Below, piece by piece: positions 1-12,016 of a stretch of 12,016 bases of DNA (the stretch's first letter is position 1; each line of letters opens with the position of its first letter). The stretch covers positions 1-12,016 of the forward strand of contig DAHVNA010000044.1 of NCBI GenBank assembly GCA_027319565.1, written 5' to 3'. The translations under genes and the position numbers were made by a program. The notes under the pieces are model-generated. The model had not been told where the DNA came from, did no database searches, and saw only the letters and a program-made list of their open reading frames with translations. The stretch comes from Elusimicrobiota bacterium. Its GTDB lineage: Bacteria; Elusimicrobiota; Elusimicrobia; UBA1565; UBA9628.

Positions 1-15
1 GTCCCTCTTGGCCAT
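1..15 (-). CDS. 5' end of a gene running off the left edge (MAKRD...), product unknown
   Basis: Minus-strand ATG at 15-13, AGGAG Shine-Dalgarno at 25-21 (5-nt spacing), and a consensus promoter upstream. Only 5 codons are visible. Confidence 0.6.
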
Positions 16-26
16 TCGCTCTCCTA

Positions 27-56
27 AATACAGTTGCGATATTACGCAACTGTATT
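27..56. promoter_or_regulatory. Perfect 12-bp inverted repeat, candidate operator
   Basis: AATACAGTTGCG (27-38) - ATATTA - CGCAACTGTATT (45-56). It overlaps the -10 box and predicted start site of the leftward promoter. Confidence 0.7.
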
Positions 57-83
57 ATAAGGGATAGCGCAAGACGTTGTCAA
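54..83 (-). promoter_or_regulatory. sigma70-type promoter for the leftward gene
   Basis: Minus strand TTGACA (83-78), 18-bp spacer, TATAAT (59-54); both hexamers are perfect consensus. Confidence 0.8.
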
Positions 84-106
84 ACAGATTGGGCCAAAAA
101 ATCACT

Positions 107-135
107 TTGACTTTCGGCCTGATCTCCGCTATAAT
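107..135 (+). promoter_or_regulatory. sigma70-type promoter of the ars unit
   Basis: TTGACT (107-112), 17-bp spacer, TATAAT (130-135), 16 nt before the arsR ATG. Confidence 0.8.
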
Positions 136-153
136 ATACGCATAAGCATATAT
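134..153. promoter_or_regulatory. Candidate ArsR operator 1 (ATATACG-N6-CATATAT)
   Basis: Imperfect dyad spanning the -10 end to the arsR ATG; the same arms recur at 516-535. Confidence 0.7.
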
Positions 154-499
154 GAAAGCTCCCGCTGACCGGATGTTTAGGGCGTTCGCGGATGAAACGC
201 GGCTGAGGATTCTTAACCTCCTGGCGCGCCGCCGGGAGCTTTGCGTTTGCGATATCCAGAAAATTCTGGGCGTTTCTCAGCCCAAGGTCTCCAGGCACCT
301 CGCATATTTGCGAAGCGCCGGCCTCGTAAACGTTCGCAAAGAGAGATTGTGGAAGCATTACTCTCTGACAAAGGCCGAGAGCGGCTTTCATCGCGGATTA
401 ATTGGATGCCTGCGGGGATGCTTTTCCGAGGTCAAAACTCTGCGACAAGACTTAAAGACGCTCAAAAAAATTCAGTCTCGAAAGGCGACGTGTGACTGA
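152..499 (+). CDS. arsR: ArsR/SmtB-family As(III)-responsive repressor
   Basis: FRAFADETRLRIL, the alpha3 metal-binding motif ELCVCDI, HTH SQPKVSRHLAYLRSAGLV; adjacent to arsC-acr3. Confidence 0.95.
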   Translation: MKAPADRMFRAFADETRLRILNLLARRRELCVCDIQKILGVSQPKVSRHLAYLRSAGLVNVRKERLWKHYSLTKAESGFHRGLIGCLRGCFSEVKTLRQDLKTLKKIQSRKATCD

Positions 500-515
500 T
501 TTTTTTACGCTTTAT

Positions 516-535
516 ATATACGAGAATCCATATAT
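516..535. promoter_or_regulatory. Candidate ArsR operator 2 (ATATACG-N6-CATATAT)
   Basis: Both 7-bp arms are identical to those at 134-153. It overlaps a TATAAT at 533-538 and abuts the GGAG RBS (539-542). Confidence 0.7.
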
Positions 536-547
536 AATGGAGAGAAA

Positions 548-1993
548 ATGAAAAAGGCGTTGTTTGTGTGCGTTGAAAACTCCTGCCGCAGCCAGATGGC
601 GGAAGGATTTGCCCGCAAACTCGGTCAAGGCGTCCTGGAGGTCTTTAGCGCCGGCTCAAGACCGTCCGGACAAGTCAATCTCCGGGCCATCGCCTTTATG
701 AAGGAAAAGGAAATTGATATCGGCGTCCAGGCATCAAAAGGCTTAGGGGATCTTCCCAGGGCCGAGTGGGATTACATCGTGACGATGGGTTGCGGAGACG
801 CCTGCCCCTCTCTTCCGGCCAAAAACCGGCTCGATTGGAACCTGCCCGACCCGAAGAATCTTTCGGATGACGATTTTCGCCATATAAGAGATGAGATCGA
901 ACTTCGCGTCAAGAATTTAATTGACACGGCGAACAATCCGAACGACAAACCCAAAAAACATCTTTCATTTTTAGACCGCTATCTGACGGCGTGGATATTC
1001 GCCGCGATGGCGCTGGGAATCGCTCTTGGATTTTTCGCGCCGGGCATTCCGGCTTTCATCAACCGCTTTCAATCAGGCACGACCAACATCCCCATCGCCA
1101 TCGGTCTTATCCTGATGATGTATCCGCCCTTGGCCAAGGTGCGCTATGAAAATCTCGGCGGGGTCTTTCGCGATAAAAAAGTTCTGGGCCTGTCTCTTCT
1201 CCAAAATTGGGTTATTGGTCCGGCGCTCATGTTTGCGCTCGCTATTATTTTTCTGCGGCGCTATCCCGAATACATGGTCGGCCTTATCCTGATCGGCCTT
1301 GCGCGCTGTATCGCGATGGTGATCGTTTGGAACGAATTGGCGAGCGGAGACGCGGAATACGCGGCCGGCCTCGTCGCCTTTAACAGCGTCTTTCAAGTTC
1401 TCTTCTACAGCGTCTACGCCTGGCTGTTCATCACGAAAGCGCTTCCGCTCTTGGGATTTTCCGGCGCGGCCATTGATATCGGCATGGGACAAATCGCGCG
1501 CAGCGTTTTTATCTACCTCGGCATTCCCTTTCTCGCTGGGATGCTGACTCGGCTCGCCTTGGTCCGGGCAAAAGGAAAGGACTGGTATCATCGGTTTTTT
1601 ATCCCTAAGATCAGTCCGCTGACGCTGATATCCCTTCTCTTTACCATCGTCGTCATGTTTAGCCTGAAAGGAGAGATGATTGTCAAAATTCCGCTCGACG
1701 TTTTGCGAATCGCCCTGCCGCTTCTGATTTATTTCGTCTTGATGTTTTTAATCAGCTTCTGGCTTGGGAAAAAAGCGGGCGCGGACTATTCCAAGGCGGC
1801 GACTCTCTCATTTACGGCCGCCAGCAATAATTTTGAGCTGGCCATCGCGGTCGCGGTGGCGGTATTTGGACTTAACTCGGGACAAGCGTTCGCCGCGGTC
1901 ATTGGGCCCTTGGTCGAGGTTCCGGTTCTCATCGGGCTTGTGAATGTCTCGCTTTTTTTCCAGAGGCGATATTTTAAAGACAAACGGGGATAA
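548..1993 (+). CDS. arsC-acr3: Fused arsenate reductase (LMW-PTP fold, about aa 1-128) and Acr3 arsenite efflux transporter
   Basis: N-terminal [13 protein letters not shown] (CX5R loop), [13 protein letters not shown]; then [44 protein letters not shown] and many hydrophobic helices. One open frame with no Met in the linker. Confidence 0.95.
1912..1982 (+). repeat. Direct repeat copy 1 (3' end of acr3), 71 bp
   Basis: 68/71 identical to 3482-3552; the first 51 bp are identical. Confidence 0.97.
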
Positions 1994-1995
1994 GG

Positions 1996-2039
1996 AGTTC
2001 GCCTAAAAAGGGCGAATTGGGGACTTTTTTTACTTTTTT
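1996..2039 (+). terminator. Possible intrinsic terminator after acr3
   Basis: Stem AGTTCGCCT/GGGCGAATT (two G-U pairs, AAAAA loop). The T-rich run starts 6 nt after the stem, which is not ideal geometry. Confidence 0.45.
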
Positions 2040-3225
2040 AGCGGCGGCTGATTGCCGGCGGATGAGGAATCGAGCGCAAAAATTCTTGAAAGCCGACGGC
2101 CCTGATTTTATCAGCTAGCGGGAAGGACTGCTTTCCAGGAAATATCAGCAACAGCTCGTCGAGATGAAGATCTTGCATCGCGATTTTCATGGAAGGCGTT
2201 AAGCGCGGGGAATCCGTGTATTTGATCTCATATCCGAGGCGGCGGTTGTTTTTGATCAATAATAGGTCCAGCTCGGCTTGATTGTGCGTCGCCCAAAAAT
2301 AAGCTTCCCCAGGACCCGCCTGGCTGGCCCGAATGATCTCTTCGATGGCCCACCCTTCCCAAGAGGCTCCGAGTTTCGGGTGAGACATCACGTCTTTTTC
2401 AGCGCGGCAGCCTATCAGCGAATGAAAAATTCCGGAGTCCCGAAAATAAATTTTGGGCGCCTTGACCTGGCGCTTTTTTAAATTTTCATGCCAGGGCGGG
2501 AGACTCCGCAGCATGAAAGCTCCGCAGAGGATATCGAGATATCGGCGCATGGAATCATCCGAGAGCCCCAGGGATTGGCCAATCTCGGAGGCGTTGAAAG
2601 TTTGTCCGTGATAATGGGCCAGCATCGTCCAAAAGCGGCGCAAGGACGAGGCAGGGACGCGAAATCCAAGGGCTGGAATGTCCCGTTCTAAAAAAGTGGA
2701 GATATAATCTTTCCGCCATTGGGCCGATTCCTCATCTTTGCGGGCTAAAAACGATTTTGGGTAGCCGCCGCGAAGCCAAAGCCGCCTAAGGGCTTTTTCA
2801 GGAACTTCCTCCGCCGTAAAGGGCGAAAGCTCCACAAAACCGATGCGCCCGGCCAAGGACTCCGAACCCTGGCGAATGAGATCTCGCGAGGCGCTCCCCA
2901 AAATAAGAAAGCGCGCCGGAATCGGGCGGCGATCGGAGAGGACGCGCAGGGTCTCAAAAAGATTCGGACGGCGCTGAATTTCATCTATAATGACGACTCC
3001 GCGCAAATTCTCAAGAGCCAACTTAGGCGTCTCAAGCCGAGCGAGATCGGTCTCGTCTTCGAGGTCGAAAAACGCGGAGTTTCGCGCGAGAGGAGAAAGC
3101 TTTAAAAATTGCCGCGCGAGGGTCGTTTTTCCGCATTGGCGCGGCCCTAAAACCGCGACGACGGGGTAAATCCTCGACAGACGGCTGACTTCCGAAAGCG
3201 CGCGCCTTCTCTCTATGAGTTCCAT
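2038..3225 (-). CDS. AAA_14-type ATPase with DUF4143 and C-terminal PD-(D/E)xK-like motif
   Basis: Walker A GPRQCGKTT, Walker B IIDEIQ, LGSAS, ESLAGR, RGGYP, KRQVKAPKIYFRDSG, GASWEG, and ELDLL...GYEIK. Confidence 0.92.
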   Translation of the reverse strand: MELIERRRALSEVSRLSRIYPVVAVLGPRQCGKTTLARQFLKLSPLARNSAFFDLEDETDLARLETPKLALENLRGVVIIDEIQRRPNLFETLRVLSDRRPIPARFLILGSASRDLIRQGSESLAGRIGFVELSPFTAEEVPEKALRRLWLRGGYPKSFLARKDEESAQWRKDYISTFLERDIPALGFRVPASSLRRFWTMLAHYHGQTFNASEIGQSLGLSDDSMRRYLDILCGAFMLRSLPPWHENLKKRQVKAPKIYFRDSGIFHSLIGCRAEKDVMSHPKLGASWEGWAIEEIIRASQAGPGEAYFWATHNQAELDLLLIKNNRRLGYEIKYTDSPRLTPSMKIAMQDLHLDELLLIFPGKQSFPLADKIRAVGFQEFLRSIPHPPAISRR

Positions 3226-3235
3226 GACAGCTGAT

Positions 3236-3265
3236 ATTATACCATGAAAAATACTTATCTGTTAA
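3236..3265 (-). promoter_or_regulatory. sigma70-type promoter with extended -10 for the ATPase gene
   Basis: Minus strand TTAACA (3265-3260), 18-bp spacer, TG-G-TATAAT (-10 at 3241-3236); the ATG is 10 nt downstream with no SD. Confidence 0.7.
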
Positions 3266-3280
3266 GAAATTTTCATGGTA
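3240..3280. promoter_or_regulatory. Inverted repeat over the ATPase promoter, candidate operator
   Basis: TACCATGAAAA (3240-3250) and TTTTCATGGTA (3270-3280), with inner CTTA/TAAG about the same centre (3260). Confidence 0.65.
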
Positions 3281-3424
3281 ATCAGTTTAATATGTCAGCG
3301 CGGCGCCTTGAGAAATTCATGGGACTATATCAACTATCAAGGCAAGCTTGGGGATTCAAGCGGAAATCCATTGAGCGGATCTTATTGTTTCGAGTTCTCC
3401 ATTGAAAACGCCGCAGGATTCTAA
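3275..3424 (+). pseudogene. Remnant of the N-terminal domain of a secreted tail-fibre-like/adhesin-like protein
   Basis: 49-codon frame MVISLICQRGALRNSWDYINYQGKLGDSSGNPLSGSYCFEFSIENAAGF*. The INYQGxLxDxxGxPxxGxYxxxFxI pattern resembles, from my recall, the N-terminus of large secreted fibre-like proteins. Confidence 0.6.
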
Positions 3425-3481
3425 AGTTTTAATGCGCTTTTCGTGGCAAGTGGGGGCAGTCTCCATTTCCCCCATTTCAAA

Positions 3482-3575
3482 GGTCGAGGTTCCGGTTCTC
3501 ATCGGGCTTGTGAATGTCTCGCTTTTTTTCCAAAGACGCTATTTTAAAGACACCGAGAGAGGGAAGTTCAGGTAA
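3482..3575 (+). repeat. Direct repeat copy 2: orphan acr3 3' end (repeat 3482-3552, frame open to TAA 3573-3575)
   Basis: Encodes [23 protein letters not shown] then TERGKFR*, against ...YFKDKRG* in the intact gene. Confidence 0.95.
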
Positions 3576-3591
3576 ACCGGGCGGAATTAAT

Positions 3592-3621
3592 TGGACAGGG
3601 CTCTAGAGAAACTAGTATATT
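3592..3621 (+). promoter_or_regulatory. Candidate promoter of the polyamine operon (leaderless geometry)
   Basis: TGGACA (3592-3597), 18-bp spacer, TATATT (3616-3621), 6 nt before the GTG at 3628. Confidence 0.5.
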
Positions 3622-3627
3622 GGCGAC

Positions 3628-4959
3628 GTGGGGAGCCGCTTAAAAGCCCAAATTGGGGCACATGGAAACACCGCTTTAAAACAAAGGGCAAAATTTGTCT
3701 CTAGCGGCGTTGCCGCCTACAGCTCCATCGTCGTTGACCACGCCCAAAACGCGACCCTCTGGGATAGCGAAGGAAAAAAGTATATCGATTTCGCCGGAGG
3801 AATCGGGGCGCTCAACGTTGGGCACTGCCATCCCAAGGTCGTCTCCGCGCTAAAGCGGCAAGCCGCCAAATTAACTCACACTTCTTTTCACGTCGCCAGT
3901 TATTCAGATTATGCGGCGGTCTGCGAAAAACTCTGCCGGACAATTCCCTCGCCTCTTCCCCAAAAAGCCGCGCTTTTTAACAGCGGAGCGGAAGCCGTTG
4001 AAAACGCCGTCAAGCTCGCTCGTTTTTTTACCCGAAGAAGCGCCGTCATTTCTTTCGGTTTCGCTTTCCACGGGCGCACGCTTTTGTGTTTGACCCTCAA
4101 CGGGCGAGAAAAAGTTTTAAAATCCGGCTTTGGCCCCTTCGCCCCGGAAATTTACCGCGCGCCTTTCCCCTATTCGTATCGCCCCCCCGCAGGCATAAAT
4201 CCAAAGGATTTGACCGAGTATTGCCTGGAAGAGTTAAAACGCTTGTGGCAATCAGAAATACCCGCAAATCAAACCGCCGCTTTAATTGTCGAGCCGGTTC
4301 AGGGCGAAGGCGGCTTTATCGTTCCCACGCCCAAATTTCTCAAGGGCTTAAGAGAACTTTGCGACGCCCACGGAATTGTTTTAATCATCGACGAGGTTCA
4401 AAGCGGGTTTGGGCGCACTGGAAAATTCTGGGCCTTTGAGCATGAGGAAGTCTTGCCGGATTTACTGGTCGTTGGAAAATCCCTCGCCGCCGGAATGCCT
4501 CTTTCTGCGGTCGTTGGCCGCTCCGAAATCATGGACGCTCCCCCCGCCGGAGCCATTGGCGGCACCTATGGCGGAAATCCTCTTGCCTGCGCTGCGGCGC
4601 TAGCGGTCTTTGAAATTTTTGAAAAAGAAAATATCCTCAACAAAGCGGGATCGGTCGCAAAAACCGTTCAGGCTCGATTTAACTCCTTTCAGAAAAAATT
4701 TTCCATTATCGGAGAATCTCGGGGCCTTGGCGCCATGCGCGCATTGGAACTGGTCTTGGACAAAAAAACCAAGGCTCCCTTGCCGGTCAATCAAGTTAAA
4801 CAAATTATCGCCGACTGCGAGAAAAAGGGCCTACTCCTCATCAAGGCCGGAATTTTCGACAATGTTTTGCGAACGCTAATGCCGCTGACCATTGAAGACG
4901 CAGACTTAAACGAAGGGCTCGACATTCTGGAAGAGACTTTAGAGGATTTCTGCTTATGA
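3628..4959 (+). CDS. gabT: Class III PLP aminotransferase, 4-aminobutyrate/5-aminovalerate transaminase-like
   Basis: [66 protein letters not shown] (PLP Lys), GGTYGGNP. The GTG start is uncertain. Confidence 0.85.
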   Translation: MGSRLKAQIGAHGNTALKQRAKFVSSGVAAYSSIVVDHAQNATLWDSEGKKYIDFAGGIGALNVGHCHPKVVSALKRQAAKLTHTSFHVASYSDYAAVCEKLCRTIPSPLPQKAALFNSGAEAVENAVKLARFFTRRSAVISFGFAFHGRTLLCLTLNGREKVLKSGFGPFAPEIYRAPFPYSYRPPAGINPKDLTEYCLEELKRLWQSEIPANQTAALIVEPVQGEGGFIVPTPKFLKGLRELCDAHGIVLIIDEVQSGFGRTGKFWAFEHEEVLPDLLVVGKSLAAGMPLSAVVGRSEIMDAPPAGAIGGTYGGNPLACAAALAVFEIFEKENILNKAGSVAKTVQARFNSFQKKFSIIGESRGLGAMRALELVLDKKTKAPLPVNQVKQIIADCEKKGLLLIKAGIFDNVLRTLMPLTIEDADLNEGLDILEETLEDFCL

Positions 4960-6131
4960 AAATCGCGGTCTTAGGCGGCTTTGGAGCGATGGCGGAAGGC
5001 GCGCTTTATTATTTGGCTCAAAACCCCAAGGTTAAATCCATTTTAGCCGCCGATATCGATCTAACGAGAGCGAATTCTCTCTTAAAATCCATCCCGCAAT
5101 CAAAAAAAATCAAGCCCGTTAAGCTTGACATCTCAAATTTAAACGCCGCTTCTCAGGCGCTGAAAGGTTCCGACTGCCTTCTCAACTGTTCCTGGTATGA
5201 ATTTAATCTAAGCGCCATGGATTTAAGCCTGGCTTTAAACGCCCACTATATCGATCTAGGCGGGCTTTATCATATGACGCTCAAACAACTGAAAAAAAAT
5301 GAAGAATTTAAACGCGCCAAACGCTTGGCCGTTTTAGGAATGGGCTCGGCCCCGGGGCTTTCCAATTTGATGGCATCTCACATCGCCAAGGATTTTGATT
5401 CCATCGACACTCTCGGAATTTATGACGCCAGCTTCGACCCGGCTTTAGATAAAAATAAACTCATTGTCCCTTTCTCAATCAAGACGCTTTTGGACGAACA
5501 TGGCCAAAAAGCGCCGATTCTTTTAAATGGAAAGCCGGTCAGCGTTTCCCCTCATTCTCTCGCGGAAGAAATTGATTTTAAAAAGCCCCTGGGCCGAATG
5601 AAAGTGGGAACGGTTATACATTCCGAAACCGCGACCTTGCCCCATTTTCTCAAATCCAAGAAAATCAAAAATTTGTTTTTTAAGATCGGATATCCCCCCC
5701 CTCTCAAAACCCAGTTGGAGATATTGGAAGCCGCCGGATTTTCAAGCGACCGGCCGATTTATCTTAACGGACAAGCGATTTCTCCCAAGTCCTTTTTAGC
5801 CGCGATGGCCCAGCAAAACGCTCGAAATCTATCGCCCACAAACGGGCGCGATTTTGAAATTTTAAGGGTGAAAGCCTCGGGAATCTCAAAAGGGAAATAT
5901 CTGGAAAAAATTCTCGACTGCGAGATGAGCGGAAACGGCAAAATTTCCGCCGGGACACTGGGAGTGGGAGTTCCCGCCGCCATCGCGGCTTTGATGATGA
6001 TTGAGGGAAAAACTTTGATCTCAAGCGGAGCGGCGGCGCCGGAAGAGGCTTTAAATCCTATCTCTGTTATTAAGGAACTTGAGCGTCTTCAAACTTTTAA
6101 TTTCGTCGAAACCGTGACAAAACCCATTTAA
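4956..6131 (+). CDS. Saccharopine dehydrogenase-family NAD(P)-dependent oxidoreductase; substrate unknown
   Basis: N-terminal Rossmann KIAVLGGFGAMA and AADID, HYIDLGG, GMGSAPGLSN, HSETATLP, G...PE. ATGA overlap with the gabT stop. Confidence 0.88.
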   Translation: MKIAVLGGFGAMAEGALYYLAQNPKVKSILAADIDLTRANSLLKSIPQSKKIKPVKLDISNLNAASQALKGSDCLLNCSWYEFNLSAMDLSLALNAHYIDLGGLYHMTLKQLKKNEEFKRAKRLAVLGMGSAPGLSNLMASHIAKDFDSIDTLGIYDASFDPALDKNKLIVPFSIKTLLDEHGQKAPILLNGKPVSVSPHSLAEEIDFKKPLGRMKVGTVIHSETATLPHFLKSKKIKNLFFKIGYPPPLKTQLEILEAAGFSSDRPIYLNGQAISPKSFLAAMAQQNARNLSPTNGRDFEILRVKASGISKGKYLEKILDCEMSGNGKISAGTLGVGVPAAIAALMMIEGKTLISSGAAAPEEALNPISVIKELERLQTFNFVETVTKPI

Positions 6132-6141
6132 GGAACCAGCT

Positions 6142-7548
6142 ATGAAAAAAACCGCGCAAGAGATACTCAAGGAAACGCAAAAAACTCTCGATCTTGTGGC
6201 CAAACCCGAGCTAAACGAGGAAGAAAAAAACTGGGTCACCGATGCCACCGCCAATTACTACTCCAGCCACGTCAACCCCGGCATTCTTGAATACCGGAAA
6301 TCAGTCTCGACGGAATATATCTCGGTTGAATGGGCCGACAGCGCCAACGGTTTTACCGATATTAAAGGAAGGCACTATTTGGACCTTCTCGGGGGATATG
6401 GAATTTTCAACGTCGGACATCGCCACCCTAAAGTCGTGGAAGCGGTCTCAAATCAGCTCAAAAGGCAAGCCCTTCACTCGCAAGAGCTTCTTGAGCCTTT
6501 TCGCGCGATTTTAGCGAAACTCATCCATGATATTACGCCCGGCGATCTTCAGTTTAGCTTCTTTGGAAATTCCGGCGCGGAAGCGGTTGAAGGAGCGATG
6601 AAACTCGCCATGCTTCACACCGGCCGCAAATCCTTTGTCGCCGCGACCTCGGCTTTTCACGGAAAAACATTGGGGGCTTTATCGGCGACGGCCAAAGCGA
6701 AATTTCGCCAGCCTTTCTTGCCTATATTGCCGGACTGCTACCATGTTCCCTATGGCGACGCCGATTATATCGAGTCCATCGTCCGCTCGGCCGACGAAGT
6801 CGGAAACGACATCGCGGGCGTCATTTTAGAGCCAATCCAAGGCGAAGGCGGAATCAATGTTCCTCCGGATGATTATTTCCCAAGGGTTCGGGAAATTTGC
6901 GACAGATACGGGGCGCTTCTAATCGCCGACGAAGTCCAGACCGGAATGGGCCGCACCGGGAAAATGTTTTGCGTGGACCACTGGGATGTCGTGCCCGACA
7001 TCATGTGCCTGGGAAAAGCGATGGGCGGAGGAGTCATGCCCATCGGCGCTTTTGTCTCCAACAAAACGATTTGGGAACAACTTTTTCCCGAGCCCTGGCT
7101 TCATTCAACCACTTTCGGCGGCAATCCCCTGGCCTGCGTCGCCGCCATCGCCAATATTCACGTTTTACTGGAAGAAAAGCTTCCCGAGCGCGCGGAAAAA
7201 ATGGGAAATGAGATAATGGCGAAACTCAAAGCCTTGCGCCGAAGGTTTCCGAAACTCTGCGCGGACGTTCGCGGCAAGGGGCTCATGATCGGCCTTGAGT
7301 TTCCCTCGGACGCCTTGGGTTATGAAATCGCCAAGGGTCTTTTCGATCACGGGGTTTTGGTCGCGGGAACTCTTTTTTCGGCCAAAACCATCCGCATCGA
7401 GCCGCCGCTGACCATCACCCAGCAGGAAGTAAATTCCGCTTTAGATACCATCGAGAAAGTGTTTAAAGAGGTCAATGCCCGCCATTTTGAGTCAAAAAAG
7501 CCGGCGGGAATCAAAAAACATGAAAAAGAGCCAAACACCCCCAGCTAA
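6142..7548 (+). CDS. patA: Putrescine aminotransferase (diamine:2-oxoacid transaminase)
   Basis: PatA/YgjG-type motifs [73 protein letters not shown] upstream. Confidence 0.92.
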
Positions 7549-8968
7549 TCGCCGCGCCATTATTTCACCCTCAAACGAAAAAACAATCGCTCATGTTCAA
7601 GATGCGGGCCAAGAAGAGGTCCATCTCGCCGTTTCCTCCGCCAAAAAGGCCTTCCCCCTTTGGGCCTTAAAATCGCCGGCTGAACGCGCAAGCCTTCTTC
7701 TAAACTGGGCCAACCTCATCGAAAAAAACTTACCCCGCCTCGCGCTTTTAGAATCTCAAAACACCGGCAAACCCCTGAAATTATCCCAAGACGGAGACCT
7801 GCCCTTTGCCGTCGATAATCTGCGCTTTTTCGCTTCCGCCGCGCGCGTTTTGGAGGCGCCGGCTTCATCTGAGTATTCGACCGGATATCTCTCTTTTTTA
7901 AAGAGGGATCCCATCGGCCCCGTAGCGTTGATTACGCCGTGGAATTATCCGCTGATGATGGCGGTTTGGAAAATGGCTCCGGCTTTAGCCGCGGGAAATT
8001 CCTGCGTCATCAAACCCTCGGAATTGACCCCCTTGACCACGCTTGAAATCGCGAAACTGGCCCTCAAAGCGGGTTTCCCAGAAGGCGTCATCAATGTCGT
8101 TTTAGGCGGAGAAGAAACCGGAAAACTCCTGACCTCCCACCCTGAAATTAAAATGATTTCTTTTACCGGAGACACCGCAACGGGGCGAAAAATCATGTCC
8201 CAGGCCTCGACCACGGTTAAACGCCTTCACTTGGAGCTGGGCGGAAAAGCCCCCTTCATCGTCTTTGAAGACGCTTCTCTTTCCGCCGCCGTCTTAGGGG
8301 CCGTCGTCGGCTCTTTTGTCAACGCCGGACAAGATTGCACGGCGGCGACCCGTCTTTACATCCACAAAAAAGTTTTTGACCGCTTTACCGCTGATTTTCT
8401 CAAGGAGACTAAAAAAATAAAACTCGGGCTTTTTGACGATCCCGAAACCGACATGGGCCCGCTGATTTCCGAAGATCAGCGCGCGCGCGTTGAGGGTTTT
8501 TTGAGCAGAGCCGAGAGTATCGAGATTCTCTTCGGCGGGCATCGCCCCAAAAATATAAAGAAGGGATTTTTCTTTGAGCCGACCGTCGTTGTCAAAGCCG
8601 GACAAAATTCGGAACTGGTCCAAAAAGAAATATTTGGCCCTGTCGTTTGTCTTTTGCCGTTTAAAGACGAAGCCGAGGCGGTTCAACTCGCCAACGACGT
8701 TCCCTACGGTCTTGCGGCTTCGGTTTGGACCAAGGACGTCCACAAGGCTTTGAGAGTCTCTTCCGCGCTTAGATTCGGCACGGTTTGGATCAATGACCAT
8801 CTGCCGCTGACTTCGGAAACCCCACACGGCGGCTTTAATCAATCGGGCTTTGGAAAGGATTTGTCTCGCCACGCGCTTGAAGAATACACCGCGCTCAAAC
8901 ACGTCATGGCGGATCTCTCCGGAGACGCGCGCAAACCCTGGCATTACACCGCCTTCGGCAAAAAATAA
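7520..8968 (+). CDS. patD: Gamma-aminobutyraldehyde dehydrogenase-like ALDH
   Basis: PWNYPLMMAVWK, SFTGDTATG, ELGGKAP (catalytic Glu), NAGQDCTAATR (catalytic Cys), PHGG..QSGFGKDLS, KHVM. Start placed at ATG 7520 for the shorter overlap; 7475 is possible. Confidence 0.85.
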   Translation: MKKSQTPPANRRAIISPSNEKTIAHVQDAGQEEVHLAVSSAKKAFPLWALKSPAERASLLLNWANLIEKNLPRLALLESQNTGKPLKLSQDGDLPFAVDNLRFFASAARVLEAPASSEYSTGYLSFLKRDPIGPVALITPWNYPLMMAVWKMAPALAAGNSCVIKPSELTPLTTLEIAKLALKAGFPEGVINVVLGGEETGKLLTSHPEIKMISFTGDTATGRKIMSQASTTVKRLHLELGGKAPFIVFEDASLSAAVLGAVVGSFVNAGQDCTAATRLYIHKKVFDRFTADFLKETKKIKLGLFDDPETDMGPLISEDQRARVEGFLSRAESIEILFGGHRPKNIKKGFFFEPTVVVKAGQNSELVQKEIFGPVVCLLPFKDEAEAVQLANDVPYGLAASVWTKDVHKALRVSSALRFGTVWINDHLPLTSETPHGGFNQSGFGKDLSRHALEEYTALKHVMADLSGDARKPWHYTAFGKK

Positions 8969-8994
8969 GGGCGACTCAACGCGATTTTTGGGCC

Positions 8995-9023
8995 TTGACA
9001 AAAAGCGATATCGGGGCTATGTT
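8995..9023 (+). promoter_or_regulatory. sigma70-type promoter, leaderless geometry
   Basis: TTGACA (8995-9000), 17-bp spacer, TATGTT (9018-9023), 6 nt before ATG 9030. Confidence 0.65.
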
Positions 9024-9029
9024 AAGGTT

Positions 9030-9470
9030 ATGTTAGAAATATTAGAGCACCTCATCAGCCAGGAAGCGCAGCATCCGCATCAGTTTAGAGCGGCCCTTTA
9101 CCGGGAACTGCTTTCCTCCGAGGTCTATCTTTTGACCCTGGGCGAACCCATCAAAGATGGTCTTTCCACATTCCGAAAATCAAATGATTTCCTTTTGTGG
9201 GCAGAGCAGAAAGCTCCGGGAGAATTCAGGGTTCCGGTTTTCCCCTCATCCGATTCGGTGGCCAGTTTTATTTCTTCTCATCACCTAACCCCTCCGGAGG
9301 GAAAGGAATTTCTCTGGATGAGCCAGAACCCGCAAAAAGCCTTGGCGCCCTTGCTTGAGTTAAACGGTTTTTTAGGCCTTAATCTTTATCTGGCGGAAAA
9401 CGAATCCGTCGCCGTTTCCCAAGAAGAGACAAAGCTTTTGGCGCAGGGAATTATTCCTCACGGCGATTAG
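9030..9470 (+). CDS. Hypothetical protein, SseB N-terminal-domain-like (146 aa)
   Basis: LEHLI...FRAALYRELLSSEVYLL...VPVFPS...E.KLLAQG resembles SseB-family pattern by eye. Start moved from the track's 8850, which overlaps patD by 119 bp. Confidence 0.6.
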   Translation: MLEILEHLISQEAQHPHQFRAALYRELLSSEVYLLTLGEPIKDGLSTFRKSNDFLLWAEQKAPGEFRVPVFPSSDSVASFISSHHLTPPEGKEFLWMSQNPQKALAPLLELNGFLGLNLYLAENESVAVSQEETKLLAQGIIPHGD

Positions 9471-9481
9471 CCTCCTTAACT

Positions 9482-11488
9482 TTATTTAGACGGAGGAGCC
9501 GGCTGGGACGCGGGGCTTACTGGAGGCGACTGCGCTTGATTTTTTTGCGGAATGGGAATCGTAAAGAAAAAGCGCGAGCCCTTTCCTAGCTCCGATTCAA
9601 CCCCCATTTCGCCGCCGTGAAGTTGAACGATTTCCCGCGCGATCTTAAGCCCCAAACCGAATCCCGCCTTTCTCATCGCCTGGGCCTGCTGGGATTGGAA
9701 GAACCGCTCAAAGACTCTCGGCAAATCTTCCTTTGAAATTCCGATACCGGAGTCGCGAACGCCGATGGTCAACATTTGATGTCCCAGATCGACTTTAACC
9801 TGAACCAGCCCGCCTTCTTTCGTGTATTGCACGGCATTAGTGCAAAGATTCTGGATGACCTGTCCAATCCGATGGGGATCCCCTCTCAACATCGGTAACT
9901 GAGGCGGAACTTGAACCTCAAAACGAATTTTTCTCTGCTGAGCGACAATCTGAATGCGGGAGCTGACGTCTTTGATGACTTCGGAGAGATTCAGATCGCC
10001 CAAATTGACCCGCAATTTTCCGGATTCAATGGCGGCCAAATCAACCAAATCTGAAATCAAAAGATTCAAGGTTTGCGCCGCGGAATTAATGTGAGAGGAA
10101 TATTCAAGCTCTTTGGGAGAATTTTTTAAGCCCATTCCCAATATTTCCGAATAGCCCAAAATCGCGGTTAAAGGGTTTTTAACGTCATGGGCGACCATCG
10201 CGAAAAACTTTTTCTGAAACCCGTTGATTTGTTCAAGCTGCCTGTTGGATTCCTGAACTTCCTTTAAAAGGCGCGCGTTTTCCAAAATCAGGAATCTGCG
10301 TTCAAGAGCCCGGCGAACGGAGAAAATAAGGCGGGAAGAATCCACCGGTTTGAGCAAGGCGTCATCCAAGCCCAACTCGACAGATTGGCTGACCCCTTGA
10401 AGCGCAGCGGTCAAAGGGTAGCGGTCAACCATGAAAATGATTCTTAAATCCGGATCATGCTCTCTTAATTTTTGAGCGATTTCCAGCCCCGTATGCCGGG
10501 TGTAGGCCAAGGCGGCGCCGACAACGGCCAGGTGAAAACTTCCTTTGATCTGGGCCCGTCGCAAGGCGTCCTCCGCGTCCATTGTGGTAAAAACATCGTA
10601 GCCAGCCACGCGCAACGCTTGAGACAACGCGTCCAAGGTTGGCTTGTAATTATCCAGGAATAATATTTTTTCCTTGCCTCTTTGAGTCGGTTCAGCCATC
10701 TGAGGGGCTTCGGTTAAAAGCTTTGGAATCAAAGCCGACTCCTCGCGTAAAAGTTCGACAGGCGCGTTTTCTCTTAAGCGATTGGCCATCCAACGCACGC
10801 GATCAATGCTTGAAATGTAATAGCAAACGCAGTTATTGACGGCTTTTCTTAAAGCCGTGTCAAAACCGGCGACATCCGCCCAAAGCCCCGGGAAAGGGAC
10901 AATGACCTGGCATTTCCTTCCCGCCCCAAAAGAAGCCGGCTCGGGCTTAGAGACTTGGGAAACCTGCTTCCAAAAGGTTTTCCCGGGATCCGAAACATCG
11001 TTAGGCGGAATGGTTCTTTCTAAGAGAAATTTTTCAAGATTCTGCGCGCTCGGGCGTTCTTCAACGACGATTCCCGATTGTCTAAAGGAGATCGGAAGAG
11101 CATGACTGGTAAAAAAAGCCTCATCGGCCAGAAAAACGACCGGGCGCTCAACCGAACGCAACTGATCGGCAAACCCGTGGGGAGGCGGCCAAGGTAGCGC
11201 CCTGACTGGCACGGACTGAACGGGAGAATAACTCGCCAGAGTTTGAAGAAGAAAAAGCGGAAACCGCCCGCGAACCTTATAGGCGTTAAAAAGGGCTTGT
11301 CTTTCCGGAATAGCAATGCGCTCATAATCTAAAACCAAGGCGGAGATATCAGGCGTTCCCATCCGAATAATGGCGTCCGCCGCGGAATTAAAGGCCGTTA
11401 AAGAATAATCGTAATTTTTAAGATGAGTTTCCAGTTCGCCAACCAACGTCATGTCCTGGGTGACAAGGAAAATAACGCCCTTACTCAC
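9482..11488 (-). CDS. Soluble hybrid histidine kinase (degenerate REC domains, HisKA, HATPase_c)
   Basis: H-box [11 protein letters not shown] (His434), N-box [10 protein letters not shown]1 DSGIGI, F-box FERF, G2 GFGLGL; REC-like KILFLDN...LLKPV; no evident transmembrane helix. GTG start with GGAGG 6 nt upstream. Confidence 0.92.
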
Positions 11489-12016
11489 CGAAAGCCTCCG
11501 GCTCTTAAAGGCTTGAGTTTGGCCGTGAAATGACGCAAGCTCTGAGGTTCCTCGATAATCTCAAGCCCCTTAATGGATTTTTTACGGCCGGCGATAAAAC
11601 CAAAAACCTCGATAATAAAATCAACATGGCTTTGAGTATAGACGCGCCGCGGAAGCGCCAAGCGCACCAGTTCCATGGGAGCGGGCTTAAAATCTCGGCC
11701 TTGCCCGCGCCCAAACATCAAAGAGCCCACCTCAACGGATCGAATTCCCGCAACCCCATAGAGTTCGCAAACCAAGGCTTGAGCCGGAAACTGATGAGGC
11801 GAAATATGCGGCAAAAATCGCTTTGCGTCCACATAGATTGCGTGTCCGCCGGGCGGATTAATAATCGGCACCTTATGTTTTTTCAAACCTTCGGCTAAAT
11901 ACGCCACCGAGCGCAAACGATAAGAAAGATAATTTTCATCCACGATTTCTTTTAGGCCCTGAGCTATAGCCTCTAGATCTCGCCCGGCAAGCCCGCCATA
12001 TGTCGGGAAGAGATCG
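11485..12016 (-). CDS. tnaA: Tryptophanase-like beta-eliminating lyase, 3' part (5' end beyond the window)
   Basis: Frame open to the edge: [67 protein letters not shown] and TQSH favour tryptophanase over tyrosine phenol-lyase, but the active-site Lys region is not visible. Confidence 0.82.

What the first reader, a model, noticed from the sequence alone, without database searches (positions are those of the whole stretch)
1912..3575. Integrase-less 1,570-bp cassette inserted in the acr3 3' end, with a synonymous-only target duplication
Seen: 1912-1982 recurs at 3482-3552 with 68/71 identity. All three mismatches are silent third positions (CAG/CAA, AGG/AGA, CGA/CGC), and copy 2 keeps the frame to its own stop. 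Weak similarity continues beyond (GAGTTCGCCTAAAAAGGGCGAATT vs AAGTTCAGGTAAACCGGGCGGAATT). No recombinase lies between the copies. Known: elements integrating in coding genes carry a replacement 3' end, leaving attL/attR repeats. Inference: both tails were selected as Acr3 coding sequence, so acr3 is an attachment site or recombination hotspot for a small cargo cassette. Excision would swap the C-terminus from KRG to TERGKFR, remove the candidate terminator and put the polyamine operon about 50 bp behind acr3.
Basis: partly seen in the sequence, partly recalled or inferred. Interest (0 to 1): 0.75.

Follow-up and report, generated by a model that had tools for sequence, protein, structure and literature searches.

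The report
Defence-candidate gene inserted behind arsenite pump
A single, self-regulated candidate anti-phage gene has been inserted at the end of an arsenite-pump gene, leaving a spare copy of that gene's end on its far side; the insertion is real, but it looks like a known recombination scar that recurs at unrelated genes rather than a dedicated attachment site.

Summary
The repeat is real (68/71 nt, first 51 identical, three silent differences). It is not an assembly chimera. A congener (G005) has the same filled site on a 103-kb contig, and another (G003) has the empty site, with acr3 64 nt before gabT. The cargo is one intact AAA_14-DUF4143 ATPase-nuclease (PADLOC candidate PDC-S01) with its own promoter and a conserved palindrome. 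Homology between the copies runs about 107 nt, past the stop; the tails are as diverged as congeners are from each other. acr3 does not behave as an attachment site: there is no recombinase, other cargo at this spot in congeners has no acr3 repeat, and other genes in this genome carry the same kind of duplicated end. Best reading (0.6): recombinase-free insertion with long target duplication, made by host recombination with DNA of a sister lineage and kept alike by later recombination. The 8.9-kb block has itself moved between species. That copy 2's tail was ever coding is only weakly supported here (p about 0.05; a 1-nt deletion follows the core). Excision and circles could not be tested. The scan has noted this layout at 17 other loci. 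New variant of a known kind.

The parts
548..1993 (+). Host gene: ArsC-Acr3 fusion (arsenate reductase domain plus ACR3 arsenite efflux transporter), intact, ending FKDKRG-stop
   Evidence: Pfam LMWPc + SBF; TIGR00832 acr3 455 bits, over cut-off
1912..1982 (+). Copy 1 of the repeat core (last 23 codons before KRG); 1912-1962 identical to copy 2
1983..2018 (+). Diverged continuation of copy 1: stop at 1991-1993 in the same register as congeners, then a weak hairpin 1996-2018
2014..2025 (+). Half-site of the genus REP-like palindrome at the left junction; partly overlaps homology to the gabT -35 region
   Evidence: PWM half-site score 14.8; 64 equal or better sites in the genome
2038..3225 (-). 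Cargo: 395-aa AAA_14 + DUF4143 ATPase-nuclease (PADLOC candidate PDC-S01), convergent with acr3; Walker A/B and PD-(D/E)xK-type residues intact
   Evidence: motif names recalled
3236..3280 (-). Cargo promoter (sigma70-like, 11/12 match) overlapped by a 41-nt spaced palindrome at 3240-3280, conserved upstream of homologues; probable self-operator
   Evidence: z -6.7; found in 97 of 110 loci, 95 with exactly 21-nt spacing
3447..3469 (.). Degenerate copy of the REP-like palindrome that flanks Y1_Tnp (RAYT-type) genes in congeners; the motif ends 12 nt before copy 2
   Evidence: PWM score 12.6; 39 sites score 12 or more in the genome, against about 1 per Mb of random sequence
3482..3552 (+). Copy 2 of the repeat core (orphan acr3 3' end)
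   Evidence: identical in G005
3553..3589 (+). Diverged continuation of copy 2: 1-nt deletion, frame ends TERGKFR at 3575 (TERENFG in G005, stop at the same codon)
3592..3621 (+). gabT promoter-like site, conserved in G001-G005
3628..4959 (+). gabT, first gene of the polyamine/GABA catabolic operon; follows acr3 directly in G003
   Evidence: TIGR00700 over cut-off
113..8989 (.). Block (arsR to aldehyde dehydrogenase, cassette included) shared at 97% with G005, whose other loci are 81-92% identical and whose flanks differ: horizontal transfer

Best explanation
The segment is a self-contained single-gene module (promoter + palindromic operator + ATPase-nuclease) that entered the acr3 3' end by host homologous recombination, without a site-specific recombinase. 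SHOWN: a 1.46-kb unique insert (2019-3481) sits between two versions of the last ~107 nt of the acr3 region; the ancestral state is acr3 directly followed by gabT; the filled allele has moved between species inside a larger block. INFERRED: incoming DNA from a sister lineage carried a diverged acr3 end next to the cargo. A single crossover, or a one-sided homologous junction with copying of target, left one acr3 end on each side and kept the gene intact. Later recombination between the copies, or with incoming acr3 alleles, keeps the 5' 51 nt identical while the tails stay as diverged as congeners. The silent differences are then mostly allelic differences between acr3 genes that were each once functional, not a sign of an att site. 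Precise loss by recombination across the core is possible but unshown. The cargo's role (anti-phage defence or selfish nuclease) is untested.
For: Empty site in G003. Filled site in G005 within a 97% block, in a genome 81-92% alike at other loci. Sharp gradient: 17 identical codons where G003 differs at 30% of codons (0.697^17 = 0.002), then 3 of 21 nt and about 40% of tail positions different. Over 1982-2003 copy 1 differs from G003:C140 at 4 of 22 nt but from copy 2 at 11 of 21, which fits two source lineages. The same layout occurs at unrelated genes of this genome. C30 (76 nt, 50 identical) is empty in 4 of 5 congeners searched, with no match in G002; C15 and C78 are similar. At C22 the native tail (G005) is the downstream copy and the upstream tail is a replacement. 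There the two copies within G003 differ at 3 of 154 nt, against 10 of 154 between the G000 and G003 orphans, which is homogenisation. Across 12 hand-picked coding repeats, 81 of 128 changed codons are silent, against 35-38% expected if the orphan simply decayed (p<1e-8; 43 of 78 and p about 0.001 without the two largest). Repeat lengths of 34-520 nt and unrelated targets around homologues. DprA and ComEC are present in 5 of 5 genomes. Experimental precedent for single-crossover gene-end duplications of 109-950 bp: PMC3240628 (passages).
Against: No donor was found: 1 of 109 homologue loci has an ars gene nearby, at 32% identity, and the closest relatives (69-73% DNA identity) sit at other genes. 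No empty-site strain of the G000 species was found, and none of 131 stored proteins ends in copy 2's tail. In G003 the native tail is in copy 1's register, unlike C22, so which copy is native is unresolved. Tight flanking repeats occur at only 8 of 92 homologue loci. That is above ordinary G000 genes (7 of 713, p=7e-5) but not above neighbouring ORFs in the same loci (3 of 89, p=0.21). Only 1 of 7 DUF4143 matches in G000 has a long repeat. The C30 cargo sits in G003 at another site with no repeat. Competence genes are near-universal (10-11 of 14 controls). The repeats for the silent-change test were chosen, and their frames assigned, by me.
Confidence: 0.6

Rival explanations
1. True duplication of one host allele at a DNA break, possibly made by the cargo nuclease itself (the selfish-nuclease view of long target duplication). 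Copy 2 has been non-coding since then and has decayed; gene conversion alone keeps the core identical.
For: Copy 2 has a 1-nt deletion and has lost the ancestral stop. No protein with its tail was found. Copies 1 and 2 share a short post-stop motif that G003 lacks. At C30 both copies share G000-specific alleles. Conversion is shown at C22. The cargo has intact nuclease-type residues.
Against: Silent bias: 3 of 3 here (p about 0.05) and 81 of 128 pooled. G005 keeps the stop at the same codon (TAA to TGA) despite 5 changes in 17 nt. Cargoes without a recognised nuclease (a TPR protein at C22; an unannotated ORF at C15) show the same layout.
Confidence: 0.17
2. REP/RAYT-assisted insertion: a HUH transposase nicks at the genus REP palindrome, and the single-stranded ends seed the junctions, with host recombination finishing the event.
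For: A degenerate REP lies just before copy 2 and a half-site at the left junction. The same REP flanks Y1_Tnp genes in G001 and G003, five copies each. A REP sits at the C30 target in 4 of 4 empty sites.
Against: No REP at the junctions of 10 other repeat-flanked segments in G000, at 0 of 29 phylum homologue loci, or at 78 of 80 GTDB loci. No Y1_Tnp was found in G000, G004 or G005 (assemblies 92-97% complete). REPs are common intergenic elements, and the association was noticed after the fact.
Confidence: 0.1
3. Remnant of an integrase-driven element, or an integrase-less element mobilised in trans, with attL/attR in the acr3 3' end.
For: The gene end is restored and duplicated, as for elements that integrate in coding genes (established knowledge, recalled: e14 in icd; SGI1 in trmE, search listing). 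Seven tyrosine-recombinase matches exist elsewhere in G000.
Against: No recombinase or remnant in the insert. Three of the seven matches are near tRNA genes and two are of XerC/D length; none of the seven loci shares more than 12 nt with the core or right flank. There is no family-wide use of acr3. Targets and repeat lengths vary freely. None of the 15 papers listed (of 199 matching) in the acr3/attB search mentions acr3.
Confidence: 0.08
4. Assembly chimera of two strains.
For: The genome is a metagenome bin; congener bin G003 does hold two versions of the adjacent region, 94.5% alike.
Against: The same structure is present in G005 on a 102.7-kb contig with 2-3% differences. In run X4 the unitig 1933-3511 has depth 20.8 and the next, 3503-3990, has 21.3 (same study as the possible source). 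Run X5, from another study, has a contig covering 1981-3439.
Confidence: 0.02

Closest known systems
Insertion with long target duplication of restriction-modification genes (Furuta, Abe and Kobayashi 2010, PMC2853133; passages and sections 13 and 18 read)
   Same: Small insert, no mobility gene, unique direct repeat over 30 bp (25-423 bp in their Table 3) with imperfect identity, an empty site in a relative, sometimes overlapping a gene's 3' end, mostly in naturally competent species.
   Different: The cargo is a lone ATPase-nuclease with no methyltransferase; cargoes without a recognised nuclease do the same in this genome; the copies show an identical core plus lineage-level diverged tails.
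Single-crossover duplication and homology-facilitated illegitimate recombination (PMC3240628, passages; PMC5361080 on Vibrio T6SS effector displacement, passages)
   Same: Host recombination anchored at one homologous end; variable-length gene-end duplications (56 of 60 clones in E. coli; 109-950 bp in the 14 sequenced); orphan 3' ends left downstream.
   Different: Those are laboratory plasmids or toxin-immunity arrays. The identical stretch here is only 51 nt, and the donor molecule is unknown.
PADLOC candidate PDC-S01 (AAA_14 + DUF4143)
   Same: Best model E 1.6e-84. Described as an ATPase fused to a PD-(D/E)XK domain and the fourth most common defence candidate, with validation pending for most PDCs (PMC12988326, passages).
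   Different: The passages read say nothing on mobility, flanking duplications or an operator.
Integrative elements that replace the 3' end of a coding gene (e14/icd, recalled; SGI1/trmE, abstract start)
   Same: The host gene stays intact and its 3' end is duplicated.
   Different: No integrase, no fixed target gene, no fixed repeat length.
REP/RAYT (TnpA-REP) systems (search listing only)
   Same: A REP-like palindrome tied to Y1_Tnp genes in congeners touches the junctions.
   Different: Cargo mobilisation with long duplications is not in the listings seen, and the link fails at most other loci.

Membership tests
Insertion with long target duplication (Furuta 2010 criteria) | Target duplication longer than 30 bp | tested here: met
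   71-nt core, about 107 nt with tails
Insertion with long target duplication (Furuta 2010 criteria) | Insert under 20 kb with no other mobile-element gene | tested here: met
   1,463 nt unique, one ATPase gene
Insertion with long target duplication (Furuta 2010 criteria) | Empty site in a related genome; repeat not a multi-copy family | tested here: met
   G003:C74, a congener at 86-89%, not the same species; two copies only in G000
Insertion with long target duplication (Furuta 2010 criteria) | Insert holds both restriction and modification genes | tested here: not met
   No methyltransferase. It works like this class but is not an R-M member.
Integrase-driven element with attL/attR in a coding gene | Cognate site-specific recombinase in or next to the element | tested here: not met
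Integrase-driven element with attL/attR in a coding gene | Same target and crossover reused by different cargo in relatives | tested here: not met
   G001/G002 cargo has no acr3 repeat; G003:C140 breaks at a different point
Integrase-driven element with attL/attR in a coding gene | Excision to a circle by a recombinase acting in trans | not testable with these tools
   Only contigs were available; the 51-nt identical core collapses in them
PDC-S01 / AAA_14-DUF4143 | Domain architecture and profile match | tested here: met
PDC-S01 / AAA_14-DUF4143 | Anti-phage activity | not testable with these tools
   Needs an experiment
REP/RAYT-mobilised unit | REPs at element ends and a RAYT in the genome | tested here: inconclusive
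   One degenerate REP and one half-site here; no RAYT found in G000; not general

The most novel reading that the evidence does not exclude
AAA_14-DUF4143 genes are a self-mobilising class of single-gene elements. The protein binds its own conserved upstream palindrome and makes a break, or works with REP nicking, and host recombination then writes the gene into the end of whatever gene flanks it, duplicating 40-500 nt of target. The repeats act as a reusable landing pad through which the gene spreads between coexisting species. This would be a recombinase-free mobility cycle for one of the most common uncharacterised prokaryotic gene families.
Probability: 0.15. Interest if true: 0.75.

Novelty: new variant of a known kind. 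Interest (0 to 1): 0.38.

Why it matters
How defence-type genes enter core operons without a recombinase is an open question: Furuta 2010 states there is no experimental evidence for the release and re-infection steps it proposes. This locus is a fairly clean natural example, with filled and empty congeners, evidence that the copies are homogenised, and a cross-species transfer. It also argues that such repeats should not be annotated as attL/attR by default. For arsenic biology it matters little: Acr3 is intact, and the swap would change only a variable C-terminal tail.

Tried and rejected
Two exact-pattern scans of JGI metagenome contigs (repeat core; copy 2 tail) found 0 matches; the tool may omit near genomes. 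No RNA holder was listed. The read lay used contigs only, so excision and circles are untested. Its joint 2001-to-3590 in X4 first looked like an empty site, but its letters match the rearranged G003:C140 variant and only 48 nt lie on the short side, so I do not count it. Rfam found nothing credible in 1-4500. The check for duplicated acr3 ends in stored loci was uninformative because they hold only about 1.5 kb downstream, less than the 1,570 spacing. A loose BLAST count of repeats spanning the ATPase (22 of 109) was no higher than one-sided repeats (26 of 109), so I used the stricter test (17 of 109 loci dropped for short flanks). Automatic frame choice was wrong for several loci; only one search is used. 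The 57-aa ORF 3402-3575 running through copy 2 has no support as a gene. REP as the general driver was rejected. No structure or complex prediction was run. Literature searches: no relevant hits; 0 papers. PMC12707154 passages were not informative. No supplements were consulted; those of PMC2853133 hold further examples I did not see.
Full report
Setting. The window is the whole of contig C50 of a 2.03-Mb bin, 91.65% complete. Runs that hold it are mine-drainage, tailings and sediment metagenomes. Earlier scan notes call the genome Elusimicrobiota, and the best named homologue of the cargo is from Elusimicrobia; I did not test the taxonomy. Gene order is arsR, an ArsC-Acr3 fusion (548-1993), a convergent AAA_14-DUF4143 gene (2038-3225, minus), then gabT, a saccharopine-dehydrogenase-like gene, putrescine aminotransferase and aminobutyraldehyde dehydrogenase.

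Observation. The 71-nt repeat, its three silent mismatches and the open frame of copy 2 are as described. Identity is graded: 51 identical nt, then 3 differences in 21 nt, then a tail out to 2018/3589 that is still homologous (7 of 5,000 shuffles) but differs at roughly 40% of positions. The duplicated target is therefore about 107 nt and the unique insert 1,463 nt.

Real insertion, not a chimera. G005 has both copies and the cargo on a 102.7-kb contig, 97.2% identical over window 113-8989. G003:C74 has acr3 followed 64 nt later by gabT, and aligns to both copies. In run X4 (same study as the possible source) the cassette contig has depth 20.8 and the next contig 21.3. Run X5, from another study, covers 1981-3439 with 30 differences. 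Contigs cannot show excision.

The block moves. At the other loci compared, the long matches between G005 and G000 are 81-92% identical, mostly 87-90%. The genes flanking G005's block map to G000 contigs C56 and C67, while G003 shares G000's downstream order. Four-fold sites differ at 3-5% between G000 and G005 in five genes of the block and at 16% in the last, against 26-30% between G000 and G003. So G005 is an independent assembly of the filled allele but not an independent insertion: the ars-cassette-polyamine block was transferred.

Is acr3 an attachment site? G001 and G002 carry about 3.3-3.5 kb of other genes between acr3 and gabT, and G004 has a 385-nt spacer; none has an acr3 repeat. 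A protein search of 41 genomes found the 3' fragment only in G000 and G005. A DNA search of 78 family genomes matched 29 and missed three congeners; it gave second hits in G000, G005, G003 and G304, the last at a contig end. The G003 hit (C140, a second version 94.5% like C74) is an orphan acr3 tail starting near 1946, joined to the gabT promoter and inverted against the region after 8986. The spot is thus a recurrent breakpoint, but with different ends. Seven tyrosine-recombinase matches lie elsewhere, three near tRNA genes, and none shares more than 12 nt with the core.

The layout is general. G000 has other repeat-flanked inserts. C30 duplicates the last 76 nt of a DUF3108 gene around an AAA_16 gene. 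It is empty in G001, G003, G004 and G005, with no match in G002, and G003 has the same cargo elsewhere without a repeat. C15 and C78 have empty sites in congeners. C22 duplicates about 177 nt of an ABC-ATPase gene end (LolD-like, label recalled) around a TPR gene; it is filled in G000 and G003 and empty in G005. There the native tail is the downstream copy and the upstream gene wears a replacement tail. Each orphan resembles its own genome's functional copy (3 of 154 differences within G003, against 10 of 154 between orphans), which shows that such pairs get homogenised. Among homologues of the cargo, 8 of 92 loci with adequate flanks have a tight repeat, against 7 of 713 G000 ORFs (p=7e-5) and 3 of 89 neighbouring ORFs (p=0.21). 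The closest protein homologue (73%, G263) sits convergent to another gene whose end is duplicated over 73 nt. The scan has noted the same layout for this family in at least 17 other genomes; those notes are not independent evidence.

Were both tails coding? For: 3 of 3 silent changes (p about 0.05 against one coding and one decaying copy). G005's copy 2 tail differs from G000's at 5 of 17 nt yet keeps the stop codon position; all 5 differences fall in the 37-nt tail rather than the core (p=0.004). Copy 1 is closer to the C140 tail (4 of 22) than to copy 2 (11 of 21). Pooled over 12 hand-picked coding repeats, 81 of 128 changed codons are silent, against 35-38% expected. Against: copy 2 has a 1-nt deletion relative to copy 1 and both G003 versions, and none of 131 stored proteins ends in its tail. 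The inference is plausible, and well supported for the class, but unproven for this locus.

The cargo. It matches PDC-S01 (E 1.6e-84), with intact Walker and PD-(D/E)xK-type residues (motif names recalled). PMC12988326 (passages) calls PDC-S01 the fourth most common defence candidate and says validation is pending for most such candidates. Its promoter is overlapped by a palindrome (z -6.7). An inverted repeat scoring 10 or more lies upstream of 63 of 110 loci (this one included) against 0 of 220 shuffles. A spaced motif was found in 97 of 110, 95 of them with exactly 21-nt spacing, and the two arms vary together (relatedness among sequences not corrected). A self-operator is the likely reading; the scan noted this before. 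The module thus brings its own control and needs no host context.

REP lead. The palindrome that flanks Y1_Tnp genes in G001 and G003 has a degenerate copy just before copy 2 and a half-site at the left junction, and it sits at the C30 target in four congeners. It is absent from the junctions of 10 other G000 segments, from 29 of 29 phylum loci and from 78 of 80 GTDB loci, and no Y1_Tnp was found in G000. I keep it as a minority rival.

Mechanism and class. The anatomy meets the structural criteria of insertion with long target duplication, except that the cargo is not an R-M pair (PMC2853133; passages and sections 13 and 18). Single crossovers produce such variable gene-end duplications experimentally (PMC3240628; passages), and one-sided homology has been proposed for orphan 3' ends in Vibrio (PMC5361080; passages). 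I give host recombination with sister-lineage DNA plus later homogenisation 0.6, break-induced true duplication 0.17, REP/RAYT help 0.10, an integrase element 0.08 and a chimera 0.02. I found no paper describing this layout for AAA_14-DUF4143 genes in searches, in a library that lacks most subscription journals. Excision would restore the G003-like arrangement, in which gabT keeps its own promoter, so a regulatory switch is unlikely.

Verdict. Real, well anchored by filled and empty congeners, a new variant of a known but mechanistically unexplained kind. Interest 0.38.

Noticed in passing
window 3240-3280; L056-L164 upstream regions: Conserved spaced palindrome over the promoter of AAA_14-DUF4143 genes (fixed 21-nt spacing in 95 of 110 loci, arms co-varying). 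A second copy lies at G000:C45:6501, near a weak, partial DUF4143 match.
   Followed up: partly
window 113-8989 vs L035 (G005:C43): An 8.9-kb ars + cassette + polyamine block is 97% identical between species that are otherwise mostly 87-90% alike, with different flanks. Differences cluster in short tracts (2308-2511, 3558-3574, 8250-8989), suggesting patchwork recombination.
   Followed up: partly
L225 (G003:C140:1-210): Orphan acr3 tail plus gabT promoter inverted against the gene after the polyamine operon; bin G003 holds two versions of this region, 94.5% alike.
   Followed up: partly
window 548-1993: ArsC and Acr3 are fused in G000 and G005 but are separate, abutting genes in G001-G004.
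   Followed up: no
window 3592-3628 and 3225-3265: The predicted -10 boxes of gabT and of the ATPase lie 6-10 nt from their start codons, suggesting leaderless transcripts.
   Followed up: no
G000:C26:9976-11807 (L171): A Fic (SoFic-like) gene lies between exact 80-nt repeats that duplicate the promoter and 5' half of tRNA-Met, next to a 574-aa ORF that looks like a serine recombinase (recalled, not scanned).
   Followed up: no
L173 (G003:C16): Three ATPase genes of this general kind are clustered with a small ORF after an xseB-like gene (label recalled), one being the C30 cargo of G000 at a different site.
   Followed up: partly
P0014: An Acr3 with an unrelated N-terminus but a C-terminal 152 aa 99% identical to the window's; a recombinant or a misassembly.
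   Followed up: no
L038, L039 (G001, G002 between acr3 and gabT): Tandem paralogues of secreted-looking proteins with 190-280-nt repeats; in G001 they are flanked by a second palindromic repeat family similar to the one at G000:C89.
   Followed up: no

Follow-up and report, generated by a model that had tools for sequence, protein, structure and literature searches.

The second gene of a four-gene cluster in an Elusimicrobiota genome may encode an NAD+-dependent homospermidine dehydrogenase, an enzyme that would convert homospermidine and NAD+ into putrescine and 4-aminobutanal and so feed the PatA, PatD and GabT proteins encoded beside it. We give this reading, in which substrate, cofactor and direction are all deduced, a probability of roughly 0.45. 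All four genes are likely to belong to one operon for polyamine degradation, and some polyamine-catabolic role is highly probable.

The window analysed is a stretch of 12,016 nucleotides, and the features discussed here are collected in Table 1. The tight linkage of four genes described in the first-pass annotation was recovered exactly in limits and spacing, with all four genes on the + strand: gabT and the SDH-superfamily gene share a 4-bp ATGA overlap, the SDH gene and patA are separated by a 10-bp gap, and patA and patD overlap by 29 bp, assuming that patD starts at the ATG at 7520 (another in-frame ATG lies at 7475). Sigma-70-like sites in the region number 11, compared with 4.4 in shuffled sequence, and a terminator scan of the region is at chance level (13 vs 12.8).

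Table 1 Features of the predicted polyamine-degrading operon.
Feature	Position	Strand	Details
Sigma-70-like promoter match, weak	3592..3621	+	Just upstream of gabT; 10/12 consensus matches; consensus match only
gabT, 4-aminobutyrate--2-oxoglutarate transaminase (class III, PLP)	3628..4959	+	443 aa; TIGR00700
SDH-superfamily oxidoreductase gene	4956..6131	+	391 aa; PF03435+PF16653; predicted NAD+-dependent homospermidine dehydrogenase
patA, putrescine aminotransferase	6142..7548	+	468 aa; NF008570
patD-like aminobutyraldehyde dehydrogenase	7520..8968	+	482 aa; NF010000

The proposed identities of the three outer genes also stand, since each product passes a curated profile cut-off. GabT carries PLP motifs and scores 520 bits on TIGR00700 (cut-off 507); on the 2-aminoadipate transaminase profile NF049976 it scores 443, below the cut-off of 650. 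PatA reaches 654 bits on the putrescine aminotransferase profile NF008570 (cut-off 612) and misses the stricter TIGR03372 (541 vs 659). The PatD-like protein, which has catalytic Glu and Cys motifs, reaches 643 bits on the aminobutyraldehyde dehydrogenase profile NF010000 (cut-off 615) and misses TIGR03374 (489 vs 909). With all three above curated cut-offs, the PatA-PatD-GabT putrescine set is complete. Compared with the E. coli PatA-PatD-GabT-GabD pathway, the operon thus encodes three of the four enzymes, adds an upstream oxidoreductase and lacks GabD; aldehyde dehydrogenases (ALDHs) are encoded elsewhere in the genome (contigs C23, C29 and C111), none of those tested reaching the succinate semialdehyde dehydrogenase cut-off.

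The middle protein belongs to the SDH superfamily, as had been claimed, by both Pfam domains (PF03435, 61 bits, and PF16653, 64 bits; cut-offs 25 and 31) and by its three-domain fold. It is a member of a large uncharacterised subfamily with the signature DLGGLY/FH, LxE, HSE, which occurs in both bacteria and archaea and comprises at least 150 clusters when grouped at 50% identity. Literature searches found no characterisation of this subfamily, and the ESM Atlas offers only automatic SDH names. When the predicted model (pLDDT 95.8) is compared with known structures, the closest fold is that of the CASDH (carboxyspermidine dehydrogenase), CANSDH and CAPADH group (PDB 8DEB, 8H52, 4INA, 4RL6; Z 42-47, rmsd 2.0-3.0 Å), with Z 47 for CASDH; lysine 6-dehydrogenase (LysDH; PDB 3ABI) follows at Z 39.8. 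Saccharopine dehydrogenase (Glu-forming) is a poorer structural match (Z 29-33).

H222 and E224 of the middle protein align with His228 and Glu230 of B. fragilis CASDH, and E181 with Glu188 (CASDH residues from PMC10413350). These positions are kept in 136, 140 and 128 of 141 subfamily representatives, respectively; an equivalent of CASDH Ser144 is also present, and the predicted reaction shares imine redox at a C-N bond. In contrast, the middle protein is only 21-23% identical to CASDH-type enzymes, and CASDH Asp140 and Glu229 are replaced by A132 and S223. The CASDH-type triad His-Glu/Asp-Glu is therefore H-S-E, with the middle Ser in 123/141 representatives, while Asp of the GFDPG motif (CASDH Asp140, CAPADH D139, saccharopine dehydrogenase Asp126) is found in 10/141. 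The NADPH 2'-phosphate site of CASDH (Ser34-Arg35-Thr36...Lys39) likewise differs, Asp33-Ile-Asp standing in place of Ser-Arg-Thr, and Asp33 is kept in 125/141 representatives. An acidic residue at this Rossmann-fold position favours NAD. Because Asp33 replaces the phosphate-binding residues, a preference for NAD is predicted, and the NAD-type site suggests an enzyme suited to oxidation.

A role as CASDH is ruled out by the active-site residues, the cofactor site, the AU test and the fact that nspC was not found. CASDH-type enzymes partner a decarboxylase, whereas the neighbours of the middle protein are catabolic; a carboxyspermidine decarboxylase gene is neither adjacent, as already noted in the first-pass annotation, nor found in the 91.65% complete assembly. 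Grouping with CASDH, an outcome that would have spoken against the original proposal, is rejected (AU p=0.006), and NF043000 gives 41 bits for the middle protein vs 404-449 for four CASDH-type references, which themselves miss its cut-off of 800. The corresponding check against LysDH gave a divided answer: in a 94-row tree the protein lies outside, and not nested among, LysDH-like proteins, but a joint clade with them as sisters is compatible with the data (AU p=0.47). These trees were built without assayed LysDH, HSS or eukaryotic saccharopine dehydrogenase sequences, and the subfamily in them is a 48-row core only (SH-aLRT 90, unstarred); a broad 'clade' label costs 5 changes on the 94-row tree, divergent rows having been included. 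LysDH shares the fold and an NAD-type site, its product aldehyde cyclises, and the DLGG motif occurs in LysDH-like rows. It oxidises a primary amine and, like saccharopine reductase, lacks the CASDH His-x-Glu sequence (PMC10413350), which is missing from 3ABI and present in the middle protein as H222-S-E224.

Bacterial homospermidine synthase (HSS; PDB 2PH5, 4PLP, 6Y87) belongs to the same superfamily, uses NAD and has His296-x-Glu298, and the first step proposed for the middle enzyme is exactly the last HSS step run backwards (PMC4725965). Nevertheless, HSS gives no sequence match, a Z of only 29 and 14-16% identity, is longer (454-475 residues vs 391), and retains NAD as a prosthetic group with nil net redox. 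Equivalents of HSS His296, Glu298 and Glu210 may be present in the middle protein, as traced through CASDH.

The linkage with patA and patD is conserved in two phyla. patA lies within 7 kb of the subfamily gene at 21/21 Elusimicrobiota and 11/11 Chloroflexota loci, in varying gene orders, and a patD-like gene is nearby at 16 and 6 of these, respectively (any ALDH at 10 of the 11 Chloroflexota loci). All four Chloroflexota PatA proteins tested pass NF008570, and none of 22 LysDH-like controls has a patA, patD or potD-like gene nearby. In other taxa, patA is absent from all 58 loci and 17 of these show no tallied marker at all, which suggests that the subfamily as a whole is probably not monofunctional. 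An ALDH, class III aminotransferase or potD-like gene is found at 40 of 57 such loci and a potD-like gene at 20 (this tally leaves out L119, and L072, a partial gene, is unscored in the neighbourhood counts). Among cultured organisms, Haladaptatus salinisoli and Rhizobium daejeonense have homologues whose neighbouring genes are annotated as ALDHs and as ABC binding proteins for spermidine/putrescine. Conserved physical linkage of speY to the operon was also considered and fails beyond the closest relatives: speY lies ~4.3 kb downstream in some same-genus-level relatives (L052, L054, L055) and is not at that position in L051 or in other genera.

The host assembly (91.65% complete) encodes an agmatine route to homospermidine, comprising SpeA, SpeY (above cut-off) and a ureohydrolase adjoining speY; the sole other ureohydrolase found is arginase. 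Searches of this assembly did not find SpeE, SpeD, nspC, ornithine decarboxylase (ODC), agmatine deiminase, MmsA or a PotD-type binding protein, and nspC was not found in any of the 26 genomes of the host's family. It has been argued that very little putrescine is present where a genome combines ADC with SpeY and its ureohydrolase, unless it also has ODC (PMC13625781), so PatA would need another putrescine source. Among genomes carrying the subfamily gene, a DHS/SpeY-family gene is present in 47/54 bacterial carriers, speE is above cut-off in 3/65, and nspC occurs in 1/47 other carriers, where it adjoins a second PF16653 gene. SpeY is lacking in 2 of 14 close carriers, and G218 has speE instead. 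In Chloroflexota, 10/12 carriers have a DHS-family gene vs 40/289 other genomes. This co-occurrence is confounded by kinship, since those Chloroflexota carriers that the tree includes fall on a single branch, all 15 Elusimicrobiota non-carriers tested also have SpeY, and within family f4 SpeY is present in 87 of 88 genomes, none of these with an SDH-family match to the middle protein. SpeY enrichment within Elusimicrobiota was consequently dropped as an argument. Genome content is weak evidence also given the assembly's completeness, the three APC permeases in the host that are candidate putrescine importers, and the related organisms with PotABCD, which could scavenge any polyamine. Two full-length DAO-family flavoprotein genes were found in the host, which may hold an alternative flavin amine oxidase among them.

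In the proposed reaction, hydride would pass to NAD+ from the carbon adjoining the secondary amine, splitting homospermidine at its central nitrogen; the imine would then be hydrolysed with the assistance of a His222-Glu224 relay, while Glu181 would hold a terminal amino group of the substrate. Going by the family assignments, PatA would turn the putrescine into a second 4-aminobutanal, PatD would oxidise both 4-aminobutanal molecules to GABA, and GabT would take GABA to succinate semialdehyde. Cyclisation of 4-aminobutanal to pyrroline, together with PatD oxidation, would pull the reaction. The oxidative splitting put forward in the first-pass annotation is partly supported: it gains from the conserved patA/patD linkage, the separation from CASDH and a genome content pointing to homospermidine; the compatible LysDH sisterhood and a fold nearer CASDH than HSS (Z 47 vs 29) tell against it, as does the three-carbon arm of the CASDH aldehyde partner. 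Its description as an oxygen-independent entry route would hold only as far as the predicted NAD chemistry does.

The fold would also suit an NAD+-dependent spermidine dehydrogenase, running CASDH chemistry in reverse on the decarboxylated triamine to give putrescine and 3-aminopropanal (or diaminopropane and 4-aminobutanal): CASDH is the closest match (Z 47.3 and 46.7), D157 aligns with the amino-group-binding Asp of CAPADH (PMC10599626), and PotABCD-like importers often adjoin homologues. We regard this as unlikely, however, as the D157 position is Asp in only 25/141 representatives, the host search found neither spermidine synthesis nor a PotD-type importer, and MmsA is above cut-off in only 2/14 close Elusimicrobiota and 5/11 Chloroflexota carriers, the host not among them. 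A primary-amine dehydrogenase resembling LysDH, deaminating lysine, cadaverine or putrescine to an aldehyde, is quite unlikely. It would agree with the joint clade (AU p=0.47), the DLGG motif and NAD-type Asp common to the middle protein and LysDH-like rows, the ALDH and gabT-like genes near 4/22 LysDH-like controls, a lysine 6-transaminase gene adjoining the subfamily gene at one locus (L117), and the acceptance of cadaverine by PatA (PMC9397018). Yet the His-x-Glu motif missing from LysDH (PMC10413350) is absent from LysDH-like rows too. Six close carriers (G150, G178, G218, G265, G283, G300) hold a separate, far more distant paralogue, LysDH-like where tested, and the activity would duplicate that of PatA, the constant neighbour.

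Most characterised SDH-superfamily substrates (saccharopine, carboxyspermidine, lysine) bear a carboxylate. This would suit the same pathway in another order, in which PatA and PatD would initially act on one end of homospermidine to make N-(4-aminobutyl)-GABA and the enzyme would cleave that product. In another version, the enzyme would cleave G44G, the bis-guanidino precursor, to agmatine and 4-guanidinobutanal. Ureohydrolase genes lie near the subfamily gene at three loci (L092, L115, L125). We consider these versions improbable: the CASDH Thr343 position is unconserved (G336), and the stretches fetched around the Haladaptatus and Rhizobium homologues have ALDHs and an importer but no annotated aminotransferase. 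Finally, CASDH and CAPADH, which share the His-x-Glu relay, run reductively (PMC10413350, PMC10599626), as would an enzyme that coupled 4-aminobutanal from PatA with a diamine or triamine and built homospermidine or a longer polyamine. That direction is very unlikely here, given the NAD-type binding site, the PatD and GabT of the same operon that would consume the aldehyde, the SpeY already in the host, and the importers and catabolic ALDHs surrounding homologues.

A 2022 review lists glutamylation, transamination, direct oxidation, SpdH and acetylation as the bacterial routes of polyamine catabolism, and an NAD-linked cleavage is not among them (PMC9397018). P. aeruginosa SpdH also cuts a triamine oxidatively at the secondary amine to give 4-aminobutanal (PMC9397018); by the title of the structure paper cited in that review, it has a polyamine-oxidase, heme-binding fold, unrelated to the middle protein in fold and cofactor. 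Homospermidine cleavage by a single soluble enzyme is directly testable with a clear assay. We tentatively suggest that the middle protein founds both a family of NAD+-dependent homospermidine dehydrogenases and a bacterial route for homospermidine catabolism, on which literature searches found no report, and that the wider subfamily consists of NAD-linked secondary-amine-cleaving enzymes. If so, many genes labelled 'saccharopine' or 'lysine 6-dehydrogenase' would be corrected, and a superfamily branch known for polyamine building would gain an oxidative member. Through the subfamily, triamines would reach central metabolism with no need for oxygen, flavin, acetylation or glutamylation, and the operon would provide the missing first step for breaking down homospermidine, among the commonest bacterial polyamines.

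The four genes, limits and spacings (4-bp overlap, 10-bp gap, 29-bp overlap) of the first-pass annotation were reproduced exactly from the sequence. In profile searches, GabT, PatA and PatD cleared the cut-offs of TIGR00700, NF008570 and NF010000, respectively, and did not reach the stricter TIGR03372 (PatA) and TIGR03374 (PatD). The middle gene contains both saccharopine-dehydrogenase (SDH) Pfam domains, and Elusimicrobiota supply the closest homologues of its product among the matches listed. We infer that this embedded enzyme would release putrescine from homospermidine, whose two halves would be exactly the PatA and PatD substrates.

The middle protein is far from any solved structure. Its best PDB matches are carboxyspermidine dehydrogenase (CASDH)-type chains (E ~2e-11) and lysine 6-dehydrogenase (LysDH; 3ABI, 2e-5); a 43-sequence profile gave 200 bits to CASDH 8DEB and 116 bits to 3ABI, with no match to homospermidine synthase (HSS). 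The predicted model (pLDDT 95.8) gave structural Z values of 47 for CASDH, 40 for LysDH, 29-33 for saccharopine dehydrogenases and 29 for HSS. The subfamily is large: every one of the best 150 representatives (50% identity clusters) exceeded 330 bits, and at least 589 of the 601 pattern matches listed in the genome collection are relatives. A full-text literature search, covering main texts and few subscription journals, returned neither a characterisation of the subfamily nor a paper on homospermidine catabolism; the supplementary PF16653 network of PMC10599626 may include the subfamily.

Residues H222, E224, S136 and E181 align with B. fragilis CASDH His228, Glu230, Ser144 and Glu188, which PMC10413350 proposes as relay and substrate-binding residues; the same paper describes the His-Glu-Glu sequence as absent from LysDH and saccharopine reductase. 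HSS carries His296-x-Glu298, and variants at these residues are inactive according to PMC4725965. With 9 shorter sequences of the 150 set aside, 141 full-length representatives remain, of which 136 conserve H222, 140 E224, 128 E181 and 125 D33. D157 aligns with D165 of carboxyaminopropylagmatine dehydrogenase, essential according to PMC10599626, and is retained across the Elusimicrobiota branch, yet in only 25/141 representatives. In contrast to CASDH, the subfamily mostly has Ser for Glu229 and Ala/Ser/Thr for Asp140, and in the middle protein the NADP phosphate site Ser-Arg-Thr is replaced by Asp-Ile-Asp. An acidic residue at the cofactor phosphate position goes with NAD preference, and the enzyme probably uses NAD+. 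A second uncharacterised lineage is represented on a Streptomyces plasmid (locus L135, 7998-9245) by a relative of CASDH that has Asp at the cofactor position; nspC (the CASDH partner decarboxylase) was not found in the fetched locus.

Gene neighbourhoods were tallied within 7 kb of the SDH-family gene. The 21 loci of close Elusimicrobiota orthologues all have patA, with gabT at 16, patD at 16, a potD-like gene at 5 and nspC at none. Of 301 evenly drawn genomes of Chloroflexota, the phylum of locus L130, 12 scored >400 bits; patA lies directly upstream at 11/11 newly fetched loci and an ALDH gene downstream at 10/11, the contig ending in the remaining one. NF008570 was passed by 4/4 PatA proteins tested and NF010000 by 2/4 ALDHs. 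The patA linkage on which the first-pass proposal depended is conserved in both phyla and absent from 22 Elusimicrobiota LysDH-like paralogues used as controls (patA, patD and potD-like 0, any ALDH 7, gabT-like 4). A set of 58 loci from Acidobacteriota, Melainabacteria, Fraserbacteria, Armatimonadota, archaea and others, which are the best matches to the window protein, no even sample and many of them kin, has patA at 0, gabT at 17, any ALDH at 34, potD-like at 21, nspC at 0 and none of the tallied markers at 17; without locus L119 (unpublished genome G338), potD-like falls to 20/57 and any marker to 40/57. Importer subunits match PotA/B/C/D/F models best, one PotA alone scoring above a cut-off. 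In cultured Haladaptatus, Rhizobium and Acidisoma the homologues lie on plasmids and adjoin ABC importers, which in Haladaptatus and Rhizobium carry a spermidine/putrescine-binding annotation. A polyamine-catabolic role is very probable.

Several Acidobacteriota loci (L082, L084, L085, L100 and related) show a variant operon of an outer-membrane beta-barrel receptor, the SDH-family gene, a HemL-like class III aminotransferase, an APC permease, an ALDH, gabT and often a second ALDH, accompanied by a PotABCD-like importer in divergent orientation. In these operons PatA may be replaced by the HemL-like enzyme, as a diamine transaminase so far uncharacterised. Tandem SDH-superfamily paralogues occur at L105 (Bathyarchaeia), L048 (genome G295) and L165 (genome G452). 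The four at L105 lie within 17 kb and belong to different branches; an ornithine cyclodeaminase-family gene and a potD-like one accompany them. These tandem paralogues, and the unrelated contexts seen in some archaea and Chloroflexota, make it probable that more than one substrate is used across the wider subfamily.

Features in and around the window (window positions unless stated)
Feature	Position	Strand	Remarks
ArsR, then ArsC-Acr3 fusion (481 aa)	152-1993		
71-nt direct repeat, 96% identical	1912-1982 and 3482-3552		duplicates 3' end of acr3
AAA_14/DUF4143 gene	2038-3225	-	flanked by the 71-nt repeat
gabT, SDH-superfamily gene, patA, patD-like	3628-8968	+	
Promoter-like site	8995-9023		own site of 153-aa ORF
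153-aa ORF	9009-9470		89% identical in genome G190; no match in Pfam or NCBIfam
Hybrid sensor kinase	9482-11488		receiver, HisKA, HATPase; N-terminal part unassigned
Tryptophanase	11485-12016		cut by contig end; start on contig C31
Tryptophanase start, small gene, speY, ureohydrolase	C31 1-3455		host genome

Upstream of the operon, the repeat gives the AAA_14/DUF4143 segment the look of an insertion of 1.6 kb that duplicated its target. In related loci L052 and L053, acr3 directly precedes gabT; the ArsC-Acr3 fusion recurs in L051, and L052-L055 encode the two parts as separate ORFs.

In a 94-row quick tree, the middle protein falls inside a 9-row Elusimicrobiota group nested in a 48-row core set (SH-aLRT 90), outside which lie CASDH (100), the LysDH-like group (100; two rows labelled by 3ABI as best PDB match, the remainder by tree position) and the Rhizobium and Acidisoma homologues. 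The AU test on a 39-row subset rejected a joint clade of CASDH and the Elusimicrobiota rows (p=0.006) and did not reject one of these rows and the LysDH-like rows (p=0.47), so the tree excludes CASDH membership and is compatible with a LysDH-like affiliation. That the enzyme is a primary-amine dehydrogenase is an alternative we consider improbable. Compared with CASDH and HSS, the middle protein is predicted to work like their chemistry run toward cleavage while belonging to neither. An oxidative direction is presumed, and reductive synthesis is the least likely alternative, a very doubtful one.

The host encodes the agmatine route to homospermidine: SpeA, a SpeY that clears the NF002699 cut-off and, directly after it, a ureohydrolase; its other ureohydrolase is an arginase. 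Since the window end continues directly into the start of C31 in three close relatives, speY would lie ~4.3 kb past patD, an arrangement not seen in L051 or other genera. The first-pass annotation saw no carboxyspermidine decarboxylase adjacent, and nspC was not found anywhere in the host genome (91.65% complete), nor were SpeE, SpeD, any further gene with PF16653 (HSS, for example), ornithine decarboxylase of either class, agmatine deiminase, a PotD-type binding protein or MmsA. Among carriers of the middle-protein homologue, a DHS/SpeY-family gene occurs in 57/65 (47/54 bacterial; 47/53 without G338), speE above its cut-off in 3/65 and nspC in 1/47 non-Elusimicrobiota carriers. Spermidine cleavage is unlikely, if somewhat less so than the primary-amine reaction; cleavage of a modified derivative is marginally less probable than either. 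The SpeY co-occurrence calls for caution because a DHS-family gene is also present in 15/15 Elusimicrobiota non-carriers tested, because the Chloroflexota contrast (10/12 carriers vs 40/289 other genomes) rests on carriers that are kin, and because the host has three APC permeases, which could import putrescine. SpeY occurs in 130/301 Elusimicrobiota genomes, mostly without the SDH-family enzyme of the operon. Across these genomes, families with SpeY (130 genomes) and families with nspC (129) hardly overlap (family f4: 87/88 and 0/88; family f14: 0/89 and 79/89); SpeY and speE occur together in genus g4. We give homospermidine cleavage by the middle enzyme a probability of roughly 0.45. On this gene content, a putrescine-degrading operon in such a host would be best explained by putrescine derived from homospermidine.
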